A stretch of 64,000 bases of DNA from Escherichia phage vB_EcoS_MM-1. Numbering within the stretch: the stretch's first letter is position 1; every line of letters begins with the position of its first letter. Made by a program: the position numbers and the translations under genes. Below the pieces are notes generated by a model. The model made no database searches. It was not told the DNA's origin and saw nothing but the letters and a program-made list of their open reading frames with translations. Positions 1-64,000 of this stretch are shown here, piece after piece. The DNA is taken from the sequence record PV577657. One strand, written 5' to 3'.

Positions 1-98
1 CTTCGCCTAAGCCATTCAGCCAACGGTCGATTTATCTTGTTCTGTCATGTTGCTTCTCCAGTTCAATTTATGTAATTATTATACAGAACTTTTGGAAA

Positions 99-386
99 CT
101 AAGCAACTACATTTTTTAAAAATTTGATGCCTTTCTTTTTCTTCTTATATTTCCACGTTAAGGGATTCTGTCGATTATGAACGCTTGAGATCTTTGTCTC
201 GTCAAAGTTCTTCAATATCATGTAATCACAGGATAATTGTTCTAATGGAATGTGATCACCGTCAAAAGCGTATACATAAGGCTGTTGACTAGCACGATAA
301 TGATAGACTTTGTTAATTCTACGTTTCAGCAACTTATCCGCGCAGTAAATAAAGAAGTTTTCAGGATGCATCAGCAGCTCCCTCAA
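99..386 (-). CDS. hypothetical early protein
   Basis: 95-aa ORF; GGAG-type RBS before internal Met suggests alternative start near 371; no recognisable motif. Confidence 0.55.
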   Translation of the reverse strand: MRELLMHPENFFIYCADKLLKRRINKVYHYRASQQPYVYAFDGDHIPLEQLSCDYMILKNFDETKISSVHNRQNPLTWKYKKKKKGIKFLKNVVA

Positions 387-469
387 TTTGGTGCACCCTG
401 TTCGTATCGAACGAACCTCTCAAGCTCTTCAGGCAAGCGCTAATCCATCTCAGCTAAAGGTGCAAATTT

Positions 470-546
470 TGGCAAACCTACTAGGACTTGAACCTAGACC
501 GTACGGTTTTGGAGACCGACATGCTGTCCAGTAACACTCTAGGAAT
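470..546 (-). tRNA. tRNA-like gene, possibly anticodon CCA (Trp); degenerate acceptor stem
   Basis: Encoded CCA (TGG on + strand), perfect T-arm CTAGG/TTCAAGT/CCTAG, anticodon-like loop CTCCAAA; acceptor stem has 2 mismatches. Confidence 0.4.
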
Positions 547-553
547 GCAGGAT

Positions 554-630
554 TGGCGTCCTGTGCGGGGATCGAACCCACAAATCCTACCTTGAAAGGG
601 TAGTGACTTTACCAGTTTGTCTAACAGGAC
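554..630 (-). tRNA. tRNA-Glu (anticodon UUC)
   Basis: 7-bp acceptor GTCCTGT/ACAGGAC, T-loop TTCGATC, anticodon stem CTACC/GGTAG with loop CUUUCAA, encoded CCA. Confidence 0.7.
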
Positions 631-637
631 TTAAATT

Positions 638-728
638 TGGTGTTGGATGATGGAGTCGAACCACCCGAGACCCTTCCGAGTCGGCAGATTTACAGTCTGC
701 TTCGCTACCTCTACGATACTAATCCAAC
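638..728 (-). tRNA. tRNA-Tyr (anticodon GUA), long variable arm
   Basis: Acceptor GTTGGAT/ATCCAAC, anticodon arm GCAGA-CUGUAAA-UCUGC (same as the E. coli tRNA-Tyr anticodon arm as I recall it), 88 nt class II, encoded CCA. Confidence 0.7.
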
Positions 729-856
729 ATATTTAAAAGTATTCAAATACTAGTTTAAACACTTTTAGATATGTTTCCAAATTAGATAACTATTATATCA
801 AGTTTTATGGCACTGAGCAAGTCAAATTTTAAAGAACTTGCTCAGTGCTGTATTAG

Positions 857-1132
857 TTAGTCGAACTTAGGAGCGACAGTTAAGGAGAATGGAAGTTCGA
901 AAACTTCTTCGCCCTCATCACTAACAGTAATTACACGACCTTTAAGTTCAGACATTGAAATATCAATATCAGCTTTTGCATCTGGAGCCATGCCAGCTTC
1001 AATACATTTAGCTTTAACTTCCGGCAGAAGTTCTACATCGTAGAAATAAAGCCATTCAATCTCACCTTCCCAGCCTTCCCAGGATTTACAGATTGCACTT
1101 TCAATACCAGTTGCTATAACACGATTTTGCAT
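857..1132 (-). CDS. hypothetical early protein
   Basis: 91-aa ORF with AAGGAG RBS and upstream T5-type promoter. Confidence 0.65.
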   Translation of the reverse strand: MQNRVIATGIESAICKSWEGWEGEIEWLYFYDVELLPEVKAKCIEAGMAPDAKADIDISMSELKGRVITVSDEGEEVFELPFSLTVAPKFD

Positions 1133-1139
1133 TCGTTAA

Positions 1140-1200
1140 CTCCTTCATCAATTTATATAACTATTATACCAGAAATTTAAAGCAAAAGGCAAGTACATTT
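1140..1200 (-). promoter_or_regulatory. T5-type early sigma70 promoter
   Basis: Minus-strand TATAAT followed by conserved ATAAATTGATGAAGGAG initial transcribed region/RBS. Confidence 0.5.
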
Positions 1201-1222
1201 TTAAAAATTCTGTTTGGAGGAG

Positions 1223-1429
1223 CTAAACTCCAGATTCTTCAGCTAAGTCTAGGCTAATAAGAGATATAGCCATAATTGCTGCTCCGTGTTCTCTTTCTCC
1301 TGTCTCTTTAGCTAGGGTTATAATATCAAGAAATTGCTTATGAAAGTCTGCAACCTCTTGAGTCATACCTGCCTCAGCAATCATGCCTTTAAGCATGAAA
1401 CGTTGTGCGGTAATTTCGGGATTAGCCAT
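1223..1429 (-). CDS. hypothetical protein
   Basis: 68-aa ORF, GGAGAAA RBS. Confidence 0.6.
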   Translation of the reverse strand: MANPEITAQRFMLKGMIAEAGMTQEVADFHKQFLDIITLAKETGEREHGAAIMAISLISLDLAEESGV

Positions 1430-1589
1430 GTTGTTTCTCCAGTTTCATGTTTAATAGTCTACAAATAAAATCAATGTCTTCATCTGTGCCTAGATCTCTA
1501 TCTTCAAGAGTTGCCTTGAAGTTTTTCGTCAATTCCATGAGGATAACTTCTCTAGAACGACGTGTTGGCGGAGGTGGATGTCTATACAT
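1422..1589 (-). CDS. small hypothetical protein (55 aa, PPPP motif)
   Basis: Hand-translated ORF MYRHPPPPTRRS... with AAGGA RBS; stop overlaps next start (ATGGCTAA); below ORF-track cutoff. Confidence 0.35.
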   Translation of the reverse strand: MYRHPPPPTRRSREVILMELTKNFKATLEDRDLGTDEDIDFICRLLNMKLEKQHG

Positions 1590-1604
1590 CTTATTTCCTT
1601 AAGT

Positions 1605-1681
1605 TGGTAGGGGTGGTGGGATTCGAACCCACAAAACCTGAATTTTAAGTCCAGTACCTATGCCAATTCGATTACACCCCC
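1605..1681 (-). tRNA. tRNA, anticodon tentatively UAA (Leu-like) but class I length
   Basis: Perfect T-arm GTGGG/TTCGAAT/CCCAC, G1-U72 acceptor, anticodon loop CUUAAAA; D-arm does not fold cleanly by hand. Confidence 0.5.
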
Positions 1682-1782
1682 ATGTAATCAGTTTATTAGT
1701 TGATACATATTATAGCCTAGTGAAAATCCTACTACTAGTCCCACAAACCAACCAATATAATAATCTTTTAGTTTCACAGGTA

Positions 1783-1968
1783 TTATCCTCGTTCAATATC
1801 TAGGGAAACACCGCAGTTAGGATTAATACCTGTACCGTTGCAATTTGAACAAATCCAGATATTGCAAAAAGTATCTCCTGCTTCTGCATCAGAACTTTCA
1901 CCAATTCCCCTACACTCAGGGCAGGCACATTCTTCTAGCTCTTGCTTGAGTTCTTGAAACTTGGACAT
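1783..1968 (-). CDS. small Cys-rich protein, putative zinc ribbon
   Basis: 61 aa with CxCPxC...CxxxxCxxC...C spacing. Confidence 0.6.
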   Translation of the reverse strand: MSKFQELKQELEECACPECRGIGESSDAEAGDTFCNIWICSNCNGTGINPNCGVSLDIERG

Positions 1969-2186
1969 ATAGTCTCCTTAGTCAATTACTTTTGAGGCTT
2001 CAAGGGAGTCGATATAGTATACGTTTTCTACCATAATCATATAATCTGCCACTTTATCCATAGCTTGGGCCTCAGAGGTAGCTCTGGCTAACCTATATCC
2101 TTTTTTATATTCATCCGGGTATTCTCTATCTTGAATAAATACAACATAAACTATGTATAATTCCACTTGTAATCCCCTAATTAAGT

Positions 2187-2264
2187 TGGTGGCTCCCCGA
2201 GGATTCGAACCTACGTACCTTCCGGTTATGAGCCGGGTGCTCATACCATATGAGCTTGAGAACC
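2187..2264 (-). tRNA. tRNA with CAU anticodon (Met or Ile2)
   Basis: D-arm GCTC-ATATGGTAT-GAGC, anticodon arm CCGG-CUCAUAA-CCGG, T-loop TTCGAAT, acceptor with two G-U pairs, encoded CCA. Confidence 0.6.
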
Positions 2265-2270
2265 AGAATT

Positions 2271-2359
2271 TGGCGGAAGAAGTGGGAATCGAACCCACAA
2301 GGCTATATTTCAAACCGACAGATTAGCAATCTGCTGCAATACCGTTATGCTATTCTTCC
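2271..2359 (-). tRNA. tRNA-Ser (anticodon GCU), class II
   Basis: Acceptor GGAAGAA/TTCTTCC, anticodon arm GCAGA-UUGCUAA-UCUGU, long variable arm, T-arm GTGGG/TTCGATT/CCCAC. Confidence 0.6.
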
Positions 2360-2380
2360 GAATTTATAAGATATATTATA

Positions 2381-2902
2381 TTAGAAATTTAGCTTCATAG
2401 CAAGAAAATTTTTCAAGTTTTCGGTAGACATCTCATCCACATCTACGGGAGAAACAAAGCCGTTTAATTTTCTAGCAAATTTTTCACCCGCAGGATCGTT
2501 GTCTCCGACAGCTACCAATTTAAAAGGTAATAATTTCAGTTGCTTTAATAACGCTTTTCCTGGAGAAGAACCTAACATTGCCAGGGCTGGATAACCAGCG
2601 TTATGTAGCGCAACTGCCTTAAATACAGATTCAGCGATCAATACTACTTTTTCATCTCCATTGAGAGTTTCTAGTCCCCATACACACTGGGTAGTAGAAT
2701 AAGTAAAATATTTAGCTTCAAAGGGACACTTACCATGACCTTTTGGAGCAGAAGGATTATACGTCTGATAGCCTCGCAACATCCCGGAGAAGTCATACAA
2801 CGGGACTGTTAGCCATCCTTCCGGACTTAACCAGCAATGATATTTATCTGTATCAAATCCTCTGGATAAGAGGTGCTGTGTTAGCTCATCAACATTCATA
2901 TT
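2381..2902 (-). CDS. Toprim-domain protein (stand-alone primase-like/nuclease-like fold)
   Basis: Conserved Glu (IAES) and GDNDPAG DxD motif; likely start MNVDELTQ after GAGAGGAA RBS. Confidence 0.6.
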   Translation of the reverse strand, partial: NMNVDELTQHLLSRGFDTDKYHCWLSPEGWLTVPLYDFSGMLRGYQTYNPSAPKGHGKCPFEAKYFTYSTTQCVWGLETLNGDEKVVLIAESVFKAVALHNAGYPALAMLGSSPGKALLKQLKLLPFKLVAVGDNDPAGEKFARKLNGFVSPVDVDEMSTENLKNFLAMKLNF

Positions 2903-2904
2903 TG

Positions 2905-2990
2905 GTTCCTCTCTCAAATTTATAGATATATTATACAGAGAATTTAGCATTCAAGCAATCAAATTTTTTAACTTTTTAGAGGAAAATCAT
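2905..2990 (-). promoter_or_regulatory. T5-type early promoter
   Basis: Minus-strand TTGCTT -17- TATAAT, then conserved ATCTATAAATTTGAGAGAGGAA. Confidence 0.6.
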
Positions 2991-3069
2991 AGGGCACTTA
3001 AGGGTAGCAGATAAGTGGGGAGGACCAAAATTTGTGACCCCACTAAAAATCCGGGGGCAATTTTTAAAG

Positions 3070-3110
3070 ACCCCTTGACATTTTCGCTGGGGTAGTGTAA
3101 AGTATATGTT
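3070..3110 (+). promoter_or_regulatory. sigma70-like promoter of counter-oriented island
   Basis: TTGACA at 3075-3080; AT-rich -10 candidates 17-23 bp downstream. Confidence 0.4.
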
Positions 3111-3165
3111 ATGGATGAGTGATCAAAGAGACACACATTTTCTATATACTAGGAGGTGTCAAAAT

Positions 3166-4155
3166 ATGACAGAAGAAGTAGCTAAGAGTCCTGAGACCGT
3201 CGCTAGCGTTGCAGCAGAACTGCACCGTCACGAGGAATCAGATAAGAAAAAGTGGGAGAAGGTCAGAGCCTACGAAGAAAAACATCGTGAACACGATGAT
3301 GAAGAAGAAGATGACGATGATGAACATTGTCATAAATATGGAAAACATAAAATGCAAGAACCAGTAAACGTATTCACTAGTGGCTTCCCTGGCCTACTGG
3401 GTGGTTACCCAGCAAACGCAGGTGCTTTCGGTGGTGAAGGTATGGGACTATTCGGAGCTATCCTAATCGGTGCTCTATTAACCGGCGGATTCGGTGGTTT
3501 CGGTGGATTCGGTGGACGTGGTGTAGTTGGTGAAGGTACCGCAGTTGATGCAGTACTTCAGAACCAAGATACCGCTAGTATTCTAGCAGCTATCAACACT
3601 ACTCGTACAGAGGCTAACCAGGGTACTGGAGCTGTTTTAAGCGCAGTTAACAATGGTTTTAGCCAGACAACCCAAAACCAGAGCCGTGATACTCAGTCTG
3701 TACTAACTACGATCTACGGTACAGATGCTAATCTGTCTAATCAGATCTGCCAGGAAACTCGCAACGTTATTCAGGGTCAGTTCGATCTTTCTCGCCAGAT
3801 TGATCAATCTTTCGCAGCTAACCAGATAGCTCGTGCACAAGATAAGTTTGATTCTGCACAGATCGCTTTCCAGCAGACTTTACAAACTAATAACCAGTTT
3901 GCCGCTGTTCAGGCTCAGATGTGTGCTAACCAGAACTCTCTGGAACGTCAGATCGCTGAATGTTGCTGTGAACTTCAGACTGCGATCGCTGGTGTAACTA
4001 CTGCGCGTATCCAGGATGAGTTAGACGCATGTCGCCTACGTGAAGCAATCGCTGCGGGTAGCGGTGCTAACGGTCAGGTAATTAATCAAATCGCTTTAAG
4101 TCTTGGTGCTATCACTCAGACTCTGGCTGGTCTGCAGGCTAAACTGCCGGCTTAA
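3166..4155 (+). CDS. acidic N-terminus / Gly-zipper hydrophobic segment / Q,N,T-rich coiled-coil protein
   Basis: AGGAGG RBS before MTEEV; D/E-rich N-terminus with HCH motif; GGFGGFGGFGG segment; host-optimal codons. Confidence 0.7.
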   Translation: MTEEVAKSPETVASVAAELHRHEESDKKKWEKVRAYEEKHREHDDEEEDDDDEHCHKYGKHKMQEPVNVFTSGFPGLLGGYPANAGAFGGEGMGLFGAILIGALLTGGFGGFGGFGGRGVVGEGTAVDAVLQNQDTASILAAINTTRTEANQGTGAVLSAVNNGFSQTTQNQSRDTQSVLTTIYGTDANLSNQICQETRNVIQGQFDLSRQIDQSFAANQIARAQDKFDSAQIAFQQTLQTNNQFAAVQAQMCANQNSLERQIAECCCELQTAIAGVTTARIQDELDACRLREAIAAGSGANGQVINQIALSLGAITQTLAGLQAKLPA

Positions 4156-4176
4156 TATTAAGGGGAGGAGCCCATT

Positions 4177-4593
4177 ATGAGTAAATATGGTTTTGTAAAT
4201 AACGGACTTAATCAAAGTATGGGCTCCCAGCAGCCCATTCCGGGTCTGGATAACCCCTACTTACAACAGTTGCAACAGCGTTTAGCAGAAGCGCAACAGA
4301 TGCAGCAACAACTCCAGCAAAACCCTGGAAGTGTGAGTCCTATGCAAATGATGCAGCAAATGAGCGGGCAGTCGCAAATGCCTCAACAAATGCAGCAACA
4401 GGTGCCTCAGCAGCAAGTTCAGCAACAAACCCAACAACCGCAGGTTTCTGCGGAAGGACAGGCAGTACTAGCCCTTTTCGAAGACTTCGCAAAGACAGAG
4501 GATGGGAAACAGCTTGTATCACTTATGGGTAAGTTTAATAGCTTCTGCCAAAGCCAAGTTGCAAAAGCTCAAAATGGGGGTAGTAACTCCTAA
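4177..4593 (+). CDS. glutamine-rich low-complexity protein
   Basis: 138 aa, long Q-rich tracts (QQMQQQLQQ..., QQVPQQQVQQQTQQPQ); strong RBS GGGGAGGAG. Confidence 0.7.
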   Translation: MSKYGFVNNGLNQSMGSQQPIPGLDNPYLQQLQQRLAEAQQMQQQLQQNPGSVSPMQMMQQMSGQSQMPQQMQQQVPQQQVQQQTQQPQVSAEGQAVLALFEDFAKTEDGKQLVSLMGKFNSFCQSQVAKAQNGGSNS

Positions 4594-4602
4594 GGAGGAA
4601 AT

Positions 4603-4797
4603 ATGTGTTGCAGAAAATCTGTTTCGTGCTGCCCAGTGCCTGTAGCACGTTGTTGCTCTCCAGCAATGTTTACGCAAATACCGGCGTTCAATCCCTTTGC
4701 CTTTAAGCCTACTCTTATCCTGCCCCCTAGAGTAGATTTTCAGTCAAGATTGGCCTCCCGTATGGGTGGTTGCTGTACACCGAGAGTATGGTTCTAA
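4603..4797 (+). CDS. small Cys-doublet-rich protein
   Basis: 64 aa with four CC doublets; RBS TAAGGAGG; directly precedes terminator. Confidence 0.55.
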   Translation: MCCRKSVSCCPVPVARCCSPAMFTQIPAFNPFAFKPTLILPPRVDFQSRLASRMGGCCTPRVWF

Positions 4798-4810
4798 ACC
4801 AAAAACAAAA

Positions 4811-4843
4811 GCCCCTGCCGAAAGGTAAGGGGCTTTTTCTTTT
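4811..4843 (+). terminator. rho-independent terminator
   Basis: GCCCCTGCC..GGTAAGGGGC hairpin followed by TTTTTCTTTT. Confidence 0.7.
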
Positions 4844-4850
4844 GCCTTAA

Positions 4851-4888
4851 ATACAGAAAAGCCCGCGCTCTCGTAGGAAACGCGGGCT
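4851..4888 (-). terminator. rho-independent terminator for SPFH gene
   Basis: GCCCGCG...CGCGGGC hairpin; T-run on minus strand. Confidence 0.65.
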
Positions 4889-4912
4889 TGGTTCGAAGAT
4901 TACGTGTAACTA

Positions 4913-5860
4913 TTACTTGTTACGCATATCCATGATCATTTGACCATCGTAGCCAGTACCTACCACAGTCTGAGGTACACCACCTTGATACTTCTGAGCA
5001 CGGATCATTTCAACTTCCAGTTGTTTCCAACGAATCATTTCAGGAGTAATGGTACGTTGCAATGCGGCGTTAGCTTCAGCTTCTTTCTTAGCTGCGTACA
5101 GTTTAGCATCTGCGTCACGTTCATTAGCAATAGCTTGGTTGTTACGAGCTTCACGATCTGCTTCTGCTTGTTTAACTTTTTGCTGTGCTTCCTGTTCAAC
5201 GCGAGCAAGTTCAGCTTTCGCAGCATTAACTTGCTCTTCACGAACTTTGGTATTCTGTACCTGTTCCATGATTACTGGCGGCAAGGTAATATCCTGAAGG
5301 AATACCTGCTTAACTGTGTAACCATATGGGCGCGCATACTCTTCAACTTCCTGTTGAATTGCAGTTTGCAATTGAGCCTGAATTTTAGCATCAAATAAAT
5401 CTTGTGCTTTAGGTACAGACTTACCAAACTCACGAATAGTAGACAGTAATTTTTCAGTTACATACTTGTCTAGTGCCTGATCCTGAGTACCTGCGTTAAT
5501 ACGGTTAATCGGTGCTTTAGAACCATCAAACTGCAACATAACAGTCAGGTCAACAGTGGATTTAAACTTATCCTGGCTAGGAACCTGAAGTTTATCTAAT
5601 TTTACAGCAATATCTTTTGTACTAAAAGTATCGAAAGATGCAAACGGGTTTACAAGATGGAAGCCCGGCAATACTGGATTAGGGTCTACTTTACCCAGGA
5701 ATGTTTGGGTTTTAACCGTACCATCAGAAACAATAGTATATGAATTAAAAGCTAGGATTAAACCTGCTAAACCAACTACAGCACCAATACCCCAACGTTT
5801 AATAGTACGAATTACTTTCTGCTCAGAAGTCAGTTCTTTCATATTTTTAGTAGCAAACAT
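4913..5860 (-). CDS. SPFH/band-7 (prohibitin/HflC-like) membrane protein
   Basis: N-terminal TM segment (WGIGAVVGLAGLILAF), SPFH-like core, C-terminal A/E/K/Q-rich coiled coil. Confidence 0.75.
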   Translation of the reverse strand: MFATKNMKELTSEQKVIRTIKRWGIGAVVGLAGLILAFNSYTIVSDGTVKTQTFLGKVDPNPVLPGFHLVNPFASFDTFSTKDIAVKLDKLQVPSQDKFKSTVDLTVMLQFDGSKAPINRINAGTQDQALDKYVTEKLLSTIREFGKSVPKAQDLFDAKIQAQLQTAIQQEVEEYARPYGYTVKQVFLQDITLPPVIMEQVQNTKVREEQVNAAKAELARVEQEAQQKVKQAEADREARNNQAIANERDADAKLYAAKKEAEANAALQRTITPEMIRWKQLEVEMIRAQKYQGGVPQTVVGTGYDGQMIMDMRNK

Positions 5861-5894
5861 ATATTTCCTTTGTTTTAGTTACAGTTAATAAAAT

Positions 5895-5969
5895 TGGCCG
5901 AGGTGACAGGATTCGAACCTGCATAAAGGAATTTAGAAGACTCCTGCCTCTCCCTTAGACTACACCCCG
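5895..5969 (-). tRNA. tRNA-Arg (anticodon UCU)
   Basis: Acceptor CGGGGTG/CACCTCG (1 mismatch), anticodon arm GGAGU-CUUCUAA-AUUCC, T-loop TTCGAAT, encoded CCA. Confidence 0.55.
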
Positions 5970-6472
5970 TTTAAGTATTTTTAAGAACTCTCGTAAAAAC
6001 TCTTAAAAATACAGACGATACCGGGAGAGTCATAAGTCTCACTCATTAAGTATTTCAAGACAAAATACAGTAACGTCTATTATTTTCCAGTTTAAGTCAG
6101 GGTGACTTAGTGGTTATGTCCTGCGGTATATTGAGGACTCGGTTAGGCTTGGGGTCATGACTTCCCACCTTTTGCTGCTACTCAACAGGAGTTATCGCGA
6201 ATTACCTGTGCTATTGTGCACCATTAGTGACATCTCTCATGTCAGCATTTCCCACTTTGTGGATAGCTTGAAAAACTACTCCGATATGGAGAAAGAACTT
6301 CACTATCCTAGAATACCTTCTAAAGTTCTTCTTTAGCCTGGACATAGTTAAATCGTAATAAAACTATTCAGCAGACTGGTTGGTTAGTCTGGAACCAACT
6401 ACCGCGTGGTTTAGGCAGTGCGCAACTAACCTCGGAAGCTTTTATGTTAAAAGCATCAGTTATCCAGTTCTT

Positions 6473-6545
6473 ACCGACCGTAGGATTCGAACCTACATCT
6501 TCCACCAGTTACGGCTTGATAATACCAATTATACTAGGACGGCAG
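6473..6545 (-). tRNA. tRNA-like element (perfect T-arm, no clean anticodon arm)
   Basis: GTAGG/TTCGAAT/CCTAC T-arm with partial acceptor pairing; possibly degenerate. Confidence 0.35.
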
Positions 6546-6744
6546 TGTTACTACATAAGTGATTTCCACACCCCACTATTTATAAATCAGAGAAGAGTTT
6601 AGGGGAGAGGTTTCAGACGCCTCATTTTACACGTTCTAGCCACTAACCGGGATTGCCGCCCCCTGTGTACTAGTTTTACAACTAACCCACCGACTCTATT
6701 CAATGCGCTCCGGTTGGGATTCTGCACTCAGCGTAATCGGCTCG

Positions 6745-6800
6745 CTGTTCCCTAATTTATGAATATATTATACAGAATTTATAAGCATTTAGCAAATGAA
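6745..6800 (-). promoter_or_regulatory. T5-type early promoter driving leftward transcript into noncoding/tRNA region
   Basis: Minus strand TTGCTA -17- TATAAT then ATATTCATAAATTAG. Confidence 0.55.
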
Positions 6801-6803
6801 TTT

Positions 6804-7238
6804 TTAGAAAAATTCACTAGCAATCAAAGCAGTTGTTTTACCGTCATAACGTCCGGGAAATTCTGCCTTAATAGTTTTCATTAATAGAGCTTTGGTAATA
6901 CCTGGGTTTAATTTAACCAGTTCTGCAAAATACTCACGAATCTGAACCTCAGTCAGTTGACTTGGCTGATACTCTTGCAGCATGGAATAAAGCAGTTGCT
7001 CATAGTCTACATCAGTAGGAACTTCCATACCAACTTTAATAGCGCGTTGTTTTGCATTTTCTAGAGCCTTAATCTGAGCTTTCAGATAGGCTACGAACTC
7101 GGTTCGAGTAACAATGTCTTTATCAATACGTTGCAGATCACCAATCATGGTCTGAAGATTAAGTGCCCGTTCCTTATCACCGTGAGTACGTGCTAGACTA
7201 AGTAGTGCACGAAGGGTCATTAGAATATTTTCACCCAT
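6804..7238 (-). CDS. hypothetical protein
   Basis: 144-aa ORF, no recognised motif. Confidence 0.7.
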   Translation of the reverse strand: MGENILMTLRALLSLARTHGDKERALNLQTMIGDLQRIDKDIVTRTEFVAYLKAQIKALENAKQRAIKVGMEVPTDVDYEQLLYSMLQEYQPSQLTEVQIREYFAELVKLNPGITKALLMKTIKAEFPGRYDGKTTALIASEFF

Positions 7239-7408
7239 TATTTCATCCCCAATGCTTGGTTAAAAGATTGTTCTGTCATAACTGCTGAGACTTTGGCGAA
7301 ATCAAACTTTTTAGGGTTCGTAGTTATTTCAGCAACGTTAGAAGTTTTAACAGTTTTCGTAGTACGAATACCGCGAGTGTTAACACCAATAATTACAACT
7401 GATTTCAT
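7238..7408 (-). CDS. small hypothetical protein (56 aa)
   Basis: Hand-translated MKSVVIIGVNTRG...; GAGAGGAAG RBS; stop overlaps downstream start. Confidence 0.4.
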   Translation of the reverse strand: MKSVVIIGVNTRGIRTTKTVKTSNVAEITTNPKKFDFAKVSAVMTEQSFNQALGMK

Positions 7409-7419
7409 ATTTCGCTTCC

Positions 7420-7476
7420 TCTCATTAATTTATGAAAGTATTATACAGAAATTTAAGTAGCTAAGCAAGTAAATTT
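7420..7476 (-). promoter_or_regulatory. T5-type early promoter
   Basis: Shared motif TTGCTTAGCTACTTAAATTTCTGTATAATACTTTCATAAATTAATGAGAGG (minus strand). Confidence 0.55.
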
Positions 7477-7944
7477 TTAAGTTTTAGTGACAACAGGTTT
7501 ATAGAATGTATGTCCCTTAATCTTAGTTGTTTTCTTAAACTTCTTTGTCCAGTAAGGTTTATCTTTACCACTATGGAAGTATAGTGCTCCATATGTAGGA
7601 TCTTGTGGTAAATCAACGTAGTATATCACTCTAGCTAAATTCTTAGCGGTTTGCCAAGCCTCATCAGTTTTATCAACTTTTGGTCTCTTAGATACCCAAG
7701 AGAACTGGTTAGACTGATATACTACTTTACAGTAGGAATCTGGGAATTTACCGGAGTTTACACGGTTTTTAGTAACATGTGCAATCGCCGTCATTCCCTT
7801 TATGCCCTCACCACGACTTTCGAAATAGATATTTTTAGCAATGCAATCTATTTCTTTTGCATCGTGCGATGCCTGACTACTAAAGCTGAAGGTAAGGGCA
7901 GCTACTAAAAGCAAAGCTGCCTTCATTCTTTTTACTCCTGCCAA
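7477..7944 (-). CDS. secreted SleB/CwlJ-like cell-wall hydrolase
   Basis: Signal peptide MKAALLLVAALTFSFSSQA; SleB-like motifs (NIYFES, VTKNRV, QFSW). Confidence 0.7.
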   Translation of the reverse strand: MAGVKRMKAALLLVAALTFSFSSQASHDAKEIDCIAKNIYFESRGEGIKGMTAIAHVTKNRVNSGKFPDSYCKVVYQSNQFSWVSKRPKVDKTDEAWQTAKNLARVIYYVDLPQDPTYGALYFHSGKDKPYWTKKFKKTTKIKGHTFYKPVVTKT

Positions 7945-8249
7945 TCATATTCAACACGATTGGGATTTTCTTTATACCCTAAGTCAAGCAAATCATTACG
8001 CATATTTTGCTTAGCTACTGGGTTCGAGGTTACTAGTACCACTTTCTTTGGTCTCTGCCCAAATTCTAAGAGTAAACGAAGAATTTGATAACCTTCCATA
8101 CCATCTACAGCCAAGTCATTATCCATATAAACGAAATGGCCGGTGGTATCAGTTTTATTCAGAAACTCTACAGCGGCTTCTGGGGTTCGAATGATAATGT
8201 CCATTCCGTGAAGATTACGCACATCATCAATCAAAATATGAAAAGTCAT
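7932..8249 (-). CDS. receiver (REC/CheY-like) domain protein
   Basis: ILIDDV acidic pocket, central MDNDL Asp, VVLVTSNP; CheY-fold spacing. Confidence 0.55.
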   Translation of the reverse strand: MTFHILIDDVRNLHGMDIIIRTPEAAVEFLNKTDTTGHFVYMDNDLAVDGMEGYQILRLLLEFGQRPKKVVLVTSNPVAKQNMRNDLLDLGYKENPNRVEYDWQE

Positions 8250-8320
8250 AATAGCCTCGTTTCATCAATTTAAAAATATATTATACAGATAACTTAGTAA
8301 ATTAGCAAATACATTTTTAA
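8250..8320 (-). promoter_or_regulatory. T5-type early promoter
   Basis: Minus strand TTGCTAATTTACTAAGTTATCTGTATAATATATTTTTAAATTGATGAAACGAGG. Confidence 0.55.
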
Positions 8321-8691
8321 ATTGTGAAACTAGTAAACCGATAAACAGCCTAGAGGCGCCACAGGCCATATCTTATGAGCCATGTACCTTTGATCTAGGG
8401 TTTGAATCATCAACGAATACTTTGCATCTTTTAGCTTTAGAAGTTTAGAAGTTTGAGTTCTTTAAACTTTTCAGCTTTCATACTTAAATGTTGATCTTTG
8501 AAGTTGTGTCGGTAATATCAACGACGCTTTGTTCTTACGTGTCAGCTTAAAAGGCTGGTGTAATAAACATAATCTCCAATAGATTATACTTTATAGTATG
8601 GTCAGCGGTCTTATTTAACCTCGTATTTCAACCGCTGCTGCGAGGTAAGATGCTTGGGCTTTCGTCTACCGATTTACTAGCTTTTAAATTA

Positions 8692-9330
8692 TTACTCTAC
8701 TTCAATGAAGGTAGAGGCGTTAGACTCGGACAGAACAAAATCAACATTTGTTGCAAAGTCCTGGTATTCCTCGTCATGCTGCTTAATCAGCTTCTCCAGT
8801 TCCAGCGGATCAATCAAGAATGGAGTATTCTTGAGTTCCAGCAGGTTGAGCTGCATTTTAACTTCATCTTCGGAAGTTTTCTTATCGCGGGTAGCCATGC
8901 TATCCTGCAAACGCTCATATTTAGCATCAAACTGTGCTTTCTGCGTATTAAACTTAACCGTGGCGGCATGGAACTGCTTACGCATGTTAGCCAGCAGTTG
9001 GGCTTTAAGTTCCATAGAACGCTTAGCTTCAATTGCTTCCGCAACAGTCATTTTACGAGAGCCTATCTCAACGATCGTTTCTGCATTGCTCTTAATCAGA
9101 GCAGCTTTGATACGATCACGCTGGGACATCATATCCAGCAGGGACTGGAAATCTGTCTTAATACGCTCAGATAAATCATCTACTTCGATTGCAGCGCCAA
9201 CTACAACCTTATTTTTATCCTTACCTTCACCAACAGCGATCAGAAGCTGTTGTTCAGTAGCTTTACGGATTTTAGCTTCCAGAGATTTGATAGTTGCCAG
9301 AGCGCGAGTTTTAGAGATACGAGTAGTCAT
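8692..9330 (-). CDS. hypothetical coiled-coil protein
   Basis: 212-aa ORF with AAGGAAG RBS; antisense shadow ORFs overlap. Confidence 0.7.
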   Translation of the reverse strand: MTTRISKTRALATIKSLEAKIRKATEQQLLIAVGEGKDKNKVVVGAAIEVDDLSERIKTDFQSLLDMMSQRDRIKAALIKSNAETIVEIGSRKMTVAEAIEAKRSMELKAQLLANMRKQFHAATVKFNTQKAQFDAKYERLQDSMATRDKKTSEDEVKMQLNLLELKNTPFLIDPLELEKLIKQHDEEYQDFATNVDFVLSESNASTFIEVE

Positions 9331-9383
9331 TATTTGCTTCCTTATATGAAGTTTGAGATTTGAATTTGTTTAAAGTTGGTCTA

Positions 9384-9566
9384 TTACAGACCAATTGCCA
9401 GCAGAGTGCGCAGAACAGTATCGTTACTGTTATCAATTTTAGGATTAGCACGATTTAGCAGATCAAAGATTTTCTGGATACCTGATTGACGTTCAGCCAT
9501 ACGACGGATACCCAGATTACGAGTAGCTTTCTTACCATTTTTACGAACATTTTTAGATACTGGCAT
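9384..9566 (-). CDS. small basic protein
   Basis: 60 aa, K/R-rich N-terminus. Confidence 0.5.
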   Translation of the reverse strand: MPVSKNVRKNGKKATRNLGIRRMAERQSGIQKIFDLLNRANPKIDNSNDTVLRTLLAIGL

Positions 9567-9574
9567 ATTTGTTT

Positions 9575-9636
9575 TCCTTTTATTGTTTTCTCAAATTTAT
9601 GAATATATTATACAGAATTTTGGAGCCGGAAGCAAA
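9575..9636 (-). promoter_or_regulatory. T5-type early promoter
   Basis: Shared motif with TATAAT and CATAAATTTGAG (minus strand). Confidence 0.55.
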
Positions 9637-10338
9637 TCAAATTTTCATTTTTTCGATCATAGCTGCAACACAATAGCTCTCAACTAAGGCATCAAATGCT
9701 GGGTCGTGCTTAACCGGATAGATCCCATAACGAATGGTGTCCATCTTCTCCATTTTAGCTATTGCCCAGCTAATACCTTCGGTCTCTAGAGCTTTATAAC
9801 TGTATCCAGCTTGCATCCAGAGGTTACGAAGAGATCGAACATTACCCAAATTCCAGAATTTCCACGGAACTACCTCTTCATTGGTTCCAGCATGGAACGT
9901 GTTTGCAGAGTAGATAGTCATATCAAACTCTGGACCGTTTCCATAATACAAAGCATTTTCGCCTAAAGCCAACTCCATAATATTTTTAGCCATAGAGTAG
10001 GCAGCATAGTTAGAGCCGAGTTTATTAGTGCAATGATGTTTACCATTTTGGAAGGCAATCAGTTTTGGATTACGTTCCTTCATAGCTTCCATAATGTGGA
10101 TAGCAGACGGGCTATTTTTAGCTTGATCCATCCAGAATGCTAGAGTAGATGCTGTAACTTTGGCACCAGAATTAAGTTGATCTTGTACATCCAAAGTAAC
10201 AAATATTAGATCAGGGTCTTTATCAATTCCATGCATAGCCACAAAAGCGAAAGAAGGCATTGCGATATGAGTAGTACCACAATCTCCTGGAGTTCCCAGA
10301 GATTCAATATCTAGCATACCAAATGGTTTTACTTTCAT
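9637..10338 (-). CDS. DEDDh-family 3'-5' exonuclease (DexA-like)
   Basis: Exo I LDIESLG, Exo II NGPEFD, Exo III HDPAFD motifs. Confidence 0.65.
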   Translation of the reverse strand: MKVKPFGMLDIESLGTPGDCGTTHIAMPSFAFVAMHGIDKDPDLIFVTLDVQDQLNSGAKVTASTLAFWMDQAKNSPSAIHIMEAMKERNPKLIAFQNGKHHCTNKLGSNYAAYSMAKNIMELALGENALYYGNGPEFDMTIYSANTFHAGTNEEVVPWKFWNLGNVRSLRNLWMQAGYSYKALETEGISWAIAKMEKMDTIRYGIYPVKHDPAFDALVESYCVAAMIEKMKI

Positions 10339-10366
10339 AACTTATCCTTTATTGTGTAGAAAACTA

Positions 10367-10603
10367 TTAAAGAGACAGCTCTTTAATAGACTCCCACTTC
10401 TTGGGGTCTTTAAAACCAGGAAGCATATCCTCACTGACATCCCAGTTCTCTTCCATAGAGAAGTCGGGCCACTCATTCCAGCTACCTTCCAGCTCTTCAT
10501 AACAGGTATCCATTACCTCATGACTAGAAAGTCGTGTATAATCTCTAGCGGACTTATGAGTGCTAGCACGGTTAAAATCATTCTTTGCTACAAAATTACG
10601 CAT
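10367..10603 (-). CDS. small acidic Trp-rich protein
   Basis: 78 aa; D/E- and W-rich C-terminal half. Confidence 0.55.
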   Translation of the reverse strand: MRNFVAKNDFNRASTHKSARDYTRLSSHEVMDTCYEELEGSWNEWPDFSMEENWDVSEDMLPGFKDPKKWESIKELSL

Positions 10604-10617
10604 AGTTTCTCCAAATA

Positions 10618-10642
10618 AGAGGGGCTTTCGCCCCCTGATTTA
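10618..10642 (-). terminator. stem-loop terminator
   Basis: AGGGGC-TTTC-GCCCCT hairpin. Confidence 0.5.
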
Positions 10643-10644
10643 AA

Positions 10645-10860
10645 TCATTTGCCCAGCAGTTTAAGGATATTTTCCATAATAGTTTGGGCAGATTTTTCAC
10701 TCTTGTTGGTTTCAGTCAACTTTAAAGCGAGTTCTTCCTGCTGTTTCTGAATATCAGCAGCGATTTTTTGATCAGCCTCAATACGAGCTTGAAGCTCATC
10801 AGTGATAGTGGTAAAGGAAGCAACGATTTCAGTAACGGAACGTGGTTTCTTAGAGAACAT
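10645..10860 (-). CDS. hypothetical coiled-coil protein
   Basis: 71-aa ORF. Confidence 0.55.
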   Translation of the reverse strand: MFSKKPRSVTEIVASFTTITDELQARIEADQKIAADIQKQQEELALKLTETNKSEKSAQTIMENILKLLGK

Positions 10861-10894
10861 AAAAGTATCCTTGATTAGTTAGAGAATCAGTAGA

Positions 10895-10920
10895 TTGTAG
10901 GGGCTTCTGCCCCTATTTAT
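10895..10920 (-). terminator. stem-loop terminator
   Basis: AGGGGC-TTCT-GCCCCT hairpin after stop of 10924..11439. Confidence 0.5.
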
Positions 10921-10923
10921 CTA

Positions 10924-11439
10924 TTACTTCGCTTTACGTTTGCGAGCTGGTTTAGCAGATTTACGAGCGGAATCACCCGTGAACTTAATGCCTACGCCGT
11001 AACACAGAGCACGAACATTATCTTTACTATACTCTACGCCAAAGATATTTGGCTTAACAGAACCAAACTGTCCACGAGTATCACGCAATACATCTGCTGT
11101 TGGTTTACGCTTCTGGTTAACTGCCTTCTCATAGTCTTTCATAGACATACCATTACGAGAGAACAATTCAGCCCCAGCGTTGAAGCTCAGGGAAACTGGG
11201 ACAGATTTGTGGCCGTAATTTTCTACATACATAACCATTTTGTAGGATTTACGGGTGGCATTTTTAGCTTTAGGCTTCTGACGAATCGGAGCCGGATTAT
11301 TCAGTGCTTGCGCAGCCTGAGCATCAGTAGGATGCTTACGCAGGTGACGTTCCAGACGAGCTTTGCGATTAGCCTCAGTCTTCGGGAAAGTTTTAACTGC
11401 CGGAGCTGCTTGAGTTTTTGCGTTTTTCTGCTTAGCCAT
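10924..11439 (-). CDS. basic (K/R-rich termini) protein, possible nucleic-acid binding
   Basis: 171-aa ORF with Lys/Arg-rich N- and C-termini. Confidence 0.65.
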   Translation of the reverse strand: MAKQKNAKTQAAPAVKTFPKTEANRKARLERHLRKHPTDAQAAQALNNPAPIRQKPKAKNATRKSYKMVMYVENYGHKSVPVSLSFNAGAELFSRNGMSMKDYEKAVNQKRKPTADVLRDTRGQFGSVKPNIFGVEYSKDNVRALCYGVGIKFTGDSARKSAKPARKRKAK

Positions 11440-11444
11440 TATTT

Positions 11445-11514
11445 GTTTTCCTTTTTGTTTATCAATTTATGAAGTATATTATACGAGAATTTGAAGCGTT
11501 TAGCAAATGAATTT
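11445..11514 (-). promoter_or_regulatory. T5-type early promoter
   Basis: Minus strand TTGCTAAACGCTTCAAATTCTCGTATAATATACTTCATAAATTGAT. Confidence 0.55.
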
Positions 11515-11964
11515 TTAATTTATTAACTGTAAGCTTCTTTTAATTTCAGACCTTACTTGCATCAAAAGGACTCCTAAAGTATTATCCCCGATGCCTCGGC
11601 AAACACCCCAATATGTATCTCCCCAGGTATTTCCTTCGATCAAAGTTGCATTTTCTGTTGCTAACAGTTTATCTCTTAAATCAGGAATTGCAAACTTTAA
11701 TCGTAAAAGCTCTAGCATTACATCATCTTTTACTTTATCCCAGTCAGAGCGTAGGGTTAATTTACGTCCTATACGTTTAGCAACTCCTGCATTTAGGGAG
11801 CGAAGTACATGAGCTACATCATCTTTTTGGTCGGATTTCATAGCCTGAAAAGCATGTTCTACAGTATCAGCATGCCATATCTCATTTAGATATTCGAAAG
11901 TAATTGGTGATAAATAAAAGTTAGATAAGAAACTATAAGTACCTTTAAATTCAGTAATCTTCAT
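11515..11964 (-). CDS. NADAR (YbiA-like) domain protein
   Basis: Collinear YbiA/NADAR family motifs: FLSNFY, EHAFQAMK, DTYWG, LGVLLMQVR. Confidence 0.7.
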   Translation of the reverse strand: MKITEFKGTYSFLSNFYLSPITFEYLNEIWHADTVEHAFQAMKSDQKDDVAHVLRSLNAGVAKRIGRKLTLRSDWDKVKDDVMLELLRLKFAIPDLRDKLLATENATLIEGNTWGDTYWGVCRGIGDNTLGVLLMQVRSEIKRSLQLIN

Positions 11965-12245
11965 TTTTTACGCCCCGCATCTTTAGCCTCCTCGGCTGTA
12001 TAGATATACTGATAAGCCCCTTTGGAGTAGGCTGGAGCAGTACACATTTTCTTACGCTCAATCTCTTCTTGAGCTTTTCTTTCGCGTTCCGCTAATTCTT
12101 CGTCCAAATAAACTAAACGTTGTTCTGGAGGAGGTGGAAGACGTGTTTCTGGCTCGCCAATATTAGCCTTTCTTATTTGACGAGGTGATTGTGCACGTTT
12201 TCTCAATGGTTTAAATCCTAATGAATTTGAGTTATAGATCCGCAT
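11961..12245 (-). CDS. hypothetical protein
   Basis: 94-aa ORF, start overlaps upstream stop. Confidence 0.55.
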   Translation of the reverse strand: MRIYNSNSLGFKPLRKRAQSPRQIRKANIGEPETRLPPPPEQRLVYLDEELAERERKAQEEIERKKMCTAPAYSKGAYQYIYTAEEAKDAGRKK

Positions 12246-12322
12246 AAAGCCCTCCTCACTTTCAATACGAATATTATACTAAATTATAGGGCTTTAAGCA
12301 AGAGAATTTTTTAATTTATTTA

Positions 12323-12811
12323 TCACATCTCAGCCATTTCAGCTTCAGTAATAACTGTATTACATAAGGCGTCTACAGCTTCATTACCACTAATACCAGA
12401 GTGCCCTTTAACCTTAATAAAGGTAGGATTAGTATTATGAAAGTTGATATACTGTTGTGTTAATTTAAATGCTTCCTGCCAAAGTTCTAGATTAAGAGGA
12501 ACTTCACCATCTGCTTTCTTCCAGCCTTTCCTTTGCCAAGAAAACATCCAACTTTCCATGCCATTTTTGCAATAAGCAGAGTCAGTATAGATAGCAATTG
12601 GTCTATTATCTTTTTTAACAGACCAACGTAGAGCTTCTACAATAGCTGTGAGTTCCATCTCATTATTTGTAGTTTTAGGATTATAACCAGATTTAGAACC
12701 TAAACGATCGTCGTTATCATCATAGACAATAAAACCCCAAGCACCCGGACCTGGGTTAGACTTACAAGCACCATCTGTATAAATGTGGAAAACCGACATT
12801 ATACCTCCCAA
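12323..12811 (-). CDS. rnhA: RNase H (RNase HI-like)
   Basis: HIYTDGAC...GAWGF motif, conserved acidic residues; alternative start at MSVFHIY (about 12799). Confidence 0.8.
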   Translation of the reverse strand: MGGIMSVFHIYTDGACKSNPGPGAWGFIVYDDNDDRLGSKSGYNPKTTNNEMELTAIVEALRWSVKKDNRPIAIYTDSAYCKNGMESWMFSWQRKGWKKADGEVPLNLELWQEAFKLTQQYINFHNTNPTFIKVKGHSGISGNEAVDALCNTVITEAEMAEM

Positions 12812-13080
12812 CTAATTTTAAGACCCATGTCTACAAAGGCGGCTTCTCGGTAGTATTGTGAGAGATGATACCCCTTATCCGATAAGGTTTTTAGTACTGA
12901 TTTAGCTGCTCCTGGCATTTCTCTAGGATTATATAGCCACCTAGCGTAAGGATTATCTCGAATAATTACTTCTGTATTTCCAGACTTAGCAGCTTCTACA
13001 ATCTTTTCTTCTATAAACTTTAGAAATGCGGGTACTTCTGTTAATCCTGCAAGTTCTTGGGCTTCTTTGGCTGAAATCAT
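12799..13080 (-). CDS. hypothetical protein
   Basis: 93-aa ORF. Confidence 0.55.
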   Translation of the reverse strand: MISAKEAQELAGLTEVPAFLKFIEEKIVEAAKSGNTEVIIRDNPYARWLYNPREMPGAAKSVLKTLSDKGYHLSQYYREAAFVDMGLKISWEV

Positions 13081-13280
13081 GGCTTTTCACCTTCTGCTAC
13101 ACTTCTGGTTTTTGGTGGGATGGGAGGGTTAGGTTTTATAGCCGCTAATTCCCTATCTAAGAATTCCTCTATTGCTCTATCTACAAAGTAGTCATAGGGT
13201 AAATGATAATGTTCTGATAGAGTAAGAAGTTTGTGCTCTTGGCTTTCTGTTAAATAAACTTTCTTTCTAAAGAGTCCCAT
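13077..13280 (-). CDS. hypothetical protein
   Basis: 67-aa ORF. Confidence 0.5.
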   Translation of the reverse strand: MGLFRKKVYLTESQEHKLLTLSEHYHLPYDYFVDRAIEEFLDRELAAIKPNPPIPPKTRSVAEGEKP

Positions 13281-13349
13281 ATGTGTATCTCCAATTTATA
13301 AAATATATTATATTTAAATTTCACTAAATAAGCAAATGAAATTTAAATA

Positions 13350-13372
13350 TAATAGCCCCGAAGGGCTATTTA
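13350..13372 (-). terminator. stem-loop terminator after thyA
   Basis: TAGCCC-CGAA-GGGCTA hairpin. Confidence 0.5.
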
Positions 13373-13374
13373 AA

Positions 13375-14229
13375 TTACACAGTGAATGGATATGCAATAG
13401 CAGGATGGTGTTCGTAACCACGAACAGTAAAATCATCCTTATTTACCCAGGTCAATACATCCTCCAGAGTTCGGATATTTGGATTGATTTCTAGAGTAGG
13501 AGGTGCAAAGGGTTCACGATCAAATTGCTTATGCTCCATCAAAACATTATACTGATCCTCATAGATATGAAGATTGATAATCTTCTGGCGTGCAATCCCT
13601 GGTTTAAGGCCTGTAATCTGTGCCATTAATGCTAGAAGCGTATAGCACTGAACCATGTTAAATACTTGGCCTAACAGGAAGTCATTAGATCTCTGGAAAG
13701 AGTTCAGATATAATGTATCTCCCAAAATAGAGAACTGATGAGTATGCATACATGGACGTAAGCAACCCTTTGAGAACTCCCCCGGATTCCAGAAGGTTAG
13801 AATTTCCCCACGATCATCAATGCCCTTTTTCAGATTATGATAAATCTTGGCTAGTTGGTCAAACATAAGACCATCGGAATTAGTCCACTGACGTCCTTGA
13901 ACACCATAGACTCGTCCCATATCATCCTCACCTTTACGGTATGGATTGTCTAGCCAAGCTAAGTTTTCATTTGCATTAGCATTCCATGTGTTAACACCAA
14001 TAGCGCGGAATTGTGCTGCTGAATCATACCCACGTAGATACCCAATCATTTCCATTATTGCTTGTTTTGCAAACGCCTTACGAGTAGTAATAAGTGGGAA
14101 TTCACCTGCACCTACGTTAAAAGTAAAATCTGCATCAATAATGGTGAGGCAACGAACCCCTGTTCTGGGATTCGTTACCCACTGACCTTCTGATAGAATA
14201 CGTTTTCCAACTTCTATATACTGATCCAT
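13375..14229 (-). CDS. thyA: thymidylate synthase
   Basis: Active-site [10 protein letters not shown] motif; 284 aa. Confidence 0.9.
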
Positions 14230-14762
14230 TAATAAGTAACCAATTCCTGTACAAATCGCAGGCTGTTATCACTGTTTGCGCCAGTTGCGTAAACTAAACG
14301 AGTAGATTCATAGTTGTAATCTAGAATCGTATTATCCAGATATACATCTGCCTCTAGTTTTTGATTACTAAAGATTGTGGATACAAAAGCACTTTCAATA
14401 TGACCATATTGATACATTTCTAGAAGAAGGTTAGCACCACCTAGAACTACTGTCTGCTGATCTTTCAGAAATGTAGGTAAAGCATCCCCAATCTTAGAAA
14501 TTGGGGTGTAAATATCATGTGTAATATCATCTGGCAGTGGACGATCAGCACGAATAAATAGGTCAGAAGCTCCAATCATACGTTCTCTAACGGCGTATGG
14601 AAGAGCTAAATAAGTACCCGCACCAATGATGATGTTATCTGGATTCAACACGTCCAGTTGAGAATAGAAAGCATCTAGTTCTTCTTTGAAGGAACCCCAT
14701 GGAAGTTTACCGCGGAGGCCGAACTCCCCATTCGGCCCAACTGCATACATTGCTGTAATCAT
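14229..14762 (-). CDS. dihydrofolate reductase
   Basis: 177 aa, DHFR N-terminal signature (GKLPW). Confidence 0.8.
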
Positions 14763-15904
14763 AAGAAATCTCCAAATTCATTACCCAGATCTTTCAGAGT
14801 ATCAGTAGAGGTCTCAGTTACCTGACCTACACGGTAGGCTGCACCAATCTGGATTTCTTGTGGAGCAGGCTGTAGAGAAGTAGTATCCAACCAGTTCATA
14901 ATCCACGGAATAGGGTTTTTGGTGATTACTGGTAAATGACTAGGCCATTCTACACCGATGTGCATAAATGCATTACGTCCCACAAAATACAGATATTCTT
15001 CTAGAAGTTCTGCATTCAAGCCAATCAGACTACGACCTTTGAAAATGAAATGACCCCATTCAATTTCAGTTTTCAGAGTTTTCAGGAGCTGTGCTGGTGC
15101 TTTAGCCACTGCTTCATCTACCAGATCTTTGTCAAATTGCTGAAACATAATCTGGATGATTGCTTTGGACATCTGAGTGTGCAGAGCTTCATCTTTAGCG
15201 ATTAATTGCAGATTTTTAGCAATACCTTGCAGAATATCGTTCTCTGCTAATGCAAAGGTACATGCAAAGGATGCGTAAAACTGCATTGCTTCCAGACCAT
15301 AGATCGCAAAGTAAGCGTCTAATAGTTTAGCCTGAGTTTCACGTTTAACTTCAGGGAACTCAGTTTCTGGATATGTATTGTCGCCACGATGATCGCGTAC
15401 TGCGATGAAATACTGACCTAACTGGTACAGTTCATCGAATAGTTCAACAGAATCAGCGATGCGCGCGAATGCTTCTTGGTTTTTGGTTACAGAATCAATA
15501 AATTCTGCTGGATCAGTCAGCACATTACGAATAATATTGCTATAAGCACGACTATGCAGGTCTTCAAAATAGCTCCACTGTTTGAGCATACCTTCCAATT
15601 CTGGACGACTTACAAGCGGCATAATAGCTGCTTCAGGGGCACGACTGATAAAGGAATCAGTTTGAGTTTGCCATGCTAAGTTCAGGAGTGTAATTTCCTG
15701 AATTTCTCGTGGGAGATTAGGCCATTGTTTCTTATCTGCTTCCAGACTGATTTCAGTTTCAGTCCAAAATTGAGAGCGCTGCAGAAGTGCCAGACGTTCT
15801 AGTTCTGGATGTGCTACACGTACATAATCTGCGATACCGAGAGAATCTCCCAGGAAAAGGTCGGCGTTAGTATGATCCCAATTCAGGTTTAGTAAAGTAG
15901 TCAT
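14759..15904 (-). CDS. nrdB: ribonucleotide reductase class Ia beta subunit
   Basis: 381 aa, ferritin-like di-iron ligand pattern (EALHT); overlaps DHFR start. Confidence 0.85.
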   Translation of the reverse strand: MTTLLNLNWDHTNADLFLGDSLGIADYVRVAHPELERLALLQRSQFWTETEISLEADKKQWPNLPREIQEITLLNLAWQTQTDSFISRAPEAAIMPLVSRPELEGMLKQWSYFEDLHSRAYSNIIRNVLTDPAEFIDSVTKNQEAFARIADSVELFDELYQLGQYFIAVRDHRGDNTYPETEFPEVKRETQAKLLDAYFAIYGLEAMQFYASFACTFALAENDILQGIAKNLQLIAKDEALHTQMSKAIIQIMFQQFDKDLVDEAVAKAPAQLLKTLKTEIEWGHFIFKGRSLIGLNAELLEEYLYFVGRNAFMHIGVEWPSHLPVITKNPIPWIMNWLDTTSLQPAPQEIQIGAAYRVGQVTETSTDTLKDLGNEFGDFL

Positions 15905-16010
15905 TGATTTTCCTCTTTCTCACTATTTCAGGAATATTATAGCAAATCTGGTAGCGATTAGCAAGTAAAATTTCAAAGAAAAAGGAGACCCGAAGATCTC
16001 CTTGTTTTTA

Positions 16011-18341
16011 TTAAATAGTACAACCGCCTGATGCACAACCAGCTGCTTCTTCTCCAGCACCACCACCATTTGCGGTGTTGAAGTTAGCATAATACCAAGT
16101 TTTCCACCCGTATTTAACAGCAGTCATGAAATCACGAACTACTACTGGGCCAGGAATAATTTCATTCTCAAACTTGGTGTAGTCGTAGTACATATTAGTA
16201 CTAACAGACTGGCTGAAGAATTTCTGCATAGTTGCTACCCATTTGATCCACTCGATACGATCTACATCATAAGCCAATTTATAGCTCATTAACGTTTCCC
16301 AATCGGTTGCACCTGGAGCAATTGCAATTACTTTATTTACTGCACTACCCTTGATAGATACAATCTTACGAGGTGGTTCGATAGAGTTAGTAACACCTAA
16401 CAGAACAGAAGAACTTTCTCCCGGCATCTGAGCAGTCAGAACAGAGTTACGCATACCATATTTCAGAATATCTGCACGCAGAGACTCCCAGTCCATTTCT
16501 AGACCTACGGATACCAGCTCATCAACAGTTTTCTTGTACGTGTCGATTACCAGAATTCCTTTAGATGGTTTAGTACGATCAAACCACTCACATGCACCCT
16601 GTTCCTTAGCCAGGCGTACAGAGGCTTTATGCAGGAAGTAAGACAGTTTTTCAGCCTCACGGTGGATCCAGTTACGAGCTTCAATACCTTCGTAAGCCAG
16701 ACCTTCTGCTGCCATTGCACCTGCTGCGTTCATTAGGCCAATACCGACATTACGACGTTTCTTGGCCGTATATTCCATAGTTGGGAACGGATAATCCTGA
16801 ATTTCAATAATTGTATCAACAAACTTCAGAAGGATGTAGCAAGTTTTTTCCCACTCAGCCAGAGATTCCATGCGTCCAAGTACAACACCACCTAAGTTAC
16901 ACAGAGATACTTCACCAATATCCTCCGGCTTCATTTGATCAAGCTGCTCTTTTGTCTTATACAGCTCTGTGATATGATGGAACGGGCGAGTAGGCTGAGT
17001 AATTTCAACACAAAGGTTTGTCATACGGATCGGATCAAGGAAATTACCGTGACGATTAGATTCCCCGATGTGATGAGCATACATACGTCCTGTTTCCATT
17101 CGGATACGTAGCCAAGTATCTAGAATTTCTTTTGCAGAGACTTTAGGAGCTGCTGGAACTGTTTTTCCTTCATGGTCGATCTTTGTAAGAGATGCCACAC
17201 GTTTCTCCGCTGCCACGTAGATTTCTTCAAATTTAGCCTCGTCATCACTATAAAACGCTTCATGAACTTCTGGAGCATAGAAGTATGACATTAGCGTAAT
17301 ATCTTCATTTTTCAGATAACGTTTTAACAAAAGATTGTTGAAGCTCAGAGAATAATCCATCTTATCGATTTTATTCTCATCTGTAGCACGTTGTTGCTTA
17401 ACCTGCATCAATTGAATGATTTCAGGATCGAAATACGGATAAGACACTGTAGCAGAACCACCACGAGTTTGCTGAGTATTGGCCTTTACTGAGCGGTCAA
17501 TGTGTCGATAATATGGCAGTTTTCCGGAATGCGGGAATGCCCCATTTCGCACCGGATCAGCAATTGATCGGCTTTCAAGATGATACCCGATTCCCGCTCT
17601 GGCTGCGACCATTTTGAAGACGATGTGCTCGGCGGTGTCGATTGAATCCAACGTGTCAGTGGAATCCACGAGGCAGCAACTAGCAAATCCACGGTCACTA
17701 GAGCGCAGGCCAACCAGTGGCGGCGTAGGAACGTTGATTTTGTGGAGCGACATTGCGTTGTAGAGGTCGATTGCATCTAAAATTGTCCAATTAGGTTGAG
17801 ATAACATCGCCATTGCCATACCCATGTAGGCAAACTGCGGGGTTTCATAAATTTCACCAGTGGCTATATTACGACGGGAATACTTATCAAAGAACTGCTT
17901 CAGCCCACCACTAGTAAAAAGACGGTCACGATCATGGTCGATAACCTGATTCAGAGCTTCAAATTGCTCATCGGTAATCCATGCACTCATATCTTCCCAT
18001 GCACCTACACTAACCATGTGGTCATGGAAGAAGCGTAGAGAAGGTGGTTCGAAAGAATCATAAAGACGTTTACGCATTTGCGCAAGACGTAATTCCTTTG
18101 CTGGCACATCGTATGCTGGGTTATCTTTGATAAGACTTTCAGCAGCTTTAATTAATGCGTCCATCAGAGTGTCGGAATCTACAACCCCTTTAGGTAGAGT
18201 TTTTTGAGCAGCCATAGTAATGGCTGACCAGCTTACATCAACTGTTTTGCAACCATACTCTGCCCAACCATTGAGTTTTTCAGGAGCAAAGTCTTCTACA
18301 GTACCGTCACGTTTAATTACTTTTTCAATGCGATGGCTCAT
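16011..18341 (-). CDS. nrdA: ribonucleotide reductase class Ia alpha subunit
   Basis: Long ORF with C-terminal GCASGGC redox cysteines; start placed at MSHRIEK after AAAGGAAAG RBS (ORF-track start 18446 is probably upstream read-through). Confidence 0.9.
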   Translation of the reverse strand: MSHRIEKVIKRDGTVEDFAPEKLNGWAEYGCKTVDVSWSAITMAAQKTLPKGVVDSDTLMDALIKAAESLIKDNPAYDVPAKELRLAQMRKRLYDSFEPPSLRFFHDHMVSVGAWEDMSAWITDEQFEALNQVIDHDRDRLFTSGGLKQFFDKYSRRNIATGEIYETPQFAYMGMAMAMLSQPNWTILDAIDLYNAMSLHKINVPTPPLVGLRSSDRGFASCCLVDSTDTLDSIDTAEHIVFKMVAARAGIGYHLESRSIADPVRNGAFPHSGKLPYYRHIDRSVKANTQQTRGGSATVSYPYFDPEIIQLMQVKQQRATDENKIDKMDYSLSFNNLLLKRYLKNEDITLMSYFYAPEVHEAFYSDDEAKFEEIYVAAEKRVASLTKIDHEGKTVPAAPKVSAKEILDTWLRIRMETGRMYAHHIGESNRHGNFLDPIRMTNLCVEITQPTRPFHHITELYKTKEQLDQMKPEDIGEVSLCNLGGVVLGRMESLAEWEKTCYILLKFVDTIIEIQDYPFPTMEYTAKKRRNVGIGLMNAAGAMAAEGLAYEGIEARNWIHREAEKLSYFLHKASVRLAKEQGACEWFDRTKPSKGILVIDTYKKTVDELVSVGLEMDWESLRADILKYGMRNSVLTAQMPGESSSVLLGVTNSIEPPRKIVSIKGSAVNKVIAIAPGATDWETLMSYKLAYDVDRIEWIKWVATMQKFFSQSVSTNMYYDYTKFENEIIPGPVVVRDFMTAVKYGWKTWYYANFNTANGGGAGEEAAGCASGGCTI

Positions 18342-18344
18342 TTG

Positions 18345-18440
18345 GCTTTCCTTTTTATAGTTATCAGGATTTAAGGAATATTCTACTTTATTATCGGTCA
18401 TTAGGCAAATAAAATTTTCTGATAGAAAAGGCCCGAGTAT
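18345..18440 (-). promoter_or_regulatory. T5-type early promoter for nrdA
   Basis: Minus strand TTGCCT ... GATAAT ... then RBS. Confidence 0.5.
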
Positions 18441-18482
18441 TTTCATACCCAGGCCTGTATATTACCAGTCTAGCTTTTTAGC

Positions 18483-18704
18483 TTATTCAATTACTTTAGC
18501 TCTAGCTACTTCTTTTAATAGAATATCTATGGAGGTGCTCAGCTCGTTATAATTGAATGGTTTATTTGGATTTGAGGTTACAATTTTCCACGCTAGGGTT
18601 GTCTTAGGACTTTCTTCCCCTTCCTTACGTGTAATCATATTAGCAGCACTCAGTGAAGTACGATGTATTTTAGTTTTACGGCTCAGATGAACGACGTTTC
18701 CCAT
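18483..18704 (-). CDS. hypothetical protein
   Basis: 73-aa ORF from MGNVVHLSRK directly after phoH stop; ORF-track N-terminal extension overlaps phoH. Confidence 0.45.
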   Translation of the reverse strand: MGNVVHLSRKTKIHRTSLSAANMITRKEGEESPKTTLAWKIVTSNPNKPFNYNELSTSIDILLKEVARAKVIE

Positions 18705-18705
18705 A

Positions 18706-19467
18706 TTACACCTTCCCCATGTCTTTAAAAATATCATAGAATGCTTTAGACTCAACAGAACGAACGTTATCAATCAATTCGATCATTGAGAATGGGGCAT
18801 TTTCGTATCTCTCATAGACTTCCATAAGGAGTGCTAGACCTGAGTCACCTTTAATGTCTTTCTGAGCTATATCTCCGCAGATAATTAAACGGCAGTCTTG
18901 TCCTACACGAGTTAGGAGACAAATCATTGCCTCAACGGAAATATTCTGAGCTTCATCGACAATTACATAGGAGTTGTTGAAAGTTCTGCCACGAGCATGT
19001 TCGATAGCCAAAAATTTAATTTTCTGACGTTCGACATATCCCTTATAGGCATGTTCGCCGATGGCCCATTTCATACCATCAGCTATTGGCTCCAACCAAG
19101 GCTCTAGCTTTTCTGCTAGATCACCAGGAAGCATACCAAGAGACTTACCTAGAGGTTCATTAGGACGTACGAGAATCACTTGCTCAATATCTGAGTGAAT
19201 GTCTACGAGTTCCTGAGCTGCAAGAACGGACGGAATAAAGGTTTTACCAGTACCTGGCTCACCGATACCCACAGTCACTGTGTTGTTCTTGATCATATTG
19301 ATATATGATTTTTGCTCGCGGTTTTTACCTACTAGGGATTTAGCAACTGGGTTAGCGTAATCATTAGAAAAATCAGCCTGAATTACGTTATTCTCATATT
19401 TGTTGCCACGCTTTCTTGAACCATTGCGGTTCTCTCTTTTTTGACGTGCTTTTCCCATAAATAACAC
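18706..19467 (-). CDS. phoH: PhoH-like ATPase
   Basis: Walker A GEPGTGKTF, Walker B VIVDEAQN. Confidence 0.85.
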   Translation of the reverse strand: MLFMGKARQKRENRNGSRKRGNKYENNVIQADFSNDYANPVAKSLVGKNREQKSYINMIKNNTVTVGIGEPGTGKTFIPSVLAAQELVDIHSDIEQVILVRPNEPLGKSLGMLPGDLAEKLEPWLEPIADGMKWAIGEHAYKGYVERQKIKFLAIEHARGRTFNNSYVIVDEAQNISVEAMICLLTRVGQDCRLIICGDIAQKDIKGDSGLALLMEVYERYENAPFSMIELIDNVRSVESKAFYDIFKDMGKV

Positions 19468-19752
19468 TCCTATAGTGTACTTCGCTAACAGAGGATCAAC
19501 AAAAAGATCTTGTTTATCAACTTACAAATATATTATACCAATATATACAGTAAAAAGCAACTACAATTTTAAATAAGCCTATGATATTGCATTTAAATAA
19601 AAAATTTGCTTGCTTTTAACGTGAGATGTGTGATACTAGATAATCATTTTATATCGCGTGTACGAGTGCGTGATTATACAATTTTTAATAGAGATTGGCA
19701 AATAAAATTTTTTGACTCAGATCATGTTACAGAACTTTATAGTAAAATATTG

Positions 19753-19790
19753 TTGACATCCGCCCTCGAATGAGTTATAATAGTAGTCTT
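19753..19790 (+). promoter_or_regulatory. consensus sigma70 promoter upstream of nrdD
   Basis: TTGACA -17 bp- TATAAT exact; inside 300-bp divergent AT-rich promoter region 19500-19810. Confidence 0.7.
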
Positions 19791-19810
19791 AGTTAGAGAA
19801 GGAGAGTATA

Positions 19811-21685
19811 ATGAATCGCAATGAAGAACTAAAGTATAAAGAAATGCAGGCGTTAATTAGAAACTGCAAAGAGATTATCGAAGGGTCAGCAGATGAAGAG
19901 CTGCTGTTTAATAATGCCAATAAACCCTCAGAACGTTTCCCTACTCAGAGGGATATGCTTGCAGGTGAATTGAGTAAGTATCTGATTCTAGAAGAAATGC
20001 CAATTCAGATTCGAAATGCTCATATGATTGGGGATATTCATTTCCATGATGCTGATTATGCTGCATTAGGCATGACTAATTGTTGTCTGGTAGCTCTGGA
20101 AGATATGTTGAAGAATGGTATGAAGGTTGGTAATGCTGAAATTAGCCCTCCAAACTCTATCACTACTGCAGCGGCTATTACTGCTCAGATTATCACTCAA
20201 GTTAGCTCCCATCAGTATGGTGGCACTTCCGTGGATCGCCTTGATGAAGTATTAGCTCCTTATGTTCGTAAATCCTATGACAAAAATCATGCGTTTGCAA
20301 AACGTTGGACTAAGGATGAGGCCAAAGCATCAGTAATGGCTACGGAGATGACTGAAAAAGAAGTCTATGATGCTTGTCAGGGTCTAGAGTATGAAATCAA
20401 TACGATGTTCAACTCTAATGGTCAGAGTCCATTTATTACCTTTGGTTTTGGTCTAGGAACTTCTTGGGAAGCACGTCTAGTACAGAAAGCAATACTGAAA
20501 GTACGCATGGATGGTTTAGGTATCAATAAACGTACAGCTATCTTCCCGAAACTGGTATTTGTACTTCGTGATGGCGTAAATATGAAACCAGGAGATGTTA
20601 ATTATGACATCAAGAAGTTAGCTATGAAATGTACTGCTGAACGTATGTATCCAGATTATATCAGCTATGACAAGGTTGTAGAAGTTACTGGAGACTATAA
20701 AGTTTCTATGGGCTGTCGTTCATTCCTAGCTGCTACAGAAGATGGTGAAACTGCCGGTCGTAATAACTTAGGTGTTGTTTCTGTAAACTTGCCTAGAATT
20801 GCTATCGAAGCTGAAGGAAATATTGATCTATTCTTTGATTTGCTTGAGCTACGTGTGGATACAGCGTTAAAAGCATTGGAGTGGAGAGTTGATCGCTTAA
20901 AATACATCCAAGCTAAAGCTGCACCTATCCTCTATATGTCAGGAGCCTTTGGTTTACGCTTGGAGCCTGATGAATATGTATTCGATCATTTCTATAACCG
21001 TGCTTCTGTATCTCTAGGGTATATTGGTTGTCATGAAATGCTACAGTTCATGTTTGGCAAAGATGTAGACACAATGTCCGAGACCTGCATCAAGTTTGTT
21101 CAGCGTGTATTGCAGTATATGCGAGATAGAGTCGATCAAAAGAAGGAAGAGACTAAGTTAGGTTATAGCCTATATGCTACACCATCAGAATCCCTATGTG
21201 ACCGGTTTTGTCGTCTAGACCGTGAATATTTTCCAGAGCATGAAGATATTCTGTCCAAAGGATACTATACTAACTCTCACCACCTTGATGTGGAACGTAA
21301 AGTTGCTCCTAACGTGAAATTTGATTATGAATCTAACTTTACTCCGATTGCTTCTGGTGGGTGTATTTCCTATGTAGAACTACCGGATATGAAACGATTC
21401 CCAGATGCACTGGAATGGGTTATTAATTATGCTGCTAGTAAGGTTCACTACTTCGGTATTAATACTCCAGTAGATTCTTGTGGTAAATGTGGATTCTTAG
21501 GTGAAACAATAGCATCCGAAGATGGATTTAAGTGCCCTATCTGTGGCAACCATGACCCCGAAACTCTTGAAGTGACTCGTCGAGTTTGTGGGTATCTTGG
21601 AAATCCAGGTGCTCGTCCATTTAACCCAGGCAAACAGCATGAGGTTATGAGCAGGGTGAAACATCAGGATATTCGAGCTAAATAA
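19811..21685 (+). CDS. nrdD: anaerobic ribonucleoside-triphosphate reductase
   Basis: C-terminal Zn-ribbon CGKCG...CPICG and glycyl-radical motif RVCGYLG; 624 aa. Confidence 0.9.
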   Translation: MNRNEELKYKEMQALIRNCKEIIEGSADEELLFNNANKPSERFPTQRDMLAGELSKYLILEEMPIQIRNAHMIGDIHFHDADYAALGMTNCCLVALEDMLKNGMKVGNAEISPPNSITTAAAITAQIITQVSSHQYGGTSVDRLDEVLAPYVRKSYDKNHAFAKRWTKDEAKASVMATEMTEKEVYDACQGLEYEINTMFNSNGQSPFITFGFGLGTSWEARLVQKAILKVRMDGLGINKRTAIFPKLVFVLRDGVNMKPGDVNYDIKKLAMKCTAERMYPDYISYDKVVEVTGDYKVSMGCRSFLAATEDGETAGRNNLGVVSVNLPRIAIEAEGNIDLFFDLLELRVDTALKALEWRVDRLKYIQAKAAPILYMSGAFGLRLEPDEYVFDHFYNRASVSLGYIGCHEMLQFMFGKDVDTMSETCIKFVQRVLQYMRDRVDQKKEETKLGYSLYATPSESLCDRFCRLDREYFPEHEDILSKGYYTNSHHLDVERKVAPNVKFDYESNFTPIASGGCISYVELPDMKRFPDALEWVINYAASKVHYFGINTPVDSCGKCGFLGETIASEDGFKCPICGNHDPETLEVTRRVCGYLGNPGARPFNPGKQHEVMSRVKHQDIRAK

Positions 21686-21686
21686 G

Positions 21687-21722
21687 CTAATCAGCCGGGT
21701 TGCTAGTCGACCTGGCTTTTAT
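21687..21722 (+). terminator. putative terminator
   Basis: Imperfect hairpin AGCCGGGT...ACCTGGCT followed by TTTTATTTTATTT. Confidence 0.45.
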
Positions 21723-21727
21723 TTTAT

Positions 21728-21784
21728 TTGCTTTCAGCCAAAAATTTATATATAATAGATTTATAAATTTGAGAGGAGAAAGAT
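21728..21784 (+). promoter_or_regulatory. T5-type early promoter
   Basis: TTGCTT -17- TATAAT then AGATTTATAAATTTGAGAGGAG. Confidence 0.7.
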
Positions 21785-22165
21785 ATGGAATTAAAGCCCT
21801 ATATAGTTGAATCTACATGTGGTAGTTTCCATCTGGGTGTAGATGATATTGCTGAGGCTGTCTTTGCTGCCACAGGTGATTACTCGCATATAGAGGGTGT
21901 TGCATATCCTACTATTATTGGCGATTGGGTGGGAACAAATCTAGATGTATCACCTTATAATCCATATTGCTTGTTTGATGAAGACAGAGATGAAGTAAAA
22001 TGTAATCTTGAATTTGTGTATAATAGAGTGCTAAAAGTATACCAACGTAGCCCCCATGGGTACGAAGATATTACTTGGAGTATTAAACAATATCTTAAAG
22101 ATGTATACTCTAGTTTTTCTGATGAAGACCTAGAAACAGTTGCAGTGGAGTTTAATAATGACTAA
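21785..22165 (+). CDS. hypothetical acidic protein
   Basis: 126-aa ORF behind strong promoter/RBS. Confidence 0.7.
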   Translation: MELKPYIVESTCGSFHLGVDDIAEAVFAATGDYSHIEGVAYPTIIGDWVGTNLDVSPYNPYCLFDEDRDEVKCNLEFVYNRVLKVYQRSPHGYEDITWSIKQYLKDVYSSFSDEDLETVAVEFNND

Positions 22166-22364
22166 GAATGTGAAACACCTTAAATATCGCTTAATTTACA
22201 ACGGACGTATGGAAACGGAAGACCTGGCCAAATTAGCTATTAACTCTAATGAGGTTACAGTGCGTGCGCTGGCAATTGAAAAGTTGCGTGCCTCTTATGA
22301 AAATCGTGTTATGGAACTAGAGGAGAAACTTTATGGCATTCTCGAAGCCGATGCTACCAGATAA
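22158..22364 (+). CDS. hypothetical protein
   Basis: ORF-track 22140..22364; start ambiguous (MTKNVKHL). Confidence 0.5.
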   Translation: MTKNVKHLKYRLIYNGRMETEDLAKLAINSNEVTVRALAIEKLRASYENRVMELEEKLYGILEADATR

Positions 22365-22554
22365 GGGTTTAAACGCCGCTTTGGAAAACGCATTAATGCA
22401 GCACTGGGAAACTGGCTATAAGGATGGTGTTGAATCCTGCGCTACTATGCTAGAAGTTATTGCTAATACCTTAATGGAGAAAGGCAATAAAGAATTAGCT
22501 GAGCTATTAGACAGTATTGGGCAAAACTTCAGAGAACAGGTGAAAAATGCGTAG
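22333..22554 (+). CDS. hypothetical protein
   Basis: 73-aa ORF. Confidence 0.5.
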   Translation: MAFSKPMLPDKGLNAALENALMQHWETGYKDGVESCATMLEVIANTLMEKGNKELAELLDSIGQNFREQVKNA

Positions 22555-23383
22555 ATTAATTATTATTAGCGGTGCAGGTTTGAGTGTTGAAAGTGGTGTA
22601 CGAGCTTTTCGTACTGATACTGCTAGTGGTAAAGCATTGTGGGATGACTATGATCTAGAAGAAGTATGTAATATTCATGCCTTTCGTGGTAATTTTTATC
22701 ATAAAACCCACATGTTTTACAACAAGCGTCGTGAAGAGCTAAAAACTGTTGAACCCAATCTTGCGCATTTGCGTATTGGTGAATGGTATAAACAATATCC
22801 AGGTCAAGTAGTAAACTTGACTACCAACGTTGATGACCTTATTGAGCGTGCTGGCGTCCCACATAGTGACATTCTGCACATTCACGGATATTTAAAAGAG
22901 GTTGTTGTAGCTGATAGCTACAATAGTAGCAATAAACGGATTATTGATGTAGGATACAATTCTATTGATCCAGATGATTATAAATGGGTTAAACCTAATG
23001 TAATCTTCTTTGGAGAGCATGCTCCTGCATACGCAGAAATGTATAATGTTTTTGATGGTATTACCAGTCAAGATATGATCATTGTGGTTGGTTGCTCTAA
23101 CCAAGTAATTAACTTCTACTGGGAATTATTTCCTGTTCTTAATTTGACTGCTGCGAAACTTATGGTTGTTAACTACTATGATAGTGCCCTCGCAGCGGAA
23201 CCGGTCTATCAAGGTATGACTCGTAGTGAGATGTACCAGCTGGAGGAACGCGGTATCCCTTACTGGAGTAAAGGTGCGGTAGATGCTTTCAGTGACCCTG
23301 ATTTTATTGCTCGTGTAGAAGCTCATTTAGAGGGTAGACCTTATGTGTCGAGAAGCAAGAGAAACAGGTATGTCCATAGTTAA
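22547..23383 (+). CDS. Sir2-family (sirtuin-like) NAD-dependent protein
   Basis: GAGLSVESGVRAFR NAD-binding motif, NVDDLIERAG, HIHG catalytic His; no obvious Zn-Cys module. Confidence 0.75.
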   Translation: MRRLIIISGAGLSVESGVRAFRTDTASGKALWDDYDLEEVCNIHAFRGNFYHKTHMFYNKRREELKTVEPNLAHLRIGEWYKQYPGQVVNLTTNVDDLIERAGVPHSDILHIHGYLKEVVVADSYNSSNKRIIDVGYNSIDPDDYKWVKPNVIFFGEHAPAYAEMYNVFDGITSQDMIIVVGCSNQVINFYWELFPVLNLTAAKLMVVNYYDSALAAEPVYQGMTRSEMYQLEERGIPYWSKGAVDAFSDPDFIARVEAHLEGRPYVSRSKRNRYVHS

Positions 23384-23552
23384 ATCTGTATATACACATC
23401 CCGACGATATATTTGTATGGGCAGATGGTAGTTGGTGCTATCGCTGTGAGCTGTGGGAGATGGACTATAAATCCGATGACTATGGTGTTATATATGTTGA
23501 TACGGTTGAGTATGATACGTTCTTAGAAAGGAACAAAAATGGAAATAAGTAA
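23370..23552 (+). CDS. small hypothetical protein
   Basis: ORF-track 23343..23552; probable start MSIVKSVY. Confidence 0.45.
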   Translation: MSIVKSVYTHPDDIFVWADGSWCYRCELWEMDYKSDDYGVIYVDTVEYDTFLERNKNGNK

Positions 23553-24045
23553 TACTCCAATTATTTTTCTAGATATTGATGGGGTGCTCAATTCGAGCAT
23601 CTCCCACCATCATGCACCTGATGACGAAAAGATTTTCTTTGGAAGTGACTGGGTTTTCAAGCCGCTTCTCAAGGCTTTTCAGGACTTTATTCGTCCTTCT
23701 CCAATAATGATTGTTGGAGTATCATCTTGGTTCTCTGTCAGAAATGAGATGGAGAACGTTCAGATTATGACCGGATTAGGTCTTATCGATCGTTTTCTTG
23801 GTACAACGGATTTTACTGGGGGTGGGTTATCTAGGGGTAATTCTGTCCTTCGCTTCGTTGAAAAGCATAAGCTCAAACATTGGTGTGTTCTGGATGACGC
23901 TGGTGCTATGATGTATCAGTATCCAACGGTTATAGTCAACGGTAGAACTGGAATAAATCTTCAAGATTTAATGGCTGTTAGCTATATGTTAGAGTTTAGT
24001 CCAGATCTTGAAATGTGTAAATCCTTACAACAATTTAAGGTGTAA
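23539..24045 (+). CDS. HAD-superfamily hydrolase-like protein
   Basis: N-terminal FLDIDGVLN motif (HAD motif I); 168 aa. Confidence 0.65.
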   Translation: MEISNTPIIFLDIDGVLNSSISHHHAPDDEKIFFGSDWVFKPLLKAFQDFIRPSPIMIVGVSSWFSVRNEMENVQIMTGLGLIDRFLGTTDFTGGGLSRGNSVLRFVEKHKLKHWCVLDDAGAMMYQYPTVIVNGRTGINLQDLMAVSYMLEFSPDLEMCKSLQQFKV

Positions 24046-24047
24046 AT

Positions 24048-24476
24048 ATGTTCAATAATGTATTCTCTAAAGAAGCTAACCCAATTTTGGTTAACTTTTG
24101 GCGTACTCTCCCAGCTAGCCTGTATAATGAGGCTATTAACTCCTTGAAAATATGGTGTGAGAATAACGAAATCTCCTTTGCTTTTAAAGATGATATTGAT
24201 GAGGCCCCCTGTATTGGTTTAATTGTGCAGGTAGAGGATGGTCTTGAAGAGATTGTCGGCTGGAAAGAGTTAGATGAAATGGGCTTAATTTTTGCGTTAA
24301 ACTATAAGCTGTTTATGCCTGCTAAGCATCGCCTAGTTGTTAACTATAAAACTAGTGAATCTCCTGGTTTTCAGGTTAATGAACGTTATGGTTGGTCTTA
24401 CTCACCGGAAGAAGTAAATGAGGGGATTCAGAAACTTCGACGTTTCGGGTATATGATCCCAGGTTTAACTGCTTAA
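24048..24476 (+). CDS. hypothetical protein (paralog 1 of tandem pair)
   Basis: 142 aa; clear similarity to the disrupted downstream copy. Confidence 0.7.
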   Translation: MFNNVFSKEANPILVNFWRTLPASLYNEAINSLKIWCENNEISFAFKDDIDEAPCIGLIVQVEDGLEEIVGWKELDEMGLIFALNYKLFMPAKHRLVVNYKTSESPGFQVNERYGWSYSPEEVNEGIQKLRRFGYMIPGLTA

Positions 24477-24485
24477 GGAGGCAGA

Positions 24486-24877
24486 ATGGAACAAGTATAT
24501 TGGCGTCAGATTGACCCTAGTTTGGTGAAACGTGCGGAGAAGCTGCTACAACGTTGGTTGTGGGTAAGACAAGCCTCCTTCACTTTTCCGAGCAGCAAAC
24601 AGATGATCCCTGTATTGGTGTTTTCCTATCCGGCTACGCCGGGGAATGGGAATTGGATTGGAATGAATTGTCTGCTATGGGTTTAATTGTTGCCCTAAAT
24701 TTCTCTTTGTTCCATCCACGTGGGTTGGCCATACGTCGTGTGCCGGGTGATGGTTGTTCGCCCCATTTTTTACAGGTGGAAGATGATATTTGGGAGTACA
24801 CTCCAGATATTCTCGCAGAAGCTAAAGAACAATTAAATCGTGTTGGGATTTATGTTCCAGGCCTAAATGATGAATGA
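24486..24877 (+). pseudogene. frameshifted paralog 2 (or -1 frameshift gene)
   Basis: N-terminal homology to paralog 1 in frame of 24486, C-terminal homology in frame of 24554; frames join at CTTTTC run near 24584-24587. Confidence 0.55.
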
Positions 24878-25016
24878 TTTTTATTAGCTGAAATTTGTAA
24901 TCCGGGCTATTAGTGCTCGGATTATTACATAATCTTTTCAGTCGATTGACAGTCAAAATAAATTGTCGTTGACAATTTGGATGGATTATGTAATAATATA
25001 TGTATTGGAGGTGAGG

Positions 25017-25469
25017 ATGTCATTCACACAGCAAGAACTTTTAGATAACTTCCGATATGAAGATGGTAAGTTATTTAGAACTACAGGAAGAAATGCAGGG
25101 AAAGAATGTTGTGTTTCTACAGGTAACGGATATTATCGTATATCTCTAGGGAATAGGACTATGCTTCGGCATAGAGCAATATTTTTAATGCATCATGGAT
25201 ACTTACCTGATTTAGTAGATCATGTGAATACTATAAAAGGTGATGATCGTATTGAAAATCTTAGAGAGCAGACAGTATCCGGTAATCTAAGAAATATCAA
25301 ATATAAGAAAGGAATGCATGTTTACCCTTCTGGTAGTAAGAACTGGCAAGTGGTATTTACTATTAACCGTAAACGTATAGTTAAAGGAACATATGACAAC
25401 TATGAGGTTGCATGTTCTATGGCCAAGATGTTTAGAGGTCAATTATACGGTAGGGAATCAATCCAGTAA
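25017..25469 (+). CDS. HNH homing endonuclease (HNH + AP2-like DNA-binding)
   Basis: VDHVNTIKGDDRIENLR HNH motif; GGAGGTGAGG RBS before MSFTQQ. Confidence 0.8.
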   Translation: MSFTQQELLDNFRYEDGKLFRTTGRNAGKECCVSTGNGYYRISLGNRTMLRHRAIFLMHHGYLPDLVDHVNTIKGDDRIENLREQTVSGNLRNIKYKKGMHVYPSGSKNWQVVFTINRKRIVKGTYDNYEVACSMAKMFRGQLYGRESIQ

Positions 25470-25481
25470 AATTTCATTTGC

Positions 25482-25520
25482 AAGGGAGTATTATTTTATA
25501 GTATAATATTCCCATAAATG
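25482..25520 (+). promoter_or_regulatory. T5-type early promoter reading into untranslated leader
   Basis: TTGCAA -18- TATAAT then ATTCCCATAAATGAGAG; no start codon follows. Confidence 0.6.
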
Positions 25521-26004
25521 AGAGACATTAGTAAAAATTGATTTTGCTAATTTTTCTTGTTTACAATCCGCGATACGGAACAGTTAGGCTGCCCCATTAA
25601 GGGTTGTTTTAACTGTTACGTGTTAGTTTTTAAACAAATAGTTAATAGAATACTTAGCGATCTACATCCCGTAGGAACCCTGGTAAGGCCTCGAAGCAAC
25701 CTAGTGTGAGGTGGTTGTGAAGTGAGACGGGAAGAGTGAAAAACTCTGAGAAGTGATGACGTAAGGTATACTGCATCTAGTATGAGCTAGTACATGAAGC
25801 ATTAGGTGAGCAAATCTGGCTTAGCGGCCATCCTCAAGGATTTGTGCGGTATAGTGAAGCGGCAGTGTAGCGTGAAAGGGGAAGTTGCCACCCCCCTTCA
25901 GTATTTGCGATTAATTTGTTGAGAAATTGACAGTAACAGTTGTTCTATTCTTTCTGAATAGTCCTAAAGAAAACTTATTTCATTTCCAACACAGGAGTAT
26001 TGTT

Positions 26005-28791
26005 GTGTTCTCAATCCTACAAGGTCATGCAGGATTTCATCGCGATTTAGCCACAGGCATTTGGCGAGAAGTTAAAGCAGAAGACTATCTTTTTGCTAAA
26101 AGATTTTCCTCAAAGCATCCTGAAGGTAAACCAGCTTCAATGCCCTTCAAGTTTGATGTAATTGATGAAGTTGATCCTCAAACCCTAGTAGAAATGCTCC
26201 CTCTTATGAGACGTTTAACGTCTGACCCTCATATCGTTGCGGTACGAGGTCGATGTCTTGCACCCAAAAATAATGTGCGGCGTAAGAAGGGCAACTTTAA
26301 TGTATCTAACCCAAGTCATATAATTGCAATGGACGTGGATGGTATTGTAGATACAGGTGGTTGTAACAAGTTTGATCTTGTTGGCATGGCTCGACATATT
26401 ATTAGAATGTTAAATAGTATTAGTGAGGATATGTTTCCTCTTGATGCAGGGTTTATTGCTCATGCATCGTCTTCGGCTGGGCTAAAACCAGGTATCCGAA
26501 TGCACTTAATACTAGAATCTAATGTTAAAGTAACTCAGGGTCAAATCAAATTCTTATTTACATCTATCAATGAAAGTAGTAGACAAAAGTATGGCTTTGA
26601 TATTGCCGACTTAGCTTATTACTCTTCCGTACAGCTCCATTATTTTGCAGATCCGTTATTTACCGATGGTATAGTAGATCCGTTTAAGGCGGAGGGTGCT
26701 TCACGTCTGGTATTTGTTAAGGGTTCTAAAGTAAACTTACCTAATAATCTGGTTGACTATGAAACAACTAGAGGTGAGTTTAAGGAGGAGTTTTACTCTT
26801 TACTCGATCAAATTAAAGGTAAAAAAGCTGCCTCCGATAAAGTAGAGGAAACTATCAGCGAACTAGAAGAAGCTGAGGATGGAGTGTATCTACGTATCAT
26901 ACCTAAACTCTATCACAGAGCTTTAGAGGATGGTGTTGATTTTGCATGGCTAGAAAAAGAAATCCGTCCAGCCTTATCAGAATATATTGCAACCAAAGAT
27001 AATAGTCGTAATATTCAAGATTACTTTAATAACGGTCGTAAACAGGCTCTGAAAGCATTTGTTAATAATTCTAAACGCGATATACCTGATGTTTTAAAAG
27101 GTATTCCACTTAAAAAGCTAGAAACTAACTCTCTAGAAACTGATAACTTCTTGAAATTAAATACTGTACCACCAGAAGGTTATATGACTTTTGTAAAAGC
27201 AAGTCTAGGTACAGGTAAAACTACGGCGGTTGTGCGTTGGTTAGATTCAGGAGTTATTAAAGGTAATTTCTTAGCAATTACCAATACTCGAGCACTGGTA
27301 TCTTCAAATGCTAAGAAATTTAGTGCAGGACAATATGATAAGTCTGTAGATATGCTTAATTTTAAGCGTGGTGCTATTGACCGTATGTCCACAACTATTC
27401 ACTCTTTGCATAAGTTCAAGAGTTTTATTGGTCAAATCGATGCAATCTTTATAGATGAATGTGATGCTGTAATGAATGACCTATTATTCGCCCCGGTTGT
27501 TAAACAACGTCGTGAATGTATTCAGGTTCTTCGGGATATTCTTGCAACTGCAAAAATCATTATATTATCTGATGGGGATATTAGTGCAGAAACAATTGAA
27601 GCATATGGTTCTTTAATTGAGTTTGATAAACCGGTTGCATTTTATAATCATCACCGAAAAATGCTATCAAAAGCTCATGCCTACGAGTTCCCTGATGAAT
27701 CCAGTATTTGGGTTGCACTTCAGACTTCTCTAGAGATGGGTGAGAAATCTATCCTAGTATCTGACTGTGGGCCGGATGAACTGAATGAGAAGGGCATGGC
27801 GTTGCGTCGTAATACGGGTGCGTTAGTTAAGGAAATCCACTCAAACTCTACGTCTGATGTAGATATTCGACGTATTCTGGATTACACAACTAATGAGTTA
27901 ATTGACCAACAAATTGATTGCTTATTATGTAGTCCATCCGTAACGAGTGGTGTTGACTTCAACTATTTTGATAACGTATTCGTTATTACTAGAACCAGTA
28001 ACCAAGCGCCAAACATGCGTTTTCAAGCAATCAGGCGCGACCGTGGTGCTCAGAACATTTATTATTTTATTGATAAATCTACGAGTGGATTCTCCGCAGG
28101 CTCTGAACAATATAATATTGATGAAGGTTGGCTGGAGTTAGCACAGCAATTATACGCACGTCGTAGGGAGCTGGAGTCTAGGAACTATACTAGTACTTTA
28201 CGTTATTACTTGCTTGATCAGGGTGCAACTATTGATATTTTCAGTGAAAGCTGGGGAACTATCGAAGGTGCAGGTAAAGAGTATACAGAAGAGCGAATCA
28301 AAGCCATTTTGTATTCAACTCCTGATTATTGTGCTCCACGCCATGCAGATGCATATGAAGCTAAACTACTTCTTGTTCGCTATTATCATCTTGAGTCTAT
28401 TAAAGATGTAACAGTTGAGCATGTTGAGCAATACATTAAGGATAAACCGAATGATCGAGCGGCATTCTTCCATAAAATGCACGAGATGTTCTGGGAAGAT
28501 ATTAAGAAGTGTTCAAATGTCACTATCAAACCATTCATAGAAGCTCTGAAAGGCAAGAAGAAAGATTTCTTCCTTAAAACAGGTCAGAGTGCTAACCCAA
28601 AATATGCCAGAATGTATCTTGGTATGATGGGTATTGGCAAGGATATGAACACGGAGAATATTGTAGACTGGTACAGAACTTATTGTAAAATCGAGTGTAT
28701 GCCAATTCCTTTCAAATTCATGACAGAGGAAGAGAAGGCTATGGCAGAAGAAGTACTGTCCGAACTTGGAGCAACTAATGAAGACGCATAA
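26005..28791 (+). CDS. putative replication initiator: AEP/PrimPol-like N-terminal domain fused to P-loop NTPase (helicase-like)
   Basis: N-terminal IAMDVDG and GIRMHLIL (AEP motifs I/II-like); C-terminal Walker A SLGTGKTT and Walker B FIDECD; start at GTG 26005 after AGGAG (ORF-track 25927). Confidence 0.6.
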   Translation: MFSILQGHAGFHRDLATGIWREVKAEDYLFAKRFSSKHPEGKPASMPFKFDVIDEVDPQTLVEMLPLMRRLTSDPHIVAVRGRCLAPKNNVRRKKGNFNVSNPSHIIAMDVDGIVDTGGCNKFDLVGMARHIIRMLNSISEDMFPLDAGFIAHASSSAGLKPGIRMHLILESNVKVTQGQIKFLFTSINESSRQKYGFDIADLAYYSSVQLHYFADPLFTDGIVDPFKAEGASRLVFVKGSKVNLPNNLVDYETTRGEFKEEFYSLLDQIKGKKAASDKVEETISELEEAEDGVYLRIIPKLYHRALEDGVDFAWLEKEIRPALSEYIATKDNSRNIQDYFNNGRKQALKAFVNNSKRDIPDVLKGIPLKKLETNSLETDNFLKLNTVPPEGYMTFVKASLGTGKTTAVVRWLDSGVIKGNFLAITNTRALVSSNAKKFSAGQYDKSVDMLNFKRGAIDRMSTTIHSLHKFKSFIGQIDAIFIDECDAVMNDLLFAPVVKQRRECIQVLRDILATAKIIILSDGDISAETIEAYGSLIEFDKPVAFYNHHRKMLSKAHAYEFPDESSIWVALQTSLEMGEKSILVSDCGPDELNEKGMALRRNTGALVKEIHSNSTSDVDIRRILDYTTNELIDQQIDCLLCSPSVTSGVDFNYFDNVFVITRTSNQAPNMRFQAIRRDRGAQNIYYFIDKSTSGFSAGSEQYNIDEGWLELAQQLYARRRELESRNYTSTLRYYLLDQGATIDIFSESWGTIEGAGKEYTEERIKAILYSTPDYCAPRHADAYEAKLLLVRYYHLESIKDVTVEHVEQYIKDKPNDRAAFFHKMHEMFWEDIKKCSNVTIKPFIEALKGKKKDFFLKTGQSANPKYARMYLGMMGIGKDMNTENIVDWYRTYCKIECMPIPFKFMTEEEKAMAEEVLSELGATNEDA

Positions 28792-29296
28792 ACCAATGCC
28801 TCCTATGGCATTTATCCTAGAAAAGCTTAGGTATGACGAAAGTACTGGGGACTTAATTTGGTTATCTGGCCCAAGGAAGGGAAAGGTAGCGGGCTCCAAA
28901 ATGAAAACTGGGAGACAGCTAGAGTTTATGATAAATGGGGGGCGGACAGCTTACTTAGCCCATAGAATAATCTGGTTTATAAAGACAGGTGAAGATCCTG
29001 GAGATAAAACTATTGACCATAAAGACGGTGATAGTTTAAACAACTTGTGGGATAATTTACGTAAGGCTACCTATTCCGAAAATGGAAAGAATAAGAAGTG
29101 TTCTACTAATTCTACCGGATTCACTGGAGTTGTAAAACGAGGTAATAGGTATATGGCCTACGCTTACTGCGATGGAAAGCAACATATTTTTGGTAGACGA
29201 GATACCCCGGAAGAAGCCCATCAGCTATACCTTAGGGGAGTTAAAGAGCTGTTTGGTGAATTTAATCCCTCGGAGAGATATGACAGTGAAGAATAA
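28778..29296 (+). CDS. HNH homing endonuclease
   Basis: IDHKDGDSLNNLWDNLR HNH motif; overlaps 3' end of upstream gene. Confidence 0.8.
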   Translation: MKTHKPMPPMAFILEKLRYDESTGDLIWLSGPRKGKVAGSKMKTGRQLEFMINGGRTAYLAHRIIWFIKTGEDPGDKTIDHKDGDSLNNLWDNLRKATYSENGKNKKCSTNSTGFTGVVKRGNRYMAYAYCDGKQHIFGRRDTPEEAHQLYLRGVKELFGEFNPSERYDSEE

Positions 29297-29513
29297 AAAA
29301 TGGGAAACAAGGAAGTTTCCAGTAAAAGAACGTAAAGTTCCTGTTTATGATACTTCGGAGAAGCTATGTAGGGTGGTACCGCACAGATTAGCTGGCATCC
29401 CTAACATATCCGAGTGGTTACTTAAACAACGGAGGACTAGCGTATCCCTTCGCATAGGGTTTGAGTTAGATAAAGTATATGCTGAACTTTCTTCTTTGCT
29501 CAAGGAATCGTAA
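29280..29513 (+). CDS. small hypothetical protein
   Basis: ORF-track 29172..29513; probable start MTVKNKKW after GGAGAG. Confidence 0.4.
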   Translation: MTVKNKKWETRKFPVKERKVPVYDTSEKLCRVVPHRLAGIPNISEWLLKQRRTSVSLRIGFELDKVYAELSSLLKES

Positions 29514-29580
29514 AAATTTATTTGCATAGTGCAAAAAATTTCTGTATAATAGATTCATAAATTTGAGAGAGGAGTTTAAA
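29511..29580 (+). promoter_or_regulatory. PN25-like T5 early promoter
   Basis: AAAAATTTATTTGCAT...TTCTGTATAATAGATTCATAAATTTGAGAGAGGAG; near copy of classical T5 PN25 promoter as recalled. Confidence 0.8.
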
Positions 29581-29581
29581 T

Positions 29582-30286
29582 ATGGCTGGTTCTCGTAGAA
29601 AGAAACATATCCATGAAATCCCGGATGAAGTCTTTAAAAAGGTTATAGAGCATCTGGAGAACGGTGGTACTAAGAAAGCAGCATGTGAAATGCTCGGCGT
29701 ATCATCCAATCCAACTATGGAAAGGATGATTGAAGAATGGCAAGACCGCCAGATTCAAGTTGCCGAAATGAAGAAAAAGAAACGTGGCACACTCATTGAA
29801 GGCATTGAGTTAGCTAACGTTATTGAGCAGTATTTATCTGGTGATTCTTTTGAAGAAATTGCCGATCGTAATTACCGCTCTGTAGCAATGGTTAAATCTG
29901 TTCTGGAACGATATGGTGCTCTACTTCGTTTGAACGATATTGTAGATCCATTGAATCCTCCAATTATTCCTGATGATGCTGTAGCAGAAGAATTTGCAGT
30001 TGGTGAGCTTGTTTGGGTTCCTGGATACCAGTGTATCGGTGAAATCAAAAAAGCAATGGATAATCCTGTTGGTTGCTACCGTGTATGGCTTCTATCCGAA
30101 GGCAAACAACAGAACGTTCATTATATGAATTACGAGCTGGCTTCTGTTAAACATCTGGAAAAGTTAGGGGTAGACGTAAAATCTCTAGGGTATAAGTGGA
30201 CTCGTGAAGAAATTATTACGTTGATTAACGAAGCTGTTAAGGCTGCTCTGAAACTTGATAAAGAAAAAGGAAAACGCCGTGAGTAA
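29582..30286 (+). CDS. hypothetical early protein with N-terminal HTH-like segment
   Basis: 234-aa ORF immediately after PN25-like promoter. Confidence 0.75.
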   Translation: MAGSRRKKHIHEIPDEVFKKVIEHLENGGTKKAACEMLGVSSNPTMERMIEEWQDRQIQVAEMKKKKRGTLIEGIELANVIEQYLSGDSFEEIADRNYRSVAMVKSVLERYGALLRLNDIVDPLNPPIIPDDAVAEEFAVGELVWVPGYQCIGEIKKAMDNPVGCYRVWLLSEGKQQNVHYMNYELASVKHLEKLGVDVKSLGYKWTREEIITLINEAVKAALKLDKEKGKRRE

Positions 30287-30530
30287 GCTAACAGATTTGC
30301 TTAAGGATGGTGAAACAAAAACCGTGTATCGTAGAAGCTGGGATAATGACAATAATGGCTTAGTGTTACTAACTTTAGACGCTGACTCAGATGTAGCTAC
30401 CCAACATACCTGGGTAGCTGGTAATTATCCCTATAGTGAGGTTGTTACGTTAACAGTATGCGAAGCTATTGCCGACGATTGGGAGATTGCCAGCATTGAT
30501 GATATGCTTGCTGTTGGCCTGGTGGAGTAA
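30276..30530 (+). CDS. hypothetical protein
   Basis: ORF-track 30255..30530; GTG start after AAAGGAAAA plausible. Confidence 0.5.
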   Translation, partial: AVSKLTDLLKDGETKTVYRRSWDNDNNGLVLLTLDADSDVATQHTWVAGNYPYSEVVTLTVCEAIADDWEIASIDDMLAVGLVE

Positions 30531-30547
30531 CTACTGAAAAATTTCAG

Positions 30548-30592
30548 TTGCTTAATCCTATAATTCTTGATATAATATTCTCATAGTTTGAA
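30548..30592 (+). promoter_or_regulatory. T5-type early promoter
   Basis: TTGCTT -17- TATAAT; preceded by hairpin CTGAAAAATTTCAG. Confidence 0.55.
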
Positions 30593-30633
30593 AGAACTAT
30601 TCTGTTTAATTCTTAATTAAGGAAATATAAAAT

Positions 30634-31044
30634 ATGACTACTCCAACTCAGTGGACTGATGAACTGTTCGAAAAAATGTCTTCCGAATACGTTGCTCGTA
30701 TGGAGCAATTCCCAGAGGATGAACGTCCGGGTGTTAGCATGGAAATTGTTAGCGAAATTGCCCAGGAAAATGGTGTAACTCCGAACGGTTTTCGTATGAA
30801 GCTGACTAAAGCAGGTTTGTATATCAAGAAAGCTGCTGGCTCTGCTTCTAAATCTAGCGCATCTACTGGAGAAAAGGCTTCTGGTGGTTCTCGTACCTCC
30901 AAAGCTCAAGCTCATGCCGATCTTCGTTCAGCATTCTCTGATGCTGGCTTAGCACCGGATTTTCTGGATGATGCAATTATCGATAAACTGACCGGTAAAG
31001 CGGCTGCTCATCTGGCAGAAGCAATCCGAGCTATCACTAAGTAA
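30634..31044 (+). CDS. hypothetical protein, host-optimal codon usage
   Basis: 136-aa ORF; AAGGA RBS. Confidence 0.7.
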   Translation: MTTPTQWTDELFEKMSSEYVARMEQFPEDERPGVSMEIVSEIAQENGVTPNGFRMKLTKAGLYIKKAAGSASKSSASTGEKASGGSRTSKAQAHADLRSAFSDAGLAPDFLDDAIIDKLTGKAAAHLAEAIRAITK

Positions 31045-31080
31045 TTTTTAGATAAATCCACCAACAAAAGGAACACAGTT

Positions 31081-31377
31081 ATGACCAAAGCTGAAATTAT
31101 CGCACAATGTGAAAAATTTGGTGAGTTTTATCTTCATTACGAGAAACTTCGTCAGAAAGGAACCACGTATCTTCAGGGTACGATGGAATTTGATCCAGCC
31201 CAAGATAAATATCTAGCTGAGCGTATTAAACGTGAACGTATTCGTAAAGCGAAAGATGATGAGATCCTTGTCTTCTCTCGTACTAATGATAGCTTCCGTT
31301 TTATTCCTGTCGAAAAAGTCCGTCGTGTGACTAGCCTCCAATCAGAGTTAGATCGTGCTTCTCCAGTAGGCCGATAA
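31081..31377 (+). CDS. hypothetical protein
   Basis: 98-aa ORF followed by terminator. Confidence 0.65.
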   Translation: MTKAEIIAQCEKFGEFYLHYEKLRQKGTTYLQGTMEFDPAQDKYLAERIKRERIRKAKDDEILVFSRTNDSFRFIPVEKVRRVTSLQSELDRASPVGR

Positions 31378-31387
31378 GAAACCAATT

Positions 31388-31412
31388 AGCCCCTATATGG
31401 GGCTTTTTGTGT
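31388..31412 (+). terminator. rho-independent terminator
   Basis: AGCCCC-TATAT-GGGGCT + TTTTTG. Confidence 0.7.
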
Positions 31413-31427
31413 ATTTGGGATATGTAA

Positions 31428-31736
31428 ATGAGCGAACAGGTAAATCAAAACTATGAAGGACACGTTGATGACCAGTCCATCATACTTTGGGAGAAGGAGG
31501 GAGAACAAGTAAGATTAACAGTATCTGAATTTCGTGGGAATCTATACATGGGTATTCGTTACTGGCTTCTTGATATTAATGATGAGTGGTTTCCAACGAA
31601 ATCTGGCTTCTCTTTTCCTTACACCCTAGAAACAACATCACAGCTTTTCTATGCGTTTACACAGATTCTTAGCGAATCTGAGGTTTTACATGAAGTACAG
31701 AAACGAGCTGAAGAACTCAAAGCCAAGAATGCCTAG
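31428..31736 (+). CDS. hypothetical protein
   Basis: 102-aa ORF. Confidence 0.65.
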   Translation: MSEQVNQNYEGHVDDQSIILWEKEGEQVRLTVSEFRGNLYMGIRYWLLDINDEWFPTKSGFSFPYTLETTSQLFYAFTQILSESEVLHEVQKRAEELKAKNA

Positions 31737-31745
31737 TTCTTGGCT
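31711..31745 (+). terminator. rho-independent terminator overlapping stop codon
   Basis: AGCCAAGAA-TGCCTAG-TTCTTGGCT + TTTTTC. Confidence 0.6.
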
Positions 31746-31763
31746 TTTTCTTTATAAATGTAC

Positions 31764-31810
31764 TTGCTTTCAACTCAGTTTTGTTATATAATATTTATAT
31801 AAATTAATGA
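31764..31810 (+). promoter_or_regulatory. T5-type early promoter
   Basis: TTGCTT -17- TATAAT then TTTATATAAATTAATGAGAGGG. Confidence 0.65.
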
Positions 31811-31822
31811 GAGGGTTGCAAA

Positions 31823-32095
31823 GTGAAAAAGATAAGTATAAGTACACTTAAACCTTTCCCGTACATCGGACAGCCTCTTATACTTATGTGGGAGGAGAAG
31901 ATTAATGGGGAAAAGTATACTAAAACTAGAAGTGGGTATAAGCTGACTTCACTTCATTACGAAAAAGAAGTATTAGTAGCTGAAATATACTCTCCGTTGT
32001 CAGATAGGCTAGTAAAAACTACATATTTGCATCGTTGCAAAAATTATACATGGCACGGATCCACTAGACAACCCTCATACTGTGAGGCAGAATAA
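31823..32095 (+). CDS. hypothetical protein
   Basis: 90-aa ORF, GTG start after GAGGG. Confidence 0.6.
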   Translation: MKKISISTLKPFPYIGQPLILMWEEKINGEKYTKTRSGYKLTSLHYEKEVLVAEIYSPLSDRLVKTTYLHRCKNYTWHGSTRQPSYCEAE

Positions 32096-33067
32096 ATGAC
32101 CAATGTAAAAGACTTTATTAAACGCTGTCAAGAAGCATATTATCAAGGTATGTCTTTAATCTCTGACGAAGAATATGATCGTCTGATTAAAAGATTTCCG
32201 TTAGAAGAAGAGATCGGGCCTAAGGGCGATATTCCACATCTGTATCGTATGTATTCTTTACAGAAAGTTTATTATAATCGTGGAGATAAACCCCCGTTTA
32301 ACCCATTAGGTCAGGTAGAAACTGATAAGTTAGATGGTTGTGCAATTTCTCTGTTATATATTAATGGCGAATTTGTTCAAGCACTAACTCGTGGTAACGG
32401 TATTCTAGGGAATGATGTCACAAGCAACGTAAGATTGCTGAACATCCCTAAAAAGATTTCCCAAAAAGTACCTACTCAAATCACTGGTGAAGTTCTAATT
32501 ACAAAAGAAGTAGAAAATAAACGTAACTTTGCCTCTGGTGCTATTAACCTCAAAGATAGTGATGATTTTGTACAACGTATCGGAGAAGGTGGTTTAATCT
32601 TCGTTGCATATGGTATCCAGTGTTCTGCTGAATCTGTAGGTATTACAGAAGCATATTTAAAAGATATGCTTTGGCTGGAGAATGAGAACTTCTTAACAGT
32701 TGTTAATGTGCGTTCTTTCTTTAAATGGATTCCGACGGACGGTAAAGTTGTTCGTATTAATGATAACAACAAATTCTTCCGTGAAGGCTGGACTAATAAA
32801 TTCCCTCGTGGAGCATTCGCTATTAAAGAGGATGAAGAAGGCGAGATTACAACTCTTACTAAAGTTGAATGGCAGGTAGGAGCTTCTGGTAAAGTAACTC
32901 CAGTTGGTTATTTCGAACCGGTAATTATTGATGATGCTACAATTGTTAAAGCGACTCTTAATAACGTTGATTATATTAACTCTCTTGATCTAGAGATCGG
33001 TTGCCAGATTCGAGTGATTCGTGCTGGTGGTGTAATCCCGTGCATAGTAGAGCGAGTATATGATTAA
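32096..33067 (+). CDS. NAD-dependent DNA ligase, N-terminal fragment (adenylation + OB domains)
   Basis: KxDG adenylation motif (DKLDGCAISLLY); ends after OB-fold region; 323 aa. Confidence 0.85.
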   Translation: MTNVKDFIKRCQEAYYQGMSLISDEEYDRLIKRFPLEEEIGPKGDIPHLYRMYSLQKVYYNRGDKPPFNPLGQVETDKLDGCAISLLYINGEFVQALTRGNGILGNDVTSNVRLLNIPKKISQKVPTQITGEVLITKEVENKRNFASGAINLKDSDDFVQRIGEGGLIFVAYGIQCSAESVGITEAYLKDMLWLENENFLTVVNVRSFFKWIPTDGKVVRINDNNKFFREGWTNKFPRGAFAIKEDEEGEITTLTKVEWQVGASGKVTPVGYFEPVIIDDATIVKATLNNVDYINSLDLEIGCQIRVIRAGGVIPCIVERVYD

Positions 33068-33210
33068 TACATAGCCCTTTGCTACCCATCTACCATATCG
33101 GAATTATAAAGTGGTTATTGACATTTTCGCCGCTTAGGTATATACTATTATCATTCAGTTGAGGGATAGAAAGTTATGGCGAGGGTAAGCAAAGTTAGTT
33201 AAAATTGTAG

Positions 33211-33266
33211 TTGCTAAATGCTTAAATACTTGTTATAATATTTATATAAATTGATAAGGAAGAAAT
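33211..33266 (+). promoter_or_regulatory. T5-type promoter inside ligase split
   Basis: TTGCTA -17- TATAAT then ATTTATATAAATTGATAAGGAAG; second TTGACA-17-TATACT at 33116-33145. Confidence 0.6.
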
Positions 33267-34049
33267 TTGATGAAAATCGAAATTCCAACACAATGTCCCT
33301 CTTGTGGTTCTAAGCTAGATCTTGTCAACGGACAATTATTTTGTCGGAATAAGTCCAACTGTCCAGCGCAATCAAGTAAGTTAATTGAGAACTTCTGTAC
33401 AAAAATGAAGTTAAAGGGCTTTGGTCCAAAAACTATTGAAAAGCTGGAGCTGACGAAGATCTCAGAACTATTTTACCTAACCGAAGAAGATTTGGTTAGA
33501 GCCGTGGGTAGCAAGGTTGCCGCTAAGTTAATTAGCGAATTAAATACTAAAGTTCGCGGAGACATTGACTTTGGTTCAGTTCTCGGTTCTTTAGGAATCC
33601 CTCTAATTGGAGAGGTTGCAGCAAAGAAATTATCCCAAAATTGCACTAGCTTCCACGATGTGAAGGCTGACGGCAAGGCTGGAGAAAACTACAAAGCCTG
33701 GCTAAATTCCCCGCAAGGCAAGGATGTTATCGAACTACCGTGGAAATTCTCAACTGGTATTAAGGGCACTAAAGCTGACGTCATCATTACAGATGAATTA
33801 GTTGCCCAGCCAAATGGAATCGCGGTATGTATTACCGGATCTTTGCAAGATTTTGCAAATCGAACGGATGCAACAAACTATTTAGAAAGTCTAGGGTATA
33901 CGGTTAAGAAATCCGTTACCAAAGACGTAAAATACCTGATCTGTGAGGATGAATCAAAACGTTCTTCCTCATCTTATAAGAAAGCCGAAACGAATGGGAT
34001 AGAAATCCTGTCGATTAAAGAACTATTGGAGAAAAATAATAATGTCTAA
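33267..34049 (+). CDS. NAD-dependent DNA ligase, C-terminal fragment (Zn-finger, HhH, BRCT)
   Basis: Starts at LigA-type Zn finger CPSCGS...C..C; HhH-like GIPLIGEVAAKKL; 260 aa. Confidence 0.85.
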   Translation: MMKIEIPTQCPSCGSKLDLVNGQLFCRNKSNCPAQSSKLIENFCTKMKLKGFGPKTIEKLELTKISELFYLTEEDLVRAVGSKVAAKLISELNTKVRGDIDFGSVLGSLGIPLIGEVAAKKLSQNCTSFHDVKADGKAGENYKAWLNSPQGKDVIELPWKFSTGIKGTKADVIITDELVAQPNGIAVCITGSLQDFANRTDATNYLESLGYTVKKSVTKDVKYLICEDESKRSSSSYKKAETNGIEILSIKELLEKNNNV

Positions 34050-34809
34050 ACTGAACTGGAACGTAGAAGGTGTAACCGAGTCTCTGAAAGCAAAAGCCAC
34101 TGCTCTGGGTGTTTCTGTAATCTCTCAAGAACAAGTAGCTGCTATCGCTGCTGAACTGGCTGCTGAAACTGGCAAAGATGTTACTGCTCGCTCTGTTGGC
34201 TCTAAACTGCGTAAAGAAGGTTTTGAAGTACAGAAAGCTAACGAAGTACAGAAATCCCCGTGGACTCCTGAGCAGGAAGCTGAACTGGTTGATTTCCTGA
34301 ACGCTCATGCTGGTCAGTATACCTATGCTGAAATCGCTGCTGCTGTAGCTGGTGGTCAGTTCGGTGCTAAACAGGTACAGGGTAAGATCCTGAGTCTGGA
34401 AATGACCGCTTCTGTTAAACCAACTGAAAAAGCTGCTGCTGTTCGTTCCTTTACTCCGGATGAAGAAACTGATTTTGTTAATCAGGTTGTTGCTGGTGCT
34501 ACTATTGAAGCTATCGCTGCTCACTTCGGTCGTAATATCAAGCAGATCCGTGGTAAAGCTCTGAGCCTGCTTCGTGAAGGTCGTATCGCTGCTATGCCGG
34601 TACAGGAAACTTCCAGTGCTAAAACTCGTGAAGATCTGTTAGAAGGTCTGGATCTGGTTAACATGACTGTTGCTGAGATCGCTGAGAAAACTGGTAAGTC
34701 TGAGCGCGGTGTTAAATCTATGCTGTCTCGTCGTGGTCTGGTTGCTAAGGACTATGATGGTGCCGCTAAGCGTGCTAAACTGGATGCAAAAGCTGCGGCT
34801 GCTGAATAA
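34042..34809 (+). CDS. DNA-binding protein with four tandem HTH-like repeats (D5-like)
   Basis: Four internal repeats of about 40 aa; Ala-rich; host-optimal codons. Confidence 0.65.
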   Translation: MSKLNWNVEGVTESLKAKATALGVSVISQEQVAAIAAELAAETGKDVTARSVGSKLRKEGFEVQKANEVQKSPWTPEQEAELVDFLNAHAGQYTYAEIAAAVAGGQFGAKQVQGKILSLEMTASVKPTEKAAAVRSFTPDEETDFVNQVVAGATIEAIAAHFGRNIKQIRGKALSLLREGRIAAMPVQETSSAKTREDLLEGLDLVNMTVAEIAEKTGKSERGVKSMLSRRGLVAKDYDGAAKRAKLDAKAAAAE

Positions 34810-34825
34810 TCTGGTAAATTAAACC

Positions 34826-34860
34826 TAAGGGGAGGGGGCTATGCTCCTTCCCCTTTTTGC
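34826..34860 (+). terminator. rho-independent terminator
   Basis: AAGGGGAGGGGG...CTCCTTCCCCTT hairpin + TTTT. Confidence 0.65.
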
Positions 34861-34891
34861 ATTTAGAAGGCACGAAAGCGTGCAAAGGAGA

Positions 34892-36364
34892 ATGACCTTG
34901 TTTAACGTGCAAGCTGTAGTGTTGAAGATGCTTCTAGCTTCTGAACAGAAGCAAATAGCATTGGAAACATTCTCAAAACTGCATAAAGATCATTTTAATG
35001 ACGCTTTCTCCTCAATTTACCAAGCCGTCCAGAATTATTATAAAAAATATAACACAATGCCGTCCATTGACGCACTGATGCTTGAGGCTAATAGGAACGC
35101 CCGCCTTTCTCAAGCTCTAGTCGTTTTAGCTAACACTCAAATTCCAGAAGTGAGCATGGAACAGGCACTTGAAGTCCTAGAGGCCGAATATACACAGGAT
35201 TTATTCCTAAAGCTTCTAGAAACAGACGTGCTTCAAGATTTAACAATGCTGGATCAGGGAGAAATTCTCAACCGAGTTGCCTCCCTTCACTTAAAATTAG
35301 AAGAGAAAGTAACGAATACTGGAAAAGTATTCAACGCAGATAACATGCGTATTTTCCAGAGAGAAGAAGATACCAAACTGAACCTAATCGCTCTTGGTAT
35401 TTGTAATGAGTTCGACGCTCAAATTGGTTTAGCTCGCACAGAAACGTTACTGCTTGGTGGTTGGCGTGGTACTGGTAAATCCATTATCTGTTCAAACATA
35501 CAGGTTCAGCAATATTTGAATGGAGATATTGCTCCATACTTCTCAATTGAGATGAAAGAACATGAAGTATTTAGACGTAATCTAGCCATGCTAGCTGGTG
35601 TATCAGCACTAGCAATGCGTAATAATACTCTAGAAGGTGCAGCTCTGTTGAGACTAGCCAGAACTAGAGCTAGGATGTTCAACGGTGGTGAAGAGCTTTT
35701 CGATAACTTCGTTAAACAGTATACAATGGCTAAGATGAGTGATTTCTACGATATGGAGAGTAAGCTAATAGAAGGGTATGAGCTACATACTCCTATGATT
35801 ATTGTTTATGACCCTGAGTTGTCTATTACAACAGTTGACGTAGAATTAAATAAATTAGTTGCTAGATATGGTGATAAAGTTACAGTAGCTCTACTTGACT
35901 ATATTAACCAAACCCGACTTCCAGACTCTAAAACCATTGATATGTATGACTGGAAAGAACAGATGGTTGTTAGCTCGTCTTTCAAATCTATCTGCCAGAA
36001 ACATAACGTGGCTGGCGTAGCTCCTTACCAGATCGATCAAGACGGTAGAACACGTATGTCAAAGGGGATTCTTGATTCCGCAGACATGGCTGCTAATCTT
36101 AATGCTGCAAAAGCTGATAATGGTCAAGGTGCTATTATGTTTGACTTCGTTAAGACTCGTTCTTCTGATAGCGTGAAGTTTATGCCTAAAATGAACTGGG
36201 AAACTCTGCGAATGGATAACACTACCAACCTAGCAATGGAAGATATATCTCAAATGGAAGCTGAGTTCGTTATCCCTATTGAGAAGGATAAGCCGGCTCA
36301 ACCTAAACGTGCTAAGAAAGACAAAGCTGAAAATTCAACAGGTGAACAGGCCAGCGATATATGA
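34892..36364 (+). CDS. replicative helicase (DnaB/RecA-fold ATPase-like)
   Basis: Walker A GGWRGTGKS; start at MTLFNV after AAAGGAG (ORF-track 34841 overlaps terminator). Confidence 0.65.
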   Translation: MTLFNVQAVVLKMLLASEQKQIALETFSKLHKDHFNDAFSSIYQAVQNYYKKYNTMPSIDALMLEANRNARLSQALVVLANTQIPEVSMEQALEVLEAEYTQDLFLKLLETDVLQDLTMLDQGEILNRVASLHLKLEEKVTNTGKVFNADNMRIFQREEDTKLNLIALGICNEFDAQIGLARTETLLLGGWRGTGKSIICSNIQVQQYLNGDIAPYFSIEMKEHEVFRRNLAMLAGVSALAMRNNTLEGAALLRLARTRARMFNGGEELFDNFVKQYTMAKMSDFYDMESKLIEGYELHTPMIIVYDPELSITTVDVELNKLVARYGDKVTVALLDYINQTRLPDSKTIDMYDWKEQMVVSSSFKSICQKHNVAGVAPYQIDQDGRTRMSKGILDSADMAANLNAAKADNGQGAIMFDFVKTRSSDSVKFMPKMNWETLRMDNTTNLAMEDISQMEAEFVIPIEKDKPAQPKRAKKDKAENSTGEQASDI

Positions 36365-36894
36365 TAACACAGGAAAGGCTAAAAGAGTTATTTGATTACT
36401 CCCCAGGAACTGGGGAGTTTACTAGAAAAGTATCTAGAGGTAATCAGAAAGCTGGTAGTATAGCTGGTTCTTTAAGAAAAGATGATTATATATGTATATG
36501 GGTAGATGGAAAGCCTTACTATGCGCATCAACTAGCTTTTCTCTATATGGAAGGTTATTTACCTGAAGAAGTAGACCATATAAACCGTATACGAAGTGAT
36601 AATCGTTGGGTTAACCTTAAAGATTCTTCTCACCAAGAGAATAGCAGGAATAAAGCAGCTAAAAGTAAATCAGGGTATATAGGAGTTAGTTGGAATAAAC
36701 AAAGGCAAAAATGGCAAGTTCAACTAAGAGATACCAATAAAAAGAAAATATTCGGTGGATATTTTGAGTACCAGAATTTAGAATCAGCAGTAGATAAGAT
36801 TAATAATCTACGATTACAATTTCATGGGGAAAATGCTATTCAAGAAATATTCGACCCGTCTAATTATCCTGCATTAGAGGAGATAAATTCATGA
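36361..36894 (+). CDS. HNH homing endonuclease
   Basis: VDHINRIRSDNRWVNL HNH motif; overlaps helicase stop and primase start. Confidence 0.8.
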   Translation: MITQERLKELFDYSPGTGEFTRKVSRGNQKAGSIAGSLRKDDYICIWVDGKPYYAHQLAFLYMEGYLPEEVDHINRIRSDNRWVNLKDSSHQENSRNKAAKSKSGYIGVSWNKQRQKWQVQLRDTNKKKIFGGYFEYQNLESAVDKINNLRLQFHGENAIQEIFDPSNYPALEEINS

Positions 36895-37781
36895 GTAGAA
36901 TAACAGAATTACTTGATCTTAAGGGAATTGAGTATAAAGATACTGGTGGAGATATTTTAATCTGTTGCTTAAATCCATATCATGATGATAAACACCCAAG
37001 TTTGCGTATTGATCCTGAAACCGGGATTATGCACTGCTTGAGTTGCGGTTTTGGCAAAGGTATACCTAGTATTTATCATTATTTTAATGAGACTCAATAT
37101 AGACAATCTCCAAGACTATCCCAAGTACGTAAAAAGATTTCAGAGATTAGAAATGGATCTACGAATCTTGCAATCCCAGAATCTGCCTGCCTTTTCGAAG
37201 GTGATTTCCGAGGTATAAGTTCTAAGACCTTGAAGAAATATTTTGCTTTCCAACACCAAGAGAACTGGGAAGGCAGAATTGTATTCCCAATCACAGATGC
37301 TGTTGGACGCAATATCCTATTTTTGGGTCGTTCTATAAACAGTTCTGCCCCTCCTAAATACTTAGTAAAACCAAAACAGGTTTCACCACCAATTTTCCCT
37401 GTACGATATAATACTCCAGTTCTTATTCTAGTTGAAGGTATCTTTGATATGCTGAACCTAGAGGATAGTGGTATAGACTATGCTTCTTGCTGCTTTGGTA
37501 CACATCAGTTTACTTCAGACAACATTGCAGATAAGTTCAGTCCGTACATTATTGCTGGTGTTAAAGTTGTTGTTATCTTACTAGATAATGATGCTTCTGG
37601 TAATAAAGCTGCACAAGCACTGGCCAAGCTAATTCGTACAAAAACGCGTTTAACACCTGTAGTTGCTAACTTTCTTCTGCCTGAAGGTAAAGACCCAGGT
37701 GACTTAAATAAAGAAGAAATTGATATGTTAGCAAAACGTATTGAAATTTTAGTTGCTGAATCGCTTAAAGATTTGGTATAA
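36891..37781 (+). CDS. DnaG-type DNA primase (CHC2 Zn finger + Toprim)
   Basis: C-x2-H...C-x2-C zinc finger; Toprim EGIFD and LLDNDASG. Confidence 0.85.
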   Translation: MSRITELLDLKGIEYKDTGGDILICCLNPYHDDKHPSLRIDPETGIMHCLSCGFGKGIPSIYHYFNETQYRQSPRLSQVRKKISEIRNGSTNLAIPESACLFEGDFRGISSKTLKKYFAFQHQENWEGRIVFPITDAVGRNILFLGRSINSSAPPKYLVKPKQVSPPIFPVRYNTPVLILVEGIFDMLNLEDSGIDYASCCFGTHQFTSDNIADKFSPYIIAGVKVVVILLDNDASGNKAAQALAKLIRTKTRLTPVVANFLLPEGKDPGDLNKEEIDMLAKRIEILVAESLKDLV

Positions 37782-37807
37782 TAGTCCTAAATAACTGAGG
37801 AGTTACT

Positions 37808-38137
37808 ATGGAATATGTATATATTTATGCGGATGTTCCAGTGTATGATAGTATAACACACAAAGAGGTTAAACTAGAGCGGTTTACAACACTGGAGTCC
37901 CTTAACAAACGAAAGAATTTCCATTTATTTGGTGATCCTAAATTACCTGCATCTTATATTTACTTTAAAGTAAAAGATACAGGTCAAGAGGTATACCTAA
38001 CATATGATTGGGCTGTTGTAGAAAATACTGAGCAATCTATGAAAGCGCTAGATGCTTTTCTGCGCATAGATGAAGAATTTCGGGTACTAGAAAAGCAGCG
38101 CAATGAAATGCGTAAATTACTTCACACATATAAATAG
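37808..38137 (+). CDS. hypothetical protein
   Basis: 109-aa ORF. Confidence 0.6.
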   Translation: MEYVYIYADVPVYDSITHKEVKLERFTTLESLNKRKNFHLFGDPKLPASYIYFKVKDTGQEVYLTYDWAVVENTEQSMKALDAFLRIDEEFRVLEKQRNEMRKLLHTYK

Positions 38138-38140
38138 TAT

Positions 38141-38200
38141 TTGCTATTATCCCAATATTTTGATATAATATATTGGTAAGTTAGAGAAGAAACACTGAAG
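38141..38200 (+). promoter_or_regulatory. T5-type promoter upstream of DNA polymerase
   Basis: TTGCTA -17- TATAAT. Confidence 0.6.
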
Positions 38201-38230
38201 TTATACTTACTTACCAAGAGGAGATTAAAT

Positions 38231-40798
38231 TTGAAAATCGCAGTAGTTGATAAAGCTCTAAATAACACTCGTTACGATAAACATTTCCAGCTATATGGCG
38301 AGGAAGTTGATGTATTTCATATGTGTAACGAGAAGTTATCTGGTCGTTTGCTTAAAAAGCACATTACTATTGGAACACCAGAAAACCCATTTGATCCGAA
38401 TGATTACGATTTTGTTATACTAGTAGGTGCTGAACCTTTCCTGTATTTCGCAGGTAAGAAAGGCATTGGTGACTATACTGGTAAACGTGTAGAGTATAAT
38501 GGATATGCTAACTGGATTGCGAGTATCAGCCCAGCCCAGTTACACTTTAAACCTGAAATGAAACCAGTTTTCGATGCAACAGTAGAAAATATCCACGATA
38601 TTATCAATGGTCGTGAGAAGGTTGCAAAAGCTGGTGATTACCGTCCTATTACTGACCCTGACGAGGCGGAAGAATATATCAAGATGGTGTATAATATGGT
38701 TATCGGACCTGTCGCATTCGACTCCGAAACCTCAGCACTATACTGTCGAGATGGTTATCTGCTTGGTGTTTCTATGTCTCACCAAGAGTATCAGGGTGTA
38801 TATATCGATTCTGATTGTCTCACCGAGGTTGCAGTATATTATCTCCAGAAAATTCTGGATAGTGAAAACCACACTATTGTTTTTCACAACCTGAAGTTTG
38901 ATATGCACTTTTATAAGTACCATCTGGGACTTACTTTTGATAAAGCGCATAAAGAACGCAGGCTCCATGATACTATGTTGCAGCATTATGTTCTAGATGA
39001 ACGTCGTGGTACTCATGGCTTGAAATCTCTAGCAATGAAGTATACCGATATGGGTGACTATGACTTCGAACTAGATAAGTTCAAAGAGGATTACTGCAAA
39101 GCACATAAAATCAAGAAAGAAGATTTCACCTATGATTTAATTCCGTTTGATATTATGTGGCCTTACGCTGCGAAAGATACCGATGCTACCATACGTTTGC
39201 ACAACTTCTTCTTACCAAAAATTGAGAAGAATGAAAAACTTTGTAGTCTGTATTATGATGTCCTAATGCCTGGTTGTGTATTTCTCCAGCGTGTTGAGGA
39301 TCGTGGTGTACCTATTTCTATTGATCGTTTAAAAGAAGCTCAGTACCAGTTAACCCATAATCTGAATAAAGCTCGTGAAAAACTGTATACTTATCCAGAA
39401 GTCGTTCAGCTAGAGAAAGATCAGAACGAAGCGTTTAACCCAAACTCTGTTAAACAACTCCGTGTTCTTCTGTTTGATTATGTTGGCTTAACTCCAACAG
39501 GTAAATTGACGGATACTGGAGCAGATTCTACAGATGCAGAAGCTCTGAACGAATTGTCTACGCAGCATCCAATTGCTAAGACTCTACTAGAGATTCGTAA
39601 GCTAACTAAGCTGATCTCTACTTATGTTGAGAAGATTCTTCTGAGTATTGATGCAGATGGTTGCATTCGTACTGGTTTCCACGAACATATGACTACTTCT
39701 GGTCGTCTGAGTTCTTCCGGTAAACTGAACTTGCAACAGTTACCTCGTGATGAATCTATTATCAAGGGTTGTGTAGTAGCTCCTCCTGGGTATCGTGTAA
39801 TCGCATGGGACTTAACAACTGCGGAAGTTTATTATGCTGCTGTTCTATCTGGTGATAGAAATATGCAACAAGTATTTATCAACATGAGAAATGAACCAGA
39901 TAAATACCCCGACTTCCACTCTAACATCGCACACATGGTATTTAAGCTCCAATGCGAGCCTCGTGATGTTAAAAAGTTATTCCCAGCTCTGCGTCAAGCA
40001 GCTAAAGCAATCACCTTTGGTATTCTGTATGGTTCTGGCCCAGCTAAAGTAGCTCATTCTGTTAACGAAGCTCTTCTGGAACAGGCTGCTAAGACAGGCG
40101 AACCGTTTGTAGAGTGTACGGTTGCAGATGCTAAAGAGTATATAGAAACTTACTTCGGTCAGTTCCCGCAGCTTAAGCGTTGGATTGATAAGTGCCATGA
40201 TCAGATCAAGAATCATGGATTTATCTATAGTCACTTTGGTCGTAAACGTCGTCTGCATAATATCCACTCCGAAGACCGTGGTGTTCAAGGTGAAGAAATC
40301 CGTTCTGGATTTAACGCAATCATTCAGTCTGCTTCTTCTGATAGTCTCCTTTTAGGTGCTGTAGATGCAGATAATGAGATCATTTCTCTTGGCCTAGAAC
40401 AAGAGATGAAGATTGTTATGCTGGTTCACGACTCCGTAGTTGCTATTGTTCGTGAGGATTTGATCGACCAATACAATGAAATCCTAATTCGTAATATTCA
40501 GAAAGACCGCGGTATTAGTATTCCTGGCTGTCCGATTGGTATTGATTCAGATTCTGAAGCTGGAGGTTCTCGCGACTACTCTTGTGGTAAGATGAAGAAA
40601 CAGCACCCATCAATCGCTTGTATTGATGATGATGAATATACTCGTTATGTCAAGGGTGTATTACTTGATGCAGAATTCGAGTATAAGAAACTAGCTGCAA
40701 TGGATAAAGAGCATCCAGATCATAGCAAATACAAGGATGATAAGTTTATTGCTGTATGTAAAGATTTGGATAACGTGAGAAGGATTCTCGGTGCTTGA
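38231..40798 (+). CDS. family A DNA polymerase with 3'-5' exonuclease domain
   Basis: TTG start after AAGAGGAGA; exo and Pol A motifs; 855 aa, matching my recollection of T5 DNA polymerase. Confidence 0.9.
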   Translation: MKIAVVDKALNNTRYDKHFQLYGEEVDVFHMCNEKLSGRLLKKHITIGTPENPFDPNDYDFVILVGAEPFLYFAGKKGIGDYTGKRVEYNGYANWIASISPAQLHFKPEMKPVFDATVENIHDIINGREKVAKAGDYRPITDPDEAEEYIKMVYNMVIGPVAFDSETSALYCRDGYLLGVSMSHQEYQGVYIDSDCLTEVAVYYLQKILDSENHTIVFHNLKFDMHFYKYHLGLTFDKAHKERRLHDTMLQHYVLDERRGTHGLKSLAMKYTDMGDYDFELDKFKEDYCKAHKIKKEDFTYDLIPFDIMWPYAAKDTDATIRLHNFFLPKIEKNEKLCSLYYDVLMPGCVFLQRVEDRGVPISIDRLKEAQYQLTHNLNKAREKLYTYPEVVQLEKDQNEAFNPNSVKQLRVLLFDYVGLTPTGKLTDTGADSTDAEALNELSTQHPIAKTLLEIRKLTKLISTYVEKILLSIDADGCIRTGFHEHMTTSGRLSSSGKLNLQQLPRDESIIKGCVVAPPGYRVIAWDLTTAEVYYAAVLSGDRNMQQVFINMRNEPDKYPDFHSNIAHMVFKLQCEPRDVKKLFPALRQAAKAITFGILYGSGPAKVAHSVNEALLEQAAKTGEPFVECTVADAKEYIETYFGQFPQLKRWIDKCHDQIKNHGFIYSHFGRKRRLHNIHSEDRGVQGEEIRSGFNAIIQSASSDSLLLGAVDADNEIISLGLEQEMKIVMLVHDSVVAIVREDLIDQYNEILIRNIQKDRGISIPGCPIGIDSDSEAGGSRDYSCGKMKKQHPSIACIDDDEYTRYVKGVLLDAEFEYKKLAAMDKEHPDHSKYKDDKFIAVCKDLDNVRRILGA

Positions 40799-41288
40799 TT
40801 TCAAATTGCCCGTATATGCTTTACGGGCTTTTGTATCAATTGAGCAAGAAGGTGATTATTCCGTAATTACAACAAGATATAATAAATATGTACTAGATAA
40901 CAGGAAGTTGCCTGGCACTTTTTCTCAACGTAGGCTTATTCTATTTGAGAAACGGAAAGAATTACCATATAAGCTCTATCCTATTAGGGGCAGAATATCC
41001 ATGTTGTCTCAATTAGTTGGGTCAAAGCGTAGCCAATTTATAGATTCTGATGGAAATCTTATTAACTGGAAGAAAACTACGTTTTATGATGTTGTCACCT
41101 CTAAAGTTTTGCATTCAGCTAGAATTTACAACGGAAAATACCAATGCTATGTAGCTAAAGTTCCATATCCATTTGTATTATCCTATGTTCCAGCTTATAT
41201 AAGCTATATTCTGGTAAATAATAGCCCTGTTATTTACCAAGTCCATCAAGAGGAGCCTGAAATTCCTAGACTTAGAATAAAATTATGA
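40791..41288 (+). CDS. hypothetical protein
   Basis: 165-aa ORF between polymerase and helicase. Confidence 0.65.
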   Translation: MLDFKLPVYALRAFVSIEQEGDYSVITTRYNKYVLDNRKLPGTFSQRRLILFEKRKELPYKLYPIRGRISMLSQLVGSKRSQFIDSDGNLINWKKTTFYDVVTSKVLHSARIYNGKYQCYVAKVPYPFVLSYVPAYISYILVNNSPVIYQVHQEEPEIPRLRIKL

Positions 41289-42637
41289 AGGTTGTTATAT
41301 CTAATAAAGCCTATTTCAAGCCCGATGATGAACTTTGGGATTATTGTAGTAAACAAACCACTTATCACATTGAGACAATGACTAGTAAATACCCTATTAT
41401 GTATAAGAATAGTGGTGTTGTTGCCAAAGAGATTAAGTGGATTCCTATCACGCGTCTGGATTTACTAGATGCTAAAGGAGTAAAATACGAATTAGTCGAT
41501 AAACGCACATTAGCTCCAGTAGATATACCAAGACCTAAGTTCAAGCTGCGTGAAGAAGACCAGCTCCCAATATATGAAGAGTGCGATGATACCTGTATTA
41601 TTAATGGTAAGCCTGGATTTGGCAAAACTATCCTAGCCCTGGCACTTGCGTATAAATTTGGCCAGAAAACTTTGGTAATTTGTACCAACACATCTATTCG
41701 TGAAATGTGGGCGGCAGAAGTTCGTAAATGGTTTGGGTTTGAACCAGGTATCATAGGTTCTGGAAAATACAATATTGATCCACCAATTGTGGTCAGTAAT
41801 ATTCAAACAGTGAATAAACATGCGAATAATCTTTCTAAAGTATTCGGTACTGTTATAGTTGATGAAGTTCACCATTGTGTGGCTACAACTTTCACTAACT
41901 TCCTAGAAATATCATGTGCTCGCTATAAGATTGGGCTATCTGGAACATTAAAACGTAAAGATGGTCTACAAGTTATGTTCAAAGATTTCTTTGGATATAA
42001 GATCTTTAGCCCACCGGTTAATAATACTGTTGCACCTACAATCCATAGGTATTCCGTACCTGTTGAGTTATCAGGAAATCAGAATGTGCCATGGGCATTA
42101 CGTGCTAACGATGTATACAACCATCCTGAGTATCGAGAGACTATTATAAATCTAGCACATTTATACGTGAATATGGGACATAAAGTACTCATTGTAAGTG
42201 ATAGAACAGAGCTAATCCAAACAGTACTAGAAGCTCTTACACAACGTGGTGTTACAACGTATGAAATTATAGGGGCAACCCACTTGGATGACCGATTAAA
42301 AATTCAGGAAGATATAGCAAAAGGTGGACCTTGTGTACTTGCAGCCGCTCAAAGTATCTTCTCTGAAGGTATTTCTCTTAATGAGTTGTCTTGTTTAATA
42401 ATGGGAAGTCTTATTAATAATGAGTCTCTCATTGAACAGCTTGCAGGTCGTGTTCAACGTATTGTTGATGGTAAACTCGACCCGATTGTTGTAGATCTAA
42501 TTATGAAAGGTGGCACTGGGCTAAGGCAGGCTTCTGGACGTATGGCAGTATATCGTAACAACGGGTGGAAAACTATTACTATGACTCCAGAGAAAGCAGT
42601 TCAATTAGCTAAAATTGCATTTGGCAACAGCTCATAA
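41285..42637 (+). CDS. SF2 DEAD/DEAH-box helicase
   Basis: Walker A GKPGFGKT, DExH box VIVDEVHH. Confidence 0.85.
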   Translation: MKVVISNKAYFKPDDELWDYCSKQTTYHIETMTSKYPIMYKNSGVVAKEIKWIPITRLDLLDAKGVKYELVDKRTLAPVDIPRPKFKLREEDQLPIYEECDDTCIINGKPGFGKTILALALAYKFGQKTLVICTNTSIREMWAAEVRKWFGFEPGIIGSGKYNIDPPIVVSNIQTVNKHANNLSKVFGTVIVDEVHHCVATTFTNFLEISCARYKIGLSGTLKRKDGLQVMFKDFFGYKIFSPPVNNTVAPTIHRYSVPVELSGNQNVPWALRANDVYNHPEYRETIINLAHLYVNMGHKVLIVSDRTELIQTVLEALTQRGVTTYEIIGATHLDDRLKIQEDIAKGGPCVLAAAQSIFSEGISLNELSCLIMGSLINNESLIEQLAGRVQRIVDGKLDPIVVDLIMKGGTGLRQASGRMAVYRNNGWKTITMTPEKAVQLAKIAFGNSS

Positions 42638-42660
42638 ATGATGTATAATATATACATAAA
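42621..42660 (+). promoter_or_regulatory. T5-type promoter (first of tandem pair)
   Basis: TTGGCA -17- TATAAT then ATATACATAAATTTGAGAGAG. Confidence 0.55.
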
Positions 42661-42720
42661 TTTGAGAGAGAAAGTTTCGGATTGATAAGAAAGTCCGAAG
42701 CAGAAAAATAAAAATTTTAG

Positions 42721-42770
42721 TTGCTAAATTCTCTCGAAATCTAGTATAATATATACATAAATTCGAGGAG
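42721..42770 (+). promoter_or_regulatory. T5-type promoter (second of tandem pair)
   Basis: TTGCTA -18- TATAAT then ATATACATAAATTCGAGGAG. Confidence 0.55.
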
Positions 42771-42857
42771 AAAACAAAAATTAAATTCTTCGATTATGAA
42801 AAGCTATACTTACTAGCTAGAGGAAATTCCGACCTAATTATTAAGTTATTCAAAAGA

Positions 42858-43142
42858 ATGCTTACAGAGCCTGATGCTCACCAATTGTTGGTCGGTTCCT
42901 CATTCATTTTGAATGAATCAACTATTGTTGATAATCCAAATAAATTGTCTAATAGACAACTGGCAGAATATCTAGGAATTTTAAGTCTACGAAATTATGC
43001 CGAATACAAGTTTACAAACGATCCTAGTTTGGACATGCAATATGTTCCAGTATGGATACCACGTTTAGTAATCGACACTAACCCATTAATCGCAATTAAC
43101 AAATCAAAATTAATCTTTAAAGAGGAAATAAAATATGGCTAA
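42858..43142 (+). CDS. hypothetical protein
   Basis: 94-aa ORF. Confidence 0.55.
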   Translation: MLTEPDAHQLLVGSSFILNESTIVDNPNKLSNRQLAEYLGILSLRNYAEYKFTNDPSLDMQYVPVWIPRLVIDTNPLIAINKSKLIFKEEIKYG

Positions 43143-43908
43143 GTCTTGGGGCGAAACTACTGGCGGTTCTAACGATAAAATCGAATTCCTGAAGTTCAAC
43201 AACGGTATCACTCGTGTTCGTATCGTTTCTGGTGTTCTTCCACGTTATGTCTATTGGCTGACTAATAAAGAGGGTAACGTAGCTCCTTTCGAATGTCTCC
43301 GTTTTAATCGTGACAAAGAGAGCTTCGTTCGCGGTAAAGCTGATCCGGTTCATGAGATGGGCTTCTTCGAGAAAGAGCTGGATAAAGATGGTAATCGTGT
43401 TCCGCTGAAACCGAAGAAAAACTATATCGCTTTTGTTATCGATCGCTCTGATAACAAACTGAAAGTAATGGAAGTCAAGGCTACTATTCTGAAAGGCATC
43501 CAGTCTATCATGAAGCAGTTGAGTCTGGCAACTCCGTTTGATATTGATATTTCTATCGAGAAAAAAGGTAAAGGTTTCGATACTGAGTATGATGTACAGC
43601 AGATTGCTGCTATGCAGTTCCAGATTAAGCTGCAAGATCCTAACAGTGCAGAATCTAAGCAATATGCTGCAGATGTAGATCTGATCGGTGAAGCTATGTG
43701 TGATGAAGATGGCGACATCATTAAGTTCGAAAAAGTTCCTTCTCTGGAACAAACCTATCCGGTTCCTACCTATGAAGAGCAGAAAGAAGCAATTCTAGCC
43801 TTCATGGAGGGTCGTGAGAATAAAGATGATGATGCCAAATCTGGTAATAGCAATGCAGGCTCCCAGAAAGGTATTGACACAGAAGCTGCAAGCGATCTGG
43901 ACGACTAA
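43135..43908 (+). CDS. abundant early protein, possible ssDNA/DNA-binding
   Basis: 257 aa, host-optimal codons, acidic C-terminal tail (SSB-like feature). Confidence 0.6.
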   Translation: MAKSWGETTGGSNDKIEFLKFNNGITRVRIVSGVLPRYVYWLTNKEGNVAPFECLRFNRDKESFVRGKADPVHEMGFFEKELDKDGNRVPLKPKKNYIAFVIDRSDNKLKVMEVKATILKGIQSIMKQLSLATPFDIDISIEKKGKGFDTEYDVQQIAAMQFQIKLQDPNSAESKQYAADVDLIGEAMCDEDGDIIKFEKVPSLEQTYPVPTYEEQKEAILAFMEGRENKDDDAKSGNSNAGSQKGIDTEAASDLDD

Positions 43909-43915
43909 TAAATAG

Positions 43916-43942
43916 AGGGGCTTCGGCCCCTTTCTTTTTAAC
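43916..43942 (+). terminator. rho-independent terminator
   Basis: AGGGGC-TTCG-GCCCCT + TTCTTTTT. Confidence 0.75.
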
Positions 43943-43944
43943 CA

Positions 43945-44922
43945 ATGAGAATATTATTTAGTGCTGATCATCATATCAAACTAGGACAAGATAAAGTTCC
44001 AAAGGAATGGCAGAAGCGTCGCTTCCTGATGCTAGGAGAACGGTTAAATGATATATTCCATAATCATAACTGTGATCTTCATATTGCTGGTGGTGATATA
44101 CTTGATGTTGCCGACCCGTCATCAGAAGAAGTAGAACTGCTTGAACAGTTCATGTCAAGACTTGACCATCCAGGCAAAATCTTTACTGGAAATCATGAAA
44201 TGTTAACGAAAACCATTTCATGCCTATATCATTATGCAGGAGTTATTAATAAAGTAACGAGTGGTAAGTGGGAAGTAATTACCAAACCATATCGTTCCCC
44301 TGAATTTGATATTGTTCCGTATGACGAAATCCATAAATCTAAGTGGAAACCATCTGAATCAAAACTATGTTTCACGCATGTTCGCGGTGAAATCCCTCCG
44401 CATGTAAAACCAGAAATTAATCTAACTAAGTACAACTGTTATGATACTGTAATTGCTGGTGATTTACATTCTTATACTAATAGCCAGACTATCGGGTCTA
44501 CTAGACTCCTCTACCCAGGGTCTCCATTAACTACATCGTTCCATAGAGAACGCACAAAAGGTACAAATGGTTGCTTTATAGTTGATACCGACACATTAAA
44601 AGTAGAATGGATTGAACTCGGTGATTTACCACAACTGATTCGTAAAACAATCGGAGCTGGTGAAGAGATGGAACCTAGTGATTATGATCGTGTAGTCTAT
44701 GAAGTTACTGGTGACGTTGTTCAATTAAAGTCTATCAAAGACTCTGATTTATTAGATAAGAAGATTAACCATCGAGTTACTAAAGACGCTAAGTTAAATC
44801 TTGTTGATCTTGATATGTTAGGCGAACTTGAACTTTACTTCCGTGAAGTTGAGAAGCTATCTCAAGGTGACATTGATAGAATCTTGGCTAGAGCTGCGAA
44901 ATATGTCAAAGATTACAATTAA
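43945..44922 (+). CDS. SbcD/Mre11-like nuclease
   Basis: Calcineurin-like phosphoesterase motifs DHH and GNHE; 325 aa. Confidence 0.8.
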   Translation: MRILFSADHHIKLGQDKVPKEWQKRRFLMLGERLNDIFHNHNCDLHIAGGDILDVADPSSEEVELLEQFMSRLDHPGKIFTGNHEMLTKTISCLYHYAGVINKVTSGKWEVITKPYRSPEFDIVPYDEIHKSKWKPSESKLCFTHVRGEIPPHVKPEINLTKYNCYDTVIAGDLHSYTNSQTIGSTRLLYPGSPLTTSFHRERTKGTNGCFIVDTDTLKVEWIELGDLPQLIRKTIGAGEEMEPSDYDRVVYEVTGDVVQLKSIKDSDLLDKKINHRVTKDAKLNLVDLDMLGELELYFREVEKLSQGDIDRILARAAKYVKDYN

Positions 44923-46741
44923 GACACTAAAATTTAGTAACGTTATGTCTTACGGTAAGGACATCGTAATTCATTTCGACAAGAATCCAGTTACTCAACT
45001 AATTGGTGGCAATGGGCTAGGGAAATCCACCATCGCTACGGTTATCGAGGAATTGTTTTATAACAAGAACTCACGGGGTATTAAGAAGGATGCTCTGTTC
45101 TCTTGGTCTTCTCCGAAAAAAGAGTATGATATGCACGCTTACTTCTCAAAAGATGAAGATGAGTATGAATTGCATAAAGTAGTTAAATCAACTGCTAAAG
45201 TAACCCTTATTAAGAATGGAGAAGATATTAGTGGACACACGGCGACCCAAACATACAAGATGATTGAAGAAATTATGGGTGGTGACTTCCAAACATTCAC
45301 CAAACTTATTTATCAATCAGTGGGTTCTAATCTAGACTTTCTAAAAGCAACAGATGCAACACGTAAGGCTTTTCTTGTCAACTTGTTCAATCAAGAACAG
45401 TACAAAGAAATGTCAGAAACTATTAAGGCTGACCGTAAAGAAATAGCAAATACCTTAAATAATTTGCAGGGCCAAATGGCTGTAATTACGAAAATTCTTA
45501 ATGGAAAGAATAACTTGGGAACTTTGCAGGAACCTGTAGAAGTACCGGAGTTTGATGAAGAGCCGTTAGCACAAGAACTTACTGAATCGAAAATTAAGGC
45601 GGCATTAGCCAAGTCTCAAGAGGCTAATATTACTAAATTGCGTAATTTGGACAAAGCTGTACAAGTTGCCGAACAATCTTTCGAGCCTTTCAAAAATTTA
45701 CCCGCGCCCACTGACCAAAATGAAGAGATCTCGAGTGTTACGCGTGACCTAACGATTGTGACCTCACGTGCGAGCGAAGTTAAGAAACGTTATCAGAAGT
45801 TCAAGCAAGAGGCTTCAAATACTGAATGTCCTACCTGTGGTACTCATCTGGATACAACTGCTGCGCAAAAAGCAATGGATATGGCTAGAACAGAATATGA
45901 TCCTCTGTTCAAAGAGAAGCAATCTCTTGAAGCTAAGCTAGAACAGTTGAAGAAGGAACAACTTGAGTACGTTGCGTATACTAGAGCAAAGGATGCTTTG
46001 GATAAGGCAGTGGTAGCTAGAGACGAGTTCAAAAATTCAATGAGTGATGCTTCTTTTGAAGAACTCAATGTGCAAATCCTACAGGTGCAAATCCGACAAT
46101 TAGAACAGGAAATAGCTGATGGACGTTCTAAGGTTGCAATTGCTAAAGAACATAATGCAAATATTGAGTTAGCCAATGCAAAATATAAGGCGAAACTAGA
46201 ACAGATTGAGAAAGCTGAGGCAGAAATGTCTGAGATTACATCCAAACTGGATGGAGTATCAGAAGCTGTTGCTGATCTCGATATTCTGATTGCTGCATTA
46301 AAGAATCTAGTAGGATATAAGCTAGAGCATAGTGTGAAAGTATTTGAAGAACTTATCAATAAATACCTTTCTATTATGACTGGCGGTAAGTTCGCACTTG
46401 GATTTGAACTTGATGAAACGAAATTGCAAGTAGTAATCTTCAATGATGGAAACCGTACCAGTATGGAGAATTGCTCTACTGGTCAGCAAAGTCGAATCAA
46501 CCTAGCAACTCTGTTAGCTATTCGAATGCTACTAACATCTATTAGTAAAGTTAATATTAATCTTCTATTCCTTGATGAAGTAATTAGCTTTATTGATACT
46601 AAAGGACTTGACACCCTTGTTGAATTATTAAATGAGGAAGAAAGTCTAAATTCTATCATTGTTTCTCATGGGCATACGCATCCATTAGCCCATAAGATTA
46701 CTGTCAAAAAAGATGCAGAAGGATTTTCCTACTTAGAATAA
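44903..46741 (+). CDS. SbcC/Rad50-like ATPase
   Basis: N-terminal Walker A GGNGLGKST, long coiled coil, C-terminal signature region; start MSKITIK overlaps SbcD end. Confidence 0.8.
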   Translation: MSKITIKTLKFSNVMSYGKDIVIHFDKNPVTQLIGGNGLGKSTIATVIEELFYNKNSRGIKKDALFSWSSPKKEYDMHAYFSKDEDEYELHKVVKSTAKVTLIKNGEDISGHTATQTYKMIEEIMGGDFQTFTKLIYQSVGSNLDFLKATDATRKAFLVNLFNQEQYKEMSETIKADRKEIANTLNNLQGQMAVITKILNGKNNLGTLQEPVEVPEFDEEPLAQELTESKIKAALAKSQEANITKLRNLDKAVQVAEQSFEPFKNLPAPTDQNEEISSVTRDLTIVTSRASEVKKRYQKFKQEASNTECPTCGTHLDTTAAQKAMDMARTEYDPLFKEKQSLEAKLEQLKKEQLEYVAYTRAKDALDKAVVARDEFKNSMSDASFEELNVQILQVQIRQLEQEIADGRSKVAIAKEHNANIELANAKYKAKLEQIEKAEAEMSEITSKLDGVSEAVADLDILIAALKNLVGYKLEHSVKVFEELINKYLSIMTGGKFALGFELDETKLQVVIFNDGNRTSMENCSTGQQSRINLATLLAIRMLLTSISKVNINLLFLDEVISFIDTKGLDTLVELLNEEESLNSIIVSHGHTHPLAHKITVKKDAEGFSYLE

Positions 46742-46744
46742 AAC

Positions 46745-47227
46745 ATGGCTGTAGATAGTAGAGAGAAAGGTAAACGTGGTGAATATCAGGTAAGAGATAT
46801 TCTACGTGAGCGTACAGGTCTTGAGTGGGAACGTGTTCCTGGCTCTGGTGCTTTTGGCCAGAGCCACGGACTGAAGGGTGACATCTACCTTCCACCACAA
46901 AGTGGACACATTAGTAAATACTGCTTCGAAGTTAAGTGGTATAAAGATGATAATATCTCAAGTAATTTATTTAATGTTGGTGAATCCACTCTAGAGAAGT
47001 GGTGGCAGCAGTGCTCACGTGAAGGTGAGCAGATGAACTCCAAACCTGCATTAATATTCAAAAAAGACAGAGGACAGTGGTTAATAGCTTTGGATAGCTC
47101 AGACCCGATGGTTGACAACTTAATGAGTCGTACCCATATGGTGTTAAATAAAAAAGACATGGAAATCGTAATTGGTTTATTTGAGCCGTGGCTACATCAT
47201 GCATCTGTTGAGGACTTAATTAAATAA
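46745..47227 (+). CDS. Holliday-junction resolvase-like nuclease (Hjc/PD-(D/E)xK fold)
   Basis: GKRGEYQVRDIL...PGSG...D...EVK pattern resembling archaeal Hjc. Confidence 0.55.
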   Translation: MAVDSREKGKRGEYQVRDILRERTGLEWERVPGSGAFGQSHGLKGDIYLPPQSGHISKYCFEVKWYKDDNISSNLFNVGESTLEKWWQQCSREGEQMNSKPALIFKKDRGQWLIALDSSDPMVDNLMSRTHMVLNKKDMEIVIGLFEPWLHHASVEDLIK

Positions 47228-48102
47228 TGAGTAAATCCTGGGGAAAATTTATTGAAGAAGAGGAAGCTGAAATGGCTTCCCGTCGTAACCTAATGATTGT
47301 CGATGGAACTAACTTAGGCTTTCGCTTCAAACATAACAATAGTAAAAAACCATTTGCCTCAAGTTATGTTTCCACTATTCAGTCTCTAGCAAAATCTTAT
47401 TCTGCTAGAACTACAATAGTTTTAGGAGATAAGGGGAAGTCTGCATTCCGCTTAGAGCATTTACCTGAGTATAAGGGTAATCGAGATGAGAAATACTCTC
47501 AGCGTACGGAAGAGGAGAAAGCGTTAGATGAGCAGTTCTTCGAGTATTTGAAAGATGCTTTCGAGTTATGTGAAACTACATTCCCAACTTTCACTATTCG
47601 GGGTGTAGAAGCAGATGATATGGCAGCTTATATTGTTAAACTGATCGGGCATCTATATGATCACGTTTGGCTGATTTCTACTGACGGTGACTGGGATACT
47701 TTATTAACTGATAAAGTATCTCGCTTCTCTTTCACAACACGTCGTGAATACCATCTTCGTGATATGTATGAGCATCATAATGTTGACGATGTAGAGCAGT
47801 TTATCTCCCTGAAAGCAATTATGGGTGATTTAGGGGATAATATCCGAGGTGTTGAAGGTATTGGGGCAAAGCGCGGGTATAATATTATTCGTGAATTTGG
47901 TAACGTTCTGGATATTATTGATCAGCTTCCACTGCCTGGAAAACAGAAATATATACAGAATTTAAATGCTTCGGAAGAATTGCTTTATCGAAACCTAATT
48001 CTGGTTGATTTACCTACCTACTGTGTGGATGCTATTGCTGCTGTAGGTCAAGATGTATTAGATAAATTTACAAAAGATATTTTGGAGATTGCAGAACAAT
48101 GA
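47227..48102 (+). CDS. 5'-3' flap endonuclease/exonuclease
   Basis: FEN/5'-nuclease fold; 291 aa; N-terminus matches my recollection of T5 D15 exonuclease. Confidence 0.9.
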   Translation: MSKSWGKFIEEEEAEMASRRNLMIVDGTNLGFRFKHNNSKKPFASSYVSTIQSLAKSYSARTTIVLGDKGKSAFRLEHLPEYKGNRDEKYSQRTEEEKALDEQFFEYLKDAFELCETTFPTFTIRGVEADDMAAYIVKLIGHLYDHVWLISTDGDWDTLLTDKVSRFSFTTRREYHLRDMYEHHNVDDVEQFISLKAIMGDLGDNIRGVEGIGAKRGYNIIREFGNVLDIIDQLPLPGKQKYIQNLNASEELLYRNLILVDLPTYCVDAIAAVGQDVLDKFTKDILEIAEQ

Positions 48103-48545
48103 TTAAAATTAAATTAACTCATCCAGATTGTATGCCTAAGATTGGTTCCGAAGATGCCGCAGGTATGGATCTGCGAGCATTCTTTGGTACTAATCCTGCC
48201 GCAGACTTACGCGCTATTGCACCAGGCAAATCTCTTATGATTGACACCGGTGTCGCGGTAGAAATTCCGCGAGGTTGGTTCGGTTTGGTAGTTCCGCGTA
48301 GTTCTTTAGGTAAACGCCATTTGATGATTGCAAATACCGCAGGAGTGATTGACTCAGACTATCGTGGAACTATTAAGATGAATCTGTTTAACTACGGTTC
48401 TGAAATTCAAACTCTGGAGAATTTTGAAAGACTTTGTCAGCTAGTAGTAGTACCACACTACTCAACTCATAATTTTGAAATCGTTGACGAACTAGGGGAG
48501 ACTGATCGTGGGGAAGACGGATTTGGAAGTTCAGGAAGCAAATAA
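48099..48545 (+). CDS. dut: dUTPase
   Basis: dUTPase motifs (AAGMDL, DSDYRGTI); 148 aa. Confidence 0.85.
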   Translation: MIKIKLTHPDCMPKIGSEDAAGMDLRAFFGTNPAADLRAIAPGKSLMIDTGVAVEIPRGWFGLVVPRSSLGKRHLMIANTAGVIDSDYRGTIKMNLFNYGSEIQTLENFERLCQLVVVPHYSTHNFEIVDELGETDRGEDGFGSSGSK

Positions 48546-48771
48546 TTTTACTGATCCTAATATGATAGGTATTGATACTAATATGTCAACTTATCAGATT
48601 AAAACTGCTGAACCAGAAACGTTTGTGCTAAAAACAGATAAAGAAGGTAATGTTACTTTCTGGGACCCTGAAGGTTTTGTAGAGCTTTGTACTAATACGG
48701 ATAATGAGCATTTAAAACTACTATTAGCTATTTATAATCTTGGTATTATAGAAGGTTGTAGAAGCAAGTAA
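48508..48771 (+). CDS. hypothetical protein
   Basis: 87-aa ORF; start ambiguous. Confidence 0.45.
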   Translation: MGKTDLEVQEANNFTDPNMIGIDTNMSTYQIKTAEPETFVLKTDKEGNVTFWDPEGFVELCTNTDNEHLKLLLAIYNLGIIEGCRSK

Positions 48772-48779
48772 TAGAAAAA

Positions 48780-48815
48780 CCCCGGTGGATTTTGTCCACC
48801 GGGGTTTCTTTGTAC
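48780..48815. terminator. bidirectional terminator at early/late boundary
   Basis: CCCCGGTGGA-TTTT-GTCCACCGGGG hairpin with T-runs on both strands. Confidence 0.75.
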
Positions 48816-48827
48816 TATGTATATGTA

Positions 48828-51596
48828 CTATGAGTTATCTGGCTTAATAAGCTCGCTAACAAGTTTCTTCAGTTCGGTTAATTCTTGCTCAAGTTTGTTA
48901 ACTTTATCAGCTTGATAACGAAATGCGCAAGCTAGGTCTGCCATAATGACGTTGTTATCAAGCGCTAATGTGTCATCTGCTTTGTCAACAACAATTTGAC
49001 GATCTACATATTCTTCACCTTCATCGTTAACACCTACAACATCTGCAAAAATATCACCTCCCGGGATTAATTTTACGTATTCGGGATCTATTTTTAGCAG
49101 GTCTTGGGCTATTAAGCCGAATCGTTGGATATCGCTACCGTTGTATTTAAACATCGTTGGCAACCACTGCATAACTCGGTCATAGCTTTCTTTTCCATCT
49201 GTATAAATTATATCGTGCTTTAAATCTCTGTCAGAGTTAGCGGCCTTTTGAAAAATGAAATTTCCACTTGATGACCATGTGGTTATATCGTTTGAGGCTG
49301 GCTGAAACTGGAAGTTACAGAAAAAATTACCATCACCACGAAGTCTTAGCGAGCAAAAAGGCCAAGCATTATTTCCCTGTGGGATAAGTCCCCAAGTTGC
49401 GCGAATTGGATAACCACCAGTGGATTGTGTACCCCATGAAAGGCCAGGTGCCCATCCACCATCATTGTTAGCAATAGTCTCACCCCAAACAAGAGCATTA
49501 CCCCAATAGTTAGGAGCATCCCATCCCATTTGTTGGGTTTTGCCAGTGTATTGAGCAGAATGCGTTCTGCCGTCAGGGTAAAACTTGTGCATATAGGACC
49601 GTATCCCTGCTTGATACAACTCTATTCCAAAAGATTCAACGTGTGTGTCGCCTCTTCTGATTAAACCAGCGATAGCGTAATCGTCATACCAGTTGTAACG
49701 ACTTACACCAGTCCATGTGTTTATTGGTGGATTCATGATTGAAAATAGTTGTGACGCATTGCGTTCATTCCCATCTGCATAAATACCAGCCCCAGGAGCT
49801 AAGGAAATACTTTTCGCTCCTGAAAAAGTACCATTTTCATTAAACTGATAATACTGTGATGCCCCATTATGAAATACGCCTATTGTATGCTTTCCTACGC
49901 CTACTTGAGTCTCAAAATAAGACTGAGAAGAACCAATATCTTCGCCTTGTGTATTCTTTAATTTTGAATGATATATACCTGCATTTGCAGTAGTTGCATT
50001 TTCCGTTTCGTTTTCAACATTAAGACTTAGGAACTTTGGTGCATGTTTCTCACCAAGCCCTATATTATTTCTGATACCATTCGCATCCTTAGCACCTGTA
50101 CCACCAAATTGAATACCTAGTGGTAGCCATTGATTGGTTGTAGCATCATAAACGCCCCAATGATCCCCACCATCTGGAATGGTTAGATACTTGTTTTTAT
50201 TTGGAGAATATAAAATTGTTTCACCAGAATTCTGAAACAGCCTATCAACTCCTAAATTATATCTAGCACCTTCAGGAGTATCTGCTCCTGTACCACCAGC
50301 CGCAGTTGATAATGGAAGAGTTTCCCATGATATTCCATCACCTTTTGTATCTCTCTGAAGTACAATAAGACCATCATCTCTAATAACAAATCTATATAAT
50401 CTATTATGTGAATATAGAAAAGTATGAACCCCATCTTGTACAAGTGAGTCTATAAGGAGTGTCTGACGAGAAGCATTGATATTTGACAGATCTGAGAGAT
50501 TATTTTCTTTTAGTAACGATTTACTAATGATACCTTCAGCTTTTCCAGCAGCTACTTCCGCACGCCCAGCGTCTGTAGATGCACTTTGTGCGCTACCAGC
50601 AGCATTGCTAGCTTGTTGTCCTGCTTCGGTAGCGCTATTACTTGCTTGTGCAGCCGAGGCTGCAGCAGCATCTTTTAGCACTGTAGTTTCCGTTACCGCA
50701 CTATCCTTAATACCTTGTGTGTCTGTTTTTAATTGCTCAACATCAGATTTTAAAGCCGTTGTTTCACCTATAGTGCTGTCTTTAATTAGTTGAGTATCTG
50801 TTTTTAATTGCTCAACATCTGATTTTAAGCCTTGAATAGTAGTTACTGATTGGTTAGCTGAGGCTGCGGAATGGGCTGCATTAGTCTCACTAGTTTTTGC
50901 ATTGGTTTCACTAGTTTTTGCATTGGCTTCACTAGCTTTTGCATTAGTTTCCGAGGTTTTTGCAGCGGATGCTGATGCGGCGGCTTGTGCAGAGAATATT
51001 TCTGCCCCATCTCTATAGCCTTTAGAATCCGAAGCAGAAGCAGCAGCATTAGTTTCACTAGCCTTTGCCTTATCTTCACTAGTCTTTGCTGCAATAGCAG
51101 AAGCAGCAGCATTAGTTTCACTAGCCTTTGCCTTATCTTCGCTAGCCTTTGCATTAGTCTCACTAGTTTTTGCGTTAGTCTCACTAGTTTTTGCATTAGT
51201 TTCACTAGCCTTTGCCTTATCTTCGCTAGTTTTAGCATTAGTCTCAGATATTTTAGCTGCAGCTGCTGATTCCTCCGATTTAGTAGCTGATGCAGCAGAT
51301 TGAGTAGCAGATGTAGCGGACTGAGTGGCAGAGGCTTCAGAAGCTCCAGCAGAAATAGCAGCTTCCTGTTCAGAGTTCTTAGCATTAAGCTCCGAAGTTT
51401 TAGCCGCTATCTCAGAATCTTTTGCAGCTGCAGCAGACTTAGCTGCAGCCTCAATAGAAGATACTAACTCACTTGCAGTAATAGAGCTAATAGAATTACC
51501 TAGAGTTACTGTATATCTAGGAAACTTACTAGCAGTAGCTTTAGTATCATCAATATTTAATATTTGTTGTACAATAATTTTAGTAGTTACTGCCAT
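48828..51596 (-). CDS. L-shaped tail fibre protein with phage-fibre repeats and C-terminal chaperone-like domain
   Basis: SETNAKT heptad repeats; C-terminus resembles intramolecular chaperone/S74 auto-cleaving domain; 922 aa. Confidence 0.8.
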   Translation of the reverse strand: MAVTTKIIVQQILNIDDTKATASKFPRYTVTLGNSISSITASELVSSIEAAAKSAAAAKDSEIAAKTSELNAKNSEQEAAISAGASEASATQSATSATQSAASATKSEESAAAAKISETNAKTSEDKAKASETNAKTSETNAKTSETNAKASEDKAKASETNAAASAIAAKTSEDKAKASETNAAASASDSKGYRDGAEIFSAQAAASASAAKTSETNAKASEANAKTSETNAKTSETNAAHSAASANQSVTTIQGLKSDVEQLKTDTQLIKDSTIGETTALKSDVEQLKTDTQGIKDSAVTETTVLKDAAAASAAQASNSATEAGQQASNAAGSAQSASTDAGRAEVAAGKAEGIISKSLLKENNLSDLSNINASRQTLLIDSLVQDGVHTFLYSHNRLYRFVIRDDGLIVLQRDTKGDGISWETLPLSTAAGGTGADTPEGARYNLGVDRLFQNSGETILYSPNKNKYLTIPDGGDHWGVYDATTNQWLPLGIQFGGTGAKDANGIRNNIGLGEKHAPKFLSLNVENETENATTANAGIYHSKLKNTQGEDIGSSQSYFETQVGVGKHTIGVFHNGASQYYQFNENGTFSGAKSISLAPGAGIYADGNERNASQLFSIMNPPINTWTGVSRYNWYDDYAIAGLIRRGDTHVESFGIELYQAGIRSYMHKFYPDGRTHSAQYTGKTQQMGWDAPNYWGNALVWGETIANNDGGWAPGLSWGTQSTGGYPIRATWGLIPQGNNAWPFCSLRLRGDGNFFCNFQFQPASNDITTWSSSGNFIFQKAANSDRDLKHDIIYTDGKESYDRVMQWLPTMFKYNGSDIQRFGLIAQDLLKIDPEYVKLIPGGDIFADVVGVNDEGEEYVDRQIVVDKADDTLALDNNVIMADLACAFRYQADKVNKLEQELTELKKLVSELIKPDNS
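50870..51300 (-). repeat. tandem ~21-bp repeat array inside tail-fibre gene
   Basis: Reiterated TTTTGCATTAGT(C/T)TCACTAG units on + strand. Confidence 0.8.
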
Positions 51597-52018
51597 TATT
51601 TAGTTACCCCATCACTGATAAATACTTTACCCTCCATTATACGAAAGGAGCTAATTGCAGATCCTATAACATCTCTAGTCATAATTATATCATAGTATCC
51701 TGCGAATCGCTGACGAGGGTTATATTTATCTCTATCTTTAGATGCTCTAGCCCCTATATTTTCCACAGATTCTACTGGCAAACTTATAGCTACAGCCCCT
51801 TGAGCAGCATCAATAATATTAGTAGTAAAGGATGCTAATATCTCCGCATTCTCATCTAGGCTATTTTTTATAGTACCCCTTAGAGAATACCCGGTTAAGT
51901 TAACGGGGGTATTTGTAGGTGGATAAGTACTATCATCAACATCTAAGAACCGCATCATTAAACCATATGGTACTTTCTCATCTATTACTAAATCTATAAC
52001 TCTATTTTCAGTACTCAT
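51596..52018 (-). CDS. tail collar-like protein (p132-like)
   Basis: 140-aa ORF between fibre and baseplate genes. Confidence 0.6.
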
Positions 52019-52021
52019 TAT

Positions 52022-54094
52022 TTACCTTATATGGATGTACCCGTTTTGCAGGTCTATCTTCATTCTGTAATAGGCTTCCGGATTATCAGATAATGCAGCG
52101 TTTCTATCATAAATAACGTTAACACCGATCTGAGATAAGAAGGCATTATTTGCTACAATCTTACTGGCGGTTACCGTACCATTAACTATCATATCGCCAT
52201 GCAGTACCATTGCTGGGTTAACCCAACCGGAACCATTCCATTGACGAGTAAATGCAGATTGCGGAGCATTACTATTAAACTCTGTCAATACATCATATCT
52301 AACTGGAGGACTACCAAAGTTATTCTGGAAGAAGGCATTAGCCTGCCCATCATCCCAACCACCAAGACCAGGAATACCTAAGGAATACATTCCAGGACCA
52401 CGTTGTCCATCATGTCCTATAGTACCTTCAGTACCACTCCACTGAACTACATCAGACCAGCTAGTACCTGCAAGTAGCTTATTAGTAACTGGGTCAAGTG
52501 TACCCGTAGTCGCATAGATATTTTGTGTCATATCTGTACGATTAGGTGGAGTTTTTGACCAACCAGGAGGCGGATAATCTTGTTCTAGTGGCTTTGCTGG
52601 AAGTGCAGTTGATATCTTATAAACAAATACTGTTTGCTTGCCCTGTATACCTGTTTGGATATCTACATCGCCATTTGGTGTTCCAATTACTACTCCACTA
52701 GAAATACGTAGTACATCACCATCATAACGAATCCACTGTGTGGCATTACCAATGTCTAACTTAGCTTTGGCAGAGGTATTATCCATGCCCATCCAAATAC
52801 CGGAGTTATTATCCCCCCAAGATTTACCTTGAGTGTAAATTGCTGGATTATCCTTACCGGATAAGTTAGTCATGATAAAATTCGCAGCATTAATATCTCT
52901 AGTAATTACTTTACCATCAACGTTAACAACACGGTTTATAGGATCAAAAGAAATAGGTGCTTTTCCCTCTTCATCTAGCAGACCAATGTTAATAGCACCA
53001 GTAGCTGCATCGATTAAGAATGTCTGTCTCCAGATTTCTCCATCTTTCATGCTGCCCTTAATAAAGGCATAGTTAACATCAATACCAGTCTCATTGACAA
53101 AGCTGTTATCTAGAGGAGTATCTTCATTCAATATAAATGTTACAGGAGCTGATTCTGTTATATCTTGTTTATTTGGTCCCCAGGCAATTGATGATACCTT
53201 AAAGGTATGTTCAACTTTCCATGGGAATGATATAATTGTTGCAGCTCTGGCAGCACCAACGTTTATCTTTTGAGCTTTAGCCCAGCCAGTCTTAGCGTAT
53301 TCTTCAGAATTTATATATGTAACCAAGAACTCACGAACATTAGCACCACCACCGCGTTCCCAATCCCACTCAATTCTAACATCATATCGTTCTTTACCAT
53401 CAGCAATTCGTGCAGCTTTAAAAACAATATTGATAGGTGCAGTAGGAGGAACAAAATTATAAGCTACTGTTAAAATATTAGGGAATTCATAGTACCCAGA
53501 AGAATCAACTGTAACACCATCAGGCATAGTTACTTGACCAGATATTCTGATCTTATAATCTCCGATAGGAACTCCACCAAATTTAATAGTAGAACCTAAA
53601 GCCCCAATGTAATACTTAGTCCAAGGACTGTCTTCAGTAGCTGTACTTTTTAACTCAATAGTACAGTAGCTTGCTTCACCAGTTGTTTCTACGACAACTA
53701 TCGGTGCACCTACCCCAACATCCACAGGTTCTGATTCAGATCTTGCTGCAACAATTATTGGCTTCTCTTTTGTCCTAAAGTTAGTCTCATTAGAGAGATT
53801 GATACCAATCTTAGCCTCTAGCAGTTCAGAATCAATAATAGAGTCGTAGAAAGCCCCTTGAATCTCGTAAGAGGTTGAAGGGGTCAGGTTATTAATCATT
53901 ATGAAGAAAGTATCTATACCAGTATAATCACGTCTATCTATACTTTCTCCTGTCTTTAACCAAAAAGATCTACCAATAACGTCATAGTCAGTATATATAG
54001 AGTGCTGGACATATGCCATTGTATATCCAGTCATTATACTATTTAAAACCATTTTGGCTGGTGCATTATTCGAAATCATTAAATGGATGCCCAC
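52022..54094 (-). CDS. baseplate/tail tip protein (pb4-like)
   Basis: 690-aa ORF; position and size match T5 tail module as recalled. Confidence 0.7.
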   Translation of the reverse strand: MGIHLMISNNAPAKMVLNSIMTGYTMAYVQHSIYTDYDVIGRSFWLKTGESIDRRDYTGIDTFFIMINNLTPSTSYEIQGAFYDSIIDSELLEAKIGINLSNETNFRTKEKPIIVAARSESEPVDVGVGAPIVVVETTGEASYCTIELKSTATEDSPWTKYYIGALGSTIKFGGVPIGDYKIRISGQVTMPDGVTVDSSGYYEFPNILTVAYNFVPPTAPINIVFKAARIADGKERYDVRIEWDWERGGGANVREFLVTYINSEEYAKTGWAKAQKINVGAARAATIISFPWKVEHTFKVSSIAWGPNKQDITESAPVTFILNEDTPLDNSFVNETGIDVNYAFIKGSMKDGEIWRQTFLIDAATGAINIGLLDEEGKAPISFDPINRVVNVDGKVITRDINAANFIMTNLSGKDNPAIYTQGKSWGDNNSGIWMGMDNTSAKAKLDIGNATQWIRYDGDVLRISSGVVIGTPNGDVDIQTGIQGKQTVFVYKISTALPAKPLEQDYPPPGWSKTPPNRTDMTQNIYATTGTLDPVTNKLLAGTSWSDVVQWSGTEGTIGHDGQRGPGMYSLGIPGLGGWDDGQANAFFQNNFGSPPVRYDVLTEFNSNAPQSAFTRQWNGSGWVNPAMVLHGDMIVNGTVTASKIVANNAFLSQIGVNVIYDRNAALSDNPEAYYRMKIDLQNGYIHIR

Positions 54095-56928
54095 TCCACA
54101 GACTGTTCTCCATCATCTCCTTCTGCTCTAATACGAAAATATAGTTTTCTATTTATTCCTAGAGCATCACTGTTATGAAGAGCAAAATCTGCCTTATTAT
54201 ACATTAATAAATAGTCATAAGTATACTGATTTTCAATACGTACACTTCTTAGCATTCTATTCTGGGAGTCATAGATTTCCAGAGTATAGAATATACTTTC
54301 TATTATATCTTCTTCTGGTATCCTATCCCAAGCTAGTTTTACATCTGGGCCTACAAATTCAGTTACATCCCCAGAAGCCGTATTAGTTACCCTAAAATTA
54401 GATACTATACTTAGGTTTTTAGCAGAGTTAAGTTCTATAGATAAGGTTACTGGAGAACTTCTTCTACCATTTATATCCACAGCCCTTATTTCAAATATCG
54501 CTAAGCCTGCAGGCTCTCCAATTATCTCTTGGATCATGCGTTCATTGGGATTTGTTTCTAGTTGCTGCACAATATAAGGCTCAGCATGCCCGGAATGCAC
54601 GATAGAGTAATAAACTACGTTATTAGTTAAGCTTGGAAGCCAAGATAACTCACCATTTTTTCCTATAGAACCAACTAAACCACCGGGTGTAGGAGTATAT
54701 TTAAAATCTCTAGGAGGAAGAACGTTGTTACTAATATCTGGTATATCATTACCACTATTATCTACTTGATCAGAGTTGATAAATACATCTTCCCCATACT
54801 CCTGTAGAGTAACATTTATCTTTCCTTCTCTAGAGTTTTCGACTTCATCTACTAAAAAGTACTTCTTATCCCATCCGTAACGGTCGTATGTAAATGCAAT
54901 AGCATCGTTAGGCTCAATACCAATGAATTGATATGGTAAAGAAAATGAGAGGGTTCTAGAATACCTAGATTTCTTAAGTTCTCTGTCTGCAAAACTTCTA
55001 GCAGTATAGTAGTTAGTTATATTTGCAAAAGATAATTGTAATTTTTTATCTAAATTTTTATCCTGCTCTTTATATTTAGAGTTATAAAAGGTAATAGAGT
55101 TAGTTTTCCAGCTAAGAGCTGGGTCTACTATGGATGCTTGAACTGAGTTGAATTTATTTCTACCAGTAGTATCTGATAGCTCTAAATCACCATAAGTATC
55201 CAGAAAATTAATCTCTAATGGAGTATTAGAATATTTTTCTACAGTAATCCTATATTGACCAGATAAGTTGTTAATAGCCCCACCGTAGGATTCTAGTAAA
55301 CCTTGCACATTTTTAAATACTGATTCAGATGTATCTAGAATAGTATTCATTTGTACTATTTGTCTATTTTCTGCTAATGGATCAGTCCACCCAACATATC
55401 TCCAGTATGGCTGCCAGGATACTTGGTAAGATTCATCTATAATATCTAAGATAGCAGCTTCTTGTACCAATTGTTGTAGGGGGAACTGATCAATAGCAAT
55501 GTTTGCACCATACCTATCTGAAGTTAAGTAGTCAAGTGTTTGCCAAATACCATTTAAACTAGTACTATTAGCAGTTACTCTACCATCAGGATGATAGATT
55601 TTTATCTTCTTACCCTGAATCTCAGCACTAACTTCTGGAATCTCAGTTCTATTTTCATTAATAGTAAAGCGTACTACCGCGTATGCAGTATCTAATAGTT
55701 TATATCTAGCATCCCAGTACTCAGGCCCATTACCGTTCATATTTTGGAGATAGAACCCACGTTCCTTCGCTATATTTACTAATACTTCAGAAGCCGTTTG
55801 ATCAGCTTTTCCATGATAAGTCCAAATCCTTATATCACCATTACCATCATTATATTTATATTCCTGACCGTGCACAGAAGGACTACTAGAAGATATTCCT
55901 GATGCTATTCTTTGCATGGTGTCTCCTGCTACTTTTTTAACACCGAAACAGGTTCTAGCAGAGCTATCATTAGAGTCCATACAAATCATAGGGTTATCCC
56001 CAAAGGAAAAGTCAAGAAAACCGTCTATCTCTCCTTCAGCAAAAGCGTATACTACGTAAACTATATTAGGATTGTGTAATTCCGTATCCGCAAAAATAGG
56101 TATTCCCGGTATTTTCTGTACACCATAAACTACTGGTATATACTTAGCAGCAAGGTTAAAATCTATATCTACTTCTTTAGTAACAGTCTCATAATACTTT
56201 TTAAGACTATAACTTCTAGATAGTCCAAATAGCTTTTTCTTAGACTTTAGCTTGTATCTTTCTTCCTGTACCTGATACTTTGCTAGAATAGAGATACTTT
56301 TATTGGCATGAAAGAACCCATAATCTTCCTGGTACTCAAGTCTTTTAGCCCCGTTAGATGGAACTAATTGTCCTGCTACAACCTCAAGCCCTCTATGAGA
56401 AGCATCATCAGTAAACCTACCGTTAACCCTATCAAAATCATAGAATTGGTTAGAACAATTCCAAGTAATTGTAGAGGTTCCAACCCCAGAAGTACTAATG
56501 TTGTCCTTAATACCTCCACCAGTAATTCTCCCTCTAAAGTATAATAAAGGGCCATTTGTGTCTGGGTCTACAGGTAAAATAGAACCATCCTCTGTAATAA
56601 TTGCTTGATGAATTGATACTAGTCTATCTAAAAAGGACACACCATTCTGCACTAATTTCAGTACTTCATCCTGCGCTGTACCTGTAATAGTAAAGGATAG
56701 GCTGCCAATAGATAAATCTCTATTTTGTTTATGTGTGCTAATAGACTTAACTTTACCGGCCTGGTACAAAATACCATTATATAGTACATCTCTAAAATAG
56801 TCAGTTAAGTAAATAAAAGCAGTACTAGTACCAGTAGAGCCGGGTAATTCTAGAGAAATTAGACTAGCAGTTTTTATTCTGCTATTATTTTTTAAGTAGT
56901 TTCTAGCACTATCTAATATTTTTTTCAT
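54079..56928 (-). CDS. baseplate hub protein (pb3-like)
   Basis: 949-aa ORF downstream of distal tail protein gene. Confidence 0.7.
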   Translation of the reverse strand: MKKILDSARNYLKNNSRIKTASLISLELPGSTGTSTAFIYLTDYFRDVLYNGILYQAGKVKSISTHKQNRDLSIGSLSFTITGTAQDEVLKLVQNGVSFLDRLVSIHQAIITEDGSILPVDPDTNGPLLYFRGRITGGGIKDNISTSGVGTSTITWNCSNQFYDFDRVNGRFTDDASHRGLEVVAGQLVPSNGAKRLEYQEDYGFFHANKSISILAKYQVQEERYKLKSKKKLFGLSRSYSLKKYYETVTKEVDIDFNLAAKYIPVVYGVQKIPGIPIFADTELHNPNIVYVVYAFAEGEIDGFLDFSFGDNPMICMDSNDSSARTCFGVKKVAGDTMQRIASGISSSSPSVHGQEYKYNDGNGDIRIWTYHGKADQTASEVLVNIAKERGFYLQNMNGNGPEYWDARYKLLDTAYAVVRFTINENRTEIPEVSAEIQGKKIKIYHPDGRVTANSTSLNGIWQTLDYLTSDRYGANIAIDQFPLQQLVQEAAILDIIDESYQVSWQPYWRYVGWTDPLAENRQIVQMNTILDTSESVFKNVQGLLESYGGAINNLSGQYRITVEKYSNTPLEINFLDTYGDLELSDTTGRNKFNSVQASIVDPALSWKTNSITFYNSKYKEQDKNLDKKLQLSFANITNYYTARSFADRELKKSRYSRTLSFSLPYQFIGIEPNDAIAFTYDRYGWDKKYFLVDEVENSREGKINVTLQEYGEDVFINSDQVDNSGNDIPDISNNVLPPRDFKYTPTPGGLVGSIGKNGELSWLPSLTNNVVYYSIVHSGHAEPYIVQQLETNPNERMIQEIIGEPAGLAIFEIRAVDINGRRSSPVTLSIELNSAKNLSIVSNFRVTNTASGDVTEFVGPDVKLAWDRIPEEDIIESIFYTLEIYDSQNRMLRSVRIENQYTYDYLLMYNKADFALHNSDALGINRKLYFRIRAEGDDGEQSVEWASI

Positions 56929-57539
56929 AGACTTTCCCGTAAATTTAATGAGATGTTGGAGTATGTTCCGTTATTATTTAGTGTAGATCCAAAAGCATCA
57001 CCATTCATGAGTTTTGTTCTAAATAGTATTCCATTAAATACTGGCTTCTCCGCTCCAGTAGTAGTTATAAATAAATCAGGGTATAAGTTTATGGACCATG
57101 TATTACCTGATTTGTTAAATGATGTTATTTTATATACTTTTGGGTGGTTAGACAGCTTAAACAGATCTCCCGGTTTTGGAGTACCTGTAAGAAGTCCTTT
57201 TGTATCCATAGTTATATTAGAACCTTTCTGTCCAGCAGGTATATTTACTAGACTAGTATTACCTCTAACTCTAAAAGCTTCGTATTGGGGTAATATAACA
57301 TCTATATAACCACCAGTCCTTTTGTATTCTAGAATAAAAGCATCTAGAACACTATATTCATCTGGAAATAATTCTGGATAAGAAATATTTATACCCCAGT
57401 ATTGAGCAGATACCTTAACTTCGTTAACTTTACCATTTGGTAACTCATCACGAATTACTGGGTCATTATCAATCAGGTTAACACTTTCGAATCCTAAGCC
57501 TGAAAGTTCTGGATTCGTGTATGGGTCTGGTAATCTCAT
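56925..57539 (-). CDS. distal tail protein (Dit, pb9-like)
   Basis: 204-aa ORF immediately downstream of tape measure gene. Confidence 0.7.
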   Translation of the reverse strand: MRLPDPYTNPELSGLGFESVNLIDNDPVIRDELPNGKVNEVKVSAQYWGINISYPELFPDEYSVLDAFILEYKRTGGYIDVILPQYEAFRVRGNTSLVNIPAGQKGSNITMDTKGLLTGTPKPGDLFKLSNHPKVYKITSFNKSGNTWSINLYPDLFITTTGAEKPVFNGILFRTKLMNGDAFGSTLNNNGTYSNISLNLRESL

Positions 57540-57619
57540 AGTTAATTTCTCCTCTTTAATAACAATATTATAATAGTATTAGAAAATTTTATCAAGAAAT
57601 TTTTATTTTTCCATAAAGA

Positions 57620-57645
57620 AAAGGAGGACTCAAAGTCCTCCTCCA
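57620..57645. terminator. stem-loop after tape measure gene
   Basis: AGGAGGACT-CAAAG-AGTCCTCCT hairpin. Confidence 0.55.
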
Positions 57646-57648
57646 GTT

Positions 57649-60600
57649 TTAAGAGTTTCCTAATGTTTTCAGACTAGCACCGTTCTCATTCAGAGCTAAT
57701 TCTACTGCGTCTCTTAGAGCACTACTATTACTAGAAGCAAACTCTCTGAAACTTGCGGCATCCATAGCACTAATATTCAAGATGATAGGTCTTCCTGAAG
57801 TTGAGTTAGATGAGGCTTTTAGCTCATCATTAGGTGTAGCTTTCATAGGAACCATAGGGGTAACTACTTCTGTACCATGTTCACCCATTTGGTAACTAAC
57901 CCCTGGGTACATATTACCACCTTCAGCACGAGGAACGAAAGAGTTGGCACTACCTATACCTTGATCGCCACGAATATAAGATAGTTCACCTGCATTAGCA
58001 GACATGGACACATCTATATTCTTTTGACGCTCTCCTAAGGTTAAGTAACTAGTTGTATCAGCTCCCGAATCAGCAATACTCGACATACTCGATGCAGAGG
58101 ATGCTTGGGCGAGGGCCAGAGCACCTGCCAAACCTGCCGCTACCATCAGAGGGATAGAGAACGGGTATGGAACAGCTGTTGCCGCCTGCATTACAGCTAC
58201 TGCAGTTTGGATGATAATCTGCTTCTTAGCTGCGTCTTGTTGAATCTTCAGCTTTTCAGCTTCTAACTTTTTCAGTTTAGCTTTAGATGCCTCAGATTTA
58301 CCATCTCGTTTCTGCTCTGCTGCAATAGCCTGATCAATTGCACTAACCTGTTGACTAGTACTATATTGAATCATAGAGGCCACAGTCTGCATACCTGAAG
58401 CAATCATAGATGTAGTATCTAAAGATCCCTGGGAGAATTGAATCATAGCATTGGTTAGGTTACCCATGCTTTGAGCTACAGCGGTTGCTTCAGAGTTTAG
58501 CTCAGATAGTTTAGAGATTGCCTGATCATAAGAAGCCATTCTATTTTGCATATCAGCAAAATCTTTATCTTCTCCAGATAATCCAGTTGTAGGGGTATAC
58601 ACAGCACCTACAGAAGACCCTACCTGTTGCTGCATCTGGCTATCTCTCTGTTTTCTAAGCTGTTCTAAGGCTGCTGAAGTTTTATAAATCTCATTACGAT
58701 ATTTAATTTCTTCTTCAGTATTACCTTTAGACAGCTCCAGCTGCTGCTGCAGAATAGATAACCTTTCAGTGAGAATCTGGGACTGACCAGTGACATTTCT
58801 CTGCGTTTGGCTAACCTCTAAGGCATCCATAAGGGCGGATACATGAGTAGCAGTAGCTTGTTTCTCTGCTTCCCATAACTCTCTACTTATCTGTGCTTGA
58901 GCACGTCTAGACTGTTCTGCCTCTTTTTGTTTATCCGCTTGTTTTAAGTACCACTCATATTTTTCTTCCTCTATAGTTAGTTCTAGCTTTAACTGTGCTA
59001 ATCTATACTGAGTGCTAGTCATAGTACGGTCATTCAGAAGAGCTATCTCACGATCTACACCCAGAATTTTATCTGTGTAATCCTTGACCTTTTTCTGGGC
59101 TTCCATACCCTGATTAGTAAGCTTAAGTTTCTCCAGCTGAATTTTTTCAATTTCTTTCTCAACAGCTTTATTTCCCTGGTTTGTTTGAAGAACACGGCGT
59201 AAAGCAGCTTCTTGCTCTTCTAACTGTTGGAGTTCTAAATGCCTACCAGCTTCCTGTGCTTTTTCTTTATCCTTAGTTTGGTTATATACATCAGCTATCT
59301 TCTGTTGAACTGCTAACTGATTTTTAGTTTCATTACCAGTTAGTTTAACATACTCAGATAGAGCCTGAGATGCAGTTTTCATTTCAGATAGGGTGTTAAA
59401 CCCTAAGTTGAGACTTTTAACGTACTCATCAGCACTCTTACCAGTTCCTGCGGATAGAGACGATACGTTTTTAATTACTTCTTCAAAAGTTGCACTGGTT
59501 TTAGCGGCAGTATCTGTGCTAGTAGCTATATTTTGAAAGTCATTAGCTAAATCACTAGACGTTTTCTTAGTTTGGTTATATGCTTTTTGTTGCTCTGTCA
59601 GACCCTTTAGAGCAGCAGAATTAAAGTCATATACAGCATCTGGGTCATATACATCTTTCTGTAGATTAATCTGTTTCTGGAACTCCGGATTAGCCTTTGC
59701 AGCAGCAGCTCCTGCAGTTTGGAAGGCCGATTTCCAAGCAGTAAGGTTTTCAGTAGAATCTTCTACTTCTTTATCTAACCTACTTACTTGTAGACCCATA
59801 GCGGCGGTTTCTGCTACAAATTGCTTATTGGCCTCCGAAGCACCTGCTGCTGCAAGACCAACAGGAATACCTTCACCAACTTGACGTATAGCTAGTTTTG
59901 TATAGAAATCTGCTTGTTCCATTCGTTTATCGAACTCAGATTTTAGCTTATTACGCTTATCAAGAGATTCCTTATACATATCTAGAGCTTTATTATAGCC
60001 TTCTTCAGAAGCAGCTAAACTTAAAGCAACAGCACCAACGTTGGTAGGGTCTATCTGTCTATTAGTTTTTTCTTGGGCCCTAGCTGCCTCAGCAGATATA
60101 GAAGCCTGAGATGTATAAAATACTGTGTTGATAGCATCAATTACTGGCCCTAAATACTTAGCAGCAGCTTGTTGTATTTTTCTTAGTGCAGCATCTGCAT
60201 TAGCAGCAAATTGCTCCCATGGGGTTGCACGTAGTACTTCATCTAGGTAGCCAAACCGCTTAGTAGATTCAGCAATTACCGCGTTAGCATATGCTTGTTG
60301 TTTCTGGAAAGTGGTAAGACTATTAACATTATATGTTATACCTGTGTTTGCAGCATTTAACTGTTTAACATAATCAGCGTATGCGTCATTAAGACGGATG
60401 GTGACACCAAGTTCATCCAGAAGTTCAATTTCTTGTTTAGATACGCCCTTAATTACACGGTTAAGTGCATCAGTCATATCAACGCCAAGAACAGCAGCAG
60501 CACGACGAGCTACTAAACCAAATTTATTAAGTTGTTCAGCATCAAATCCATAAGCAGATGCTGAAGATGCCTGTCTCATTGCTTCCTCAAAAGAAATAGC

Positions 60601-61329
60601 ATATCCAGCAGCTTCTTGTAGTGATCTAGCAAGGGTCTGAACAGGAGTACCTGTCTGAGTACCTACTATAACACCAAATTTTTCTAGACGATTTAGCTGA
60701 TCACCTAGTTTAAGTTGTTCAAATGCTGATTGCAAAACGAAGATGTTGGAAGCAAGAGCTGCGTACATAATAGGTAAACTACCACCTATCTTAGCCATTG
60801 CCGCAAAATCACGAGTTGCACCACGTGCTGAACCAGAAGTATTACCAATAGCTCTAGAAGCTCTACCAGCGGCACCAGCAGTGTCGTTAAAACCTCTAGC
60901 TGTACCACCTAATGCTCTATTAGTATCGTATAATCTATCCTGGACTTTTTCTGTTGCAGCTGCAACATCATTACCCATTGTTTTAACAGATCTAGAAACT
61001 CCATCAAATCCGACTTCTAATTTATCTGCTACTTCAATCATTGTAATAGCGAGGTCGTCTAACTTAGCCCCTATATCATTAATAGATTTAGTAACACTAA
61101 GCATACCCCTACTAGCTTGCATTTTAGTAAGACTTTTCGCTGCTCTGTCTGCTGCCCTCTCAATGGAATAAAGAGTTCTGGGCATTTTACCTAACTGCTC
61201 ATTTGTCAGTTCGGAAGCAGCAGCAGCATTTTCCAACGCATCAGATACGTTTTCAATAGACTTTGCAGTACGAGTTGCCCCCTTCTGTTTAACGTCTATT
61301 AGTAATTCTCGTATTAGCTTATCAGTCAT
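57649..61329 (-). CDS. tail tape measure protein
   Basis: 1226 aa, long coiled coil, hydrophobic C-terminal region. Confidence 0.85.
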   Translation of the reverse strand: MTDKLIRELLIDVKQKGATRTAKSIENVSDALENAAAASELTNEQLGKMPRTLYSIERAADRAAKSLTKMQASRGMLSVTKSINDIGAKLDDLAITMIEVADKLEVGFDGVSRSVKTMGNDVAAATEKVQDRLYDTNRALGGTARGFNDTAGAAGRASRAIGNTSGSARGATRDFAAMAKIGGSLPIMYAALASNIFVLQSAFEQLKLGDQLNRLEKFGVIVGTQTGTPVQTLARSLQEAAGYAISFEEAMRQASSASAYGFDAEQLNKFGLVARRAAAVLGVDMTDALNRVIKGVSKQEIELLDELGVTIRLNDAYADYVKQLNAANTGITYNVNSLTTFQKQQAYANAVIAESTKRFGYLDEVLRATPWEQFAANADAALRKIQQAAAKYLGPVIDAINTVFYTSQASISAEAARAQEKTNRQIDPTNVGAVALSLAASEEGYNKALDMYKESLDKRNKLKSEFDKRMEQADFYTKLAIRQVGEGIPVGLAAAGASEANKQFVAETAAMGLQVSRLDKEVEDSTENLTAWKSAFQTAGAAAAKANPEFQKQINLQKDVYDPDAVYDFNSAALKGLTEQQKAYNQTKKTSSDLANDFQNIATSTDTAAKTSATFEEVIKNVSSLSAGTGKSADEYVKSLNLGFNTLSEMKTASQALSEYVKLTGNETKNQLAVQQKIADVYNQTKDKEKAQEAGRHLELQQLEEQEAALRRVLQTNQGNKAVEKEIEKIQLEKLKLTNQGMEAQKKVKDYTDKILGVDREIALLNDRTMTSTQYRLAQLKLELTIEEEKYEWYLKQADKQKEAEQSRRAQAQISRELWEAEKQATATHVSALMDALEVSQTQRNVTGQSQILTERLSILQQQLELSKGNTEEEIKYRNEIYKTSAALEQLRKQRDSQMQQQVGSSVGAVYTPTTGLSGEDKDFADMQNRMASYDQAISKLSELNSEATAVAQSMGNLTNAMIQFSQGSLDTTSMIASGMQTVASMIQYSTSQQVSAIDQAIAAEQKRDGKSEASKAKLKKLEAEKLKIQQDAAKKQIIIQTAVAVMQAATAVPYPFSIPLMVAAGLAGALALAQASSASSMSSIADSGADTTSYLTLGERQKNIDVSMSANAGELSYIRGDQGIGSANSFVPRAEGGNMYPGVSYQMGEHGTEVVTPMVPMKATPNDELKASSNSTSGRPIILNISAMDAASFREFASSNSSALRDAVELALNENGASLKTLGNS

Positions 61330-61339
61330 GTTTTATTTT

Positions 61340-61380
61340 TCCCAATAAAAAAGGCTCTGGGCAAATCACCCAGAGCCAAG
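61340..61380 (-). terminator. intra-operon stem-loop upstream of tape measure gene
   Basis: GGCTCTGGG-CAAATCAC-CCAGAGCC hairpin, T-run on minus strand. Confidence 0.55.
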
Positions 61381-61412
61381 CCTCATCGTGGAACGCCCAT
61401 TGGAGGAAACTT

Positions 61413-61781
61413 TTACCGTGCACGAGATCTAGCATGTGGCTTAACGTTAGGAATCCTTCCGTTTTGCGGTTTATGCTTCTCAGCACGTTTACGTGCAGCA
61501 TCTACAGCTTTAGCATCAAATATATTGATAATGTGTAGAACAAATTCTTTTTCTATAGGATCAGTAATCCCATAAATATCAAATAAAACACCTAGTGCAG
61601 CCTTATCCTTACCTATAAAAATAGGAAAGTCACCCGGTATGAAACAGTCAATCAGACTGTTATAAATATTCATACTAATAGATACAATAGGTGGAAAATC
61701 TTCGAGTTCAACGGGCATAGCCTTAGGATCAGGCTCTATACCCATTGACTCGCAAAGTATTAAATATTGTTGTTTAGTCAT
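61413..61781 (-). CDS. tail assembly chaperone-like protein (distal)
   Basis: 122-aa ORF with basic C-terminus, directly upstream of tape measure gene. Confidence 0.55.
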   Translation of the reverse strand: MTKQQYLILCESMGIEPDPKAMPVELEDFPPIVSISMNIYNSLIDCFIPGDFPIFIGKDKAALGVLFDIYGITDPIEKEFVLHIINIFDAKAVDAARKRAEKHKPQNGRIPNVKPHARSRAR

Positions 61782-61842
61782 TTTAGATGCTGAGCTTTTA
61801 ATACATTTGTCTGCAAAATCAGCAACAGCATCTAGAAGTTCT

Positions 61843-62247
61843 TTACGCTTTTGAGCTACGAAAAGTGTCTAAGTGGAACACTGTCTGGTTGATCCAAGAA
61901 TCAAACGCAGCAGAGTTCTGCATGAGCATTACAGCATTATCGCGGCTAAAAGGAACTTCAGTAGCAGGATCAGCATCTGTTTCAATCAGCATCAGTTTTT
62001 CAACGTCACCTACAGTCAAACCAGTCCAACCTTTAATAGCTGCGTCAACAAAGGCTTCAATGAACTTATCATCATCCTGTACCTGAACCAAAGTACCATT
62101 AACCCATTCATCGCGTTTAGCAGAAGAAATAACACGTTTAGAGGTAGCACGAGACATATAGTTAAGTTCTAGTTTAAAGTTCGGCATACCTGGGTAGGAA
62201 AGAGTAATAGTACGAGTATCAAGAGTAATATCTTTTAAATTAATCAT
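61843..62247 (-). CDS. tail assembly chaperone-like protein (proximal)
   Basis: 134-aa ORF between tail tube-side genes and tape measure. Confidence 0.55.
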   Translation of the reverse strand: MINLKDITLDTRTITLSYPGMPNFKLELNYMSRATSKRVISSAKRDEWVNGTLVQVQDDDKFIEAFVDAAIKGWTGLTVGDVEKLMLIETDADPATEVPFSRDNAVMLMQNSAAFDSWINQTVFHLDTFRSSKA

Positions 62248-63143
62248 TTTTTAATTTCTCCAAAGAAATCTATTCTCACTGGGTCTGAAGAAGCAGTAGG
62301 TATAATGTCCCACTCAACTCTATACACATCTGAGAACTCTAGGCGTTTTGTAATACGTGCTGAAGGAAAATCTATAGAAATATTATTATTTCTTATCGTT
62401 AAAGGTAGATCTGTCTCCGGTTCGATAGTGTAAACCATATCTCCTGCAAAACGTTTTAAGTAATATAGAGAAATGGTTGCCGAAGCATTCATTTCATTTA
62501 CATAAGCTCTTTTATTATTATAAATTTTATTTATATCAAAAACACTCTTATCTTCTCTCCAAGAGCACTGCTGTTGGAAAGATAAAGAGGCAGAAATAAG
62601 ACCGGGTAAGATGCTGCCATTAGTAGAAGCTATTACTGGGCTGTAAGACATTACTTCACCCTGTATAATAGAAGCTGCTTCTCTATACGTAGATACTTCG
62701 GAAAATTTTCCCGATTCAATACCAACATTAAGAATTGGTATGTTCTTATCTAAAGAAAAATCTACCGTAGATACATAACAGTTTTCAAAATATACACAGT
62801 TATTATCTTTATTTACTATATAGATATTGAACATAATAGGTTCAATATTACTACTATATAGTGGGAGTAAGAAAGTATTACCTTTTCTATCAAAACCTAA
62901 CCATTCAAAGAAGTTAGCCTCAGTAAGAGTATTACTGAAATTTACTGCTAGAGAGATAGAAGAGGGGGTTTGAGCATTTATAATAGAGTCTGCATAGTTA
63001 GTTCTACGATGAACAGTCCTACGAAGAGTCTTGAATTCCTCGTAGGAAGTCTGTATATCATAGTTTGATAGGGCATCAAAATGAAATGCCCTACCATCAT
63101 ACTCAACTATAACTTTTGACTCTCTCATTAGAGAGTAGTACAT
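62244..63143 (-). CDS. tail protein (p140-like)
   Basis: 299-aa ORF adjacent to major tail tube gene. Confidence 0.6.
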   Translation of the reverse strand: MYYSLMRESKVIVEYDGRAFHFDALSNYDIQTSYEEFKTLRRTVHRRTNYADSIINAQTPSSISLAVNFSNTLTEANFFEWLGFDRKGNTFLLPLYSSNIEPIMFNIYIVNKDNNCVYFENCYVSTVDFSLDKNIPILNVGIESGKFSEVSTYREAASIIQGEVMSYSPVIASTNGSILPGLISASLSFQQQCSWREDKSVFDINKIYNNKRAYVNEMNASATISLYYLKRFAGDMVYTIEPETDLPLTIRNNNISIDFPSARITKRLEFSDVYRVEWDIIPTASSDPVRIDFFGEIKK

Positions 63144-63147
63144 TTAA

Positions 63148-64000
63148 TTAGCCACCTGCTGTTACAGTAATCTGTTTAGTACCTTTAACTCCAGAACCAT
63201 CTTTAGCAGTAGCTTCTACAGTAACTGCACCAGTTTTACTAGCATCTGCTGTTAACAGTCCGGTCGCACTGATAGTAGCTGCATCGCCGGCAGTGATAGC
63301 CCAAGTAACTTCCTTATTCTTTGCGGAAGAAGGAGTAACTTCAACACTCATTTGAAGAGTAGCCGAGTTGTTTACTGTAGTAGCATCACCAGCAGATTTA
63401 ACAGTAATTGCGGTTACAGCATTAGTAGCACCATCACCATTAACAATCAAGTTATTAATAGTTGTTTTGGTATATTTACTAGAGAAGCCTAAGTAACCTT
63501 CATCACCAGCATCCAGATCAGATGGAATAGCTTTAAACTCTACTGAAGTACCAAGTACATCATCAGTTTCAATAGTAGGAATATTAACGTGTGCTTGTTT
63601 AGCTACCAAAATAGCCGCAGGACGTTCTTCATCGTATTCGCCACCAAGTACTAGAGCAATTTCGAAGCGGTTAACTACCTTCAGAGTTTTGATAAGATCT
63701 TTATACAGCTCCATAGAACCAAGAGATTTATCATTCAGATAAGCAGTTAATGAACCAGTTAGTTCAAATGCGCCAGTAAATGAACCGATCGGAATATTTA
63801 CACGGGACATAATATTTGGGGTTAGATACGTGATATTATTATTAATGGTGAAAGTACCACCAGTAATAGGTATGTCATAAGACTTATTGGTATCCATATC
63901 CTTAATTTTCAAGATAGTCAGTTTGTTCTTAATATAAGAACCCTGGATAGTCATATAAGTTTCATCATCAATACCTACCTCATCTGGATCAAATGGTTGC
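63148..64000 (-). CDS. major tail tube protein, C-terminal part with Ig-like domain (5' end beyond window)
   Basis: C-terminal Big_2-like Ig domain (TAITVKSAGD...VTVEATAKDGSG); ORF open to window edge. Confidence 0.75.
   Translation of the reverse strand, partial: QPFDPDEVGIDDETYMTIQGSYIKNKLTILKIKDMDTNKSYDIPITGGTFTINNNITYLTPNIMSRVNIPIGSFTGAFELTGSLTAYLNDKSLGSMELYKDLIKTLKVVNRFEIALVLGGEYDEERPAAILVAKQAHVNIPTIETDDVLGTSVEFKAIPSDLDAGDEGYLGFSSKYTKTTINNLIVNGDGATNAVTAITVKSAGDATTVNNSATLQMSVEVTPSSAKNKEVTWAITAGDAATISATGLLTADASKTGAVTVEATAKDGSGVKGTKQITVTAGG

Follow-up and report, generated by a model that had tools for sequence, protein, structure and literature searches.

A T5-like coliphage has an array of 21 bp repeats within the coding sequence of its side tail-fibre gene. 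This raises the question of whether the array is a device that changes fibre length and thereby host range, or whether it is the coding form of a repetitive protein fold. The gene lies in a 64 000 nt stretch of the Escherichia phage vB_EcoS_MM-1 genome (PV577657), termed the window. The likely answer is that the gene product is the lateral fibre of a T5-like phage, with an N-terminal anchor, a coiled-coil shaft of heptads, swapped distal modules and an S74 chaperone, and that the array has a near-constant length.

Identity and genomic setting of the gene

The open reading frame at 48828–51596 is the usual side tail-fibre gene of a coliphage related to T5 (Tequintavirus), and its annotation is not new. 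Its product is 100% identical to a protein of Escherichia phage vB_EcoS_MM-2 annotated as 'tail fiber protein', and it matches PHROG tail-fibre families with E=7e-244. The gene occupies the T5 ltf slot in the tail module, between a convergent dut-side terminator and ltfC(p132)-pb4, and Pfam finds pb4 domains and LtfC (PF23926) in its neighbours. In T5, a terminator is annotated at the equivalent ltf/dut-side site as well. A sequence-only reading of this DNA had called the open reading frame a tail-fibre gene, and the T5 ltf position, the ltfC/p132 and pb4 neighbours and N-terminal homology to T5 pb1 and DT57C LtfA bear this out. The features of the locus are listed in Table 1.

Table 1. Features of the ltf locus, in window coordinates (AF2, AlphaFold2 model; TRF, Tandem Repeats Finder)
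Feature	Residues	Position	Strand	Basis
Bidirectional intrinsic terminator between ltf and convergent dut-side genes		48775–48809	.	14–15-pair stem, both strands
ltf gene, L-shaped (lateral) tail fibre protein, pb1/LtfA homologue	922 aa	48828–51596	-	Exact ORF; MM-2 identity; PHROG; gene order
Peptidase_S74 intramolecular chaperone	788–922	48831–49235	-	Pfam PF13884; dyad S788/K793; predicted self-cleavage between N787 and S788
Distal beta-rich domain, presumed receptor-binding	521–787	49236–50036	-	AF2 pLDDT 80–93; common to other phage groups
Pair of small beta modules, with a GGTGA...ARxNLG motif after each	360–520	50037–50519	-	AF2 secondary structure
Second long alpha-helix of shaft (predicted)	196–359	50520–51011	-	AF2 helix, pLDDT up to 95
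75 bp/25 aa repeat, two copies	257–306	50679–50828	-	7+7+11 residues: LKSDVEQ LKTDTQx IKDSxxxETTx
21 bp repeat array B, four AKxSExN units	212–239	50880–50963	-	TRF 50877–50964, period 21, 4.2 copies
Predicted helix break or hinge (ASDSKGYR)	188–195	51012–51035	-	AF2 non-helical, pLDDT about 48–53; segment missing in T5 pb1
First long alpha-helix of shaft (predicted)	41–187	51036–51476	-	AF2 helix; heptad statistics; Ala(a)/Ser(d) core
21 bp repeat array A	114–183	51048–51257	-	Ten units: nine strict AKxSExx, one degenerate (aa 163); TRF rows 51033–51276
N-terminal anchor, predicted to insert into LtfC/p132 collar	1–40	51477–51596	-	Homology to T5 pb1/DT57C LtfA; AF2 non-helical, low pLDDT
ltfC/p132 collar gene	140 aa	51596–52018	-	Pfam PF23926 LtfC E=2.7e-14; one-base overlap with ltf (TAATG)

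Alternative-frame open reading frames that run through the array (such as 50843–51385 on the minus strand, 180 aa, and 50985–51269 on the plus strand) were considered and rejected as repeat artefacts. The SA001 annotation carries a spurious 180 aa open reading frame in an alternative frame. Searches of the literature yielded no paper on phage MM-2 or on the heptads of Tequintavirus fibres.

T5 pb1 (Ltf, 1396 aa) shares with the ltf product its genomic slot, its neighbours, a homologous anchor and Ala/Ser heptad region, and a C-terminal Peptidase_S74 chaperone with the motif SDxxLKxD at the cleavage site. Residues 1–227 of the ltf product align with pb1 residues 1–205 at 52% identity, and all sequence distal to this stretch is non-homologous. 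The two proteins differ in that the ltf product is 474 aa shorter between about residue 230 and the chaperone, and in that pb1 has fewer heptads and does not have the 14-residue helix break; their chaperones have diverged beyond what BLASTP can align. The shorter length of the fibre (922 versus 1396 aa) had been taken as consistent with a change in repeat number. It is not a repeat effect, because homology is limited to the N-terminal ∼230 residues, and there it is T5 that is shorter.

The repeat array at the DNA and protein levels

At the DNA level, Tandem Repeats Finder places 21 bp arrays at 50877–50964 and 51046–51240, with super-periods of 42, 63 and 84 bp over 51033–51276. The unit GCAAAGGCTAGTGAAACTAAT has seven matches at three or fewer mismatches, all of them within the array, versus 0.01 expected. 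Exact direct repeats reach 45 bp in length, whereas in 300 trials with synonymous codons randomised for this peptide the longest repeat averages 17.7 and never exceeds 33. Array A contains a near-perfect 63 bp duplication, and the DNA of the units at residues 128, 156 and 177 is identical. The 21 bp tandem repeats recognized from the sequence are therefore real, with arrays and repeat statistics above chance; the units then given as SETNAKT/SEDKAKA are the same repeat in a shifted frame, and their placement in the N-terminal third is fair (array residues 51–253, full helical region 41–359). Long runs of identical units are not found. At most three 21 bp units are identical and these are non-adjacent, and units agree pairwise at a mean identity of 0.69, hardly more than the 0.655 that the peptide alone would give.

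At the amino acid level, one seven-residue register continues unbroken over residues 51–253, or 29 heptads, with 16 strict units of the form AK[TA/x]SExx and 11 degenerate ones of the AAxSAxx type. The register is kept across a 14-residue break, SKGYRDGAEIFSAQ, at residues 191–204. In the regular heptads, position 1 is Ala in 23 of 27 and Ser in the other 4, and position 4 is Ser in all 27. Beyond the array, the register extends into I254/L257/V261/L264. As part of the reading favoured here as likely, the 21 bp repeats would be the coding form of the shaft heptads, with the Ala of position 1 as 'a' and the Ser of position 4 as 'd'.

Anchor and shaft

The solved structure of DT57C LtfA (PDB 8HQZ chain d, 1076 aa) provides the closest comparison for the proximal part of the fibre. 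The N-terminus of the ltf product matches this chain with E=1.7e-34. In DT57C, the N-terminal residues of LtfA are beta-strands inside the LtfC ring, and from T40 onwards LtfA is helical and packs as a three-helix coiled coil (PMC10713586). The two proteins are alike in a helix that starts at about residue 40–41, in attachment through the LtfC collar and in a weak chaperone similarity. They differ in their middle and distal domains, which show no relationship, and in that DT57C possesses an additional, branching fibre protein, LtfB; no ltfB gene adjoins ltf in the window. The three-helix bundle is seen in the solved structure of LtfA, whereas the helix of the ltf product is predicted by AF2. 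Both AF2 models are monomers (mean pLDDT 76.5 and 70.6), and the chaperone part is modelled poorly.

By analogy, residues 1–40 would anchor a trimer in the LtfC/p132 collar, and residues 41–359 probably form a long alpha-helical coiled coil that is three-stranded; the two small modules and the beta-rich distal domain would then follow. A point against the coiled-coil reading is the core itself, as classical coiled coils do not typically have Ala and Ser there. Loss of one residue from the shaft of DT57C LtfA is enough to abolish adsorption (PMC4728585).

Array length among relatives

The sequence-only reading had proposed that slippage and unequal recombination would give length-variable fibres and thereby tune host range. 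A comparison of fibre lengths in relatives bears directly on this. In about 36 of 45 distinct relatives there is no net indel over gene nt 1–780 or 1–698, as judged from BLAST coordinates, a tally that would miss compensating indels. Length is thus steady in about 80% of relatives despite 15–20% DNA divergence. Five of the 45 differ by one or two heptads: VEc33 has gained 7 aa, Lindwurm and T5_ev219 have each lost 7 aa, and PK7 and S.Ent 1-35-3 each have two separate 7 aa deletions, that is, −14 aa. Indels inside the array are whole heptads in every case; a separate insertion of 3 aa is found at the helix break. By calculation from the standard helix rise, changes of one or two heptads amount to about 1–2 nm in a helix of about 45 heptad-lengths. 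As a query for homologues, the N-terminal 385 aa drew mainly Ala/Ser/Thr-rich fibres and adhesins of similar composition; this search was set aside as a survey of T5-like fibres, and BLAST coordinates and fetched loci were used in its place.

One contig that is 99.87% identical over 8.6 kb shows a larger change, a clean 147 bp deletion (seven heptads, −49 aa) bounded by a 32 bp exact repeat. The deletion may be an assembly artefact caused by repeat collapse, since it comes from a short-read assembly (reads ERR11439706) and the 32-mer at its edge is present three times in the array. If real, it means that larger length changes are tolerated than the favoured reading assumes, and that large in-frame steps also arise quickly.

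These data can be set against the proposal of a hypervariable tract, in which slippage or unequal recombination often changes the number of units and fibre length tunes host range. Exact direct repeats of 21–45 bp, the whole-unit differences in the five relatives and the 147 bp deletion all speak for it. On the other hand, the units are imperfect, confirmed changes are rare and just one or two heptads, no link to host is visible, and the host range of T5-like phages has been switched experimentally via the distal LtfA region (PMC4728585). We regard the proposal as very unlikely. Of the original claim, the whole-unit differences between relatives stand; length change appears to be neither frequent nor large, and host-range tuning by length finds no support, as array length is mostly unchanged and fibres differ by exchanged distal modules. 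A diversity-generating or phase-variable mechanism was also considered, and was rejected because the repeats are not perfect, keep the reading frame and are conserved in length.

Between the MM-2 and OSYSP lineages, no part of the gene has diverged further than the array (78–81% identity versus 85–97%), although it is of equal length in both. In the array core, paralogous units within a genome are identical at 21 of 21 positions, whereas positional orthologues in the two lineages match at 13–19 of 21, and the unit pattern differs by lineage. Perhaps the array is length-constrained but internally fluid, with lineage-specific homogenization of units (concerted evolution), a heptad number that is almost fixed and survival of whole-heptad changes only; this is a tentative suggestion that we hold to be rather doubtful. 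As to origin, the likely reading of a near-constant heptad shaft would have the array grow by duplication, the latest being the 63 bp block of three heptads, and its units turn over by exchange within the array; whole heptads would be gained or lost only occasionally, and the total length would stay nearly constant.

The 75 bp/25 aa repeat is more variable in copy number among relatives than the 21 bp array. One copy is found in YJin-2024a and P0127, two are found here, and at least three in OSYSP and S.Ent 1-35-3.

Distal modules and module exchange

Most of the difference between related fibres consists of swapped outer parts, and changes in repeat number are only small. The MM-2 fibre is a mosaic even when set beside its nearest relatives: identity to T5_ev212 is 100% over gene nt 1–600 and 79–97% thereafter. 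The distal two-thirds of the protein is a module that unrelated siphophages also carry. The distal domain is 64–92% identical to fibres of 59–60 kb siphophages, Dhillonvirus and E. coli prophages, and from about residue 503 the identity to the E. coli prophage fibres is 58–80%.

Fibres of the SD04 type (827 aa; 59–60 kb siphophages, record 'Aeromonas phage SD04') align by BLASTP from about residue 198 with 81–84% identity overall and are nearly identical to the ltf product from about residue 250; over residues 359–922, identity to 827 aa fibres with a lambda-type N-terminus on 59–60 kb contigs is 79–92%. Dhillonvirus fibres align by BLASTP from about residue 250 at about 67–86% identity (67–68% for the 731–736 aa fibres, as in slyngel and atuna). 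Their nucleotide similarity begins near residue 497, with DNA matches from gene nt 1491. Both groups have the S74 chaperone in the shared part. They differ from the ltf product in their N-terminal anchors, which are not of the T5 type (PF08400, lambda Stf type, in SD04-type fibres), in not having the long 21 bp array and in carrying the 25 aa repeat as a single copy.

Might the repeat region itself be a recombination adapter, in which shared heptad DNA joins the T5-specific anchor to mobile receptor-binding modules? T5 pb1 homology stops directly after array B, the MM-2 fibre is mosaic against T5_ev212 past gene nt 600, and heptads of the SETNAK type occur in lambda-type (PF08400) and T7-type (PF03906) fibres and in YadA-like adhesins. 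However, these heptad matches are mostly compositional, the sharing of heptads between phage families is seen at the protein level, and most similarity boundaries are distal to the 21 bp array, at gene nt 845, 924, 995–998, 1119 and 1491. We regard an adapter role as very unlikely.

The distal domain presumably binds surface polysaccharide; a fibre of the pb1/LtfA type would be expected to bind O-antigen or LPS sugars reversibly and so to speed adsorption. In DT57C, distal LtfA regions were shown experimentally to set and switch host range (PMC4728585). Searches for structural neighbours of the distal domain gave none. A PDB search with the profile of one alignment (A2) returned mostly N-terminal parts of homologues outside the T5 group (Klebsiella phage depolymerases), which are irrelevant to the ltf product.

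The C-terminal chaperone

The suggestion that the C-terminus is an intramolecular chaperone domain is confirmed by a PF13884 match above cut-off (E=3.7e-8, 34.0 bits versus a cut-off of 22), in which residues 788–842 cover profile positions 1–58 and S788 aligns with the catalytic S1264 of T5 pb1, both at profile position 1. A Lys follows the Ser by five residues at the start of the domain (S788/K793 in NSDRDLKHD; the T5 equivalent is TSDARLKND). The C-terminus of T5 pb1 gave no BLASTP match to the chaperone, and the equivalence is set through the shared Pfam profile. Among 51 homologues, S430, D431 and K435 (numbering of the query segment) are invariant, and PF13884 is present in all 120 of the distal-module homologues among the matches listed. 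The domain is at the extreme C-terminus, and the model shows a terminal helix at residues 881–917.

The mechanism of S74 cleavage in T5 has been described (PMC4690869). As S788/K793 are at the model positions of T5 S1264/K1269, self-cleavage is predicted between N787 and S788. The chaperone would presumably fold the trimer and then cut itself off at this site, which would leave a mature chain of 82.7 kDa (calculated). Endosialidase-type chaperones (Peptidase_S74; K1F endosialidase) resemble the domain in Pfam assignment, Ser/Lys spacing, extreme C-terminal position and terminal helix, but the passenger here is neither a sialidase nor a recognizable beta-helix tailspike.

Implications

The biology of this fibre is already known, and the locus opens no new biological question. 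Its value is practical, for annotation and phage engineering, and the borders are those of anchor (1–40), shaft (41–359), distal part (∼360–787) and chaperone (788–922). The natural exchange points at residues 282–373 and at about 497 are sensible junctions for swaps of receptor-binding modules between T5-like and other siphophages. There is also a warning, as the repeat misleads both short-read assemblies and gene callers, as in the possible 147 bp collapse and the SA001 open reading frame. If the array should prove to be internally fluid at constrained length, T5-like fibres would provide a natural system for the effects of shaft length and coiled-coil register on adsorption.

A lateral tail fibre gene

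Over the window region, sequence identity to Escherichia phage vB_EcoS_MM-2 (Tequintavirus, Demerecviridae) is 100%. Upstream of ltf and on the same strand lie the collar gene ltfC/p132 (140 aa; PF23926, Pfam) and the gene of the straight-fibre protein pb4 (690 aa), which carries all four PB4 Pfam domains. The ltfC/p132 stop and the ltf start overlap by one base (TAATG, window 51594-51598), and this arrangement suggests that translation of the collar and fibre proteins is coupled. Downstream, a strong terminator sits between ltf and the convergent dut and flap-endonuclease genes. Terminator and gene order are annotated in T5 exactly as here, which makes this the gene for the L-shaped (lateral) tail fibre, equivalent to T5 ltf/pb1. 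The sequence-only reading had called it a tail-fibre gene, and the MM-2 annotation, the LtfC/pb4 neighbours, the T5 gene order and homology to pb1 all agree. It is already known and annotated, and its family is well studied.

Features of the fibre gene and its surroundings
Feature	Window position	Strand	Description
ltf	48828-51596	minus	922 aa; labelled 'tail fiber protein' in the MM-2 record
Bidirectional terminator	48775-48809	both	14-15 bp GC-rich hairpin, T-runs on both strands
25-aa repeat, two copies	50679-50828 (aa 257-306)		7+7+11 residues, LKSDVEQ-LKTDTQx-IKDSxxxETTx
Predicted helix break	51012-51035 (aa 188-195)		Break predicted by AF2; falls in a conserved SKGYRDGAE-type segment

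In the T5 reference (NC_005859, 8056-8480) the p132/LtfC region is annotated as two short ORFs, T5.135 and T5.136, whereas MM-2 and all fetched relatives have one 140-aa gene. According to the DT57C paper, the T5 sequence contains a frameshift error that produces the split. In Salmonella phage vB_SalS_SA001 (MN445182, locus 1403-4215), a 44-bp stretch (gene nt 55-98) is duplicated in tandem, which shifts the ltf frame, and the record cuts ltf into three CDS. One of them, a 180-aa 'hypothetical protein', is no more than an alternative frame across the heptad array. The duplication reflects either a fibreless laboratory variant or a sequencing/assembly error.

Heptad repeats of the proximal shaft

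The 21-bp tandem repeats and their 7-aa units, proposed from the sequence, were confirmed. Tandem Repeats Finder reports period-21 arrays at 50877-50964 and 51046-51240, with super-periods of 42, 63 and 84 bp across 51033-51276. When the protein is written in sevens, a single register is kept through aa 51-253 (29 heptads), in which 16 units are strict (AKxSExx) and 11 are of a degenerate AAxSAxx type; the register survives a 14-residue break at aa 191-204. Of the 27 regular heptads, 23 have Ala and four have Ser at the first position, and all 27 have Ser at the fourth. Right after the array these positions turn into I254, L257, V261 and L264, and positions 1 and 4 are thus the a/d core of a predicted coiled coil.

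At the DNA level, the commonest 21-bp unit has seven matches at ≤3 mismatches (0.01 expected), all within the array. Exact direct repeats reach 45 bp; in 300 synonymous randomisations the longest repeat averaged 17.7 and never exceeded 33. The repetition exceeds chance and also goes further than the peptide would require. Units are on average 0.69 identical to one another, only a little more than expected from synonymous randomisation (0.655 +/- 0.013), and this marks the array as an old repeat in which a few duplications are recent, among them that of a three-heptad block of 63 bp.

Residues 1-227 are 52% identical to T5 pb1, and the N-terminus matches DT57C LtfA in PDB 8HQZ (E=1.7e-34). Low-complexity matches predominated in the N-terminal homologue search. 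Cryo-EM of DT57C shows the first ~40 LtfA residues as strands woven into the LtfC dodecamer, and a long helix from T40 that forms a three-helix coiled coil directed away from the tail (PMC10713586); the T5 p132 collar holds densities for about 50 N-terminal pb1 residues (PMC10038345). An AF2 monomer model of aa 1-360 (mean pLDDT 76.5) has residues 1-40 disordered and long helices at 41-187 and 196-359, with a low-confidence break between them. These helices, together with the pb1/LtfA homology, identify the array as the coding sequence of the proximal shaft, which by homology would be trimeric. The predicted break may be a hinge in the fibre. T5 pb1 lacks the SKGYRDGAE-type segment, and some relatives carry a 3-residue insertion directly beside the break. 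Literature searches for MM-2 and for analyses of heptads in Tequintavirus fibres gave no paper.

Near-constant length and internal turnover

The array had been expected to change length by slippage or unequal recombination. The idea has weak support, in that rare whole-heptad changes occur among relatives. About 45 distinct Tequintavirus genomes (80-100% identity) were tallied for length by their BLAST coordinates, covering gene nt 1-780 or 1-698, and about 36 of them show no net change. By these coordinates the proximal gene differs by -42 nt in PK7, by -21 nt in Lindwurm and S.Ent 1-35-3, and by +9 nt, a 3-residue insertion at the helix break, in five phages. When the proteins of fetched loci are aligned, S.Ent 1-35-3 shows a second -7 aa gap and T5_ev219 a gap of -7 aa; the +21 nt of VEc33 is likewise seen at the protein level, its extra unit lying just past the BLAST-aligned stretch. 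All indels inside the array are whole heptads in the protein alignment, which fits a register constraint. Deleting one shaft residue, A198, abolishes adsorption in DT57C (PMC4728585).

In a comparison of five full-length orthologues, VEc33 is longer by exactly one AKTSETN unit; the remaining length differences all fall in the 25-aa/11-aa repeat and none in the 21-bp array. The 25-aa repeat is the more variable in copy number, with one copy in YJin-2024a and in 59-kb phage fibres, two in the window and at least three in OSYSP and S.Ent 1-35-3.

The units themselves do turn over. In MM-2, units 128, 156 and 177 are the same in DNA, as are 142 and 233; the identical sets in OSYSP differ (128=142, 135=149, 156=177). 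Units at the same place in the two lineages share only 13-19 of their 21 nucleotides, and the array, though equally long in both, has diverged more than any other part of the gene (78-81% vs 85-97%). Such a pattern reads as concerted evolution under length constraint.

One Logan contig assembled from short reads, ERR11439706_286, matches the window at 99.87% identity across 8.6 kb (ltf at 3001-5622) and lacks exactly 147 bp (seven heptads; window 51077-51223) in a single clean deletion flanked by a 32-bp exact repeat, GAAGATAAGGCAAAGGCTAGTGAAACTAATGC. A clean seven-heptad loss at such a repeat is the outcome that unequal recombination would give. Short-read repeat collapse is equally plausible, as the 32-mer occurs three times in the MM-2 array. 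Logan assemblies use k = 31.

C-terminal chaperone domain

The suggestion of a C-terminal intramolecular chaperone is supported. Residues 788-842 match Pfam Peptidase_S74 (34 bits, cut-off 22), as does T5 pb1, and S788 occupies profile position 1, the place of the catalytic S1264 of T5. The local motifs agree (TSDARLKND in pb1, NSDRDLKHD here), and this alignment gives a Ser/Lys dyad, S788/K793, invariant among 51 homologues. In T5 pb1, S1264 and K1269 self-cleave between T1263 and S1264 once the trimer has folded, and chaperone removal unmasks receptor binding (PMC4690869). Cleavage between N787 and S788, predicted by analogy, would release a chaperone of 15.4 kDa and leave a mature chain of 82.7 kDa (computed masses).

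Distal modules and host range

Repeat-number change does not explain why the fibre is shorter than pb1. In the homologous stretch it is T5 that is shorter (pb1 1-205 against 1-227 here), and pb1 lacks three shaft segments present in the window fibre. Homology ends after the second heptad array, and the 474-aa difference lies entirely within non-homologous distal parts.

The distal part is a mobile module. Residues 359-922 are 79-92% identical to 827-aa fibres with a lambda-Stf-type N-terminus from 59-60 kb siphophage contigs (BLASTP alignment from about aa 198, near-identity from about aa 250). With Dhillonvirus fibres, the BLASTP alignment begins at about aa 250 (about 67-86% identity) and nucleotide-level similarity near aa 497; identity to E. 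coli prophage fibres is 58-80% from about aa 503. Other T5-like phages share the proximal part only, up to gene nt 924-1119. The AF2 model and structure searches gave no fold assignment for the distal domain. The distal fibre modules in MG065643 and others ('Campylobacter phage', about 50 kb), and likewise in MH230177 ('Aeromonas phage SD04'), are 87-90% identical in DNA to the fibre of this E. coli/Salmonella phage; their host labels look doubtful, and the genome sizes are typical of coliphage groups.

Similarity boundaries are grouped at aa 282-373 and about 497, which correspond to the distal coiled-coil end and the GGTGA motif, not to the 21-bp array. These precise module boundaries and concerted evolution at constant length are the only mildly new points. 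Host-range tuning by fibre length, as had been proposed, is unsupported. In DT57C and DT571/2, host range is switched by swapping the distal LtfA region (PMC4728585), so that the evidence favours exchange of modules as the way in which host range changes.
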